A stretch of DNA of 63,788 nt, counting the filler, from Stramenopiles sp. TOSAG23-2 (Eukaryota), in NCBI GenBank assembly GCA_900128395.1. It is 9 parts of 9 records of this genome, joined end to end, with 100 filler letters (N's around TTAATTAATTAA, not from the genome) between each part and the next. Parts side by side here need not be neighbours in the genome. Positions count along the whole stretch, not along the records: positions 26,250 to 52,354 come from LT649442.1; 8 more parts are not named here. One strand, 5' to 3'. Below are positions 1-63,788 of the stretch, in pieces. A program made the position numbers and the translations under genes. The notes below the pieces were generated by a model that was not told the DNA's origin, did no database searches, and was given only the letters and a program-made list of their open reading frames with translations. Within the stretch, counting starts at the first letter, position 1; each line of letters begins with the position of its first letter.

Positions 1-989
1 GAGTATTAGTTTGCAGAGGTGCATTAGAGCTTTACTATAGTAGGATAGAATATTATTATTCTTGCGCTTGAGTATTGAGCATAATTACTTAACACGAGAA
101 ATGTAAAATTATTTTAACTTAGATTTTAACCATCGCATTATTATATATGGTATTTTTATATATATTTAGAGTGTCTGTGTGCGTACAACATAATACGAAC
201 ACGCGTAATTTTTTATTTAAAACGTAATTTAAATATAGTTAAATTTTTAACATAGTTTGTGTTGTTCTTTTTTGATTCTTAAAAAAACTACAACCTAAAA
301 AAACTCTTCTTTATAAAACCACAGATTCTTTTATAAGTCACAATAAAACATCTTTAAATCACACAACGAAGCAAAACATTACATAAATGAACACAGTCTT
401 GTCGTATATGCCTCCCAATGTCTTAAAATCTAGTTTTGGACAACAAACGTTGCAAACTTTCATGATTAATACTCGGCTTATCTTATATATTTAAGTATTA
501 ATTCTTTTTCTTCTTTTTCTTCTTCATCAATTCTTCCTCATTTTTTATTTTTTTTTGTGCATGTAAATGTATGATATTGTATATATATATTAAATACACA
601 CAATTACAAACACAAACATGTTTATACGCACATCACAATGTGCGACTTAATTTTCATTTCGTTTATTATTAAAAAATATGTTTTGTATATCTATATTCAG
701 AGTGAAAACAAAAACCAATTATCAATATTACACTCAATTTTCTTCTTTTTTGTAATTTGTATATTATATATTATTTTGTAAGCCGATTAATAAATTTTTT
801 TTTCTTTCTTTTTTTTTTTATTTTACATAATATTAAACTTGATATTAACTTAATAATAAAATATTAGAAATTATTTCTGATATGAACATATAATATATAT
901 TAATATTAATAATAATAATATTTGATGAACGAAATTAAAATACTTTGTCACCCGTTGGTGTATCGCATATACAAGTTTTTTGTGCAAAC

Positions 990-1505
990 TTATGCACGTC
1001 TGTCAACACGGATGGAGATAGCACGTCCTTCAATTTGTGTGCCGTTCAAGTTGTTCATTGCGTTGGTTGCTTCGTCTGCGGTACCAAATTTTATGGTACC
1101 CCAACCACGGGAACGTCCTTTTTTGTCCATTTGAACCATAGCGTTAACTGCACCCTGGAACAATTGTGCAAGGTCTTCGCCAGTGGTTGCCCATGGTAAA
1201 TTACTAACATAAAGGGAAGTACCAGTGAAGTTGTAGTCTTCATTGTTGTTGTTGTTGGTTGGTTCAGTTTTACCACGATCCACACGTACAACAATTTCCC
1301 GTCCACCCATATCATTACCGTTGGTGTTTTCGATTGCACTGTTTGCATCACCTTCACTACCGAAAGTAACAATACCGTAACCACGGGAACGGCCATTTTT
1401 ACCAATAACAACTTCAGCAGATTGACAGTTGAATGGTCCGTATTTTGCTTGTAAATCTTCAGACGTAGTGGTCCATGGTAAGTTTCCAACAAAGATTGCA
1501 GACAT
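990..1505 (-). CDS. Two-RRM nucleic-acid-binding protein (Gbp1/Gbp2-like)
   Basis: ATG at 1505 (MSAIFVGNLPW). Two RRMs with RNP2 (IFVGNL, LYVSNL) and RNP1 (GRSRGYGIV, GRSRGWGTI). Each ends GR.I.VR.DR as in G-strand-binding proteins. Confidence 0.85.
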   Translation of the reverse strand: MSAIFVGNLPWTTTSEDLQAKYGPFNCQSAEVVIGKNGRSRGYGIVTFGSEGDANSAIENTNGNDMGGREIVVRVDRGKTEPTNNNNNEDYNFTGTSLYVSNLPWATTGEDLAQLFQGAVNAMVQMDKKGRSRGWGTIKFGTADEATNAMNNLNGTQIEGRAISIRVDRRA

Positions 1506-2392
1506 GATTATAAACAATAGATTTTTTTTTTTGTTATTTGTATATATTTAATATTAAAACGGTTATTTTTTTCTTTAAAGAATATATGATTTGTGTATAT
1601 GTAACATATGTATGTGTATTCTTCTATGATGATGATATATGTTCTATTATTTTTATAGTTCTAGTTAGATTATTTTAATTAATTGTGCGGCTGCAAGGGT
1701 TTGTATCTAATGGTATTTCCATACTAATGTCCAAACTAATGTTTTAAGATTTTATACGATGTGTGTGGACAACTCCAGAACTGTGTGGACCACACTGTGG
1801 ACAGAGTATTATGAGAATGGACGAAAGTAGTAAAATAACACTATACACTATAGGATATATTGATTTATATATGTATACTATATAGTATACAATACATCCT
1901 ATATCACCATAATCATCGAAACGATAAAACTGTGGGTTCTTTCTTTCTGGTGGTCTTTTTTCTGATGGGTGGTTCAAATTGATTGGATTTCTTCTTTGTT
2001 GGTTCCTCCAGGTTCCTCACATCGTATAGAGTTATATACACTACATAGCATTATAATGGTATTACTATATGATATTTATTTTCCCACTTCGTACTTATTC
2101 TATACTACATACTACATTATACCTATCAAATATACAATGGTATGTCTATCTTATCGTTTCAAAAAGAAAAAAGAAGTTAGAAGAGATGCAAAAAAAAAGG
2201 GGGACGAAATACAAATTGTATTAAAAATATATATAGTTACAAATGAAAATAACAACAATGAATTACAAATAATATTTATTATTAATTTTGAAAAAATTTG
2301 TTATATATAGTAGAAATAGTCTCTTGTATATAATATATATATAGACTATATATATATATATATACCACACACAAAGAATAATAACGACGACG

Positions 2393-3085
2393 ATGAATTA
2401 CAATAATATTTTATTTACAATATGTATAACATTCATGTATATTAGTTTCACCACTTCATTGCCTATATTACGTCACCAACATCTTAAAACGACTAAGAAA
2501 CTTCAAAATATGATTGAAAATACTTTATTAGAAATAGGACAATTAAGAATCCAAGCGGAACAAAGTGTAGATATTCCTTCCCCTGGGGCAACTGGTGTAG
2601 CTGCTGCACCTGCAGTAGCAAATGCAACTGTAGTAGGCAGTGGAACCGTTGGTAGTAATAGTAATAAAACATCAAATAGTCAAGAGACAGTAGCATCAAC
2701 AAAACTTGCTGAAAATAGAGTAAAAGGTATTACACAAAAAGCACAAGATGCTGCTGATAAAGCAACTGTAGACGCGACAAATAAATTGACAAATAAATTA
2801 TTCAACCAGCCAAAAGAAACATTTGGTGATTTCAAAGGCGATACCACGAATTTGTTCGACCATGATGCTGAGCTTGCTTTAAACTATGGTAATAAAAATC
2901 CATTAGTAGCTGTTGATGAAGCAGAACTTAAAAACAAACCAGAAGAAAATCCAACTGGTGGTGCTGAGAAAAAAACAAGTGCAACTGGTGGTGAAATGGG
3001 TACAACTGGTGCAACTGGTGCAAGTAACTCTGCAACAGGAAATGCTAATTCAGGTGTTGTAGGTTCTTCTACTGGTAATGCTTAA
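2393..3085 (+). CDS. Secreted low-complexity protein with ATG/SATG Gly-Ala-Thr-rich motifs
   Basis: Hydrophobic N-terminal signal peptide (ILFTICITFMYISFTTS). Repeated GATG/SATG peptides. Clean 230-aa ORF. Confidence 0.7.
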   Translation: MNYNNILFTICITFMYISFTTSLPILRHQHLKTTKKLQNMIENTLLEIGQLRIQAEQSVDIPSPGATGVAAAPAVANATVVGSGTVGSNSNKTSNSQETVASTKLAENRVKGITQKAQDAADKATVDATNKLTNKLFNQPKETFGDFKGDTTNLFDHDAELALNYGNKNPLVAVDEAELKNKPEENPTGGAEKKTSATGGEMGTTGATGASNSATGNANSGVVGSSTGNA

Positions 3086-3252
3086 AACTAATGATTTTTG
3101 TACAAAACAATATTTATATAATTTTATGTATATATATACTAAAGATAGTAATACCACTCGTATCCTTTTAGTAGACGACACTTCTCTGCTGTACCCTCTC
3201 TTTTTTAATATTTTTAAAAAACAAAAAATAAAACTCATATATATATATTAAG

Positions 3253-3407
3253 TTTACGCATATAATTTATTTTTAATGTACTCCAGGATAATAATTCCTA
3301 CTCTTCTTCAAAAGAATACAAATAACTGAAATAATCTATCTCACACTATGATATATGATAGTGTGTTGATATTGAATATCATACCAATGAAGGTAAATAG
3401 ATGGTAT
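3253..3407 (+). repeat. Dispersed ~150-bp repeat, copy 1
   Basis: Shares blocks tcttcaaaagaataca, taactgaaa.aatctatctcacact and accaatgaaggtaaatagatggtat with 10683-10825. Confidence 0.75.
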
Positions 3408-3884
3408 CAACTACTCATACTCGTAGCAGTTGATGAAAAACGAACATCATAAGGAAGGCGGAGAATAAATTGTACCGGGGTACAAGTCATTATACGACTC
3501 ACTAAATGCACATTTTAAAGCAAAACGATTTATTATTTAAGCGCAACTTTTAATAATCGCGGGGTTTGTATATCTCTACATGTAGTAGAAATCCAATTAG
3601 AAGCTGCGAGCTCCTTTACTTCGGCTATAGTTCGAGATCTTTGCAAATTTGATTTTAGCGACTGCTTTTAAAAAGGTAAAATTAGCAACTCTGAGCAAAA
3701 GTTAAACTCATATACTGTATATATATGACACACACATGCAAATTTTACACACTGCTCTTTTCTCTATACATACTTTGTAAAATCATACATTACACACACA
3801 CACACATGTGTATAATTAGGGCAGACACACACACTTTTCTACGAACTTCATACTACGAAGGCGCATCTCTAGAAAGTTCGTACA

Positions 3885-5444
3885 CTAGATTTTAATCTTT
3901 CGTTTGTATAATAAAGAGTGTTGATAATTTTTATAAAAATCAGAATGAATTAATTCATCATTGTATTGTTGTAATATTAAATCAGTAGTCCATTTTCGCC
4001 CTGTATCTAAAATTGCCAATCTTGTAAAATTGCTACCAGTTAATAAATCTATGAAATTATTATCAAGAAAATAAAAATCTACAACCTCTTTACTTTTACT
4101 TTCAGCATTGTCATCATTGACAATCATTTTTTCTTCGAATTTCATTGCCAAATTACTACTTGTCTTTTTCCCAGCCATTGATTGTGCTAAAAATAAAATA
4201 TCCAAAACTAAACGAAATGGATCAAAACAATTTGGATCTGTTACGTATATATCAATGCCATTCGAAATATTACCTTGAAATTTGCTAAATGTTGGTGTAA
4301 AATATGCATCTCGTATTGCTATTCCACAATAGTTATTATCGGTATTTTGGATTAAAGATTTCAAATGTTGTGAAAAAGTATAATTTAAATAAGGTGCACC
4401 TATTATTTGAAATGGCTTTGTTGTCCCTCTACCTTCACTTAACGTAGTACCTTCTAAAAAACATATACCTGGATATGCAAATGCAGTTTCTATTGTAGGC
4501 ATATTGGGCGATGGTAAAACAAATGGAATTTCAGTAATTGGATATGTTTTTTGTACATCCCAATTTGTCATTTGAACCACATATACATTCAAATTATTTT
4601 TCTTCTTATCATTTATGAACCGTTTGTTATTATTATTATTATTATTGTTGTTGTTGTTGTTGTTGTTGTTGTTTTTGTTGTTTTGTCCGATAGTTGAAGT
4701 CGACGACGATGATGATAAAAATGCGGTGGGACATCGATTCATTGCATTTGAATAAAAATACAACGCTAATTCCCCTACAGTCATCCCATGTTGAATTGGT
4801 ATATTGACTTTTCCTACACCTGAAAAATATTGTGAACTTAAAATCATTGGCCCGTGAATTTTTTCACCGCCTAAAGGATTTGGCCGATCAAGTACAATAA
4901 ATTGTATCTTTGATGACACCATAGAAGAAGATGCAGCACACATCATATCATACATAGTCCATATAAAGGTATAAAAACGAGCACCGACATCTTGTATATC
5001 AAAAATAATGGTATCAACTTTAGTAGTTTTAATCATTTGAATTAATTCCGTAGAATTTTTTCCATACGTGTTATAAACTGTTAAGTTTGTTTGTGGATCT
5101 AAATATTTACTTTTTCCACCATGACCAGCCTCAGCTGCACCACGAAATCCGTGTTCAGGTCCAAATACAATTAATTCCTTTACTTTTAAATTACCTTGTA
5201 ACATATCGTCATGCATAACATCAACTATATGATTCAAGGTCTTTGGTAATAAAGACGTTGGATTTGCTATGATTCCGACTGTTTTTGAATTACTCAATTC
5301 ATTATACTTATTATTTACAAAATTTTCAACACCTAATATTATTCTAGCATGCAATGGATGTATGGCAATTGCTATTATTATTATAATCACAGCCACAGTT
5401 TCTACTATCAATATTGACATTCTCACTTTACGATAGGTTGCCAT
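3885..5444 (-). CDS. Exo-beta-N-acetylmuramidase NamZ/YbbC (DUF1343) family, secreted or membrane-anchored
   Basis: Motifs NPTS, FGPEHGFRG, FDIQDVGARFYTF, LDRPNPLGG, HGMTVGELA, PSPNMPT, EGTTLSEGRGTTKPF. N-terminal hydrophobic segment and an internal poly-Asn insertion. Confidence 0.9.
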   Translation of the reverse strand: MATYRKVRMSILIVETVAVIIIIIAIAIHPLHARIILGVENFVNNKYNELSNSKTVGIIANPTSLLPKTLNHIVDVMHDDMLQGNLKVKELIVFGPEHGFRGAAEAGHGGKSKYLDPQTNLTVYNTYGKNSTELIQMIKTTKVDTIIFDIQDVGARFYTFIWTMYDMMCAASSSMVSSKIQFIVLDRPNPLGGEKIHGPMILSSQYFSGVGKVNIPIQHGMTVGELALYFYSNAMNRCPTAFLSSSSSTSTIGQNNKNNNNNNNNNNNNNNNNKRFINDKKKNNLNVYVVQMTNWDVQKTYPITEIPFVLPSPNMPTIETAFAYPGICFLEGTTLSEGRGTTKPFQIIGAPYLNYTFSQHLKSLIQNTDNNYCGIAIRDAYFTPTFSKFQGNISNGIDIYVTDPNCFDPFRLVLDILFLAQSMAGKKTSSNLAMKFEEKMIVNDDNAESKSKEVVDFYFLDNNFIDLLTGSNFTRLAILDTGRKWTTDLILQQYNDELIHSDFYKNYQHSLLYKRKIKI

Positions 5445-5829
5445 TGTTTATAAATATATATGTTGTGCAGGCATATGATTATTTATTATTATTATTATGT
5501 ATATGATTTACTTTTACTCTGACATTATAATTATTTATATATTATATTTTGGATATTAAAAAATACAATGATACTATATCCTATGGTACCCACCACAACA
5601 GGCAGGAGTGAGGTCGCTATTATGCTGGTATGCACACATTATGGCCATAGTACCTGGTATTAATAGTAATTGACCGCGTACGAAATATTAATTCAATTAT
5701 TTCAATAATATATTATAGCTTATTATACACTTGTAAAGAAAGTTTGTAAGTATTTATTTTAATTTTATTTAAATAAAATATATAATATACGTACAAAAAA
5801 AATAAAAATACAACACGCGGTTGATTATA

Positions 5830-8800
5830 TTACAAGCCAAACTCAGCAACTTCTACGCCACTGCTTCCTGTACCACTATCATCATCGCTACTATAATCAT
5901 TTTCCTCCTCCTCCTCCTCGTCTTCTTCTAAATCGTTTACCATGGAGTCACGCACAACAGTCAATTCTGTCATTGCCATTTTCTTAATTTTACTATCATC
6001 TTCGGCTAATTCCAAACATTGATTTAAATAATCAATTGCTTCATCGTATCTTTCTAAACTTTTGTAGGAATGTGATAAATTGTATAATATATATGTTTCT
6101 TTAGATACTTCGCCAAGATCTTGAAATATCTTTATACATGTCAGATTATTGTCAATAGCAGCATGGCTATTGCCCATTGCCTCTTGGAGTGATGCTAAAT
6201 TTGATAATGCTTTTCCTTCCAATAACTTGTCTTTCAATTCAATTGCAATTTCTTTCGCCTCCTCAAAAATTTCCTCACCTTTTTGAAATTCGCGACGTTG
6301 ATAATGTTCTCTTCCTGATTTTAACAATGCATCAATATCTTCTCTTAATTCTATCGCATAATCTTCTTGAGTGAAATCCATTTCATCTGCATTCGATTGT
6401 TTACTTGAGCGTCTAGATCTTGGTGTAGTAGGTGTTGCTGAACGAACTGATATCGTCTTCACGTCTTTTAATGAATTTATTTTCAATGGTTTCGTTATTT
6501 TCGGTGGTGCAAAAGTATCGGCATGGTTTTTATTATTATTATCATTATCATTATTATTGTTGTTGTTGTTGTTTAATTCTATATCTTCAATAGGCATTTC
6601 CAAATCTTTCTGTTTCCTTTGTTGTTCTATTATATTTTTACGGATCAATTCTAGCTTTTCTTTCTCTTCTTGTAATTTTTGAGCTTCAAGTGCCATATAT
6701 TTATTGATATTTTGTATCTCTTCTCGGACTTTGTTCAACGATTCTTTTGCACGATCACGTTCAGCTTCAACTTGTTTTAATTCTATTTCTTCGGAAGACA
6801 TTTCCCGTTTCTTATTTTTCTTTAAACTATTTGCACCCCCTTTGTTGCGTATTGCGGCTAATAATGGCGAGCCGCCACCATCAGGGGAAGATGTTTCAGA
6901 TGTTTCTTTCTTTTTCTTTAAACTATTTGCACCTCCTTTGTTACGTATAGCAGCTAATAATGGCGAGCCGCCACCATCAGGGGAAGATGTTTCAGATGTT
7001 TCTTTCTTTTTCTTTAAACTATTTGCACCTCCTTTGTTACGTATAGCAGCTAATAATGGCGAGCCGCCACCATCGTTTCCAAGAGGTGAAGGTGTTTTTT
7101 GTTTTTTTTTCAAACTATTTGCATCTCCTTTATTACGTATAGCCGCTAGTAATGGATTGCCTCCACCACTACCATCACTAGGAGATGAAACAACAGGTGC
7201 TTTCGATGAGGATTTTTTTATCAGACTATTCGAACCCCCCTTGTTACGAATTGCAGCAAGCAAGGGATTACCACCACCACCGCCGCCACTACCAAATGGA
7301 CTTGTTTTTTTCGCACTCCTCGGCGGGGTGCGTTTACTAGGACTTGATTTTGCAATGTGTTCTTTTTTCTTCTTCTCTTCAATTAATTGATCTACATTTA
7401 ATATGGTTGTTTTTGAATATAGTGTGACTGTAGTTTTCACAATGGTTTCTTTCGGTTCTTTGCCTTTTTTTTTATTGTCAATCGCCATAGTTTCATGCGA
7501 TTGTCTATGTGCACGCCCTAATCCAGCAAATAAACGGCTCCAATTACCACTTACTTCATACAATATACCACCATTCACACTTGTCATTTTTACATGTTTT
7601 TTATCATTAAAAGAATTCAATAATTGACTTTGGTTACCTTCCCATCCTATAACGTGCATGGTAGCTGGTAGATCATTGCCATTTAAAAAAAATGATGTAT
7701 GAAGATACGGCTCAGTCGCATGTGTTACAGGGTATTCAATAGGTTCAGGGTCTATTTCAAACGTGATAGCAGCCATAAATTCAATTGCTTTAATCGATTC
7801 CTTATTAATATTAAAATAATCTAATACTTGATCTAAAACATCATCTTCCAATCCTATACCGTCTTCGTCGCCATGAGTAGCTAATATTATATGTACATTT
7901 TTTCTTTTCTTTTTGTCATCCTTTTTTGTAGCCTTATCTGTATTTACATGATTATCGTCGCTGTCATAATCATTGTTTTTAGGTCCACCTAAAAGTGCAA
8001 TATTTTCCATCATTGGAGTTGAAAGTGGTAAACAATTAAGTCCATATATTTCAACAGCATTTAATAGTTTATATGGGAGAAAATGATCAAATACATATAC
8101 ACAAGAACCGGCAAAATTGGATTGAAGTAATACACCAACAAGACCTTCACTACGCCAAAATGGTAATGCGCCTAATATTTTATCATTCTCGTTCGGAACG
8201 AAAACATCCTCTATGGTTTGTCCGTCTGGTTTTTTATCATCAGCACCACCTTCTTCCTCCGTTTCATTTATGTCTCCAATAATACTTTTAAACGTTGACA
8301 ATATTTGATTATGATTTGCTTCATAACGTTTTAGCTCGCCACCACCAATAGGTGTATAGTAATATAAGCCAAGATCCGTATCATCAAAAGCCTCGATGAT
8401 AGCATCATCCGGTATCCAACCTTCGTTTTGAAGTAAACTACCAAATGGCTTTGCACCATCGCAACCACCAAATACATAAATATGTTTAACATTGGATTTC
8501 TTCGCCGCTTCTTTTGCTTTTTCAATTAACGGTGGCACAGTAAATAATACAGTTGCACCAGAATCTTGAAGTTGAAAAGCAAATTCGTCTGCATTCCAAA
8601 ATGGAGACGATGGTGCAAAAATACCTCCAAGCATCTGTGTCGCGTGTATTACTAAATTCCATTCCAGCATATTCGGTGCAAAAACGGCAACAACAGTGCC
8701 TTTCTGTACATTACATTTATTAGCTAAACCATAGGCTAATTGTTTTGAATAATCAAGAAGTTCTTGATAGGAAAATGATCTACCAGTAATTCCATCTACT

Positions 8801-8868
8801 ATTGCTATTTGTCTTCCCAATTCCATCTCCTGGATATTCTCCTCTAATAATGCTTGCGTTTGCCCCAT
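5830..8868 (-). CDS. Multidomain protein: degenerate AMP-binding (4CL/luciferase-like) domain + tandem WH2 repeats + coiled coil + TPR + acidic tail
   Basis: N-terminus IAIVDGITGRSFSYQEL...VAVFAPN...QLQDSGATVLFT. Five LLAAIRNKG..NSL(K/I)K units. TPR-like LEGKALSNLASL and ILYNLSHSYKSLERYDEAIDYLNQCLELA. Confidence 0.8.
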   Translation of the reverse strand: MGQTQALLEENIQEMELGRQIAIVDGITGRSFSYQELLDYSKQLAYGLANKCNVQKGTVVAVFAPNMLEWNLVIHATQMLGGIFAPSSPFWNADEFAFQLQDSGATVLFTVPPLIEKAKEAAKKSNVKHIYVFGGCDGAKPFGSLLQNEGWIPDDAIIEAFDDTDLGLYYYTPIGGGELKRYEANHNQILSTFKSIIGDINETEEEGGADDKKPDGQTIEDVFVPNENDKILGALPFWRSEGLVGVLLQSNFAGSCVYVFDHFLPYKLLNAVEIYGLNCLPLSTPMMENIALLGGPKNNDYDSDDNHVNTDKATKKDDKKKRKNVHIILATHGDEDGIGLEDDVLDQVLDYFNINKESIKAIEFMAAITFEIDPEPIEYPVTHATEPYLHTSFFLNGNDLPATMHVIGWEGNQSQLLNSFNDKKHVKMTSVNGGILYEVSGNWSRLFAGLGRAHRQSHETMAIDNKKKGKEPKETIVKTTVTLYSKTTILNVDQLIEEKKKKEHIAKSSPSKRTPPRSAKKTSPFGSGGGGGGNPLLAAIRNKGGSNSLIKKSSSKAPVVSSPSDGSGGGNPLLAAIRNKGDANSLKKKQKTPSPLGNDGGGSPLLAAIRNKGGANSLKKKKETSETSSPDGGGSPLLAAIRNKGGANSLKKKKETSETSSPDGGGSPLLAAIRNKGGANSLKKNKKREMSSEEIELKQVEAERDRAKESLNKVREEIQNINKYMALEAQKLQEEKEKLELIRKNIIEQQRKQKDLEMPIEDIELNNNNNNNNDNDNNNKNHADTFAPPKITKPLKINSLKDVKTISVRSATPTTPRSRRSSKQSNADEMDFTQEDYAIELREDIDALLKSGREHYQRREFQKGEEIFEEAKEIAIELKDKLLEGKALSNLASLQEAMGNSHAAIDNNLTCIKIFQDLGEVSKETYILYNLSHSYKSLERYDEAIDYLNQCLELAEDDSKIKKMAMTELTVVRDSMVNDLEEDEEEEEENDYSSDDDSGTGSSGVEVAEFGL
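6808..7292 (-). repeat. Five tandem WH2-like coding repeats (~96-120 bp period)
   Basis: GGG(N/S)PLLAAIRNKG(G/D)(A/S)NSL(K/I)KK x5. Copies differ at synonymous sites except for one exact 96-bp duplication. Confidence 0.85.
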
Positions 8869-9371
8869 CTTCTCCTTTCTTTTGTTTCTATGTTTTTCTC
8901 TTTGTTGTTTTTTTCAAATGTATTCTTCTTTGTACCGTATATTATCTTGTTTATAGTTTCATTTGTATTATTGATAATAATAGCAAAACAATATATCATC
9001 ATCATATATATCATCATAATAAAAAATCCATTCTCCATCATCATCATCATCAGGAGGAGGAGGGCACACCACTGGCACACCAGCACACCACCATCACTGC
9101 TGCAGTTCGTTGTTATAATAATAATAAAAATCCATATATTCATCTAATTGTGTATAATTTTCTATGATTGAAGAAGAATTTATTATAAATATTATTATCA
9201 CATGATATACCTGTATAGAAAAGAAAAGAAGAAATATCATAACCAGGCGCATAGTAAAAAAAATACGACCCAAAGGAAGAAAGCGAATGGATAACTGTAG
9301 AGAAACGGCAATAAAGATAGATAGATTAACAACCATCATCATTTCATTATAACAAGAAATAATAGAATAGA

Positions 9372-10570
9372 ATGAAGAGGAACCATGAGTTGTATTTCCA
9401 TCTTTTAACATTAATTTGTAAAATATTGCTTGGTATGTTTATAATTGGTACGTAAATTCTATTCCCTTCAACCTAAAAAAAAAGACACCCTCTAACACAT
9501 CACTCCTTCATACACTACGCTCCACAGTATTAATCTTTGGATACGTTTTGAAAGCGTGTTTGAAATTGTTTCATCCTTTTAAAAAAATTAGATCAGTGAA
9601 ACATCGATTATGTGGATTATGTTTGATACTGTGGCATCTCTATGGTATTTTGTCATTCTCTAATATTATATTTCAAACGCCAAAATCATATTTTATGTAT
9701 GATATCGTCTTAGGTTTTCTTGGAATCTTAACAACTATTTCTGCAGCATATGATTTTAACTTTGGTGTGCATATAAAAAAAAATGCAAATAAAGCATCTG
9801 GTACACTAAATGAACATGCTACTGTTACGTCTTCGGAAATGTTTGAACATAGCTTTTATCAAATTATTAATTTATTGCAAGTAATGTATTTATATATTGT
9901 TGGTGATCACAGTCATATATTCACAACACAACAACGGATGTTTGCTGCGTTGCTTATAACATCATTTTGGTATGTTCGTAATAAATTTCCAGTGAATCAT
10001 TTTCAACATAATTACAACAAAGGACAAAACCCATTTACATTTATTTCAATTATGTATCGAATGAAAAAATATCAATATGTGTTTTATAAACATTTTTTAT
10101 TACATGGATTAAATATTACTGTTGCATTAGATGGTTTAAAAATTGCTAGAAGTGATGATTTTCGTATGTATTGGTTTTGTTTAAATATAAGTTATGTCAT
10201 GGAATTTTTTCTACAAACATTGGTTAAGAAAAAATATATGAAACAATCTCATATGATTAATATGCAACGTTTGCTTATGTTTGTTAGTACATTAAGTGCT
10301 TTACGTGTTTTAGCATATATTCGTTTCATACCATCTTTCTTATCATTGTTTTTAAATTTCACAAGGCGTAATCATGAAGTAACAAATTTTGTTATTGTAT
10401 TATTTGCGTCAAGATTAATACAATTACGCCCTATATTTTTATTGCCATTACTTCTTGCAATTATATGTGTTGCATTGTTAGATAATATCATTGAAACAAT
10501 ATATGGCAATGATGGTGAGGGTGATACTAGTGATAGTAAAGTCATCAATGAGAAGAAAAAAGTAGAGTAA
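9372..10570 (+). CDS. Multi-pass membrane protein of unknown function (2 exons, intron 9448-9527)
   Basis: ATG at 9372. An intron GTACGT...CTAAC...CAG joins exon 1 in frame (MKRNHELYFHLL...IIV-LIFGYVLKACLKL) to the long ORF. Many hydrophobic segments and His-containing motifs (EHSFYQ, KHFLLHG). Confidence 0.75.
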
Positions 10571-10682
10571 TAAACACACATGGCATGACATACTGGGTTG
10601 GGGTATAATTATCATACCGATGATATCATTATGATACCGCTTCGTACGAGCGTAATAATTTTGTATATATATATTTAATTAA

Positions 10683-10825
10683 TTTACGCACAATTTATTG
10701 TTTTAATTTACTCATGATAATTTCTACTCTTCAAAAGAATACAATAACTGAAAAAATCTATCTCACACTTAATGTGTTTGATATTCCCATAATAGAGAAA
10801 ACCAATGAAGGTAAATAGATGGTAT
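10683..10825 (+). repeat. Dispersed ~150-bp repeat, copy 2
   Basis: Diverged copy of 3253-3407, also in a convergent intergenic region. Confidence 0.75.
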
Positions 10826-10955
10826 GATATCATAAAAATATAATATATAATATATATTTTCCTACATACGTACAACAAAACGTCAGATAAAATATATTAA
10901 AAAAATTATTTTTTTATTTTGTGACACATATTGCTTCGTACCACCCATACAACTT

Positions 10956-11636
10956 TTATTCCATCATTGCTTCTAACTCATTAAGCGCATCTTCTTCCTC
11001 TTGTTTTTTTTCTTTAATCTTATTTGTAGGTACTTTAGGTAATACAACAGGCATATTATCAACAATTTGATCCGCATCCGCTTGATTTAATTCATCCAAT
11101 TCAGCCAGCAATTCATCCTCATCGTCCATCTCGCCCATACCTTGTCCAAGCACTTCACTAAGTTCTGATGCGTTTTCAGTTTGTTCTTGTAATTCATCCA
11201 TCAATTCAGTGACATCGTCAACATCTGTATTTTTGTTAATATGTGCCATTGTATCCTTTGTAACTTTCATAGCATCAACAACATTTGCATTTGTTTGTGC
11301 ACCTTCCAATACAAAACCTTGTTGTTCCAAAGTAAATATTGTATTGGTATATTGATCTATTTGTTTCTCAAGCATTTTTTTTCGTTTCAAACATAGCATA
11401 GCCTTTTTTTTATTACCCGCTTTTAGCCATTTCTTTGCTTCCAAAACTTGTTTATCTTTTCTCTTATCTAACAATGCAATTTTTTTTTCCAACATAACAG
11501 CCGTTTTTTTATTCTTAGTTATAGCATTGACAACACGTCCATTTGGTTGAGCCCTACGTGGTGCTGGACCACCGCCGCCACCACCACCATTATTATTACC
11601 ACCATCACCACCACCTTTTGATGTTTTATTTCCCAT
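10956..11636 (-). CDS. SNF7: ESCRT-III Snf7-family protein (CHMP4/Vps32-like core)
   Basis: MLEKK...NKKKAMLCLKRKKMLEKQ...TLEQQ..VLEGAQTN...DVDDVTELMDELQEQ...DEDELLAELDEL, with C-terminal EEEDALNELEAMME. Confidence 0.88.
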   Translation of the reverse strand: MGNKTSKGGGDGGNNNGGGGGGGPAPRRAQPNGRVVNAITKNKKTAVMLEKKIALLDKRKDKQVLEAKKWLKAGNKKKAMLCLKRKKMLEKQIDQYTNTIFTLEQQGFVLEGAQTNANVVDAMKVTKDTMAHINKNTDVDDVTELMDELQEQTENASELSEVLGQGMGEMDDEDELLAELDELNQADADQIVDNMPVVLPKVPTNKIKEKKQEEEDALNELEAMME

Positions 11637-12242
11637 ATATATATATATACTATCCTGTTGTCTTTTTTTACGTCTTGTTTTCCTTTATATGAACTTTCTA
11701 ATGTTGGTAAATATATATATATATATATATAAATATATATTTAATATATATACTACAGTATATATTGTATTATTATGTGTTGTTGTGCCCACTATTACTA
11801 ATAGTGCACTACTAATATACAACAAAAAATATTGAAGAGCAAGAGGTGAGGAGGAGTGAACAAGATGAAAAGATGATATATCTATATATAGGTCCATAAA
11901 GGTATTAGACTACAATATGGTACAGTATGATACGTGTATTCGCCCATACTGAATGAAGTGATGGTTATTGGTTTTCAAAAAAACACACACGGCAGAGGCA
12001 GTTATTATTACTGTATTTGTTGTCGCTTTTTTTTTACCAAGTATATAGGCACATAGCTCTATTTTGAAAATAATAAATATTTACAGAAAAACGACATTTA
12101 AAAAAAATATGAGAGATAGATACATTCATGTAATACATCATACATTCAGAAATAAGAACAGTTGAAAACAAGTGACAAATACTACATAAAAATTACACTG
12201 AAAAGAATATATATATATACAAATACACACAGGGTTATAGTA

Positions 12243-15199
12243 ATGTCATCATCTAATAATTATCCACGCCCATCTGACCTTGCATCTGCATGGGAAAGAC
12301 GTGCAGCTAAAACACAACAAGAATTATTTAAAAAAAGACGTGAGGAACAACGTAGGCGACAAACGGAAAGAATTGCTAAAGCAAAGCGAGAGCAAGAACA
12401 GCAAGAAAATAGAATGGATCAAATGGCAGATGCACCTGTTATTGAAGAAGAAAAGGCGACAAACGGAAAGAATTGCTAAAGCAAAGCGAGAGCAAGAACA
12501 GCAAGAAAATAGAATGGATCAAATGGCAGATGCACCTGTTATTGAAGAAGAAAATAATTACTCAAAATCATCGTATTTTAAAGAAGAGAAGTCTTCAACA
12601 TACAAGAATGAAATCATTAACGAGTTTAAAACACCATCTCCAACAACAAAGACTTCTTCACTTAGCAATAATAATAATAATATAAATAATATTAAAGCTG
12701 AAAAAGAAAGGGCACAGAAATTATTACAACAATTTGCAAATGCAGCAACACCTTCTGCTGCCTTTTATGAAAACTCAAATATTTCGAGAGCACGATTAGA
12801 ATCACGACAAGAAGAAATTATCTTATCCCCATCTACAATCAAAAGTAGAGAAGAACGTCAACGTAAACGTAATAATCGCGAACCACTTGCTTCGTTATTA
12901 TCACCATTGTTTTCAAACGTTGATTATAATAAGAATGATAATAGCAAGAATGAAGAGGAAGATCATAAGGATACGGCTATATTGTCACAAGAAACGAAAG
13001 AAATAGAACAGAAAAGAAAAGCGAAACAAGAAAAACAAGAACAGGACGAGGAGGAAGAAGAAGTAGAAGATTTAACGGCACGTTGGGTAAAAAATCAACA
13101 AACTTACCATCAGCAACAACAAAAACAAAAACGAAAAAGAAACAGTGGTGGCAATTATTTACATATGGATACAATGTCTACAGCAGAGAAAATAAAACAT
13201 GGGGAAATAAAAAAACAATTAGTTGCCTTTGGTGTTAAAATATGCACGTTGGGTAAAAAATCAACAAACTTACCATCAGCAACAACAAAAACAAAAACAA
13301 AAAGAACAAATGGATGAGACAACTGATTCAACTTCTGGTAAAGTTTCAAGTTTTCTTAAATTATTGGATGAAACAGAAGCAGCTGATAAAAAGACGATGA
13401 CATCTACAATTTCGAATATATCTCCTACAAATTCTACATATTCACGAGCAGTAGTAAAAAGTATTATGGGTGATAATAATAGTAATTTCCATGGGGGGGA
13501 TGAACATGATGATGAATGGGAACGACAATCATCTATTTCAGCATATGCCCCATCGAATATTGCTGCATCCATTGCACCATCGAATCATACATACGCTTCG
13601 ACAGTACGTGCACGTGTTACTGGTTTAGCGATGGAAGTTGAAGATAAAACACGTACAGTTGTTTTAATGAAGAAAAAATTACATGCATCTCGTATTCAAG
13701 CAAGTGAGCGAGAGGAACAATTTAGTAAAGAGCAAGCTTTGAAAATCAAGGAAGTTCGTGGTGAATATGAAGAAACCATACAACGTCATTTAGCATTTAT
13801 CGATCGATTATTAGCTGATAAACAAGTATTATCCGAAAAGTGTGATTTATTAACACAAGAATTGAAACGCATGGAGAAAATGTTCAATGAATCCATGTCA
13901 GAAATGAAACGACGCCATGATTTAGAAATGAAGAAAGCGAAGGATGTCTGGCATGCATCTGAAAAGATTAAGCGTGAAAATTGGATGCAAGTTAAAACGA
14001 AAGAAATCAAAACGACAACGATAAAAGGTCTAGAACCGGAAGTTCAACGCATTTTGTCAAAGCATAAAAAAGAAATAAGGCGGATGGAAGATAAACATTT
14101 GGAACAACAAAGTAAAATGAAGCAAGAATTGACTGAAAAGCATGAGGAATCCGTACGTAGATTACGCGATAAAATGGAAGAAGATCGTGAAGATGTTGTT
14201 GCAAGTGAGCAGAGCAATTGGAGGGAGAAATTTCGCTCATTGACAAAGAAATGCGAAATCCGTGTTGAAGAGCTTCGTATAAAAATGGAAGATCGTGATG
14301 AAAGGCAACGACAACGATTTGAGGAGGAGAGGGAGCAACAAAATCAACAATACAATGTTGTAATGAAAAGGATACAAGAGGAACATTTGCAAAAGATTAA
14401 TGATATAGAACAACGCCATCAACGCGTGTTGGAGGAGATACACACAAAGCAAGACGCACGATTAACAGTTGAATCTGCTAGAATGGTTGAATCTAGGAAA
14501 GAATGGCAGGAAATACAATTAGAAAAAATGAAATTGCAAAGTAAGGAGAAAGAAAAAGAATTCCGTGACAAATTGAGACGTGAACGGGATCGACAAATTG
14601 ATGAAATTATTGAAAAATTAGATGAAGAAAACACTGATTCGCAAATGAAAATTAAAGATGAATATGAAAAACGCATTCGCAATCTAGAAGATCGATTTAA
14701 ACGTAGCCAAAATGATCATATGAAAATGTTAAGCGAGGAAAGACAACGTTCGGAAAGGATTTTAAAACAATCACAAAATACTAAACATGAAATTAATAAT
14801 TATGAAGATACCATTCAAACATTACAAGAGCAACTTGCTAATATTAAAGCACAAAATACAAAATATGTAAATGAAATCGATGATAAAGAAATGCTCCTAC
14901 GCCGTGAATATGCTAATAAACGAAGCGAAGATTTAAGAACTATTGATTCTTTAAAAGCTAAATTAGTCCGTTTAGAGGATCGTGAGAGTGAAAATGATAA
15001 TGAAATGAAACGTAGAATCAATTTGGAAAGAAAGAAAAACGAGGAAGAATTGGATAGTTTGCATGAACGGGTGAAAGAAACCATTAGTAGAAAAGATAGC
15101 ATGATTGCCATGTTGAAAGAACAAGTATTAGAAGGGGAAATGAGAGCAAAAACTGCAGAAATGTTATTGGAGAAACAACGAGTAGAGTTACTTGGATAA
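12243..15199 (+). CDS. CEP131: Centrosomal protein CEP131/AZI1 homolog (frame broken by duplications at ~12454 and ~13127-13298)
   Basis: YEETIQRHLAFIDRLLADKQVLSEKC and EKIKRENWMQVKTKEIKTTTIKGLEPEVQRILSKHKKEI match the CEP131 core, with C-terminal LLEKQRVELL. Three ORF pieces join when the duplicated segments are removed. Confidence 0.88.
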
Positions 15200-15627
15200 A
15201 ACTTTAATTTATAATAAATATAATATCAGTATACAGTGTACATACAACCATGTGATCTACTGTATAAGTACTAGTACAAAGTGTACAAATGCCTTCTGGC
15301 CTTCCTAGGAGTCCTAGCAGGATGCTGGGAAGGTGCGGTCAAGCGGTCAAGAACTGTAGTGTTTTATATCATCTATCCTATCAAATCAGAAGAAAGGCTA
15401 TAAAATAGTGCAATAAATTAATGTAATTCCAAGTTCTTAGAATTTGCTGTGCTGATGTGACTACAAGCATATAAATTGAATGAACAAATATGTCTAATTC
15501 TACTTTAATGAATGTTAATAACTAGATATATGCATATAGACGACTATGTAATATGAATATGTATATTATTATACGTAAACAAATATATGTGTACGTGTTG
15601 TAATTTAAAATAAACTATCATCAAATA

Positions 15628-16661
15628 ATGGCACATAACTATTCATTTAATAAATTTTATTTTTGTTTTTTTGGTATTATTATACATCAATTATTATTAT
15701 TATTACATGCGGTTTTTGCAACCAATAATACTAAATTATCATCGTGTGTTATTCCTCCTCCATCAATTGAAGCACCAATATCCTCGATTCAAGCAGCAAC
15801 ATTTAAAAATATTGGAACGGAGCTATTTGGCATTGCAAATGTAAAACAATGTGAAGTGCGTACATCGCCAAATTGCTTATTTCCGCAATGGGATCCGAAG
15901 TTACATAAATGGGACGAAGGTGGTTTTTGTATGGAAGAGACTTTGACTGGCGGCGCATGCATTGGTGATATTGATGGGAATGGCTTCGATGACATTTACT
16001 ATGCTAGACTTGATGGGGCAGATAGATTATATTTAAACAATGGACGTGGAAAATTTATTGATGCTACAGCTTCAGCTGGTTTAGATCGACCACATTTAAA
16101 ATCAAATGGCTGTTATATATTTGATATAGACATTGGAACAAGTGTTTTCTTGCAGTTAAATGAAGATGATGAAACCGAACAGATTCGAGAAATCGGTAGC
16201 GCGGCTGCATCATTGGAACAAGTGTTTTCTTGCAGTTAAATGAAGATGATGAAACCGAACAGATTCGAGAAATCGGTAGCGCGGCTGCATTTTTAGGGCA
16301 AGGCGAAAATGTAGCACATTTTGGGCTAGGATTACGTGGCATAGATGAGCATATTTACAGAATTAGAGTCCAATACTTTACATTATCAGAAGACATAAGT
16401 GTCAATTCATCTTTCGATCAAGTAAATTCTTCTGCTACAAAACATAATTTAGAATTTTATAATATCCAACCTCGATCAACGTTAATTGTATATAAAACAG
16501 ATACTATCGAAATGGTTCAACAAAATAACGATGTAAGCAATAGAAAGAAATTTCCAATATGTGAAGATGTTTTACATAAGATGGAAAGTACGTCGGTTTT
16601 GTTGGAAGAAGCAAAACGTGCTCGTGTAACTAAAAAAATAGGATTTAAAAATGCATTATAA
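15628..16661 (+). CDS. Secreted CRTAC1-like FG-GAP/ASPIC-UnbV protein, apparently internally truncated and frameshifted
   Basis: Signal peptide. GGACIGDIDGNGFDDIY and LYLNNGRGKFIDATASAGL (FG-GAP). QIREIGSAAAFLGQGENVAHFGLG (ASPIC/UnbV). An exact 80-bp duplication (16131/16211) shifts the frame. Confidence 0.7.
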
Positions 16662-17456
16662 AAATTTATTTTCGAAAAAATTTAATAAAATGGAATATGA
16701 GAAAATATAAAATAAAACGGTACACTATTGTATTTTTTAAAGTAAAAATGAACTAATAAAATCTCATAAATTACATATATATACTTATACTTATTAGTAT
16801 ACCAAAATAAATTGAAATAAAAATGTTATATAAAAAAAGGTGTTTTTGGTTTTTGGTTTTTGGCGTCGTCAAAATCTCATAAATTACATATATATACTTA
16901 TACTTATTAGTATACCAAAATAAATTGAAATAAAAATGTTATATAAAAAAAGGTGTTTTTGGTTTTTGGTTTTTGGTGTCGTCCGCTATAAGTAGAATAA
17001 GGCTATAAGGTTTTCGGCTGATTTTTGAGAACGGCAATATACTATACTAAATAGTATAAAAAACTACAGAGTTTTTCTCTCTCGCGCTCAAGTTTTTAAC
17101 TGTTAAAGAAGTTACTATTACCAGGCCTGTATTTTGTTATTATTAATTATTACCGTATTATAAAAAAATAGAATAGCTAATTATAATGACACAGTACACA
17201 ACAATTGTTTTCCATCATTATTATTCTCCATATAAATAATATAATAATGTGTTGTTTTGTTATAAAATATATATACACTATGATTACAATATGAATGTGT
17301 ATAACGTATGTACGTCGATCAGTTGTTATTTAATAAAAGTCAATTGCATCTATAAAAGTAGACTTCTTGAGGTCGAATTTACATCTGGTTTCTTTCCACT
17401 CGTATATCAATACTCATTCTATCTCCTATTTCCGTGACAAGTCTTTTTTGTAAATA

Positions 17457-20400
17457 ATGTCCATCAAGTCACTGTATTCCAACGAGGAGGAGGAGTGGAA
17501 AAATACAGAAGAATATGATATTACTCGTTTGCACGACGCGAATCCGACTCATTTATCTACCAAAAATAATGAGGGGCAGCTGCCAATACATTGTGCAATA
17601 GCAGCTGCAGATATTTCTGTCATCAAGAAGATGCACGAATTGAACGAAGATGGTGTTTCTGTAAAAGAAGGTCATTTGAGTTGGACTGCTTTACATTTAG
17701 CAGTTTATTTAGGAAGAGACGATTTAGTACCATTTTTAATAAGTGTTTATTCTCCTGCAGCAAAGTTATCAGATTCTGAAGGACAATTGCCTATTGACAT
17801 AGCGAAGGCAACAGATGACGACACAAATGAAGTGAAACAAAGCAAAAAAAAGATACTACGAATGTTAGAAAATCTTGACGATACTATAAAGGAGTACAAA
17901 AAAAACAAATGAAGTGAAACAAAGCAAAAAAAAGATACTACGAATGTTAGAAAATCTTGACGATACTATAAAGGAGTACAAAAAAAATAGCTCGTCTGAG
18001 ACAGCTACTGGTAGGAAAGATGATAAAGGGAGTAGTGTAAATACCACAATGACAGGCCATACTGTCTTGGAAGATGGTCGTATAATGACTCAGGATGGAA
18101 AAATAAAAAGGAAAGTACGCAGTGACGATAAAAGTACAATTATATGTTTTGTCTCTCATCCCTCTGCAAGTCATCACGCGTATGAAATTGTACAAGGATT
18201 AATGGATAAATATGAATATACGTCGCACAAAATTAAACTTATATTAGAAAAGAAACGTGAAAATTTATCCAATGAGTCAAAAGAAAAAATGTTAACAAAG
18301 GAATTAATAGACGATGATGAAATGATAGAAATAATAAAACGATATATAAAAAAAAAGATAAACTTGCCAGGTGGTATAATACATGGTTTTCCACTTACAG
18401 AAAATCAATATAATGCATCTATAGACAAAAGCAAAAAAATTATTCCCTCGTATATTATATTATTAGATGAACCGGGGGGTGAAGAGGATGTAGAAGATGA
18501 GGAAATTATATCGAAAATAGAAAGGTTCCATTTAATTAAAGACATAGTACGTGGACGTGCAGATGAATTAGAAAGTTTAAACATAAAAACAAAATCTTTA
18601 TATATAAATGGTACAGATCGTAAAGCAGATGAAATACTGAAAGACATTATTGATAAAGTAGGAGCAACTCGTGCTGAAAAAGTGGCAGCTGAAAAATTAC
18701 AGGCCAATGCACGGGGTTTTATGGCCAGAAAATCATTAGTGCGAAGTAGATTCTTGCTAGTTAAATGTCAAGCTAGATGGAGAGGTATTATGGTACGAAA
18801 AAGAGCTTCACTGGCAAAAGAACTGAAAGAAAAACATGATGAACATGGCTTTTTTGATGCGTGGGTGACTGCATTTGATGAAAGCAACAAGTCATTTAAA
18901 AAAATAAAAAGTGTCTTCCGCAGAAACCGAAATATACAATTGCAAACTCTATATGACAAATGGTTAAAATTAGATGACAAAAACAATGTTGAATTAGAAA
19001 CATTTTTAAGAGTCATTTCAGATTCCGATGATTGGGAAAAATATGTTGTTCCTAAATTTAAGCGAAAGGATAAAAAAGATCAAATTATTTTAAATTTTAC
19101 AGAAATGATCGAATTTGTAAATGAACACGGAGCACATGTTCATGAGTCAAGGTTAGAAGAAACGCATAGATTGCGGGATCGTGTCATGTTGTTAGAATTT
19201 GCTGCGCGAAAAAATGAATTTGAAGATATTTTTAAAAAAAATGCAAATGAAAATGGGGAAATTACTATTGCTGAGTTTCACAACATATTCCTCGAAACGT
19301 CCAAAGCTTGGGGGTACGATGGCGACGCACTAGAAGTAGACTCCGCTGAGGAAAAAGAAATTTTTAAGTCCATAAAAGTTAAAACACCAGGGCATGTGAC
19401 ATGGGATGAATTTCATACGCACATGGATGATTTAGCGCACGGTGATACAAGGAAATTTGTAAATAAAATTGTAGATAAATCCAATGAGTTAGATAAAGAA
19501 TTGCGAAAGCATCGTGCAAGGAAACATCGTAAAGTAATCGATACTAATTTTGAATACGAGACAGAATCCGATGATGATGATGATGATGTTAATAGTGATA
19601 CAGATGTTAATAGTGATACAGGAGATGACAAAATGGGCAAATTTGCATCTCCATATAAACGAAAGGAAATAGCAAATAGGAACAGCCCAAAAAACAAAAT
19701 AAGCAGAAGTCCAGGTAGCCCGGTTAACGAAGCGTATGTTGTAGACCAATCAAAAGTTCCAGATAAGAAAAAAATGTTAATTCGTATATTCAAGAAATAT
19801 CGCCAAGGCTTACATCGTTTATTCCAATTTTATTCTAAAGCAAATATGGGTGAATTTCATGGACGATCATTCGAACAAATAAGTAAAGAACATAGTGGTG
19901 TCAATTTAACCATGTTTCGTTTAATGGTAAAAGATTTGGGTTTAATTACTGAAAAAAGACTGAAATATAAAATAGAAGCTGCACGACGTCGGTTTGAACG
20001 TGAAGGCAAAATAGGAGATATGCCATTTGAAGATTATGCTAACGAAGTAAGACCGTATACAACTAAAGAAGTCGTTGATAAATGTTTTCGTTACAATTCA
20101 ACTTTATTAAAATGTGTTTCATCCGTTTCGCAAGGAAAGGGTATTTTATCGAAACCTCAATTTACAATGGCGCTCGGGAAAGTAGCTGTGGAATTGTTAG
20201 GCAATTTCCCATGGAAAGAACGTTATCCAGAAGCGTGGAGGCGTGTTGATGCTGTGTTTGGACGTTTGGATTTAAACAACTTGTCTGAATTAAATAAAAG
20301 ATTAAGAGGCAAAGGTGGTTTTTGTATTGGTGATGGGGACATAAGTGGGCATACAGGTAGTATGCCTACTACACAAAAACTAACACTTTCGTATCCATTG

Positions 20401-21570
20401 CGTCTACCAGGTGATCCACCAACACCACCGCCAACAAGCCCACGGAAGCCTAAGTTTAAAAATAGGTCCAATAAACCAACTAGAAGCTTTGTAAAAGCCG
20501 ATATAGATAAACGTAACGGGGAATTGTTATTTGGTAATGGTGCGCTAACAAGCCAACAAAATCGTAACAACATGATGACAATCTCTTTGGCTACTCAATT
20601 TGGAATTGATGATACAATAAATGATTTTGGCAATCCTTATGATTCATCCTATGGATATGATCAAGCAGAGAATAACGTATTGAATACTTTAAATTTATCA
20701 TATGGCGTTGAACAAGATCGCGCAAATATGAATAATAATGATTATTCGGTTTACAATAATAATGATGCTAATAAAATGGGAAGAGGAAGGGGGTTGCAAA
20801 TTGAAACAAAAGTAAATGCTGATTATAAGTACGACGGTTTAGCGCCACCACCATCATCACCATATTTGCAAGATGTTATACAAAGTACAGGCGGTAGTGG
20901 AAAACCATATGTTGGGCAAACGTATCAAAACATTTCAAAAGGTGGTGAATTTGACCCATATTCTTCGTACAATAGTAATAGTAGGTCTACAAATTATTCT
21001 AAAAATGCTTTTAAAAGTGATAATAAATTTGTTGATGGTGTTAGTAAAGTAGTTGTTGGTAAATTTGATGATGACCATATGTGGTCGATGTCATGGAATG
21101 AATTGGAGAGTGATTTTGAGCCAACGCGTGCTATGCCTTATAATGAAAGATCGCATATACGAAGAAGAGAAAAGGAGCGAGCAAATTTTGAACGTATAAA
21201 GTTGAAACAACCACCCCAAAATTCAAAGCGTAGAAATACAAATCGCAAATCACCATTGGCAAAACGTACAACTATTCCAAATTATAATAGAAGCAATCGT
21301 AATAGTATTACAAATTTGAATCATAATTCTAATAATGTACCAAAATATCGCATGAAAAATACAGGCATTTCAGACTTATCGAGTAGTATTCCAAGGAGTA
21401 GTAGAACTCCTGGTAGACACATATCACGTGAACAATTTAATTCAATGAAAAGTCCACGTAGAGGTCGTAGAAGAGGTATAGGGCATGGTAGAAGTACATT
21501 TGCTGGAAGAGATAGTGTCGCAAGCCCAGATAGATCACAAAGAGGACTAAGGGGTATGAAAAAATATTAA
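17457..21570 (+). CDS. Ankyrin + degenerate adenylate-kinase-like + IQ + EF-hand-like protein (frame split by an 82-bp duplication at ~17905)
   Basis: Ankyrins GQLPIHCAI, WTALHLAV, GQLPIDIA. ADK-like LIDDDEMIEII...GIIHGFPLTENQ...PSYIILLD. IQ motifs LQANARGFMARK and CQARWRGIMVRK. EF-like NENGEITIAEF and PGHVTWDEF. Confidence 0.75.
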
Positions 21571-21814
21571 ATATATGGAGTGTGTGTAGAGTATATATAT
21601 ATTAAATAAAATTTTTAATTTATGAATAAGAGAATTTTTTATATACATCATGTAAGGAGATTTGTACGAAACAACCATCATCTTTTTTAATATACGAATC
21701 ACTGTAAACAAATAATTAAATTATAATTTCCTCGCCCCTTCAAAATCAAAACTATCATCAAATGTATAATACACACTAAAATATAATTTTTACGTTCTCT
21801 CTCGTGTATAACTT

Positions 21815-22533
21815 TCATATTTTAACACCAAAGGCAACTAATTGTTTTTTTATTTCCCCATGTTTTATTTTCTCTGCTGTAGACATTGTATCCATATGTA
21901 AATAATTGCCACCACTGTTTCTTTTTCGTTTTTTTTTGTTTTTTTTGTGTAGACATTGTATCCATATGTAAATAATTGCCACCACTGTTTCTTTTTCGTT
22001 TTTTTTTGTTTTTTTTGTTATTAGTAGTATCATTATTCATCATATTTGTTATGTTTGCACTTGTATCATGCGCATCATCATCGTAACAAATGATACCTGA
22101 ACTATATTGTGGCATATATGCAATTCTAAAATCATTTGTAGTATTTGGAACACTGCAATGCCATACATCATTTGATAAGATGCATACATCGCCTTTATTT
22201 AATAATATTGGTTTGAAATATTTATCTTTGAAATTATTGTTATCATTGTCAAAAAGATTTCCATCTTCGTCATCATCATTTTTATTTTTTGGAGTTGATT
22301 TTAATAATTCATTTAATGTTACATTATATATGTTTAATTTATTCTTTTTTTGCTTAAATTCATCTTCTAAATATTTTGGTAATATAAATAAACATCCATT
22401 TTTTAATGTCATATCATTCAATGCAATCCAAACCGATACATATGGATACATTGTTTTTTTGCATTTATGTTTTAAGCTATCATAATCACGATGCCATTGA
22501 AATGCAGTAGTTTTTTCATTGTTGTTGTTGTTG

Positions 22534-22573
<40 letters not shown>

Positions 22574-23105
22574 ATGGTGGTTTTACTATATATTGTTCAT
22601 TCAATAGATATATATCTTCGCCTAAAATTCTTGTTAAAATGGTCTTTAATTTTTGATTGAACAAGACACTATCAATAATTACTTCCTTATCATACATGTT
22701 TGATATTTGCTCTTTATTTTTTTGAACAATATCAGAAGTTACCGATGTTGAAGTCTCTAATCTAGCTTTTTTATATTTATATTTATTCAATTTTATTTCA
22801 TTATTTAAATTATAATTATTAATATATTGACCATTCATTGGTTCCAGTATACAAGAAGATACTGTACTGTCATCCACACCATTTATTAGATCATTCTCTT
22901 CTTTTTTTTTATTGAATAAATCTAAACTTTCACGCTTTAATATTTCTATCAAATTCATTTGTTCTTTATTCTTTGTTGAATTTACAATATCATTATGTGT
23001 AAAAAAATTTTCAATAATAACATATCCATCGTTTGAAAAATCCTCAATGACACTTGAATAATCAACATGATCATCATTATTATCTTTTTCAATTGTTTCT
23101 GCCAT
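21815..23105 (-). CDS. Phytanoyl-CoA dioxygenase (PhyH)-family Fe(II)/2OG oxygenase
   Basis: DGYVIIENFF, EQYIVKPP, FQWHRD (HxD), VSVWIALNDMTLKNGCL, WHCS.PN...FR. The C-terminus carries a 70-bp duplication, and the likely true end is ...QLVAFGVKI* at 21815. Confidence 0.85.
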
Positions 23106-24385
23106 AACGTATCTTGTGTTTTTGTTTTTCAGTTTTTTGTGGTTATCTTTATATATTTGAATTATTTACCATGTGCTAGTATAATTGTTTTGTATGGTAT
23201 ATACCGTATCATATGCACATATCCTTGCTTCTTCTTCGAAATCACTCAGTCAACTTTTCACTGCAACTTATTGAATAATAATAATTTTGTATTTGAAAAA
23301 TTGTATGTACATTACACATATCTCCTCTGGTTTCCAGAGTAGTCGTCTAGCTGGCTAGACTACCAGCCCAGCCAGCAGACCAGCAGACCTTGACCTATGA
23401 TATAAATAGGACTTAATGTTATTTATATGCTAATCTATAAAATCGTAGGAATGACAATCGCACGTTAGTGCGTTAGCAATAAAAATACTATTCTAACTAA
23501 TACAGTATATGCTATTAATATGTCATATGTCAAAATTCTAATTCTGCTATAATATTGCATGCCGGGCATGCTAAGGCTTGCCAGGCGGCTTGCTATGTAC
23601 TGTACATCTATATCCTGTGGCCTTCCGAATCATATTTTATATTTTCCCTCAAAGGTCAAAGGTGTTAGACACGATATTTTCATTATTACAGTAATAATCC
23701 TGTGTATCCCTGTGGTATCCTCCAGCTGTAGTAATAATATTGTGGATTTAGATTGTTGCGATTGCCAGGATTGTGGAGGAAATATGATACTTTAGCTAGC
23801 ATGTAAATAGTACTGTAATATTGAAAAGAAAGATGACATCATCAAATATCTCAGCATTTGTCGTCATCAAACAATACTCATCAATACAATACTATTGCAC
23901 TGTAACTGTCGTCTACTCATATGATTATAGATAGATATATTGTTTATATTCACTTTTAAGAAAGGGGAGAGAGATATACGACAAAAGAAAGAAATACAAG
24001 AACATTCACATTATCTAAATATTATAGATATACATATATTATACACGTCTCTAAGATATATATATAAAAAAAAAACACACACACCTTTTTACTTGTAATA
24101 GTATAGTGAAAGTATTGTTGATAGTGAACAAATTTGAGATTATTATATATACAGCAGTACTAAGATAACAAATTAGCATAGGTTGATATATAGAATATAT
24201 CAAACATAAATATATATAGATTATATATAGATACATCATATTACATATATACTTGGAGGTTGGAAAACTTATATACATATATCTGTATATAGTAAACAAC
24301 TATAATTTCAATTTGTACAAAGCATTTTGCAATTAAAACAAAGTCAGATATCAACAATATAAAAATACTTCAATAAAATAGAAAA

Positions 24386-26014
24386 ATGAAAAGGCGGCAT
24401 AGTATTACTAAGGCATCGCCAAATAATCAAACGAACGCTATGCCTATACCCGGGCGTATGAAGATTGGAATTGGTAGTAATAGCAACAAACGGCATCATT
24501 GGGCCCCCCCGAGCCCACAAGTGAATGCAAATATGTTGAATACTACTGTGCTCGGCGTGCCAGTGCCACGTATGCATAACAATACCAATGGTTTTAACAA
24601 TAATATTAGTGGTTTTAAATATAATCCAAACATGAACAACAACAACAATTATGATAATAATAATAGTAGTAATAATAACAACAACAACAACGCCTCCTCC
24701 TATACCAAAGGATCTACATCACCAAATGACATGAATATTTCACCATTGCGTTCGAAACGTAAAAATTCACCACAACAGCCAATCAGCATGATGAATCTGA
24801 ATAGCGATAGCAGCGAGAATGGAGAAGAGCATAAAATGGATTTACAACAACAACAACAGCGAAAGCCGCCAAGGCGTACAATTGGTTTGACAGATTTTGA
24901 AAGGATTAGAGTCTTAGGCAAAGGTGCATTTGGTAAGGTTTTGTTGGTTCGAAATAAACGTACTAGGAAAATATATGCACAATTGGTTTGACAGATTTTG
25001 AAAGGATTAGAGTCTTAGGCAAAGGTGCATTTGGTAAGGTTTTGTTGGTTCGAAATAAACGTACTAGGAAAATATATGCAATGAAAATTTTGAAAAAAAA
25101 TCATGTTATAAATAAACGACAGGTTGCCCATACCATGTCGGAACGGCATGTGTTGGGACGCTCTAAGCATCCATTTGTTGTACAAATGCATTGTGCTTTT
25201 CAAACTGTTGATAAATTAATTTTTGTATTAGATTATTGCGCTGGTGGTGACTTGTATTACCATATATCCCGCAATGGACGATTAACGGAACCGCGCTGCC
25301 GTTTCTATGCAGCAGAACTGGCAGAAGCATTGGCTCATTTACATGGACGTGGCGTTGTGTATAGGGATTTGAAACCAGAAAATGTTATGATAACTGCTGA
25401 AGGCCATGTAAAATTAGTTGATTTTGGATTATCAAAGCAAAACGTAAAAAGTGCAGTGGAAGGTGCATCTAGTTACTGTGGCACACCGGAATATTTAGCA
25501 CCAGAAGTGATGCGCGATCAATCCAAAAGGAATTACGGTACTGCCATTGATTGGTGGAGCTTAGGTGCATTGATGTACGAAATGTTGACTGGGTTGCCTC
25601 CATGGTACAGTCGTGATCGAGAAACATTATTTAATGGTATCAAACATGGCGAGTTGACATTTCCATCATATGTATCCATGCAAGCACGTGGTATATTGAA
25701 AGATTTTCTTTGCCGGGATCCACTACGTAGACTTGGTGTACGAGGAAGTATACAACAAATTAGAGAGCATCCATTTTTTGAAAACTTAGATTGGGAGAAA
25801 TTGGTTAAATGCCAATTGATTCCACCTTCTATGCCCATTTTTTGAAAACTTAGATTGGGAGAAATTGGTTAAATGCCAATTGATTCCACCTTCTATGCCG
25901 ATTTCTATGCTGAAAGGAACTGGCCGGCGACTTCAACACAAAGGTCAGGATAAAATGTTACCTAAGCTTGTTAAAGTTGGTGGACCTAAACAAAAAAGTT
26001 TATTACTAGATTAA
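24386..26014 (+). CDS. AGC-family Ser/Thr kinase (S6K/SGK/RAC-like) with Asn-rich N-terminus; frames split by duplications
   Basis: GKGAFGKV, YAMK, YRDLKPEN, DFG, SYCGTPEYLAPE, DWWSLG. Removing a 101-bp duplication (24878/24979) and a 64-bp duplication (25771/25835) gives one ORF ending TAA at 26014. Confidence 0.9.
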
Positions 26015-26149
26015 AAAATTAAATTATAGCCAGCTGAGCCATCCAGTACATGATGTAAATATTTGATAGGTAGATCCATAAAATCCAAAAATGACCAATG
26101 TTAATTGGATGAAAATATCTAGAATATCCGATTTATGGTATTGCCTATA

Positions 26150-26249
26150 NNNNNNNNNNNNNNNNNNNNNNNNNNNNNNNNNNNNNNNNNNNNTTAATTA
26201 ATTAANNNNNNNNNNNNNNNNNNNNNNNNNNNNNNNNNNNNNNNNNNNN
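26150..26249. other. Artificial contig linker (N44-TTAATTAATTAA-N44)
   Basis: Six-frame stop spacer. Identical linkers at 52355-52454, 53989-54088, 55623-55722, 57257-57356, 58890-58989, 60523-60622 and 62156-62255. Confidence 0.97.
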
Positions 26250-26564
26250 AGGGGCAAAGTTATTTTGGTGTTCATAATATGGTTTTCCAATTGTGTTAGA
26301 GGCCGTAAATATTATTCCATAAAAAAAGAAGTAAAACTGAAGTTATAGTAGACGACACACGCCATGATGAACATAATGATACTGCTATGCTAATTTTACA
26401 AATGTGTACAAAACAAACATTATATAGATATAAATACACAATTAGTAAAAACATATATTCATTAACATTCATAAACATAAACATGTATCGATCATCAGAT
26501 TACATTTACCTATTAACCTAGTCCTTTCCCACCATCATCCAACCAACTAATCCATCATCTGTAG

Positions 26565-26744
26565 CGTGAAATAATTAAAACCATTTTAGAAGAGGAAGGA
26601 CAAAATGCTAATTTAGAAGATATAGAAAAATATGAAGATTTTTTTCCAGAAAACGAAATATCTAAGAAGAAGAAGAAGAAAGTGAGTGTCATGCCAATGG
26701 AACATCGTAGTAGTGAGGGAAATGTAAATGATGATGCCGACTAA
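26565..26744 (+). CDS. Probable terminal exon of a gene truncated at the contig start
   Basis: After tctgtag the frame reads REIIKTILEEEGQNANLEDIEKYEDFFPENEISKKKKKKVSVMPMEHRSSEGNVNDDAD*, with coding-like composition. Confidence 0.4.
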   Translation, partial: REIIKTILEEEGQNANLEDIEKYEDFFPENEISKKKKKKVSVMPMEHRSSEGNVNDDAD

Positions 26745-27186
26745 TGTGTAACATATTTTAAAAAATACGAATCGTAAAATATAATACAAAAGTACGAGCC
26801 GACCCTATATATAAAAATATTGGGCCAGTATTTATATTAACTGGGAGCTGGGAGAGAGGAGAACAAGAGAGAGAAAAAGACAGAACACTTTTACACTTTT
26901 AAAATTTTCTTATGTGTGTGTGTACATATCATAAAATAAAAAATATTTTTTTTTAAAAAGACAAAAGCACAATTTTTTAAAATTTTAATTTTATTTATTA
27001 TTCGTACACGAACTTCGTAATATAATATACAACTTCGTAAAAAAGAAGCGAAGAAAGGGGAAGTATTTTCTTGGAAGTTTTTTTTTGGTAAGAAGTATTT
27101 TTAGTTTTTATATTTTTTTGAAAACATGTAAAACACGTGGAATCAATTATGATTCTTCACACACATATATAATTTTATTCCAAAGA

Positions 27187-29007
27187 TTATGGCATGTGTA
27201 AAACATTTTCTAAAAACCATACAAGCACTAAGGATAATGGGTACAAAGCCAATACAGCCCATGCGTCACTCATATAATGGTATTTTTTAAATGAATAAAT
27301 TACCATGATAAATTGGATGAATACAATTACAATAGTTTCTGCACTAAATTCCCAATACAATTGTTTGAAATAAATTAAAGCCATGAATATGCCTAAACAA
27401 AAGGTATTGTTCATACATGCAGCGCCTTGCAATGCCGTTAATGAAGTAGTGATTGTAGTAGAAGTTTTTTTTTGAGCATAATTATACGCTGCAATTAGTT
27501 CACTAGCATTCGATGCTAATGGTGCTAATACGAATGATACGTAGAAGGCACTAATATTCATCCTGTCACCAAATGCGCTGAATACATCGACCATTGGGTC
27601 AGAGAATAGTAATACCATAGCAGTTCCGAGAAACATCATCCATACACTACGAAACAAAACACTACGAGAGAATGCTTTTGGGTCAGATTGTCGCAAATCT
27701 TCTAGATCTTCAGGAATTTCTGGCTCGTCATCATCTTCCTCTTCTCCATCATCATCATCATCATTTCCACCGTCGACTTGTTGTCCTGAATAATTAACAG
27801 ATCCAGCAGTTGAAGCTACTTCTTTACTTTTTGCGACTAAACTGCTGACAACTGGTTGAATTTTATTTAAAAATTCATCGAACTGTACACTGCCATCCCC
27901 ATCAATATCAATCATCAAATACGCTTGATGTAAATCTTCAGAAACAAATTTAATGCCTAAATCTTTCAACATAAAACTCATTTCTTTTTCTGACATTTCA
28001 CCATCTCCATCATTGTCATATTTTTTAAAACACGAACGTAGCATTGTTTCGGTAGCAGGGTTAATATTTGATTTTCCAGAAGATTCCTCCAAAGCTGAAT
28101 AATTACTATTGCTTTCCCGGCCTTGTGGATTGCCACCCGATAAGAATGCTGCTAGTGATACAGAACCGTTTTCAATTGCTTTTTCTTGCAATGCCACTGT
28201 TTTAGCAACATTGGATTCGGAAGAGTGATGTTCACCTTCATCTGCTAATTTTGCTTGAAACCATAAATAAATGCAAAAAAATACTATCGATAAAATTGTT
28301 CCACACAATGCATACCCACTTTCACCTTTGGCTACTTCTTCAGTGTCATCGCCATCGCCTACTAATATAAATGCAGGGATTTGAATCACCAAGTAAATGC
28401 ATGCAGTTGCGAACATGATACGGCCACTTAATATCATATTACGTTGTTTTGGCGCAACACCACTTGTTCCCATAGAACACATTGTATTTGAACTTGATAA
28501 TCGTTTACCACCTTTTTTATATTTTGGTATACCCTTAGTATTTGTATCTACACGCCCTGCTAAAATCGATAAAAACCATGGGATAGTTAGTAACATAATA
28601 GTACTTCCTGCCAATCCTCCAATGCCGACATTTAATTGCTCTTGTGCACCTGGTCCTAAACCACTAAATAATACAATTGCTCCATCTGGAACAGCGCCTA
28701 AAATAGGTAAAACTATCGACCCAACTAATTCACTTGATATATATTCCGGTATCAATAGCAACAATTCACTACCGTCAGATATTAGATTTGACCCTTGATA
28801 TAAAATTATTGCATAAAATATAAATAACCATACTAATTGTACAAAACCGAAGAAATCTTGCGGTAATTCATTAACATCGGGGAATAATCTTGCCAGTACA
28901 AATTCAGCCGGCGGACAAGTACACGTATCTGCAATGATACCATTGATACACTTTGGGTTACTTATAGTATGTACTCCTTGCAGCACACAAGAGGTAATAT
29001 TTGACAT
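27187..29007 (-). CDS. Na+/Ca2+ exchanger-like protein with central EF-hands (NCL/EF-CAX family)
   Basis: LPILGAVPDGAIVLFSG, LAGSTIMLLT, paired EF-hands DNDGDGEMSEKE and DIDGDGSVQFDEF, acidic linker, APLASNASELIA, CMNNTFCLGIF. Confidence 0.9.
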   Translation of the reverse strand: MSNITSCVLQGVHTISNPKCINGIIADTCTCPPAEFVLARLFPDVNELPQDFFGFVQLVWLFIFYAIILYQGSNLISDGSELLLLIPEYISSELVGSIVLPILGAVPDGAIVLFSGLGPGAQEQLNVGIGGLAGSTIMLLTIPWFLSILAGRVDTNTKGIPKYKKGGKRLSSSNTMCSMGTSGVAPKQRNMILSGRIMFATACIYLVIQIPAFILVGDGDDTEEVAKGESGYALCGTILSIVFFCIYLWFQAKLADEGEHHSSESNVAKTVALQEKAIENGSVSLAAFLSGGNPQGRESNSNYSALEESSGKSNINPATETMLRSCFKKYDNDGDGEMSEKEMSFMLKDLGIKFVSEDLHQAYLMIDIDGDGSVQFDEFLNKIQPVVSSLVAKSKEVASTAGSVNYSGQQVDGGNDDDDDGEEEDDDEPEIPEDLEDLRQSDPKAFSRSVLFRSVWMMFLGTAMVLLFSDPMVDVFSAFGDRMNISAFYVSFVLAPLASNASELIAAYNYAQKKTSTTITTSLTALQGAACMNNTFCLGIFMALIYFKQLYWEFSAETIVIVFIQFIMVIYSFKKYHYMSDAWAVLALYPLSLVLVWFLENVLHMP

Positions 29008-29770
29008 AATTATAAAGTATAATTCTCTATTTTTTCTTTCTATTCAATTTTTTATATATTCTAATAAAAAATAATTATCTATATACATGTATATAGATAT
29101 ATATTGCTTTCTTTTATCGCTTTCTTTCCTTGTTGAATTATAGTCACACAACTATATTTTGGATATCTGTATGTATGTATAGATATATATACATTTGTGG
29201 TGGTGGTGAATAATAATATGAATTTGGCACACCACATCAATAATATACTAATGATACAGCAGCACAGCAGGCGGTACACCGCGGTACCTGGTAAAAAGAA
29301 ACTCAATATTCAGGCAAATGGCAACATTGTCAGCCTTTCTGTAGCGGTGATTTTCGGAATTTTTTACTGATGCTACTTGACCTTATAAGAAACGATAAAG
29401 GTCAACTGTGCCACTGTGCCTATGCATCCATGACACTATTATCTATTATTACATTACTAGACAGTATTTACATCTACCTGGGATCTCTTCGTTGTTTTGG
29501 TATTAATATTTTGGTTGATTTTCGTATTTATTATATTATATTATATAAGCGAAAAAATATTAAAAATAATAAACGTTATGCCAACTGGCTAAGAAGTAAA
29601 AGCATCAAACTAAAAAAAAACAGCTTCTTTTTGCACGGAATTATTATTATATTAAACTAATAAAACAATAATAACAATAAATGTAGTGCCTCATACATAC
29701 ATACATACACGCTATCAAACAACATATGATTCTCCATAAGTTTTTCAGCATAATTATTTAAGATACTACC

Positions 29771-31267
29771 ATGTCGGATACAATCCCTGTCTATAGGGAA
29801 GAGTATCTAGCCGTACGCTTTATAGTCGCTATTGAATCATTTATAATATTTACCTTTATTTTGCATAAATTAATTGTACATAGACACCATATACATTATC
29901 ACGCTAAAATGGTACACCATCATACAAAAAAGAAAATACGAGATGTACACTATCACACCAAATTGAATATAGCGAAAGCGAAGACACGTTTCAAAGTTGC
30001 CCGTGCGTTGAGTTCAACGCATGATTTTGATGCTCGCTTAAGATCACCTCCACAACCTAGACGTATACCAGGAACTAATAATAATACAAAAATCGCACCA
30101 GCAGAATTTGATGAAGATGGTAATTTTATTGATAATAATAATAATATGGATGGTATAAATAATGATGCAAGTCCTAAAAAAGCCAATGGTAGTCCAAATA
30201 AAGCAAGTCCAGTAAAAAAAAATAGGAAAAAAATAAAGCCAACTGATCATTCTTGGTATATCGACCCAAAAGAGTTAAAGTTAAAACTAAAAAAGCCAAT
30301 TGCTAAAGGTACGTTCGGAAAAATTTATATTGGAGAGTGGCTGGGCCTTGTCGTTACAGCAAAGGAAATTGAAATTAAAACAGCAATGAACCCAAAAGGC
30401 AAATGCAAAGCAAGTGCTCAAAAGATAACGGAAGAATTTTACAAACTGTCTGAAATACGACACCCTAATATCGTTATATTTTTAGGAGCTTGTATTACTC
30501 CAAAATGTTATGTAGTTATGGAACATTGTGCGCATGGTACATTAAAAAAATGGATGGCAAATCAAGTAAGAGAAAGTAAACGTATAGATATGAGGATTGT
30601 GTTAGATTTTTTATCCGATATTGCACGTGGCGTTCGATATGCACATGAAAAATATAAAATGATGGTTAGAAATTTACAAAGTGCAAAAATTTTCATCGAT
30701 GAGCATTTACAAGCAAAAATCAGCGTGACTTTTGGCATGTCCCATTCATTAAGTGGATTTAAAGATGATGATTATCCCGCATGGAGTGCACCAGAAATTT
30801 TAAGAGGCGATGATTATAATGAAAAAGTCGATGTTTTTAGTTTTTCTATTGTAATGTGGGAGTTATTGACACGCAGCAAACCGTATGATGATGTCGAAGA
30901 GTTGAAGCAATTCAAAAATCCACATGAAGCAATCGCATTTGCAGTTGCAGAACATCATATGAGACCGGAAATACCAGAATGGTGCCCTGAATCATTGCGA
31001 ACCTTGATGGTGCATTGTTGGGCTGACGATAGTTATGCAAGGCCGGATTTTAATGGTATTATACAATATTTAATTCGTATGAAAAATGCAAAAGAAGTTT
31101 TAGAAGCGCATGATGCTAAACATGGCCCTAAAGGTGCAATTAAAAGCATTCATTCCCCTATCAATTACCAAAGCCCACCTGGATCTACTGGTAAGAAACC
31201 AACTTATAAAAAGGGCCCAACAAAAATACCTACTCCAGGTGGATATATTGTATTGCACACATCATGA
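29771..31267 (+). CDS. TKL (Raf/MLK-like) pseudokinase with N-terminal transmembrane helix
   Basis: AKGTFGKIY, RHPNIVIFLGAC, WSAPEIL, DVFSFSIVMWEL, CWADD..ARPDF. The catalytic loop reads VRNLQSAK and the DFG position reads TFG. Confidence 0.85.
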   Translation: MSDTIPVYREEYLAVRFIVAIESFIIFTFILHKLIVHRHHIHYHAKMVHHHTKKKIRDVHYHTKLNIAKAKTRFKVARALSSTHDFDARLRSPPQPRRIPGTNNNTKIAPAEFDEDGNFIDNNNNMDGINNDASPKKANGSPNKASPVKKNRKKIKPTDHSWYIDPKELKLKLKKPIAKGTFGKIYIGEWLGLVVTAKEIEIKTAMNPKGKCKASAQKITEEFYKLSEIRHPNIVIFLGACITPKCYVVMEHCAHGTLKKWMANQVRESKRIDMRIVLDFLSDIARGVRYAHEKYKMMVRNLQSAKIFIDEHLQAKISVTFGMSHSLSGFKDDDYPAWSAPEILRGDDYNEKVDVFSFSIVMWELLTRSKPYDDVEELKQFKNPHEAIAFAVAEHHMRPEIPEWCPESLRTLMVHCWADDSYARPDFNGIIQYLIRMKNAKEVLEAHDAKHGPKGAIKSIHSPINYQSPPGSTGKKPTYKKGPTKIPTPGGYIVLHTS

Positions 31268-31592
31268 GGCATGAGAAGAGAAATATGATTACACAATGGG
31301 GTGTGAAGTAAAGTTTGTTATGATAGTGAAAAATGATTTAAAATGATATATTATATGATGCATATAATGCATATCATACGAACGTATTCATATGATATAT
31401 CACATGATATATGATGGTTAAAATTTAAGTTATAATAATTTTACGCTTCTCGCGTTAAGTAATACCAGGTATGCTCAATACTCAATCGCAAGAATATGAT
31501 ATCATAATCTTTAAAGATGTGATAAAAACAAATATTATGTATTTTTTACACGCTCTTTAAAATTACACAAATTTTACACACTCTCTCTTCTC

Positions 31593-33059
31593 TCACCCAA
31601 TATGCATCATATGTAGTGAATTGCCATTAACTTCGTGTATCTTTTTGACTTTTGACAATTGCTTGTATGCTTCATAATCGTTAAAGGTATTAATGGTTGT
31701 AGGTGACGTTGTCATTGGTGAGCGAATGCCATTGCTCTTCCCTTGCGTAATAATAACTCTCGGTGGACTGAATTCGCTATTAATTGACTTGGGTGTAATT
31801 TCTTCTTCGAAATCATCATCTTCATACGCATCGCCATCAATTTCTTCCTTTACAATAGCATCTATAAGGTCTTCTTCGTCCTGTTGCTGCTGTCTCAATG
31901 TTTTCAGCAGTCGTTCAGATTCTTTCTTTAACAGTATTGGGCTATTGTTTATTGTTCGCATTCGATTATGTCTATTACCACCTTCACGTTTACTATTTTT
32001 ATTAGATGATGGACGGACAGGCATTATAGTATTATCCTTAGTACGATTCGGTGATGTCGATGGTCTGACGGGGGATTCGCTTTCGTGGCCTTTTCGCTTT
32101 ATTAACGGAGCCACGTTCCATCCTTTATGCTCGACACTTAATTTGCACATATAAATAATTTTCTTTTCCATTTCTTTTCTTTCTGCTAGCCAGTCATCTT
32201 TAACATAAAATGGACCTTGATCTTTTAATCTACGCTGAAAATGATAATTATCAACCGATAACACTTCCGCTTCCTTTAACCTTTGTTGTGTGTATGGATT
32301 AGTTTCTGCAGAGTGTTTCATATTTTTACGCTCCATGTTCCATTGTTTAGGAGTATACGTAGGATGCACATGTTTTTCCATACGTTCAGCAGTCACCCGA
32401 TTGTCAAAATCAATGTCTCTTAACACTTTCATACGTTTGTATGTATACGGATTCACAAGTCTTAATTGTTTTTTTTCTAAATAGTTTTCATTATTTTCTA
32501 TTAAGTTAAATGTTGGTTCTGCATTTACTATATTATTTATATTTATAACATTATCGATATCGATTTCTTCTTGTCGTTTCTGTCGCCTTACTGTATATGG
32601 GTTGCATAAAATAGCGCCATTTGTTTTCTTGCGCCACTCTCTCCACTTTTTTCGTTGATATGTCGCTGGTGTTTTTTTCAACCTTCTTCGATAATGATGA
32701 TTATCTAAATTTAACCACTTTTGATATTTTAATCTTGCCGGGCCATTAATAGTTTTAAAATGTCTGTACTTTGCTTCTAAGCGATGATCAACTTGTGACT
32801 TATTAGCAGCTTTCATTCGTTTCTCCAATATTTTATTTTCTGTTTCATGATATTCCCTTTCCATTTTTTCCATTAAACGTTTTTTCCTGTCGACACGACG
32901 TATTATTTTGCCTTTCTTTATATTATACGAGTGAGGTAAAGTTGTATCGATACTACATTTCGTTTTTCTAATGCGATCCCGGCGTTCTTTTTCCTTCCTT
33001 TTCCTTTGCTTCGCCGATACTTTTGGTTCACTGCCATTGCCAAAGCTTCCAGCTGGCAT
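31593..33059 (-). CDS. CFAP97/hemingway-like basic protein with four ~50-aa repeats
   Basis: RIRKTKCSIDTTLP...ETENKILEKRM...TIN..AR....LNLDN...RRL...ATY...W, then repeats NPYT..R.K....I..DN....R.....PTY....W. Confidence 0.65.
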   Translation of the reverse strand: MPAGSFGNGSEPKVSAKQRKRKEKERRDRIRKTKCSIDTTLPHSYNIKKGKIIRRVDRKKRLMEKMEREYHETENKILEKRMKAANKSQVDHRLEAKYRHFKTINGPARLKYQKWLNLDNHHYRRRLKKTPATYQRKKWREWRKKTNGAILCNPYTVRRQKRQEEIDIDNVININNIVNAEPTFNLIENNENYLEKKQLRLVNPYTYKRMKVLRDIDFDNRVTAERMEKHVHPTYTPKQWNMERKNMKHSAETNPYTQQRLKEAEVLSVDNYHFQRRLKDQGPFYVKDDWLAERKEMEKKIIYMCKLSVEHKGWNVAPLIKRKGHESESPVRPSTSPNRTKDNTIMPVRPSSNKNSKREGGNRHNRMRTINNSPILLKKESERLLKTLRQQQQDEEDLIDAIVKEEIDGDAYEDDDFEEEITPKSINSEFSPPRVIITQGKSNGIRSPMTTSPTTINTFNDYEAYKQLSKVKKIHEVNGNSLHMMHIG

Positions 33060-33919
33060 GTTTTGTATAATGATGGGTGTCGTCTTTACGAATAAGAAGA
33101 TATTGGTGGTTAATAATACTGATATTAATGTCAGTAGTATATCAGGAATATATATAGTATTATTTGGTAATATTATTTATAGTTTTTGTTGTTATATTTT
33201 ATTATAGTTCTTCTTTCTTCTTTCTTCTTCTTGTTGTGTTTTTTTAGTTTGCCAGTTTGCTGCTGTTGTTGCCGGTAGTGTTTTGTAGTATTATTATACC
33301 AGGTACAATTGTTTTGCGTGCTGCAATTTTGTGCAGTAATTTTATACGAATTTTGTACTACTCAACAGGAAAATAGGTCAGATTATTTATGTTAACCCGT
33401 AATGCTGTGTGCATGCATTTTCCTGTAGTAGCGTTTCTTTAGTTTTTGGCCGAAAAATGGAGAAACTACAACAGCATAATCTATTTTTAACAAAACCAGC
33501 AGAGAATCGACTTCATTTTTAATCAGTTACACCCTTTCTTATTTTAATACCATCATTATACCATTATACCAGGAATGATATAATAATAAAGAATAATGAA
33601 CAAGAACACAACAAGCTTATAATATAGCAGCAACAAATATCAGATGATATATAATAGCATTAGTATAACTACTATAGTCCAGTAGTAGCTTTATAATAAC
33701 ATATATGTATACTATTAATACATTATTAGTATTACTGACTAAAAGTTTATCATTACTTAATGTGTTTGCGGATGTATAAACATTCGAAAAGTTCATATTG
33801 TTTATTTTCTTAGTTTAAACGATTGTATATATAACTTTATAATCATAGATTATCTATCTATATATATAGTTTTGCATATCACATCACTACAATAAAAAAG
33901 ATAGCTGAAAAATATAATA

Positions 33920-35059
33920 ATGGATGGGCGTGACCCAAAGCAACATGCTAGAGAGGAAAAAGTTAGAATAGGCCGTTTAATGAAAGCAAAAAAATCTATA
34001 GATAATGAGATGCCAAAAGGTTTAAGAAGGGGCAAAGGAGGGAAAGTATTTCGCAAGCGAGATGCAAAGAAAGAGATGAAAATGAAAGCTATGCAAGAAT
34101 ATATGAAAAAAGAGAATATGATATTAAAAAGACGTGTTGCCGATATGGTAAAAGCAGATCAAAAACACCGTGGTGCGCATATTAAATTTAGAAGCGTGAA
34201 TGAAGTTGTGCAAAAGAAAGAAAGGCAAAGGATTAAAAACGATAATGATATATTAAAGCGTAATCTTGCAAATTCAACTGCATTTTACGATGTTAGAGCG
34301 ATAGAACGAGATACCGCGCGTATGAAAAAACAGTGGGAACGAAACCCATTTACAATATTACGAGAAAATAATGCTAAAAAATTGATAGAAGAAAATAAAA
34401 TTAATAGAGAAAGGCTAAAGAAAAATGGTAAAGCTTTTTACAATGTTAGAGAATGGGAAGCGGATGTTAAGCGAATGAAAAATAAATTATTGAAAGCGGA
34501 TCCAACATGGAAAGTCAGGCAGCGTGCTATAAGGCGCGAGAATAAAATAAATGCTCAACGATTTAAAAAAAATTCTCGTGCATATTATAATCCTGCAGAA
34601 TGGGAAGCTGATGTTAAAAAGATGAGAAATAAGATTATCAAAGGTGTTCCACAATGGAAAATAAGACAAGATAGATTAAGACATGAAAACAATGCATTTT
34701 ACAAACGATTAGAGAAAACGAAACCTTTAATTGGTAGCGTAGAAGAATGGGATCGAGACCGAGCGCGGATTGAAGAAAGAATAGTATGGACATGTTCATT
34801 GCGTAGTGGTAGATTAGGTAGAAATGTTGCACCATTATTACAAGATTCTCCAGCGTTACAAAAACGGAATAAACAAAATTCACCTAGAAAAATTAATTCA
34901 CCACGTAGACCACAATCATCCACAACATCTCCCAGAGGTACTTACCGTAGAAAAAGATATGAACAATTTGGTGTTACGCCGAAAAGGCCAAAGCGCCCGG
35001 CTAGCGCCGGTAAAAAGAAACCAAAACGAAAGAATTATATGTTGTTAGGTTATTTGTAA
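33920..35059 (+). CDS. CFAP97/hemingway-like basic protein, divergent paralogue of 31593-33059
   Basis: RLMKAKKSIDNEMP...KENMILKRRV...SVN....KERQRIKNDN.IL..NL...FY. Four EN...R....YN..EWEAD repeats. Shares the C...G.NVAPL and SP.RP.S.SP tail with its neighbour. Confidence 0.65.
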   Translation: MDGRDPKQHAREEKVRIGRLMKAKKSIDNEMPKGLRRGKGGKVFRKRDAKKEMKMKAMQEYMKKENMILKRRVADMVKADQKHRGAHIKFRSVNEVVQKKERQRIKNDNDILKRNLANSTAFYDVRAIERDTARMKKQWERNPFTILRENNAKKLIEENKINRERLKKNGKAFYNVREWEADVKRMKNKLLKADPTWKVRQRAIRRENKINAQRFKKNSRAYYNPAEWEADVKKMRNKIIKGVPQWKIRQDRLRHENNAFYKRLEKTKPLIGSVEEWDRDRARIEERIVWTCSLRSGRLGRNVAPLLQDSPALQKRNKQNSPRKINSPRRPQSSTTSPRGTYRRKRYEQFGVTPKRPKRPASAGKKKPKRKNYMLLGYL

Positions 35060-35487
35060 AAAAAAAATAAAAAGCTGTGATGAATGCCGCCTGGAATGCC
35101 TATCTATCGATAGCTCTATAGTGTGAATCAAAAAATCTGTTTTATGTATACTTATATTGATATTGTTATATACTTCTTCGCATTAATTTCCTATATATAG
35201 TTAGCAGATCATAGCATCATTGAACATAAAACGACCTAAGCGCCTCTAAACTCTTCCAAAAACAACCTTCCTCTCTTGCGTAGCTCGGAGCAATTACGAA
35301 TTTTTATAGCAGCATAGCAATACTATCTAGCAAATGAAAAAATGAAAACAAATATATAATCTCATAAAATAAATATTGATTGAAGTACACATCACCCATT
35401 GTCGATAATACTTTTTTAAGAAACGAAAAGTGTTTTACATTGAAAAGACATTTACATCGAAAAAACATTTACAAAAAACCTACGACT

Positions 35488-35946
35488 ATGCCACAACCAA
35501 CACCAATCATTTCTGCTTGCGAATTTGGACGCAAAGACGATGTCCAACGGCTCATTGAAAATGGCGTTAACATAAATGCTTTGGGGTTCAACGAAGATTT
35601 ACATGACCGCACGGCATTGATGGCGGCGCTCGAATTTCAAGAAGTCGAAATCGCCGTATTGTTATTAGCAGCTGGGGCAGATGTAAACGTTGTCAATAGT
35701 TGTGGATGGACTGCACTACATTTTGCAGCCAGAGGTGACGACAACGTCATTGGTGGTGAGGGGCATTTGGAAGCCTTACGATGTATATTAGCCACACGGG
35801 TTAATGTAAATGCTCTAACTAACGCCAGTGTTGGTGAAACTGCGTTAGATATTATTATCGACAATGTGCAAGGTGGACAAAAAGATCAATTGATCGAGTT
35901 CATCCGTCATTCCGGCGGACGAAGAGCAAGTGAAGGTGTCTTTTAA
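35488..35946 (+). CDS. Small ankyrin-repeat protein
   Basis: ATG at 35488 (MPQPTPIISACEFG). RTALMAA, GADVNVVNSCGWTALHFAA, GETALDI. Confidence 0.85.
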   Translation: MPQPTPIISACEFGRKDDVQRLIENGVNINALGFNEDLHDRTALMAALEFQEVEIAVLLLAAGADVNVVNSCGWTALHFAARGDDNVIGGEGHLEALRCILATRVNVNALTNASVGETALDIIIDNVQGGQKDQLIEFIRHSGGRRASEGVF

Positions 35947-36312
35947 ATTCACGAATAGCAAGAAGCGGCGAGAGTCTTTTTTTATTGACACTGGAAAAAA
36001 ACTTCTTCGGTGTTATAAATATGATAATATGATATTATATATATTGATATTTTAATATTTTATAAAAAAAAGCTTTTTACTTTTTTTTCCCTGTTCTCTG
36101 TTCTTCTTACAAGTCAACGAGTATTCCCTAAATTCATAGCTCGCATATTTTTTTAAAATCGGGGTGTACATGATTTATACTCGTGTATTTTTTTCTCAGG
36201 TTTTTATCTCACCACCTATACTATTAATACTTTCTCCTGTGTTTTTTACTTTTTTTTATCTTTGATTTAAAAAACGACTTTTCGACTCTCCGCAAATGAA
36301 ATATTAATATTT

Positions 36313-38966
36313 CTAACGACCAACTAATCCACGACTCTTAGGAAATTGACTTTCCATATCACGTTCACGGTTTTCTCTTTCATATACATCATCACGATCT
36401 TTCTTGCCTTCATTATCATCGTCGCGGCTACGACCATCTCTACGTCTACGCCTATCAGCTGTGCGCGGTCTACGAGAACGTTTGCCGCTTTTTGGACGGC
36501 CACCACCTCTGTCTTTATTTCGACTCTCGTCATTATATTCTCTCCTTTCATTACCGCCATCATTACCACCGCCATCTTCCCCATTGTAATTCAAATATGG
36601 GTTAAAATTAGTAGCATTTGGTAAATTTTCTGGTGGCTGGAACGTAACCTCGTCTTCTTCACCAATCAATGCGGCATTTAATGCCGCTTGTACACGTTGC
36701 GACATTGCTGGTCCTTCATAATCATGTGTCGTTCGTTGAGGCATGTCCAAATCAAAATTTACAATATTGTCACCGCGATAACGTGGATTATTGTCGTATT
36801 GTTTACGGTGCCTTGCAAATTCACTTTCAGGCCTGCGTGAATTATTAGCAGATAATGGTCTGCGCCCACGCAATTTGTTGCCAGCTATTTCCAATCTAGC
36901 CACTTGCCATGATTCGTTCTCTTCATTCCATTTTGCACGTCTATGCAACTGTTCAACTTCATCAGGAGGGACAAAATTATCCAAAATCATATCTTTTAAC
37001 TTCAATTGTCGCTGCAAGTCACGAATCGTATCTAACATATCTTCCCTTTCCCTACCGAATTCTTCCCCCATGTCTTTGATTTCCTCTTTAGTTTGTTGGT
37101 ATTTTTGCCAAACTTTTTTCAATTTCTTAGTTTTAACATCAACTTCTTCCGACAAACTGGCAAATTGTTCCTCCACCATCATGGTAGCTTCTTCTCGCTC
37201 AGCTAATTCCCGTGCCAATTCTTGTTCTTGTCTTCTCCTTTCTTCCAACTCAATCTGTGCTTGCCTCAATTCATATTCTTGCTTTGCCGCTTTGTCCATC
37301 AAATCGCCTCCTATTAACAATTTGTTTTCCATTGCAGCTAATTTTTTCTTCAATAGTTGCCTTGCTTTTTCAGCTTTACCAGCTTCGGCCCTTTCACGTG
37401 CGACAGCCTCTTCCATCGCTTTCTTCTCTTTTTCCGCTTGCTCTTGTAAAAGTCTTAAACGTTGTTGTTCATTACGTGCTTTATTCTCGATTTCAGCACG
37501 TTGTTTCGCATTGCGTTCTTCCAACTCCTTCATCTTTGCTTCGCTAATACCTTCTTTGTAAACGACTTTTTCAACAATACGTTCTTGTACTTTGCCGCCG
37601 CCACCAAAGCCGCCGCCGCCGCCTCCGCCGCCGCCGCCACCACCATTTTGCAATTGTTTTTTCAAACGCATAATTTCTTCTTGAAACTCGCGTAACATAG
37701 CATCTTTTGGATCTTCATTAATACGTGGTTTATTTTTAATATTTTTAGCCCTATTTGCATAACGTAATGTACTCAACGTCTCGTCATAGTTGTATCCAGC
37801 TGGACCACAATTGGCACACATCACCGTTTTTGTGTTGCCACCTAATGAGTCTTGTAACAATCTCGTCAATTTACTATCACGATATGGAATATGTTGACTT
37901 TTTGCATCTACCAATGCAGAGATAACATTACCCAATGCACTTAATGATAAATTAATTTTCGTTGCTTCTTTTAATCGTTGCCCAGTTGCACCTGTTTTCG
38001 ATTGCCTTTCACTACCTGCTAAATCAACCATATTCAATTTACCAACGCGAATATGAGCTTCGCCATCGTCTTGGTCCATCTCACTTGTCTCGATTGTTAT
38101 TGTAAAAATACTATGTGATCGTGAACTTGTTTGGTTCATCAACGTCGAGCCAACACTTCTGTTTTTCTTACCACTTTGCATAACGTGGTCAATTTCACTT
38201 ACACTTTTCACAACAAATGATGTTAAATCTTTCACATAAACACCACTATCAACATTTTCTTTCAAATCCAATCTGTTTTTTGGATCTTTTGCAAGCAAAT
38301 CACGAATTTCTTCGTTGTAAATTTCCAAATAGGAGGCACGTACTAAAAATTGTTTCTCCTTCGTCTTATTCATGGATATATTTTGAAATATATGACGAAA
38401 GGTATTTGGAATAATTCCTCTTAACTCTGGTGGATCTGGGACACCTTCCATGGTAAATGTTTTACCAGCTCCTGTTTGGCCATATGCAAAAATAGTACCA
38501 TTGTATCCTTCCATAGCTGCCTCGACAATCGGTGCAGCTGTCTCGTCATATAGATTTTTTTGAACGGTATTTGCACCATATACATTATCAAAAGTAAAAC
38601 TTTTTGGGTCTGTTCTACGGTCTGCGTTTGGATCTTTTAAAAAAATTTGACATGTTTTTCGATCAATTTCAACTACTTTTTCCCTACCATCTTGCTTCTC
38701 CTTTGAAGACATCGGTCTACATCGTACGACCACACGCACCGTCTCCGATTTCTTATTTGCAAGTTTACGCGCTGTGTGTGTGTGTGTGTGTATATATATG
38801 TTGTTAATATGGTATATGGTATATTCAAATATTTGTTAGTTAACGTTATTTTTTTTAATGTTTTGGGTCCTCATTTTTCTATATATAGATAATTTCTTGA
38901 ATTACTAGCTTTAGTACATATATATATATACGAGTAGATAAACTTACCTAAATGTTCTGCTGACAT
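36313..38966 (-). CDS. KIF3B: Kinesin-2 motor subunit, KIF3B/KRP95/FLA8 type (2 exons, intron 38772-38947)
   Basis: Exon 1 ATG at 38966 (MSAEHL) splices GTAAGT...CAG in frame to ARKLANKKSETVRVVVRCRP. P-loop GQTGAGKT, SSRSH, DLAGSE, and tail RPLSA...RYRGDNIV..DMPQRTTHDYEGP. Confidence 0.93.
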
Positions 38967-39932
38967 GTTTGCTTTGTTAAATTTATATATTTCCTTTTCT
39001 ACTAACTCTTTTTTTTTTCCCCACAATCACGTTGTTGTTACTTTCTTCTATCTAATTATTTTATTTCAATTATTATTTGACATATTTAAAAATCAAAATC
39101 ATCTCTGTGCAGGTGAAGCTCCTATCTGGAGGTGTATAAATCTGGAGATGGAAATTCCAACACACCAAATATCAAAAAACAAATTGAGATGGCATCAATG
39201 CAATTATATTCCCATACATAATATTGCCATTATTCCCATTTTGTTACATCTTGGTTTTTAAATATCCGACACAGTGAAATATGATTCCCAAATAACTATA
39301 TTCACTATTCACTATTGGATGAAGATGATAATACGATGAAGGCTGAAGTTGCATAAAATTTCAAATATATAAAATATTTCACGGCTTTTGTGTATTTTAC
39401 CAATCAATGACGTATAATTTATACTTGAATGGGAGATTAGAATACCGAAAATGCATGAGGTATCATCAGTCACACACAGCACACAGCAGCTGTGGAATTT
39501 TTGCAAATTAAAGTAACAGCTTTTATTTCATTTATTATCAACAATTTCAATAGTAATACGTTGTTATAACTTTTATTAAACTTGTATATATACTACTACA
39601 TTTATTATAATTTTTTATTATTAATAATATAAAAAAATATATGTATTGCTGGTATATATACATATATCAATTCCATCCGTATACATGACATTGTACAACC
39701 TATTACATCGCTGTAATACGATTTGATTATACATATACACATACACACACACAGATATATATCCACATTCCTGATTTGTATAATTTCATTTTATAGTATT
39801 ATTATACTTTGTCTATTATAAAATATATTACTATTTGCTAATAATTTTTGTTACTTGTATTTAGTATTATATAATTTATTGTATATATATAATAAAGTTG
39901 TATAATATAGCAAATATTCACTGTCCACCACC

Positions 39933-41714
39933 ATGTTAAAAACCACCATTGAAGATGCAGGTTCTGAAAATGATACACAATCACAAAAAGAAGCCTTTCA
40001 ACAAATACGAAGAGAAATAGCTACATCGTCTGATATAACAGAACAACAACAATTGCAAATTATACACGATGAGGAAGCAGAACGACAAAAAGAGGAAGAA
40101 CGAATAACTAATCAAGAAGAGCAAATGGAACGCGAAAAGGAAATGGTAACAGAGTTAGCTCAATCAGGGGTGACATTTGCATACGAGACAGCCCTACTAG
40201 CCGCAGCGAAAAAAAAAGATTTAAGAGCTACAGAATTATTAGAGTTTGTAGCAAAAAAAATAGAAAATTTTGGAAGACAATGGAATTCTGGTTATATAAA
40301 TAAAGATCGATATTTATCACCAACGCGAATGCCACAACCACAACAACAAGATGATTCGCAAAGTGAAGCTCAAGAAACTAATTATGATGAATACGATATC
40401 AAAATTAATCAAGATGAATGGGAAGGTGATATTGCAGAAGCATGGCCCAGTCCAACAAGTCAATCGTATGATGCAGGCAGTGCATATGGAGAAGAGGAAG
40501 AAGTACCACCAACTCCAAGTGGTATTACCACGTTACAAGCAATTCACCGTGGTAATCTAGATAGAGAACGTGTTCGAAAAATGCAAGAAGATGCTGCAAA
40601 TAGTCTAGATAGAGAACGTCTTCGAAAACTGCAAGAAGATGCAGAAAAAAATGGAAAACAAAACGAGGAAGAACGTGAAGCTGCAAGAAAAGAACGGGAG
40701 GCATTGGATGCAGAAAAAGCAAGATTAGCAGAGGAAGCAGCAAGATTAGAAGCTGAAAAAGCACGATTGGCTGCAATGGCTGCAGAGTTAGAAGCTGAAA
40801 AAATGAAAATAGAAGAAGAAAAACGACGACATCGTGCTGCAACGAAAATACAAGCAGCTCATCGAGGTGTATTAGGTAGAAAGCGAATTAAAAATATGCA
40901 TCACGGTGCAACAAAAAAGCAAGCATTGTATCGTGGACATGTAGCAAGAAAACGAGTGAAAAAAATGAAAGAAGAAATAGAAGCAGCAAAGCCACCTCCA
41001 GTTGCATTAGTGAAAAAGGAAAAACGAAAGAAGAAAAAAGTATATAAATCAAAAAATAAATTACCATTATCAAAGGTAAAAGACTATATTGCAGGAATGT
41101 ATGAGAAAAAAGTAAAAGCTGATATGGTAGATGATAAAAAAGGTAACGAACGTGATACATTGGAAGAATTTTGTGATGATTTTTTTTCTCAAATGTTTGG
41201 TATGCCAGCATTAGCTGGTAAAAAACGATATGAATTAGAACAAGGTGTAAAACGTTTTCAAAAAGATGATGAGTTTGTTAGATGGTACGGTTCATTGATT
41301 GGTTGGTTAGACGACGATGTTCACGAAGGTATCGTAACACCGTTTAAAGAAGAAGCAATTGATGCATACTTATATGTATTATCGAAAGTGGTTATTCCAG
41401 ATGCTATTGAGGAAACATTAGATGATGATCCATGCTTAATTAAATTTGTAGATGTAAAAAGTGCAATAGAAAAGTTATTTAAGAAACAACTTCATGATGA
41501 AAAAATTAAAACTTTAGAAGCAAAGATAGAAGAAACTGTGGAAGAGGAAGAAGTTGAATTTGAAGAAACCTTTGATTTAATTATGAGGACATGGTATGAA
41601 TACGAAGAACCTATAATTTGCCCTAAACTACCCAAAGACGAGGAACCAAAAGCGAAGGAGAAGGAGAAAAAAGGTGGTGGACGAAGAAGAGGAAAAGGTG
41701 GTAGAAGGAGGTAA
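39933..41714 (+). CDS. IQ-motif coiled-coil protein with a C-terminal helical domain (TSNAXIP1-like, tentative)
   Basis: IQ motifs LQAIHRGNLDR, IQAAHRGVLGRK, KQALYRGHVARK. AE..RL repeats. C-domain YEKKVKAD..DD.....RDTLEEF...FFSQMFG..ALA. Confidence 0.7.
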   Translation: MLKTTIEDAGSENDTQSQKEAFQQIRREIATSSDITEQQQLQIIHDEEAERQKEEERITNQEEQMEREKEMVTELAQSGVTFAYETALLAAAKKKDLRATELLEFVAKKIENFGRQWNSGYINKDRYLSPTRMPQPQQQDDSQSEAQETNYDEYDIKINQDEWEGDIAEAWPSPTSQSYDAGSAYGEEEEVPPTPSGITTLQAIHRGNLDRERVRKMQEDAANSLDRERLRKLQEDAEKNGKQNEEEREAARKEREALDAEKARLAEEAARLEAEKARLAAMAAELEAEKMKIEEEKRRHRAATKIQAAHRGVLGRKRIKNMHHGATKKQALYRGHVARKRVKKMKEEIEAAKPPPVALVKKEKRKKKKVYKSKNKLPLSKVKDYIAGMYEKKVKADMVDDKKGNERDTLEEFCDDFFSQMFGMPALAGKKRYELEQGVKRFQKDDEFVRWYGSLIGWLDDDVHEGIVTPFKEEAIDAYLYVLSKVVIPDAIEETLDDDPCLIKFVDVKSAIEKLFKKQLHDEKIKTLEAKIEETVEEEEVEFEETFDLIMRTWYEYEEPIICPKLPKDEEPKAKEKEKKGGGRRRGKGGRRR

Positions 41715-41860
41715 AAACTTTTTTGTAATATAATTTTATATTCGTACGTTATATTTTTATTTATTTACAGCGTAATTCTCAAAGATAGTTTTCACACGCC
41801 ATATTTAATATTTGTTATTTCCCTCTCACACCATTTCATAAATCTAACACCACATACCCT

Positions 41861-42805
41861 TTATCCAAGCAATACCTTTATATCTTCACGTAATAATACA
41901 TATAAAACTATACCAAATGCAGAAGTTAACACACCAGCCGCCTGTTTCATTTTCTCAAAAGTTACTTTCGTTCGGAATACCCGGCTTGCATTTAAATTAT
42001 GTTTATTTAACCACGATTCAAAATTTTCTTTTGGGAATTTCAAGTTTAAAATAACTTTAGCATCATTCAACAATAATATTTGTTGTTGCTCCCATACTAA
42101 ATTGGGTTTCGAAATTGCATATAACATATTGGCAATCATTACAAACATCCAAGTGGAAAAGAAAAAAAATAAAATCATTGGTCCAACATGGCTACTATAT
42201 CCAAGAAGAATTAAATTAAGAACCAACAGGCCACTCAAATAGGAAAGCATCAAAGTATTAAAAGTGCTCATACCTTTGTTTATTTGCACGATCCATTTTT
42301 CTACCTTTTCTTGTTCCAAACTAAGTTTATCAACCAATGGAATCCCATCTTCTGCATTGTCCCTTAGAATAAGACGCCGCACTGTCTCCAAATATTTTGT
42401 AATTTTATCAATATGAACTAAACTCACTTGATCTGGAAGTGATTGAATTGAGCATAATAAAGAGTAAGGAATCACAGCTAAGGTTGCCAGACCTCCAATA
42501 AACTAATGTTATCATAAATGTTGATGGGCCTAATAAATTTGTTTCTGCGAGAGGCAAAATAAAAAAATACCACATTATAGGAGAATGCATTATGCTTACC
42601 TTGCCTGATTTTACAAAGAAAGGTGTTTTTTTAGAAGTACTGCTACGAGATGCAAAAACAACAAAAAAAATCAATGCAAATATGTTCAACTCCATGATAT
42701 CAACGCTGATTAGTTTCCCGTTTGCAATTCATTTTCATTTTGATTATTAATATTTATTTCACCATTTTCTTCCAAAGGCACTGTGTATGAAGAATTTGCC
42801 ATCAT
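41861..42805 (-). pseudogene. Disrupted multi-pass membrane protein gene (GRL/DUF3537-like 7TM candidate)
   Basis: ATG at 42805 (MMANSSYTVPLEENG...) meets a stop near 42710. A frameshift near 42500 links ...TFMITLV to IGGLATLAVIPY. Several TM helices follow, ending RVFRTKVTF...LTSAFGIVLYVLL. Confidence 0.55.
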
Positions 42806-43296
42806 GTAAAAAAAATTTTTTATCTATACAATGTAATATAATATAATACAACGTAAAAGTTAATAATTTATTATCAACCTACAAATTGTTTCCAAATTAA
42901 TAATTCACAATTTATCACGATATGTTTAGAGAAATAGTATTATATCACTGGTGGAAACACACATTATACATTATAATTCTCCATTATTCTCTCCATAGAT
43001 GCTCTCCATGAACTTTAATGTTTTTATAATTACATAATTTCTACGTCGGTATTTATAACGGTTGATGTTATACTACTAAGTACACCGGCCTATCGGAACA
43101 ATCCCGTCGGAAACCGGAAACATCTCCGGTACACATCATATTCTTATTGACATAATATATAAATATATATATACATAATTTATATACGCATGAGATGCAT
43201 GATGGATGAAATGGAATAGAAATTAACCATGCCCTAATATATGTACGGTATGTGTTAGATAATAGATCATTCTTATCGTTCGTTAATGAAAGCTCA

Positions 43297-44553
43297 ATGT
43301 CGTTGCCACCATTATCGCCCGTACGTGTTGCTGGTGTTGCAAAAAACAATCATCATCATATTATTGTTTCTTCAACAACAAATAAGAATATAATTAAAAA
43401 ATTAGAAAGTAAATATATAACAGAATATCCAAAGGGTACGCCATTCATTGTTGCATGTGAAAAAGGGAATATAGATGATGTAAAAGCATTTGTTCATAAT
43501 AATTCTAGAAACAATGTTAAATATATAAATCAAAAAGGCAGAAATGCAAATGGTGTTCCAAATTGGTCAGGACTAAATATATCATGTATATATGAACGCT
43601 ATGAAATTGTGAAGTATTTATTACAGCAACCATTGATAGACATATCGATTGTATCGAGATATGGGAATAACGCATTTCATTTTGTATCATTATGGAATAA
43701 AGATGTAGAAATATTAAAATTATTATTATCACATACAACATGTTCATCTAAAATGATTAATTGTCAAAATGATTTTAAAAAAACGCCATTGGATTGTTCA
43801 TATGATAATCCAAATTTTGTGAAAAAAGAAATACAAATTTTATTAATTAACAATTTCGCTTTAAATGGATTTCAAATGGATCAGGAACGTCAATGGGAGG
43901 AAGAGGAAGAACGAAAACGTATGCAATATTTCAAAAAACAAAATGTTCAAGATGCTAAACAAACAATACATAAACTAAAGCAAAAATATTTGAAACGATA
44001 TCCATTAGGCACGCCATTTATTGTTGCGTGTGAAAAAGGCAATGTAAAAGATGTGAAATCATTTGTTAAATGTTATAATATTATCGATTATAAATTAAAT
44101 GCAAATAATAATCGTACCAAATTATTAAAAAATAATATAAAAATGAATCAGATTGGGAAGACATCGTATGCAGGCTATCAAGGTAAATCTGGTTTAATAG
44201 CAGCATGTGGTAGTGAACATAAACATGTTGTAAGTTTTTTATTAAAGCAGCCAAGCATTGATATATCACAAACGGATAAACATGGATGGAATGCATTACA
44301 TTGGGCAACACAATTTAGTAAAAAAAGCCCTGACATTGTAATTGCATTATTAAATCATTCAACAACAAATATTAATGTCATTAATCAACAAGAAAAAACA
44401 TATGGTTTCACTCCACTTGATAAAGCATATCGTCGTCTATCAAAGTTACAACAAACTAGGAACCGTACTAAACAAGATAACGAAGAACATGTAATATATC
44501 ATATTATCAATGCAATATTATTAAAAGGTGGAGTGTCGATCATACATCATTAA
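43297..44553 (+). CDS. Ankyrin-repeat protein with two duplicated modules
   Basis: Twice KY...YP.GTPFIVACEKGN..DVK.FV, followed by V.(Y/F)LL.QP.IDIS, G.NA.H and TPLD.(S/A)Y. Confidence 0.85.
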   Translation: MSLPPLSPVRVAGVAKNNHHHIIVSSTTNKNIIKKLESKYITEYPKGTPFIVACEKGNIDDVKAFVHNNSRNNVKYINQKGRNANGVPNWSGLNISCIYERYEIVKYLLQQPLIDISIVSRYGNNAFHFVSLWNKDVEILKLLLSHTTCSSKMINCQNDFKKTPLDCSYDNPNFVKKEIQILLINNFALNGFQMDQERQWEEEEERKRMQYFKKQNVQDAKQTIHKLKQKYLKRYPLGTPFIVACEKGNVKDVKSFVKCYNIIDYKLNANNNRTKLLKNNIKMNQIGKTSYAGYQGKSGLIAACGSEHKHVVSFLLKQPSIDISQTDKHGWNALHWATQFSKKSPDIVIALLNHSTTNINVINQQEKTYGFTPLDKAYRRLSKLQQTRNRTKQDNEEHVIYHIINAILLKGGVSIIHH

Positions 44554-44783
44554 AAATGACCTTTTTCTCGGTACATATGATATATGATACGTGAAATATT
44601 TATTTTTGTTTTATAAAATGATGTACATATATTTTCATTAAAAATCATATAAACTTTGCTCATTTCAACATTTTTTTTATCAGCAGTTTCGGAGGAAAAT
44701 TTATTACGTTCGTATTATTATTTATTATTGCTATACATGGACCATGCGGATCATAAAAATATTAATATATATAGATATTAATA

Positions 44784-45020
44784 TCAAACTTTGCTCATTT
44801 CAACAATTTTTTTATCAGCAGTTTCGGCGGAAAATTTATTATTATTATTATTGCTATACATGGACCATGCGGAGGCAACATTTGCAATGCACCATGCCAC
44901 CGCGGCAAAAAGCTGGAAGAAGTCCGCAGCACCCGACGGTCCAGCCAGGATCGCACCAATTGCCCAGAAAAAACTTGCAACAAATTGCATACCAAGAGAG
45001 ATCTGCTCACCTCGATCCAT
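44784..45020 (-). CDS. Small 78-aa two-helix membrane protein
   Basis: ATG at 45020. GC-elevated ORF in AT-rich flanks with two hydrophobic segments and an Asn run. Confidence 0.55.
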   Translation of the reverse strand: MDRGEQISLGMQFVASFFWAIGAILAGPSGAADFFQLFAAVAWCIANVASAWSMYSNNNNNKFSAETADKKIVEMSKV

Positions 45021-45709
45021 TCTTTAATCATGAAATTAAATAATATTGTATAATTTTAAAATGCTAATATTAATTATTTTCTATTGTACAAACATAAAAT
45101 ACAATATCTATATTATATATACAAATATGGATAGCAAAAACTAAAAATATATATATTCTTAATTTTTAAACCAATAATATGCATGAAGTTTTCAAAACAC
45201 GAAACACAAGAGACATAAAAATAAAAAATACATTACTCTAACTCACCCATTCTGTTATTAATAAAAGTCTATTGAATATTGAATATATTTATCCCTGCTG
45301 TATTAGTATGTGGTATGTTGGTGAACCGAAAATATTAGGATAGGAATAGCATTATATTAGAGTTGGAGAGTAGTTCAAGCGGAACGTAATTTTATCAAAA
45401 AATGCCGATTATGGATATTATTAACATACAAATATCCGATTTTATTTTGTAAAATGGTAAAAAAATTCTCATTCGTTATTTATATTGCTTTTTAAAAAAT
45501 GAAATCACAAAATCCTTTTTTAAAATTCATTTTTTGATAAAATTAATTACGTTTTTTCGGTCCCACCATAATAAGGCAGATTATATATCTCCATCACATT
45601 CAATATAGCCCAATTTAAATATACTGTAAGGAAAATACCTTGACAGATATTCAGTGTAAACCGTAGGAAATTATAGTAGCACCAGGCAACAAATAATACC
45701 GATAACAAC

Positions 45710-46618
45710 ATGGCATCTGCAGTAACATTTTACAATGATGCGTTAACACATAATGGGAAGTCCAAGTGACCTTGGGCGCACAGGGCATGGTTAACTTTAC
45801 TTGAAAAAAAGGTTAACTTTACTACAATTCCTGTGCCTTTAAACAATAAGCCGCAGTGGTATAAAGATCTATATGCGTCTGTACATCCTGATCCGCTGGC
45901 AAGGGCAAAAGTTCCAATTATTGAGATTGGCAAGCCAAATGATGCTGAATATCAAATCTTAGTTGAATCTGATGTGGTTGCACGATTTGTGGCTGAAAAC
46001 TGGAAATCACAAGGTGAACAGTTAGTTCCTGATAATAAGTTTGCCGAAGCTAAAATGAATTTATTTATTGGACAATTTATGGAAAAGTTAGGTACAACAA
46101 TATTTTCTTTTCCTGCTACCAAAAAACCAAACGCAGCGAATAAAGCTTTTTTAAAAATTTTGTACGGATTGCAAACAGTCGAAGCTTCATTAAAAATGCA
46201 TGGGGAAACAGAAAGTGGACCGTATTTCTTTGGAAAACAATATTCACTTGCTGAAACGTTAACTGCTCCATTTATTTTGCGTATGAACATTTTATTCAAG
46301 CATCATCGCGGAGTTGATCTGTTGGATTGTTGCGAACAAATTGGCGCATTGAAAACAAAACGATGGATGGAAGCCATTCAACAAAGACAAAGTTCCAAAG
46401 ACTCATTGCCTGCCGAGAATAGTCTTCTTGCTATTCCACCATACCAACAGCCATTTTTTGAATATTCAGTTCCACATGATGTTCAAGCAAATGCAATTGC
46501 AAAAGTCACGAAAGACATTGTATCGGCAAAATTAGAAGAAGAAGCTGCGTTTGCAAAAACGTTAAAAGATGGGTCTAAACTTGCTGGATATAAAGATGGA
46601 ACTTTAAGCAAACTTTAG
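45710..46618 (+). CDS. Cys-type glutathione S-transferase (omega/lambda/DHAR-like), probable selenoprotein with in-frame TGA at codon 20
   Basis: ATG at 45710 reads MASAVTFYNDALTHNGKSK-TGA(45767)-PWAHRAWLTLLEKK...NKPQWY...KVPIIE...VESDVVARF...GPYFFGKQYSLAE...PF. The TGA sits at the Cys of the CP(F/W)A(Q/H)R motif. Confidence 0.85.
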
Positions 46619-46663
46619 CTACTATGTATATTAATCAAGTCGTACGACATGTTGTATTCATGG

Positions 46664-46696
<33 letters not shown>

Positions 46697-47432
46697 TCAT
46701 GGCATACACATGTGTGTGTGTATATATATATGGATTGGAAATGTAATTTCAACAGTACTGATAGACAAATACACTATAATATGTATAATACAATGATTTT
46801 GAATGATGTTTTTGAAGTTGTAAAAAGAAATTAACATACACATATGTAAATTTTTAATTTTAAGAATTGATGAGAAAATGAAAAATACACATATTATTGA
46901 AATTATATACGAAGTAATGGTGCTAATGAATATCATATAAACATATAAATATGTATTATATATTATAAGTATAGACCTATGACCCCCGGTTACTCTGATC
47001 AAATTGGGCATTGGGCACCCTTCCATTATGATTATAGGTTATTTTTTTCATGACTTTCAACATTTTTCGTATACTACTTAGCATAGCTTCCTAGTTAATT
47101 GCTCCTTTTTTGAGAAAAAATTATTTTGCACCTTTTTATGGATATTTTTATGTTGATAAATACATGTATGTATGTAAATTGATATTTCAGGAATAGAGGA
47201 GAAGAAGCCGAAAGATTTAGATTCACATGGTCAGAGAGGACATGGTTTGTAAAAAAGTGGGGGGGCATTTCATTCATCATCAGTATTTTTTATTAGCATA
47301 TCGAAAATATAGCAATACACACACACATAGACAAATGTATATGTATACATACAGATACAGAATTTATCTACCATTAACATTCTGATCAAATATTTTAAAA
47401 CAACAAAACAACAGAAAAGGAAAACGTGTTCC

Positions 47433-49856
47433 ATGTCTCCCATCACTATGTCTTCATCCTCCACTGTTATATTTCATCGTCACCAACAATCAACGTTAGT
47501 ATTATTACTATTACTAAGTATATTGTTATATATAAGCCCTATCCATTGTGTTAAACCAAAAGGTGAAAGCAAAGCATTATTAAGAGTTCTAAATGATGTA
47601 GACAATGTATTGAGTAAAGAAACCAAAGTCTTAGAAGAACTTCAAGCTAATCGTTTTAAGGAGAAGAAGTATTATGAAATCGTTGACGGTGATTGTAAAT
47701 GTTCAAACTGGAACCCATTATCAAAATGTGGTGATAATAGTGAGTGTAAGCCAGATGCACAATATAAAAATCCTTGCAAACATACATGCATTTGCGAAGA
47801 AGATTTAGCCAACCCAGAATGTAGATGCGCTAAAGAGGTCCCAAAACCAGCAACGTTTGAAGAAACGTTGAAAGAAAGTGGTGACAAATGTGCAGATTGG
47901 TGTAATTGTATGGCAGATGAACTATTATACGGTTTAACTCACTCTTTGCCATATGACGCAGATGATCATGGCTTATATCACTTTAAAAAAGTTGATAGGA
48001 AAGACTCAGTTTTTAAAATAGATAAAGAAACCAAAAAATGGCAAATATCTTATAGTCATAGGTTTAAAAAAAACAGTAAAAAATTTGTTACTAGTAAGGC
48101 ATTTATTAACATAGATGATGAAGAGAATAAAGGTAAACTGGACAAATTAACAAAGAAAGACTTCGAGGCCAAATTAGCAATTGATTTATTGCAATATTTT
48201 AAAAATCAACCCGATGATAGGCCAACGCATGCAAACCCATTGGAAAGACAACGTAATGAACGATGTAATATTTTAAAGAACCCGAAAGAATGCAAACAAG
48301 ATGAAACGTGTGAATGGCACTTTTTTATGGGTGCTAAACCAACATGCCAAGCAAAAGATCCATGTTTTAAATATGATGACGATGAAGAAGCGTGTAAAGC
48401 TGATGAGTTATGTACAACTGGAACTATAAGGCATGGTCTCAAATTTTACAGTTGTTCCATCGCAAATCCAGCTGATCAACCTCACAACTCCGCAAAAGCC
48501 AGTGAAGATGCTGAAATGTGTTATAAATCGTTAAAAATACCACAATGCAGCTGTAGGAAAACTAAATGTTCCTTAGCACTAGCAAAACGATTTGTAAAAG
48601 TTGCTGATGATATGCGCCGTATGACTACATCAAAGCAAAGTAAGGATTCGTTACTAGATAATTTTCAATTTGCATTGGATATGCTGGGAATGTTGCCGGG
48701 CATAGGCGAAGTTACCGATATTTTGAGTGGGGCTTTATACGGAGCAAGAAAAATGTGGAAAGATATGCTTTTATCATTCATATCACTTATGCCTGGTGTA
48801 GGTCAAATTATAGGGAAATTACGTTTGGCAAGAAAACTGTGTCGTAAATGTTGGGATGGTATTATGTCATCAATCGATTTTGTTTTAAGTTCTGGTATTT
48901 TAATAGATGTATTGAAAGAATTATGGTTGATGGTAAAAAAAGGATTAACTGGAAAAATAAAAAGCATACTCAAATCAATAATAGCATTTGGTAAACGATT
49001 TACCTCTGCAATAATTCATCCAGTCATAATAGCAAATAAAGGTACAATTGCATTTTTAAAAGCTGCAAAAAACAAAAACGTGAAAGGTGGTGAAGAAAAA
49101 GCTATAATAGATTATACAGCAGATATTATTTTAAAAATGGCTGAAAATAAAAATTGTAATGTAAACCGATTTCAAGTAGAGCTTCTAGAACTTGTACAGC
49201 AAGTTTTACCAAATTTAAATAGTGTAGCAAAAAAGTTTGATCAAGATCATTTAATCCCTGCAGGCAGTTTTTTAGCAGCTATATATCCATGCATATTGCA
49301 TTTAGAACATATAAAAAAAGAAGATTGTAAAGTAGCTCAAGAAAATATTGTCAAAGGAAGAGAAGCTCTCGTTAATCGAATACCTGGTTTAAGACAATGT
49401 TTAGTTGGTAAAGTTTCTACTTTGCATGATCATATAAGTGGTAAATTTGATGCAAATCAAGTTAAAATTAATCCAATGGATGAAAAATGTGATGATCAGG
49501 AAGGAACAGAGGATAGCGATTGTTTGCATAATGTAAATGGAAAATGCACAGTCACCGCTGCATGTCCTGGAGCGCAACGTGCCCCAGGTCATTGTTCAGA
49601 GGATGGTATTATTTGTTGTTTACATCCACCGAAAAAAGAACCAGATAATAATAGTAGTTTTATTGAATTGCAAGAAACTTCCACAACAATTTACAATAAC
49701 GTTGATAAAAAGAATTTAGTAAATGAAGCACACGAAGCTATGTTTGATTTGTTTGACAATACTGTTGATGATATGATTGCAATAGATAATTCAAAAAGTA
49801 GATATGAACATAGCTTAGAATTATTGGAAATAATGAGTGCAAATAGAGAAAAATAG
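47433..49856 (+). CDS. Secreted Cys-rich multidomain protein with a central PT-TG-like hydrophobic segment
   Basis: Signal peptide (LVLLLLLSILLYISPIHC). Several Cys clusters. ALDMLGMLPGIGEVTDILSGALY...LLSFISLMPGVG. C-terminal C...CPG....GHC.....ICC module. Confidence 0.8.
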   Translation: MSPITMSSSSTVIFHRHQQSTLVLLLLLSILLYISPIHCVKPKGESKALLRVLNDVDNVLSKETKVLEELQANRFKEKKYYEIVDGDCKCSNWNPLSKCGDNSECKPDAQYKNPCKHTCICEEDLANPECRCAKEVPKPATFEETLKESGDKCADWCNCMADELLYGLTHSLPYDADDHGLYHFKKVDRKDSVFKIDKETKKWQISYSHRFKKNSKKFVTSKAFINIDDEENKGKLDKLTKKDFEAKLAIDLLQYFKNQPDDRPTHANPLERQRNERCNILKNPKECKQDETCEWHFFMGAKPTCQAKDPCFKYDDDEEACKADELCTTGTIRHGLKFYSCSIANPADQPHNSAKASEDAEMCYKSLKIPQCSCRKTKCSLALAKRFVKVADDMRRMTTSKQSKDSLLDNFQFALDMLGMLPGIGEVTDILSGALYGARKMWKDMLLSFISLMPGVGQIIGKLRLARKLCRKCWDGIMSSIDFVLSSGILIDVLKELWLMVKKGLTGKIKSILKSIIAFGKRFTSAIIHPVIIANKGTIAFLKAAKNKNVKGGEEKAIIDYTADIILKMAENKNCNVNRFQVELLELVQQVLPNLNSVAKKFDQDHLIPAGSFLAAIYPCILHLEHIKKEDCKVAQENIVKGREALVNRIPGLRQCLVGKVSTLHDHISGKFDANQVKINPMDEKCDDQEGTEDSDCLHNVNGKCTVTAACPGAQRAPGHCSEDGIICCLHPPKKEPDNNSSFIELQETSTTIYNNVDKKNLVNEAHEAMFDLFDNTVDDMIAIDNSKSRYEHSLELLEIMSANREK

Positions 49857-50020
49857 TAGAGTCGGAAGAGAAAATTGGGAAACAAGGGGTGTGTGCTGAG
49901 GTTTTTTTAATATTACAAATGTAGAACACAAGATTTTTTCTTTAATATTTACGAAGTAAAAATAAAAAATGACATTAATTTAACAAAAAATAACTGGTAT
50001 AATATTTTTTCCTGCTTTTT

Positions 50021-51305
50021 TTACTCTTTAAAACCACCACCACCACCACCACCTTTACGCATGTTGTTAAAATCTTTTCGAAATTTCATATCACCACCAC
50101 CTCCACCACCATGAATTGTATTTCTAACATGTGCTTTTCCCAATGCTGTTAATACACTAGCACTTGTTTGAGCCATTTGCATTGGATTTATACCATTATT
50201 ATTATTTTTACTATTTATCAACAGAGTACTACCAGTGGTACCAAAATTAGGATATGCGCGCGTTGGAGATGGTGTATTGATTGTATTATTTAAATCATTT
50301 TTTTTCGGTGTTGATTGACTAATATTTAAATAATCAAAATCATCTTCCACATCATGATTGCCATAATATAAATTAGCAGCTTTATCATCATCATTATTAT
50401 TAATATTATTACTGCCAATAACTTCTCTTAATTTCCCCTCTTCTTGGCAAAATTCTTGAAGCAATTGTACCCTTGCGTTTGACCATTGTCGACGATTATC
50501 ACGTTCTGATTCAAGGGCATTTTCTAAATGTGAGATTCGCTCTAATAATTCTTTTCGACTTTTAGCTTCTCTATCTTCCACTTCTCGTGTTCTTACTTGC
50601 AATACTTCCCCTAATACTCGCAATTCGCCTAATGTACGATGTGAACTTTCTAATTCAGCCCTTAAGACACCTGTAATAAATAGTTTACATGTGTTTTATA
50701 TTATAAATATATACCATATTACAATAAATATATATATCATATTATTTATTTATTTTTTTGTTGAATATTCATAATGTTAGAAATATATTAATGTATATAT
50801 ATATATATAATGGGTGGGTAGAGATATACATACGAATTTCTTGTTCTGAATCTTCCATTACTTTTTCTGCATGTTCTCTTTTCTGTGTTTCACTTTTCAA
50901 TTCATCAACCATATCAATCATTAATTTTCGTTGTTTCTCCATCTCTGTATTTGAAAAATCAATCGTTTCCGATGCATGATTAATTTTCAATTTCAAATCT
51001 TCATTTAATGCTTTCAATGTTTCATTTTCTTTCATTAAATTATTTTTATCCATCTCTAATTTATGAACAATATCAATATATTCATGAGATGATTTCATTA
51101 CTTCTTTTAATTTATTATCACTATCTTGTTTATGATACGTTAATTTTGTTACTTGTTCTTCTTCTCGTTGTTGTTGTTGTGTCATTATCGTCAGTAAGTA
51201 ACGATGCCATTTTAATCTCTTTTTTGTGTTGATAATGTTTGTATTAAATTTTTCTTTCTTTCTTTCTGTTTCTACACGACGACGACTATCTATGTCATCT
51301 ATCAT
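50021..51305 (-). CDS. Coiled-coil protein (2 exons, intron 50671-50833; start 51305 or 51185)
   Basis: Splice C|GTATGT...TTACAG|GT gives EQEIRVLRAELESSHRTLGELRVLGEVLQ in frame. Heptad-rich sequence. Confidence 0.7.
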
Positions 51306-51361
51306 CTTTCGTATCTCTTTTTATTATTTTATTAATTCAAAAATGTTGTATAGTAGTTGAG

Positions 51362-51552
51362 CACCGATTTTCGGTACAAAGTTTTTATTATACTTAAACA
51401 CTATATTTCCTATCAAACAAACAAATTAATCCAAAACTCATCACACTCGAAATTTATATTGTAAACTAAAACCTGAAAACCGACTTAATTTGTGTATTTG
51501 ATAGGTAATATAGTGTTTAAGTATACTAACAAATGTGTACCGACAATCGGTG
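51362..51552. mobile_element. MITE-like element / long imperfect inverted repeat
   Basis: ~68-bp arms: caccgattttcggtac...tatacttaaacactatat..cctatcaaa...acaaattaa versus ttaatttgt...tttgatagg..atatagtgtttaagtata...gtaccgacaatcggtg. Spacer ~55 bp. No clear target-site duplication. Confidence 0.6.
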
Positions 51553-51595
51553 ACTGGCCGGCCCTGCCGGCACCCGGCACAGAAAATAAAATGGG

Positions 51596-51932
51596 CCTAA
51601 TGGGGTCCATTATCCATAAAAGTGATGCGCCTACACAGCACTGGTTATTTGTTCATTGCCAATAACCAGTCCTGTGTACCTGTTAATCCGGAAATCGGTA
51701 GGAAAATATCATATATTGAAGTACAATAATTAGTAGTCTAAATAAGAATCACAGAAATTGAAAGCATTTTGCTCCTATAACCCTACCTAATGGGGTCCAT
51801 TATCCATAAAAGTGATGCGCCTACACAGCACTGGTTATTTGTTCATTGCCAATAACCAGTCCTGTGTACCTGTTAATCCGGAAGTCGGTAGGAAAATATC
51901 ATATATTGAAGTATAATAATTTGTAATCTAAA
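51596..51932. repeat. Direct repeat of ~150 bp (190-bp period), each copy with a 10-bp hairpin
   Basis: cctaatggggtccattatcc...gaagta at about 51596 and 51786 with a few substitutions. Stem actggttatt/aataaccagt. Confidence 0.8.
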
Positions 51933-53011
51933 TCACACAATAAAATATTACCTTAATTTACTGTAGAATTGTCGCTTTTCATTGAAATAATATCCAATTA
52001 TTTATTATATCCAAATCTAAAATATCTGATCTTGGCTATACTAACACAATCTTCCAATTCTATGTTGAATTCTTTTATTGTTTTCAAGTTCTGTTTTTTT
52101 TTCGTTCAAACATACAAAAAAAAAAGCAACAAGAAAAAAAAAAAAAAAAGATGAAAAAAACAACCAATTAAAAATGGATATATTTTACCTAAAATTTAGC
52201 AATTATTTTGTCAAATTTATTAATCTATTATATTTTGAGAGTATTATATTACAGTTATAATTATTATAATTTATATGATATATAAAAAACACTGCCAAAA
52301 TATCTTTACACTAGCACGGATATTTGTTGCACCATTGTTACGAAGGGTCCATTANNNNNNNNNNNNNNNNNNNNNNNNNNNNNNNNNNNNNNNNNNNNTT
52401 AATTAATTAANNNNNNNNNNNNNNNNNNNNNNNNNNNNNNNNNNNNNNNNNNNNTATTAAAAGTCCATTGTTATATGATTTTTTAGGTATACCAACGTGA
52501 GAAATGTGTGTGTGTGTATATATATATATATATGTAAATTTGTACATGTATGTGTATGAATGTTTTGAAAATTTTCGTTGTTATAATATGTCTGTGAGAT
52601 GAAAAGGAACGCAAGAGTGTTATTTATATATATATATGTTTTATTTCAATTTGGATTTTAAATTTTTATTATTATATTATAAATAATTTTTATTTGTATT
52701 GATGTGCAAAACCCACACGCATGTCATGAACGATTGAAAAATGAATGATGAAGAAGAAATATATATGATATTTTGTGGAAAGAAGATGTGTGCGCATGGA
52801 AATTTTGAGAGAGATCGGTTTCATACAATGCATGTAAAAATTTTGATAATAGAAAACAAACATTAAATTCTATATTTATTCTAAAGAACACGCGCCTTTT
52901 TCTCCTTCTTAATGCACCTCTTTCAAATAATAATTAACAACCATTTAAAGCAAAGCTATTGTCGATTAATGTAAGACACTTCTTCTTTCTAGAAATATTT
53001 TCAAATGATAT

Positions 53012-53308
53012 TTATTTAATATTATTATTACCATCCAATTGATTATCAAATTCGTCTAACATATCTTGATTTTGTTTCATTAAATCTTCTTTTATTTGTT
53101 TTACATGGTTTAATTCGTTGATAGCGGTTTCTTTTTCAAATTTTAAATCCAATCTTTCTTCTTCAACTTTCTGTTTTAACATTGCTAAATTTTGTTCTGC
53201 TTTCAATCGTTTTGCTTTTGCAACTTCTAAATCTGAATATTTCCTATGATTTTTCAATATATAAATTCCATCCGATACAATTTCTTTTATCATTTTCCAT
53301 CGTGACAT
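53012..53308 (-). CDS. Short coiled-coil protein (possibly a last exon)
   Basis: 98-aa charged heptad ORF in otherwise non-coding AT-rich sequence. Confidence 0.5.
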   Translation of the reverse strand: MSRWKMIKEIVSDGIYILKNHRKYSDLEVAKAKRLKAEQNLAMLKQKVEEERLDLKFEKETAINELNHVKQIKEDLMKQNQDMLDEFDNQLDGNNNIK

Positions 53309-54133
53309 GTTTATATATATACATATATATATATTATTATTATTATTTTGTGAAGTAGGATGTGAATGATTGAGTTGAGGAATATGATATGTAGTATTTA
53401 CAGAAATAATGAAATGTGTATTATACTTATGATGTTTGGATATTTTCTTATTTATAAAATATAAAATAAAAATGTAATATATATATATATATAAATGCTT
53501 TTTACGGTAATAATTTCTTCTTTTTTTAGTAGTTTAAGGTTATTTTTTATTAATTTTACCTATCTTAATCTCATATACTATACTCTGGGGATAGTATTTT
53601 TAGCAGGTAATAGTTTCAGTAGTGTCAAGTACAAAATATATAGGAAAAAGAGTCTTATGGTAACAGTTTAAAAGTTAACATCCTTGTATTGTATTTGGGA
53701 AAAATATGTCGAAAATCAACGAGGCAGATGGTACATGGTGGATGTTGTTGTGGACCTTGTAAGGTTTTGGAGGACGCTAGGGTTCTAGAGACCGCCCCGT
53801 TATATGATGAAGTTGCAACTGAACCTATGCCTAATGATATGCACCGTTGATAATAATAATGATGTCATATATATATTTATTAAATATATTACGCTACAGA
53901 CCCTATACTATCTTACTTCTTCCTATTCTTCTTTCTATTCTTCTTCTTCTCCCTTAACAACATTTTCTCACGTGCTTTTTCTTTATGTNNNNNNNNNNNN
54001 NNNNNNNNNNNNNNNNNNNNNNNNNNNNNNNNTTAATTAATTAANNNNNNNNNNNNNNNNNNNNNNNNNNNNNNNNNNNNNNNNNNNNCGTCATTCATGT
54101 TTGATTGTTATCGTTCTTATTATCTTGTTTTTG

Positions 54134-55622
54134 TTATGTTTCACCTTTGCCATCTATGTTCTCGTACCATAAGATTTTATTATCAAGACCAGACGCTGAT
54201 ATTAAATCTACATCTCCATCATTATCAATATCTGATGCAATAACGCTTGTAGCTCCATTTGCTTCTATTGTAACCATTTGTTCTGTCCCAAATGTACCTT
54301 TTCCATCTGTATTTTCGTACCATGCAATTTTATTAGCCAATGATACTGCTATTATCAAATCCATATCACCATCATTATCTATATCAGATGCAACGGCTTT
54401 GATAATAAGCAACTGTTGTAAATTATCAGTAATTCGTTGCCTTTGTGCAAACGTACCAGTCCCATTTATGTTCTTATACCATCTGGAATCCAGGTATGAT
54501 GTTGATATTAAATCTACATAACCATCATTATCTATATCTGATGCAATTATGCTAAAATACCCACCTATCCCACCCTGGGGTAAAGAAGTTGCAACTACTT
54601 GTTGTGGTCCAAATGTACCTTTACCATCTATATTCTCATACCATGCAATTTTATAATCATACACAGATGTTGATATTAAATCTATATCTCCATCATTATC
54701 GACATCTGATGCAAATATATTACTGGCGCCATTTGCATCTGTTGTGACATTTTGTTGTGGTCCAAATGTACCTTTACCATCTATATTCTCATACCACGCA
54801 ACTTTATTATCACCAAAAGATGTTGATGCTAAATCCATATCGCCGTCGTTATCAATATCAGATGCAAATATGCCTGTATTACTACCTGATATCCAACCTT
54901 CGGATGGACCCATAGCATCTCTTGTAACAATCTGTTGCGGTCCAAATATACCTTTACCATCTATGTTCTCATACCACATAAGTTTATTATCAGTGAATGA
55001 TGCTGCTATCAAATCATTATCACCATCATTATCTACATCAGAAGCAATTATGTTTACAACTTGTGTTGTCTCTGTTGCAACAATCTGTGCCGACCCAAAG
55101 GCATATTTAATAGCAGTATTTTCATACCATGCAATTTTATCATCAGAAGATGATGCTGATACTAAATCCATTTTCCCATTATTATCTATGTCAGATGCAA
55201 TTATATTACGGGGACTCATCACACTGGTTGTAACAATCTCCTGCGGTCCAAATGCACCCTTACCATCCGTGTTCTCATACCATGCGATTATACCGGTTCC
55301 TCCAGTATCATATGTACTTTCCACTGCATCAATATAAGATGCTGATGCTATATCAATATCTCCATCATTATCCATATCAGATGCGAGCACACTTCGAGCA
55401 CCGTTTGCATTTGCTGTAACTATTTGTTGTGGTCCGAACGTACCTTTACCATCTATGTTCTCATACCATGCAATTGTAGAAGATGCTGATATTAAATCAA
55501 TATCACCATCCTTATCAATATCAATTGCAAATACACTTCGAGCATCAACCGCATCTGTTGTAACTATTTGTTGTGGTCCAAATGTACCTTTACCATCTAT
55601 ATTCTCATACCATGCAATTTTA
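54134..55622 (-). CDS. FG-GAP/VCBS repeat beta-propeller protein (partial, open at contig edge)
   Basis: About nine repeats of ASDIDNDGD.DL.SAS..D.KIAWYEN.DGKG.FG.QQ. The frame stays open up to 55622. Confidence 0.88.
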
Positions 55623-55722
55623 NNNNNNNNNNNNNNNNNNNNNNNNNNNNNNNNNNNNNNNNNNNNTTAATTAATTAANNNNNNNNNNNNNNNNNNNNNN
55701 NNNNNNNNNNNNNNNNNNNNNN

Positions 55723-57256
55723 AGTTATTCCAATCGTCTATCAATCTATGCAACCTATCAATATTATTATGCACACAAAGCTCTCTTCGAAGTGCTAGTA
55801 ATGGTACTTTGGGGGAATACCAATAATTTATTGCAGTCCATTTAGCCTTGCCTTCACCACGATCTCCTACAACCAGATTAAGACAAGCCTCTTTGCTATC
55901 CATTGAATTCCCTATGTCATGGGAACATACACCAGCATTCAAACATGTTGTGTTTGTTTTCAACGAGAGGTCTGGGGCACAAAATCCATCTGTCTCAGAT
56001 GCATTTGCCATATTGTATACATCAGATCGTCTTGATTTAAAATGGAAAGAGTTGTCTTTCTTCAAAAACTCGATACCTTTTAAACGCAGCGGTTTCGTAT
56101 TATTGGTGCTTGTGCTTTGTTTAGAAGTATTTTCATGATGGTGATAGTGGCTAAAAATACCCACTTTGTGAAGTTCATATCCAACGCCTTTAAATTTGTG
56201 CGCGTAATAAAAGCTTTTTTTGCCAAATATATTGCATGATTTACCAACATATCCTTTCTCACAAGTGCATTTTTTGGTTTTAAAATCACAAGTCCCATGT
56301 CCAGAAAAATTTGTGCGCGTAATAAAAGCTTTTTTTGCCAAATATATTGCATGATTTACCAACATATCCTTTCTCACAAGTGCATTTTTTGGTTTTAAAA
56401 TCACAAGTCCCATGTCCAGAACACGCCTTCCCGTTACAAGCTGGGCACGTGATTGGTGCTACATCGGCACACGAGTCACCTTGCCATCCCTCGTTACATA
56501 TACATTTGTTGTCGTTGTTGCAGAGACCATGGTTTGAGCATAAACCAGGACGGAACGTTTCTTGGTCAATACCACTTTGACACGACATGCCATTTCCTGG
56601 GCCATCTGAACACGCTTGACCAGTGAAACCACAATCACATCCACACGTAGAATCAACTAAGCAAACACCATGTCCACCACACGTTAAATTTTTATGTTTT
56701 GGGCATCTAGGTACTGGACTTAGCAGATGGCAATCTGGTGTTATCCAGCCAAGAGTACAATTACATCTTTTAGTGTCAAAATCACAGTTGCCATGTCCGG
56801 AGCACATAAGTGAATTTTTGCTTGGGCAACCCCATCCACTAGTCTCCTTCGTCCCTTTTACACTACAATCAGCGCCACTCCAGCCGGCATCGCAACCTAC
56901 GGTGTTCATCAAGGTATCAGAGTAACATATTCCATCTATTTCGCACTCGGCGTGCCCAAAACATGGCTTCTCCTTCGTCCCTTTTACACTACAATCAGCG
57001 CCACTCCAGCCGGCATCGCAACCTACGGTGTTCATCAAGGTATCAGAGTAACATATTCCATCTATTTCGCACTCGGCGTGCCCAAAACATGGCTTTGTCT
57101 CTCCACGGCAACCAACATGATTTAGAATTGATACTTCACAATTGTCTCCGCGATATCCTTTATTACATCCTGGGGTTTTGTGTATTTTGTCGGCGGGGCT
57201 GCAAAACCCATGCAACGTACAAAAGCCATGACCAGAACATACTTGATTTTTATCTT
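55723..57256 (-). CDS. EGF-like (tenascin/teneurin-type) repeat protein, partial
   Basis: Repeated CSGHG.C.....C.C..G(W/F/Y).G..C. An in-frame 126-bp duplication and a frameshifting 115-bp duplication. Open at both contig ends. Confidence 0.85.
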
Positions 57257-57964
57257 NNNNNNNNNNNNNNNNNNNNNNNNNNNNNNNNNNNNNNNNNNNN
57301 TTAATTAATTAANNNNNNNNNNNNNNNNNNNNNNNNNNNNNNNNNNNNNNNNNNNNACATCAACTGCAATTCCAAAATTTATGAAAGAAATGGATAAACA
57401 ATGTGAGATTTATCATGTTAATAAGGAGAAGAACTGAGGATAGGAAGGTGGATGGTTGATGGGGTAGTTTTAATTCAACACACTCACTAAATATATAGCT
57501 GTATGCAGGAATGGTGTTTGTTCTTATTTCTTATTAGTTGTGTTTGTCATTTGAAATTGCCTCTATCATATATAGGATACCTTTTCTCAAAGGGTGAAAG
57601 GCACGTATGATAGGCGATAGGCACTATATGTGATAGGGGGTATATATATATATGGAAGGTGCGTTAACAACTTTGACACTTTGAAACTCTGTTGAAAACT
57701 TTTGGTGTATTTTTGTGGTGCATATGATTGAAGGGAGAGTATTTTGAGTAATCTCTTTTGAGAGTATCATGTGCTGCGTGGTGGAAAGCTGTAAAAGTAT
57801 GTACTGTGGTCGTAGATTGAGCGTGTGGAGAGTGGAGAGGGTTTAGAGGTCGAGGAAATCGAGGGAGAATCGAGTCGTAGAAAAATACGTATTAAATAAC
57901 GGCTCGACGGCTCGTAACGAAAACTTTCTCTATATTACGCATCATGTACACACACACACATTTT

Positions 57965-58889
57965 TTAATGATACTCACAAGCATCTTTATCTGCTTTGCA
58001 CTCCCCATTTACATATTTCACTGCTTTATCCTCACTTTGTCGAAGATTCAATTGAAGTTTATGTGCACGTCGACCTCTTGTAATTGTTTTATCAAACAAT
58101 CGGATATCATTTGGTATATCTAAATGTTTCTCATTTGGATCGATTAATTTTGATTTACCAGCCATTGCAGGATCCGTGATCGTTTGTTGCCCTGTTTCCA
58201 TTTTACCCATAAAAGTTCTTGCAAATGTATTCATATTGCTATTGCTGGTACACGTAGTTGTCGTTTCAACTGTGAAATCATACCAATTTCCACTTGATGC
58301 AATATTAATAGTTTGTGATAATATTATTTTATCTGGATTTAATTTCCATGGTCCACCTAAATGATATGCATTGTCAATAATTTCAGTTGAAAATGTACAA
58401 TCATCATTATTATCGTTACTACTAGGTGGCGATGCCGTAAATATCATATTTTGACCATTTGTATCTTCTTTCATTGCAATATCAATCATCCTGCCTCTAT
58501 TACCCTCATCAACATTATTATTATGATGATTCAAACCACCTTGGTACAAACGTACAAAACCATTTGGTCCATATAATCCTAAATCAAATCCCCCATTTTT
58601 AGCACCATCATCTACTACCATCTTCCATGTATCATTTAATTCTTTCCCTGCTTCAATACTATATTTTTTCGGAGGATCCATTCCCTTGCCATCACTTGTA
58701 GAGTAATCATATACATGAAATACCACACCTGCAGTGCCAATATTTTTCATAGTTAATGTCAATGATTTACCATCCGATGAAAATGAATCTTGAATATCAA
58801 ATTGATAAGGCAATGGACGTGCCACTTTCGTACCTTCCTCTTGACTTGGCATCGATTGTTGTATTGGTACACGTGGACTTGGTAAATCT
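57965..58889 (-). CDS. C-terminal part of a bacterial-type phosphocholine phospholipase C (PlcN/PlcH-like, tandem DUF756 domains)
   Basis: PSQEEGTKVARPLPY, GVVFHVYD, YSIEAGKELNDTW, FDLGLYGPNGFVR, SSGNWYDFTV, FARTFMGKMETG..TITDPAM. The 5' end is cut by the contig edge. Confidence 0.85.
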
Positions 58890-59419
58890 NNNNNNNNNNN
58901 NNNNNNNNNNNNNNNNNNNNNNNNNNNNNNNNNTTAATTAATTAANNNNNNNNNNNNNNNNNNNNNNNNNNNNNNNNNNNNNNNNNNNNCATGGCTGGTG
59001 GCCATGAAGTGTATCAACGTTTACCCTGGGGGTAGCGGATACCGTATGAAACGATTACCTTCAATAACCACAGTAATCAAAGCGTTAGCATTACATGCAA
59101 AGGCGGATAGTAGATTTGATGAATCAAACCAAATTAACCACTTGGAAGATCTACTATACTCCGAAACTAAAGGAAATTATGAAAAAACGTCTAGATAATG
59201 GTTTGATTTGTATCGAAGAATTAATACTAAATGGAAATTTAAAAACTAATATGGTGAACAAACGTTTACAAGTCTTAAAACCTATCGTTATAAATAATGC
59301 AATAAGTTGCATTGAAATATGTTTTAAAAAATCGACGACAAAGCAATTTAGAGAATTGAAAAAGTTTTTCAACGCCCAAAATAATGAATATGACGTGAAG
59401 AAATTAGATATAATGTCAT

Positions 59420-60061
59420 ACACTAAATGATGTAACGCTAAATGAGAAATGTGGAGCTACGTTATTATCAGTTGGTAAATTGTGTGATGATACTGGTAAC
59501 ACTTTTTCCTTTACAACAGCAGGGTGCTTTATGTTCGATACGAAGGAATTAGCTGGGTTAATTAATGACGGCAAATTGAAAGTCCAGAAAGTCGCTCATA
59601 GGTTCAAGACCACCGGAGAGGTTGGCGATCTATATCGATTCGACAAGAAAATGTTGAAAAGCGATTTTACAGAATTTGACGGGATAAATTTGGCAAGTGC
59701 TAAAAGGTCAAAAGATGAAAATATCAATTCCAAAATTTCCGCTAATAAAATTTCCGAAAAATTAGATTTAGAAAATGAAGATGCAAAAGTTTCTAAACAT
59801 TTGAGTTACCTTGGTAGCAGAGATGTCAAATCACCAAATGACGCCTTCAATTGGCATTTAAGAACAGGCCATATGGGTATTTCAACCTTAGAACAAATGA
59901 AATCTAACGGTTGGATCGATTACAATGCCAAACATTTGAAAAACCTCCCAAACTTATCGTGTCGTGGCTGCTTACGTAGCGTAAATCATAAGCATGTTCA
60001 TAAGCGACGAGATGCAACAGTACGCAATAGCGGGAGGAAGGTGGGATACGTCTTGCCATAA
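59420..60061 (+). mobile_element. Degenerate Ty1/copia pol fragment (post-protease region and GAG-pre-integrase zinc-binding motif)
   Basis: TLLSVGKLCDDTGNTFSFTTAGC and FNWHLRTGHMG...LSCRGC (WH.R.GH...CxxC). No integrase core follows. Confidence 0.7.
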
Positions 60062-60622
60062 TTGTGGTAATGATCCTGAAGATGAAACTGGAACGTGTAG
60101 TCGTTGCGGTCAATGGTACTGTGGGGACTGCCGAGACCATGAATTAGAGTGCTGTATTACGTGTGCAGAGATTGACTAATTTTTTTTAAATTAATACTTA
60201 TAATATTTTAAAAAAAGGTACGACACTTTTTTGATTTTTTAACTTGCGTAAGATCCTCCTATTTATACCAGGTACTCTCGAAACATCTCGGACTGTTCCC
60301 ACTTTCTTATACTTGTTAGTATAAGAACAGCACTACTAACAAATATAAAATTTGGTGAGGCTGGTCACAGCCCTCGAATGAAACTCAGAATTTGGTTGAC
60401 AGGTCCTGGAGGCCAAAAAATATCATACAATACTATTACCATGCTATTTGAAAATGGTACATCTACACATACATTTGTATAAAAAATGTATTTGAACAAT
60501 ATTTATATCAATACAACGAATCNNNNNNNNNNNNNNNNNNNNNNNNNNNNNNNNNNNNNNNNNNNNTTAATTAATTAANNNNNNNNNNNNNNNNNNNNNN
60601 NNNNNNNNNNNNNNNNNNNNNN

Positions 60623-61153
60623 GCGTTATTAAAAGAAGATTTAGCAACAGCTGTTTGTGCATCATTCCCAGAAATTGTATCGGATTTCAAATTTATCAGG
60701 TACTTGCGTGGATATGGTAGTGTCGAAGAGGGAGTAAAAGCTTATCGTAAAATGTTAACAACACGAGCAAAGTATACCCATGTTGATGAAATGCGTAAAT
60801 TAATTGGGGAAGATATTGAAAATACAGGAATTAATGGGAAACAACCTGATTTTCTAAAGTATGCTAAAGATGAAAATGAGAAAAAAGAACTAAAATTATT
60901 TGCTGATATTGAAAAAACTTTATTTGGCATGACAGCTGATGGTATTCCATATGCATATCGATGCTATGCAAATATGGATCCTGATGCAGCAATTGATGGT
61001 ATGGGTGGAGATCCTACGCAATGTGCAGATATGCTTGAGAAATTTGAAACAATTAAAGGTGTTTTAAATGAATTAAAATTTGATGCATTGTCACGTAAAA
61101 GTGGTAAAGTCGCAAGATTGATGTTTATATCTGACTCAACTGGTCTTTCTTAA
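60623..61153 (+). CDS. CRAL-TRIO/Sec14-like lipid-binding protein fragment
   Basis: SDFKFIRYLRGY..VEEG..AYRKML..R, GMTADGIP, LMFISDSTGLS. Open at the 5' edge and ends mid-domain. Confidence 0.6.
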   Translation, partial: ALLKEDLATAVCASFPEIVSDFKFIRYLRGYGSVEEGVKAYRKMLTTRAKYTHVDEMRKLIGEDIENTGINGKQPDFLKYAKDENEKKELKLFADIEKTLFGMTADGIPYAYRCYANMDPDAAIDGMGGDPTQCADMLEKFETIKGVLNELKFDALSRKSGKVARLMFISDSTGLS

Positions 61154-61489
61154 ATCTTCTTTAAATTGTCTACATTCGGTCCATTCCGGTGCCAATTCAC
61201 AATGTACATGTATTTTTGTCTTCCATGCCATACGCATGCATAACGGCCGACAAAAAGACTTACGACACTGTGCAACAATGTCTTTACATAATTTTGGATG
61301 CCTTTTTTCCAAATTTCCACGACATTTACAAAATGCGTCCATACCAGTTTTGCAAGATGTTGCTACACCTTTTATCCCTAATCTTTCCCTATGCTCCGTC
61401 ATACTTTTCAATGAATCGACCAAGTAAATACATTGTATGCATGAAATGATTACTAGAAAGAAATGGAAAAATGACATTGATTTTCTCAT
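61136..61489 (-). CDS. Secreted Cys-rich protein, probably truncated
   Basis: ATG at 61489 with a signal peptide (FFHFFLVIISCIQCIYLVDS). Multiple Cys (FCKC, LC..IVAQC..SFC.PLC). Confidence 0.6.
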   Translation of the reverse strand: MRKSMSFFHFFLVIISCIQCIYLVDSLKSMTEHRERLGIKGVATSCKTGMDAFCKCRGNLEKRHPKLCKDIVAQCRKSFCRPLCMRMAWKTKIHVHCELAPEWTECRQFKEDLRKTS

Positions 61490-62415
61490 ATTTCTTAGTA
61501 TTATATATATATACACAACTGTCGTTTTTTTTTTTAATTATTTTCTTAAATTTTGGTATGTAATTATTTATAATAATAATAAGAAATATATATATATATA
61601 TTGTATTTCGTTAGAACTTTACAACAATACTATATATATATATATATAACAACACAAACTTACACACACACACACTAATACGTATGTCTCCAAATTTGTT
61701 CTCTTAATCTGTTTTTGTTCATTAATTATCTCTCTCCACACCCCATTTGTAAATTGTTTCCATATCTACACAGTCGTCTAAAAAAATCACTTCTTTTTTT
61801 ATCATCATCGTCTTTTCTTCATCATCCCTCTATTATTATGTTGTGCAGTTGTTGTGCTGTCCAGCTGTTGCATCCTCCTCTCTCCTCCTCATTTCTTTCC
61901 CTCTCCTCTCCTTGTACCTGACATAATGTCCTTAGTCTACGAATAGCATAGCGGGGTTTTCTGAGTACTCTCCTAGGTGATGGTACTAGACGACTATATA
62001 CAGTGCTAACTAAGCTAAAGCGTCACTAATAGTTGGATCTGTAAAATATTAATACCTTAATATATACTCTCACTTCGAAACAGTTAAATATATAAATATA
62101 ATGAATTAAATTAATATTTGTTGTTTGATGTATTGGATAATATTTAATCTAATTCNNNNNNNNNNNNNNNNNNNNNNNNNNNNNNNNNNNNNNNNNNNNT
62201 TAATTAATTAANNNNNNNNNNNNNNNNNNNNNNNNNNNNNNNNNNNNNNNNNNNNTAGCAATGGTGTAGATGCATATAATGATATTTGGAAACAACTTTA
62301 TCATTAAAAATAAACGAAAAAAATATAAAAATAAAAAATAAAAAGAAATACTTTATAAAGGTACTCTCGTAGAATCACACACACATATATACACAACAAA
62401 CATTTCTTTTTTGTG

Positions 62416-63369
62416 TTATAAAGTTTGCTCTCTTGATACACGTTTCATGGGATGTTTTTTCCCATCTTCACCAATAACAAATTCAGGGATTTGCAACATT
62501 GAATTCCCAAGTGTAACATTTCCACTTTGTGTGCCATTTCCCCCTTCCATCATGCCGAGCGTACCGTAACTTTTCAAACCCAAACGTACCTTTAATTTAT
62601 CAGAAGCTTCGTCTAAAACTTCTTGTAACGTTGTGACACCCCAATTTTCTTGTTGTCTTAACCATGGTAATGCAAAGAAAACACCTACAGATCTTCTAGG
62701 TGCACCGGTTTTGTTAATACCTGTGCCATGCCATACCCTACCATCCCAAATGATCAAAGATCCTTTTGGTGCCGAAATTGGTGATATTAAATCACGTGAC
62801 GGTGGTCTGTTTAGATATTCTGCTGGCCAACGATGACTGCCAGGAACAATGTGGGTGCCACCATCTTCAGGTGTAAATTCATCCAACGTAAAGAAACCAA
62901 CGGCACTTGTACAGAAATCTGCAGTTGCTGGGACATAACCTTGATCACGATGCAATACTTGAGGTGTTTCCTCTGGACCAGTAAAATAAGATGCCGTTAA
63001 CGAGTGAAGTAAAAATTGCCTTCCAAATAAAAATTCATACATATCATCAACAACATCATGAGTCACTAAATTTAAGAATTCTTTCCCTTTATTTACACAA
63101 TTGGATATAATATTTTTTCCAACACGTTCTTTTCTTAGACCATTTGCAACTTCGCCTTTTCTTTGTCGATCCAACTTATCACGTAACATTTCAATTTCCT
63201 CATTAGACAATACATTTGTTAACACGCATACACCAAATTCAGCAAGATGTTTCTTTGCCAGTTCTCTGGACGGTGTCGGTTCTGGTAGTTCCAATACCGT
63301 CGGTCCATTTAATTTTGGATATGGCGTATATTTTGTTTGGCGATGCGCTGCTAACTTCACTCTGCTCAT
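62416..63369 (-). CDS. PhyH-family Fe(II)/2OG dioxygenase
   Basis: FGVCVLTNVL, QVLHRD, LDEFTPEDGGTHIVPGSHRW, PKGSLIIWDGRVWHGTGIN, WLRQQEN. Confidence 0.9.
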   Translation of the reverse strand: MSRVKLAAHRQTKYTPYPKLNGPTVLELPEPTPSRELAKKHLAEFGVCVLTNVLSNEEIEMLRDKLDRQRKGEVANGLRKERVGKNIISNCVNKGKEFLNLVTHDVVDDMYEFLFGRQFLLHSLTASYFTGPEETPQVLHRDQGYVPATADFCTSAVGFFTLDEFTPEDGGTHIVPGSHRWPAEYLNRPPSRDLISPISAPKGSLIIWDGRVWHGTGINKTGAPRRSVGVFFALPWLRQQENWGVTTLQEVLDEASDKLKVRLGLKSYGTLGMMEGGNGTQSGNVTLGNSMLQIPEFVIGEDGKKHPMKRVSREQTL

Positions 63370-63788
63370 GATTTTATGATATTATAATATATATTTTGTT
63401 TGTATTACTCTTTAGATAGATAGGTGTTTATTATACAAATTCTTTCTTTCAACATTATTGTGGGTATATTTTATATATTATATATTTATATTATTATTAC
63501 TTCTTGGTATAATAGGTAGGACACATCATGTGATGGATATTATTATTATAATTGTTGTGCAATTGTTGGTGGTGGTGGATAAATAATAATAATAAAAAAA
63601 AAGATGGATTATTATTATTATATATTAATTATTACCAGATTACATCAGTAACAGGATATAATAAATAATAATAAATAATATATATTTCGTGTGGTATGGT
63701 ATATATCATAATCTATCTATTTCTTTCTTCTAGTTATTGTGTTTAAATACTGTAAGATATATATAGGGCGCAAGATGAATGAATTACA

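Follow-up and report, generated by a model that had tools for sequence, protein, structure and literature searches.

A predicted secreted, cysteine-rich protist protein carries a helical module related to an unnamed element that precedes the toxin domain in bacterial polymorphic toxins

Introduction

Why should a cysteine-rich protein with a secretory leader, encoded between eukaryotic genes, carry in its middle a segment resembling those that precede the toxin domains of bacterial polymorphic toxins? The question is raised by an open reading frame of Stramenopiles sp. TOSAG23-2, located at positions 47433 to 49856 of the stretch of DNA that was analysed (63,788 nucleotides in all, filler included; hereafter the window). 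A sequence-only reading had interpreted its product, hereafter P0001, as a secreted eukaryotic protein with a PT-TG (PF14449) segment. The literature searched contained no experiment on such a module in any organism.

Results

Gene and genomic setting

The claimed open reading frame was confirmed: it corresponds to a single exon on the plus strand (47433..49856) encoding 807 amino acids followed by a stop codon. The gene contains no intron, and RNA-library contigs colinear with positions 47367-49911 show no joints. Those covering the gene come from four runs of four studies (poly(A), oligo-dT or cDNA RNA libraries), and the stretch is present in 16 runs recorded as RNA, among rows from eight studies; these contigs attest the presence of the gene, neither its transcription nor its level. 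Their cover is absent over 47000-47332 and little or none past about 49911, which says nothing about transcript ends. The GC content around the gene is even (30-35%), and eukaryotic genes (kinesin, kinase, ankyrin, IQ) flank it on both sides. The next open reading frames, at 50021-50623 and 50769-51305 on the minus strand, where the cognate immunity gene of a bacterial-type system would lie, match no family in Pfam, and nothing connects them with the P0001 gene. Bacterial-type genes, encoding NamZ and a phospholipase C C-terminal domain, are also present within the window.

Architecture of P0001

P0001 begins with a predicted signal peptide (about residues 1-39; 47433..47549, plus strand, as all features below), whose hydrophobic core LVLLLLLSILLYISPIHC is the sole stretch with a Kyte-Doolittle 19-residue mean above 2.0; the same scan detects no transmembrane anchor past this leader. 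A hydrophobic leader is also found at the start of the homologues P0003, P0009, P0030 and P0185, and both observations suggest that these residues form a signal peptide. Cysteines are abundant ahead of the pre-toxin-like segment, with nine in residues 41-140 and 12 in residues 263-380. The N-terminal cysteine-rich module (residues 86-135; 47688..47837) has nine cysteines, all kept in the 36%-identical orthologue P0003, and gives nothing in Pfam. It is followed by a family-specific alpha+beta domain with the motif C.CMADELLYG.T..PY (residues 141-262; 47853..48218), conserved across the eukaryotic family and modelled by AlphaFold2 with pLDDT values mostly of 57-82, which matches neither Pfam nor the PDB. 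The middle cysteine-rich region contains 12 cysteines (residues 276-380; 48258..48572). Its end, C..C.C.K..C, is invariant in the eukaryotic family (C363, C372 and C379 in A1, an alignment of 12 eukaryotic members), and residues 276-350 correspond to an insertion limited to the query-type subgroup P0001, P0003, P0009 and P0012.

The pre-toxin-type helical module, delimited by a bacterial-only profile, occupies residues 396-472 (48618..48848). The peptide singled out in the sequence-only reading (LLDNFQ...IIGKL) corresponds to residues 407-463 (nt 48651-48821) and does lie between cysteine-rich modules, with cysteine stretches before it and a seven-cysteine module after it. The region that follows, described earlier as basic, amphipathic and helical (residues 469-560; 48837..49112), is indeed basic (net charge +9) and consists of long helices in the AlphaFold2 model, but its hydrophobic moment does not exceed that of shuffled sequences (best value 1.77, versus a shuffle median of 1.64 and a 95th percentile of 2.0). 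Its conservation is confined to eukaryotic relatives. Then come a helical domain marked by G.[FW]..A..PC, a motif of the family (residues 561-680; 49113..49472; conserved in A1, pLDDT 55-84), and the seven-cysteine module C-x10-C-x7-C-x5-C-x9-C-x6-CC (residues 686-729; 49488..49619), which ends in ...GHCSEDGIICC and is kept in P0003 and P0005; its AlphaFold2 confidence is below 35 and the ESM Atlas contains no usable match to it. The small C..C..GHC..CC module announced for the C-terminus is therefore present, but the very C-terminus lies beyond it and is an acidic helical tail (residues 736-807; 49638..49853; net charge -10), with helices predicted at 742-806, kept in P0003, P0009 and P0005. 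Net charge amounts to +12 over residues 401-560 and to -15 in the acidic C-terminal part. With its leader and its many cysteines, the protein looks secreted and eukaryotic, in agreement with the original description, with its eukaryotic neighbours and with its eukaryote-only family (see below).

The AlphaFold2 model of the whole protein, built on a 12-row alignment, has a mean pLDDT of 51.8; the module reaches 45-59 within this model and 57.5 when modelled alone (34 rows). These low-confidence models are therefore too poor for fold claims on the module or the cysteine-rich modules. Foldseek searches against the PDB gave nothing at E<=1e-3, the wide VIA search retrieved generic helical repeats only (best Z 5.9), including for the helical domain 561-680, and PDB sequence searches with P0001 and with the module profile returned nothing meaningful. 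The combination of AlphaFold and Foldseek, proposed as a check on the part downstream of the module, thus revealed no toxin-like fold, and Pfam, PDB, Foldseek and VIA searches detected neither a toxin or pore-forming domain nor an enzymatic one there.

A helical module with homologues in bacterial polymorphic toxins

Among 1.84 billion representative proteins, 147 match P0001 at E<=1e-3, about 134 of them, by our count, restricted to residues ~400-470; on local re-alignment, nearly all matches have i-E values between about 1e-16 and 1e-9. In an independent tblastn search, Streptomyces HINT toxins were matched, as was the RHS protein of a Vibrio (E 1e-5); used in a word-indexed search of proteins, the module profile found no more than seven short and 23 longer ones. 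A profile built from 22 bacterial sequences only matches residues 396-472 of P0001 with 88.1 bits (E 2.4e-20 with Z = 1.84e9, bias 0.0), a score that is not fully independent because these sequences were first found with P0001 as the query. All 15 eukaryotic members score between 38 and 88 bits with this profile, and among 1500 control sequences made by shuffling eukaryotic homologues no score exceeds 9.5 bits.

The module consensus, LD..Q..LD..G.iPG.G...D..N......RG.W.dA.lS....iP..G., includes 10 invariant or near-invariant columns across 45 residues (34 sequences). P0001 retains the invariant G425, D429, P454 and G457, together with the near-invariant L415, D416, G419, R439 and S448; the N column alone differs (S432). 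We define this element, from alignments A2 and A3, as the 'LD-PGxG' pre-toxin module, and P0001 exhibits both of its defining features, a significant match to the bacterial profile and the conserved columns. Pfam, NCBIfam and PHROGs contain neither a family nor a name for it. The P0001 segment is clearly related, as a homologue, to a helical element without a name that many bacterial polymorphic toxins carry just ahead of the toxin.

In bacterial proteins that can be annotated with Pfam, the module is always located after a delivery part and always before a PT-HINT or toxin domain, and the reverse order (toxin before module) was found in none of them; this order therefore supports its designation as a bacterial polymorphic-toxin pre-toxin module. 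The N-terminal partner is DUF4280 (PAAR-like) in 24 proteins and Rhs repeats or core in P0045, P0046, P0090 and P0205; VgrG is fused to the module in P0196, while WXG100 occurs in P0115 and DUF4157 in P0206 and P0208. In Rhs proteins, the module begins about 20 residues past the DPxGL motif. Downstream of it, six proteins have PT-HINT or Hint and 17 have toxin domains, mostly nucleases: Ntox46 (five), GIY-YIG (three) and, once each, GH-E, AHH, Endonuclea_NS_2, Tox-URI2, Tox-REase-9, NucA/NucB, Ntox8 and Ntox35. One such locus adjoins TssC-Hcp-Hcp-VgrG. The proposal that the segment precedes the toxin domains of T7SS and Rhs toxins is thus upheld and extends to T6SS toxins, the module being also common in the T6SS effectors of Bacteroidales.

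Comparison with PT-TG

The identification of this segment as PT-TG itself was not borne out. PF14449 detected nothing at E<=10 (cut-off 23.5 bits) in the whole of P0001 or in pieces of 100 and 299 amino acids, matched 0 of 143 module relatives (66 + 22 + 55 scanned) and found no member in two genomes carrying module-bearing toxins (G001 and G002). The same model recognized 7/7 genuine PT-TG segments taken as controls from Bacillus-group plasmid records (best E 8.9e-23); samples of 201 and 301 genomes around a Bacilli MAG contained no genuine PT-TG above the cut-off. In hhalign comparisons, the module family reached a probability of 5.3% against seven PT-TG sequences and of 0.7% against one, and the bacterial module profile gave 1.1 bits on a genuine PT-TG protein. 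The signature GE..G.YD..R...G.DP.TGEK, a consensus of the seven genuine members that comprises a conserved Gly/Asp/Arg loop and a TG motif, is missing from residues 396-472.

Could the module nevertheless be a true PT-TG too divergent for the Pfam model? In bacteria it occupies the same architectural slot, between a trafficking part and HINT or toxin domains, as described for PT-TG in the available part of PMC3113570; P0001 itself has no recognizable trafficking domain, bar the leader, and no recognizable toxin domain. The nearest named clusters of the ESM Atlas are PT-TG (score 0.91, 15 of 30 matches), which the profile tests did not confirm, and both elements are helical with low model confidence (for PT-TG, according to PMC13483458, section 13). 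In addition, hhalign matches both ends of the module and of PT-TG (the d..G start and the ..P.vG end) over 51 columns. Set against the contrast between family members and controls, the low hhalign probability and the missing signature, however, these resemblances leave a divergent PT-TG very unlikely: the profile, profile-profile and signature tests all disfavour it.

A eukaryote-only family

Outside the module, P0001 belongs to a secreted family found only in eukaryotes, whose members share 17-39% identity and include several lineages and two old paralogues; P0003 is a full-length orthologue (36% identity). The alignment A1 reveals a shared core; of the members, one was found in a set of marine eukaryote transcriptomes and another in EukProt. 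The module (about 65 residues) is the best-conserved element of the family. A constant module with variable flanks had been anticipated: variation does occur, limited to the outer N- and C-terminal parts, but the stretch directly after the module is conserved. In a quick tree of 62 rows, including 40 bacterial rows hand-picked from about 130, the eukaryotic modules cluster; when the tree is left free, one bacterial row, the long-branched P0040, is placed within their group, and a single origin of the eukaryotic modules is not rejected (AU p 0.81).

In the bacterial sense of the term, P0001 does not qualify as a polymorphic toxin system. Where such a system joins a variable C-terminal toxin domain to a constant N-terminal part, the region following the module is conserved in eukaryotes (basic helices, G.[FW]..A..PC) and contains no toxin family.

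Discussion

The explanation that we favour, to which we give about even chances, is that P0001 is a secreted, membrane-engaging effector of a eukaryote-only family built around a pre-toxin-type module, and that its gene, which lacks introns, is expressed in a marine protist whose DNA is rich in AT. The leader would direct the protein to the secretory path, and the cysteine-rich modules would stabilize or target it. The module would be a flexible helix-turn-helix-turn unit engaging the target membrane or an envelope component, with which its low pLDDT (45-59; 57.5 alone) agrees, and would help whatever follows it to get in, the bacterial cargo being mostly nucleases that need the target cytoplasm. 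We infer this role of the module from position only. The module and the cationic helical region (401-560) may act together on membranes, those of bacterial prey being the most plausible target, and the acidic C-terminal part may mask the cationic part until release. Several observations speak against this explanation: no toxin domain follows the module, the flank is conserved in eukaryotes, the amphipathicity of the basic region is at shuffle level, and the hydrophobicity of the module is weak, with a Kyte-Doolittle 19-residue maximum of 1.46 that is too low for a transmembrane hairpin; its conserved residues include D, N, R and S.

The family could instead consist of non-toxic secreted or cell-surface proteins, involved in adhesion, recognition or matrix, that have recruited a helical module from bacteria for structural or interaction purposes, much as Rhs/YD parts were recruited by teneurins. 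Its many disulfide-type modules, its conserved rather than polymorphic flanks without a toxin domain, and its wide and old distribution in two paralogue groups would fit such a role, and eukaryotic transfers of non-toxin parts (HINT, ZU5, immunity domains) are documented in the available part of PMC3482391. P0001, however, has no transmembrane anchor past its leader and no adhesion domain known to Pfam, and the cationic helical centre with its acidic tail would be more like a masked membrane-active protein; we regard a non-toxic role as possible but rather unlikely. Another objection is that the likeness of the module is a coincidence of composition or short motifs (hydrophobic helices, P-G turns). 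The unrelated membrane family DUF4112 does share with it a 15-column motif, G-h-h-P-x-x-G-D/E-x-x-D (hhalign 55.7%), and weak DUF4112 matches recur in about a dozen scanned members. Yet P0001 scores 88 bits along a match of 77 residues (bias 0.0), against at most 9.5 bits for shuffles, the conserved positions extend across 45 residues of a 34-sequence alignment, and the matches are specifically to polymorphic toxins and not to random membrane proteins; bit scores, spread and specificity together render coincidence highly improbable.

Just as improbable, in our opinion, is that the P0001 gene is bacterial, whether through contamination of the assembly or through very recent insertion. The NamZ and phospholipase C C-terminal domain genes of the window could be read in this sense, but the GC content is even, the neighbours on both sides are eukaryotic, and the gene is present in contigs from poly(A) and oligo-dT libraries. 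Moreover, all parts other than the module have relatives of eukaryotic type only, and the eukaryotic modules cluster, save for P0040 among them, in a tree compatible with a single origin (AU p 0.81).

Going beyond the secreted, membrane-engaging effector that we favour, one may speculate, with low confidence, that the module works on its own as a device for entry or translocation, placed by bacteria ahead of cytoplasm-acting toxins in T6SS, T7SS, Rhs and eCIS weapons and taken over by many protists, possibly once, for secreted, disulfide-stabilized antibacterial effectors. If so, eukaryotes would have in this family their own equivalent of polymorphic toxins, aimed at bacterial prey; if antibacterial, the family would offer a handle on prey killing by bacterivorous protists. 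An unnamed and widespread bacterial pre-toxin module, absent from Pfam, NCBIfam and PHROGs, is in any case defined here; being common to several secretion systems, it is a candidate for a little-understood step of toxin entry into target cells. What eukaryotes took over is a non-catalytic, delivery-side piece, and not a toxin or immunity domain; in a secreted family present in marine metatranscriptome libraries, no other part is now as well conserved as this piece.

Among known systems, the segments preceding the nuclease toxin in CdiA-CT, colicins and prePAAR/Rhs effectors carry it across the target membrane; these entry segments would be functional analogues of the module, to judge by position only. 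The cysteine pattern of beta-defensins is close to C-x7-C-x5-C-x9-C-x6-CC, and the spacing of the last six cysteines of the seven-cysteine module is compatible with it; the Pfam Defensin_beta model (PF00711) nevertheless scores 13.2 bits (E 0.09) against a cut-off of 21, with no confident structural model, and we do not retain this assignment. The small membrane proteins of the DUF4112 family (PF13430) have the 15-residue motif in common with the module, but this motif alone aligns and they have two longer hydrophobic stretches; the PF13430 profile, which describes a domain of roughly 105 residues, does not match P0001. PT-TG, like the module, is short, helical and poorly modelled, and follows WXG/LXG/Rhs-type delivery parts ahead of HINT or nuclease toxins; it differs by its signature (GE..G.YD..R...DP.TGEK versus LD..G.iPG.G...D..N......RG.W.) and belongs to Gram-positive polymorphic toxins, whereas the module of P0001 has relatives that are frequent in T6SS effectors of Bacteroidales too. 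A further parallel is found in the eukaryotic take-overs described in PMC3482391 (toxin and immunity domains, HINT, ZU5; teneurins), the available part of which does not name this module: as in those cases, a bacterial conflict-system module is fused to eukaryote-specific modules in a secreted protein, but the piece transferred here is a pre-toxin module instead of a toxin, immunity or peptidase domain.

A helical module shared with bacterial polymorphic toxins

Searched with phmmer against 1.84 billion representatives, P0001, an 807-aa protist protein, retrieved 147 proteins at E<=1e-3, about 134 of which (count by reading of the table) matched only residues ~400-470. Re-alignment gave a single clear pattern for this helical module (residues 396-472): LD..Q..LD..G.iPG.G...D..N......RG.W.dA.lS....iP..G. 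Against a 22-member bacterial profile, P0001 reached 88 bits, and the scores of the eukaryotic relatives, all 15 of them, ranged over 38-88 bits; the highest value among 1500 shuffles was 9.5 bits. The P0001 score is not fully independent, since the 22 bacterial members were first found with P0001 as query. In an independent tblastn search of plasmids, the protist segment matched a Vibrio 'RHS repeat-associated core' gene (E 1e-5) and also Streptomyces 'polymorphic toxin-type HINT' genes. The DUF4112 membrane family has a 15-column motif in common with the module (hhalign 55.7%), the likeness being limited to this motif.

The sequence-only reading had assigned the segment to PT-TG (PF14449), an identity that did not hold. 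At E<=10, neither the whole protein nor a 100-aa piece matched any Pfam family, and the remaining pieces gave only sub-threshold noise. Genuine PT-TG domains served as positive controls, starting from a Bacillus record with a PF14449 match of 59.5 bits; tblastn from this record led to 104 plasmid records, many of them annotated 'pre-toxin TG domain-containing protein' or 'T7SS effector LXG polymorphic toxin', and PF14449 matched seven of seven genuine control segments (best E 8.9e-23). The P0001 segment is unlike the genuine signature, GE..G.YD..R...G.DP.TGEK....R...G....G..P.G. The hhalign probability was 5.3% for a 34-row module alignment against the seven genuine segments and 0.7% against one PT-TG member, and the bacterial module profile scored 1.1 bits on a genuine PT-TG protein. 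Together, the Pfam, control, signature, hhalign and profile results show that the P0001 domain is not PT-TG. The ESM-Atlas neighbours are PT-TG clusters (0.91), a lead that the profile and hhalign tests did not confirm. PF14449 matched none of 143 scanned module proteins, and the module has no name in Pfam, NCBIfam or PHROGs.

Bacterial hosts of the module and further proteins that carry it

The broader proposal of a polymorphic-toxin-type pre-toxin segment is supported by the bacterial homologues, which are polymorphic toxins with the module placed before HINT or toxin domains where Pfam annotates these. A PAAR-like DUF4280 domain lies upstream of the module in 24 of the 143 scanned proteins, other upstream parts being Rhs repeats or core, WXG100, VgrG body and DUF4157. 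Downstream, PT-HINT or Hint is found in 6 proteins and a toxin domain in 17 (Ntox46, GIY-YIG, GH-E, AHH, Endonuclea_NS_2, Tox-URI2, Tox-REase-9, NucA/NucB, Ntox8 or Ntox35); the reversed order, toxin or HINT before the module, had zero cases among the proteins scanned. In 12 aligned DUF4280 effectors, DUF4280 is constant, the module comes next and the C-termini are unrelated. The DUF4280 effector genes with the module are mainly from gut Bacteroidales, and one adjoins TssC-Hcp-Hcp-VgrG. In Rhs-type matches, the module starts about 20 residues past DPxGL.

In a Bacteroides T6SS locus (L025, 4989-5885), a DUF4280 ORF ends after 162 aa and is followed by a separate 113-aa ORF; this effector may be split or broken. 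P0025 and P0028 each carry two tandem module copies, ~200-260 residues apart, and no recognised toxin domain. The module also occurs in a Lys/Asn-rich family of 595-690 aa (P0042, P0073, P0080, P0083, P0085, P0101, P0106, P0122, P0134, P0140 and P0141), three of six fetched sequences of which start with MNI[ND]KIIREEIQK. It lies there at about residues 40-270, and the ~400 residues that follow match no Pfam, NCBIfam or PHROG family.

Anatomy of P0001 and its eukaryotic family

The N-terminal leader, also present in relatives, is the sole strongly hydrophobic stretch of P0001, and no transmembrane segment was found apart from it. It is followed by a part with 9 Cys (residues 41-140), an alpha+beta part with the motif C.CMADELLYG.T..PY that is modelled moderately well (141-262), a second Cys-rich part with 12 Cys (263-380), the pre-toxin-type segment (396-472), a basic helical region of net charge +9 (469-560), a helical domain (561-680), a seven-Cys module ending in GHCSEDGIICC (686-729) and an acidic helical tail of net charge -10 (736-807), which forms the C-terminal end. 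The sequence-only anatomy was thus accurate except that the Cys module is not terminal; its description of the basic region as amphipathic was not upheld, the amphipathicity of residues 469-560 being no higher than in shuffles.

Outside the module, the relatives of P0001 are eukaryote-type only. Their sources are a marine eukaryote transcriptome set, EukProt and records of JGI and NCBI, with both GC-rich and AT-rich genomes among them. One relative is a full-length orthologue at 36% identity. At greater distance (17-39% identity), family members still have in common the leader, the C.CMA.ELL motif, a trio of invariant Cys ahead of the module, the module itself, the basic helices and the motif G.[FW]..A..PC. 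P0029, from the other subgroup, and a near-identical copy of P0001 have one assembly prefix, which indicates that two old paralogues coexist. The middle Cys-rich insertion (residues 276-350) is confined to the query-type subgroup, and the C-terminal Cys module is found, among 12 aligned members, in P0001 and P0003 only, lying elsewhere in the protein in P0030. The outer flanks therefore vary and the core does not; of the constant module with variable flanks that had been expected, the variation applies to the outer flanks, the core around the module being constant in the 12-member alignment.

In a quick tree of 62 module rows (14 eukaryotic, 8 Lys/Asn-rich and 40 hand-picked of about 130 bacterial), a branch with SH-aLRT 90 sets the eukaryotic rows apart, a single long bacterial row being grouped with them, and the 8 Lys/Asn-rich rows lie inside a clade (SH-aLRT 94) with two bacterial rows. 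A single origin of the eukaryotic modules was not rejected by a weak AU test on 85 columns (p 0.81).

Genomic setting and presence in RNA libraries

The P0001 gene is a single unbroken ORF of 807 codons at 47433-49856 (+), as seen in the ORF list and translation. The window is AT-rich with an even GC content of about 30-35%, and its long ORFs are typically eukaryotic (kinesin motor, protein kinase, ankyrin, IQ and EF-hand proteins), with some bacterial-type ORFs besides. Rows from 8 studies include 16 runs recorded as RNA in which the P0001 stretch is present; these are labelled as marine or seawater metagenomes, most of the libraries being poly(A) or oligo-dT. Contigs of four RNA runs (four studies) are colinear with 47367-49911, with zero joints, which is evidence of presence in the libraries rather than proof of transcription. 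All four contig sets have T in place of G at position 49856; the stop codon thereby becomes Tyr, giving the 808-aa form represented by P0002, which is the common form of the protein.

Directly downstream, the ORFs at 50021-50623 (-) and 50769-51305 (-) consist of low-complexity or coiled-coil-like sequence containing runs of Asn and Gly, and neither matches a Pfam family. In a eukaryotic context, the ORF at 3885-5444 (-) matches the N- and C-terminal domains of the bacterial exo-beta-N-acetylmuramidase NamZ (E 2e-61 and 3.5e-31), an enzyme that degrades peptidoglycan and would fit a bacterivorous lifestyle; the ORF may stem from gene transfer. Further bacterial-type domains in the window occur at 57965-58852 (-), a bacterial phospholipase C C-terminal domain (E 1.6e-22), and at 54134-55390 (-), in a protein with a seven-fold FG-GAP_3 repeat.

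Possible function

Our statements on the identity of the protein and the module are made with high confidence. The module stands before toxins that mostly act in the cytoplasm, is the first part of the Rhs fragment that is released, and is modelled as flexible helices in which P-G turns are conserved; its position and model therefore suggest that it could engage the envelope or membrane of the target. In the protist, the cationic helices together with the module might act on a membrane, probably that of bacterial prey, and the acidic tail might serve as a mask. We regard this mechanism as tentative and somewhat less likely than not, both for the module as a membrane-engaging device and for the protist version. 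The main rival explanation is that P0001 is non-toxic and either secreted or located at the surface. Neither a toxin domain nor a toxin-like fold was found in P0001 by sequence and structure searches. What we count as established is that the module is homologous to the bacterial one and keeps a constant place in bacterial toxins, and that P0001 has a secretory-type leader, the charge distribution described above and no transmembrane segment.

Comparison with known systems

The module is not described in the literature searched on PT-TG, pre-toxin and DUF4280, as far as these sources were covered, and a description may exist elsewhere. Eukaryotic take-over of polymorphic-toxin parts is already known (PMC3482391). 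Within what was searched, two things appear to be new: a protist secreted family whose conserved core is a pre-toxin module, and the unnamed module family itself, with members among T6SS, T7SS, Rhs and DUF4157 proteins.
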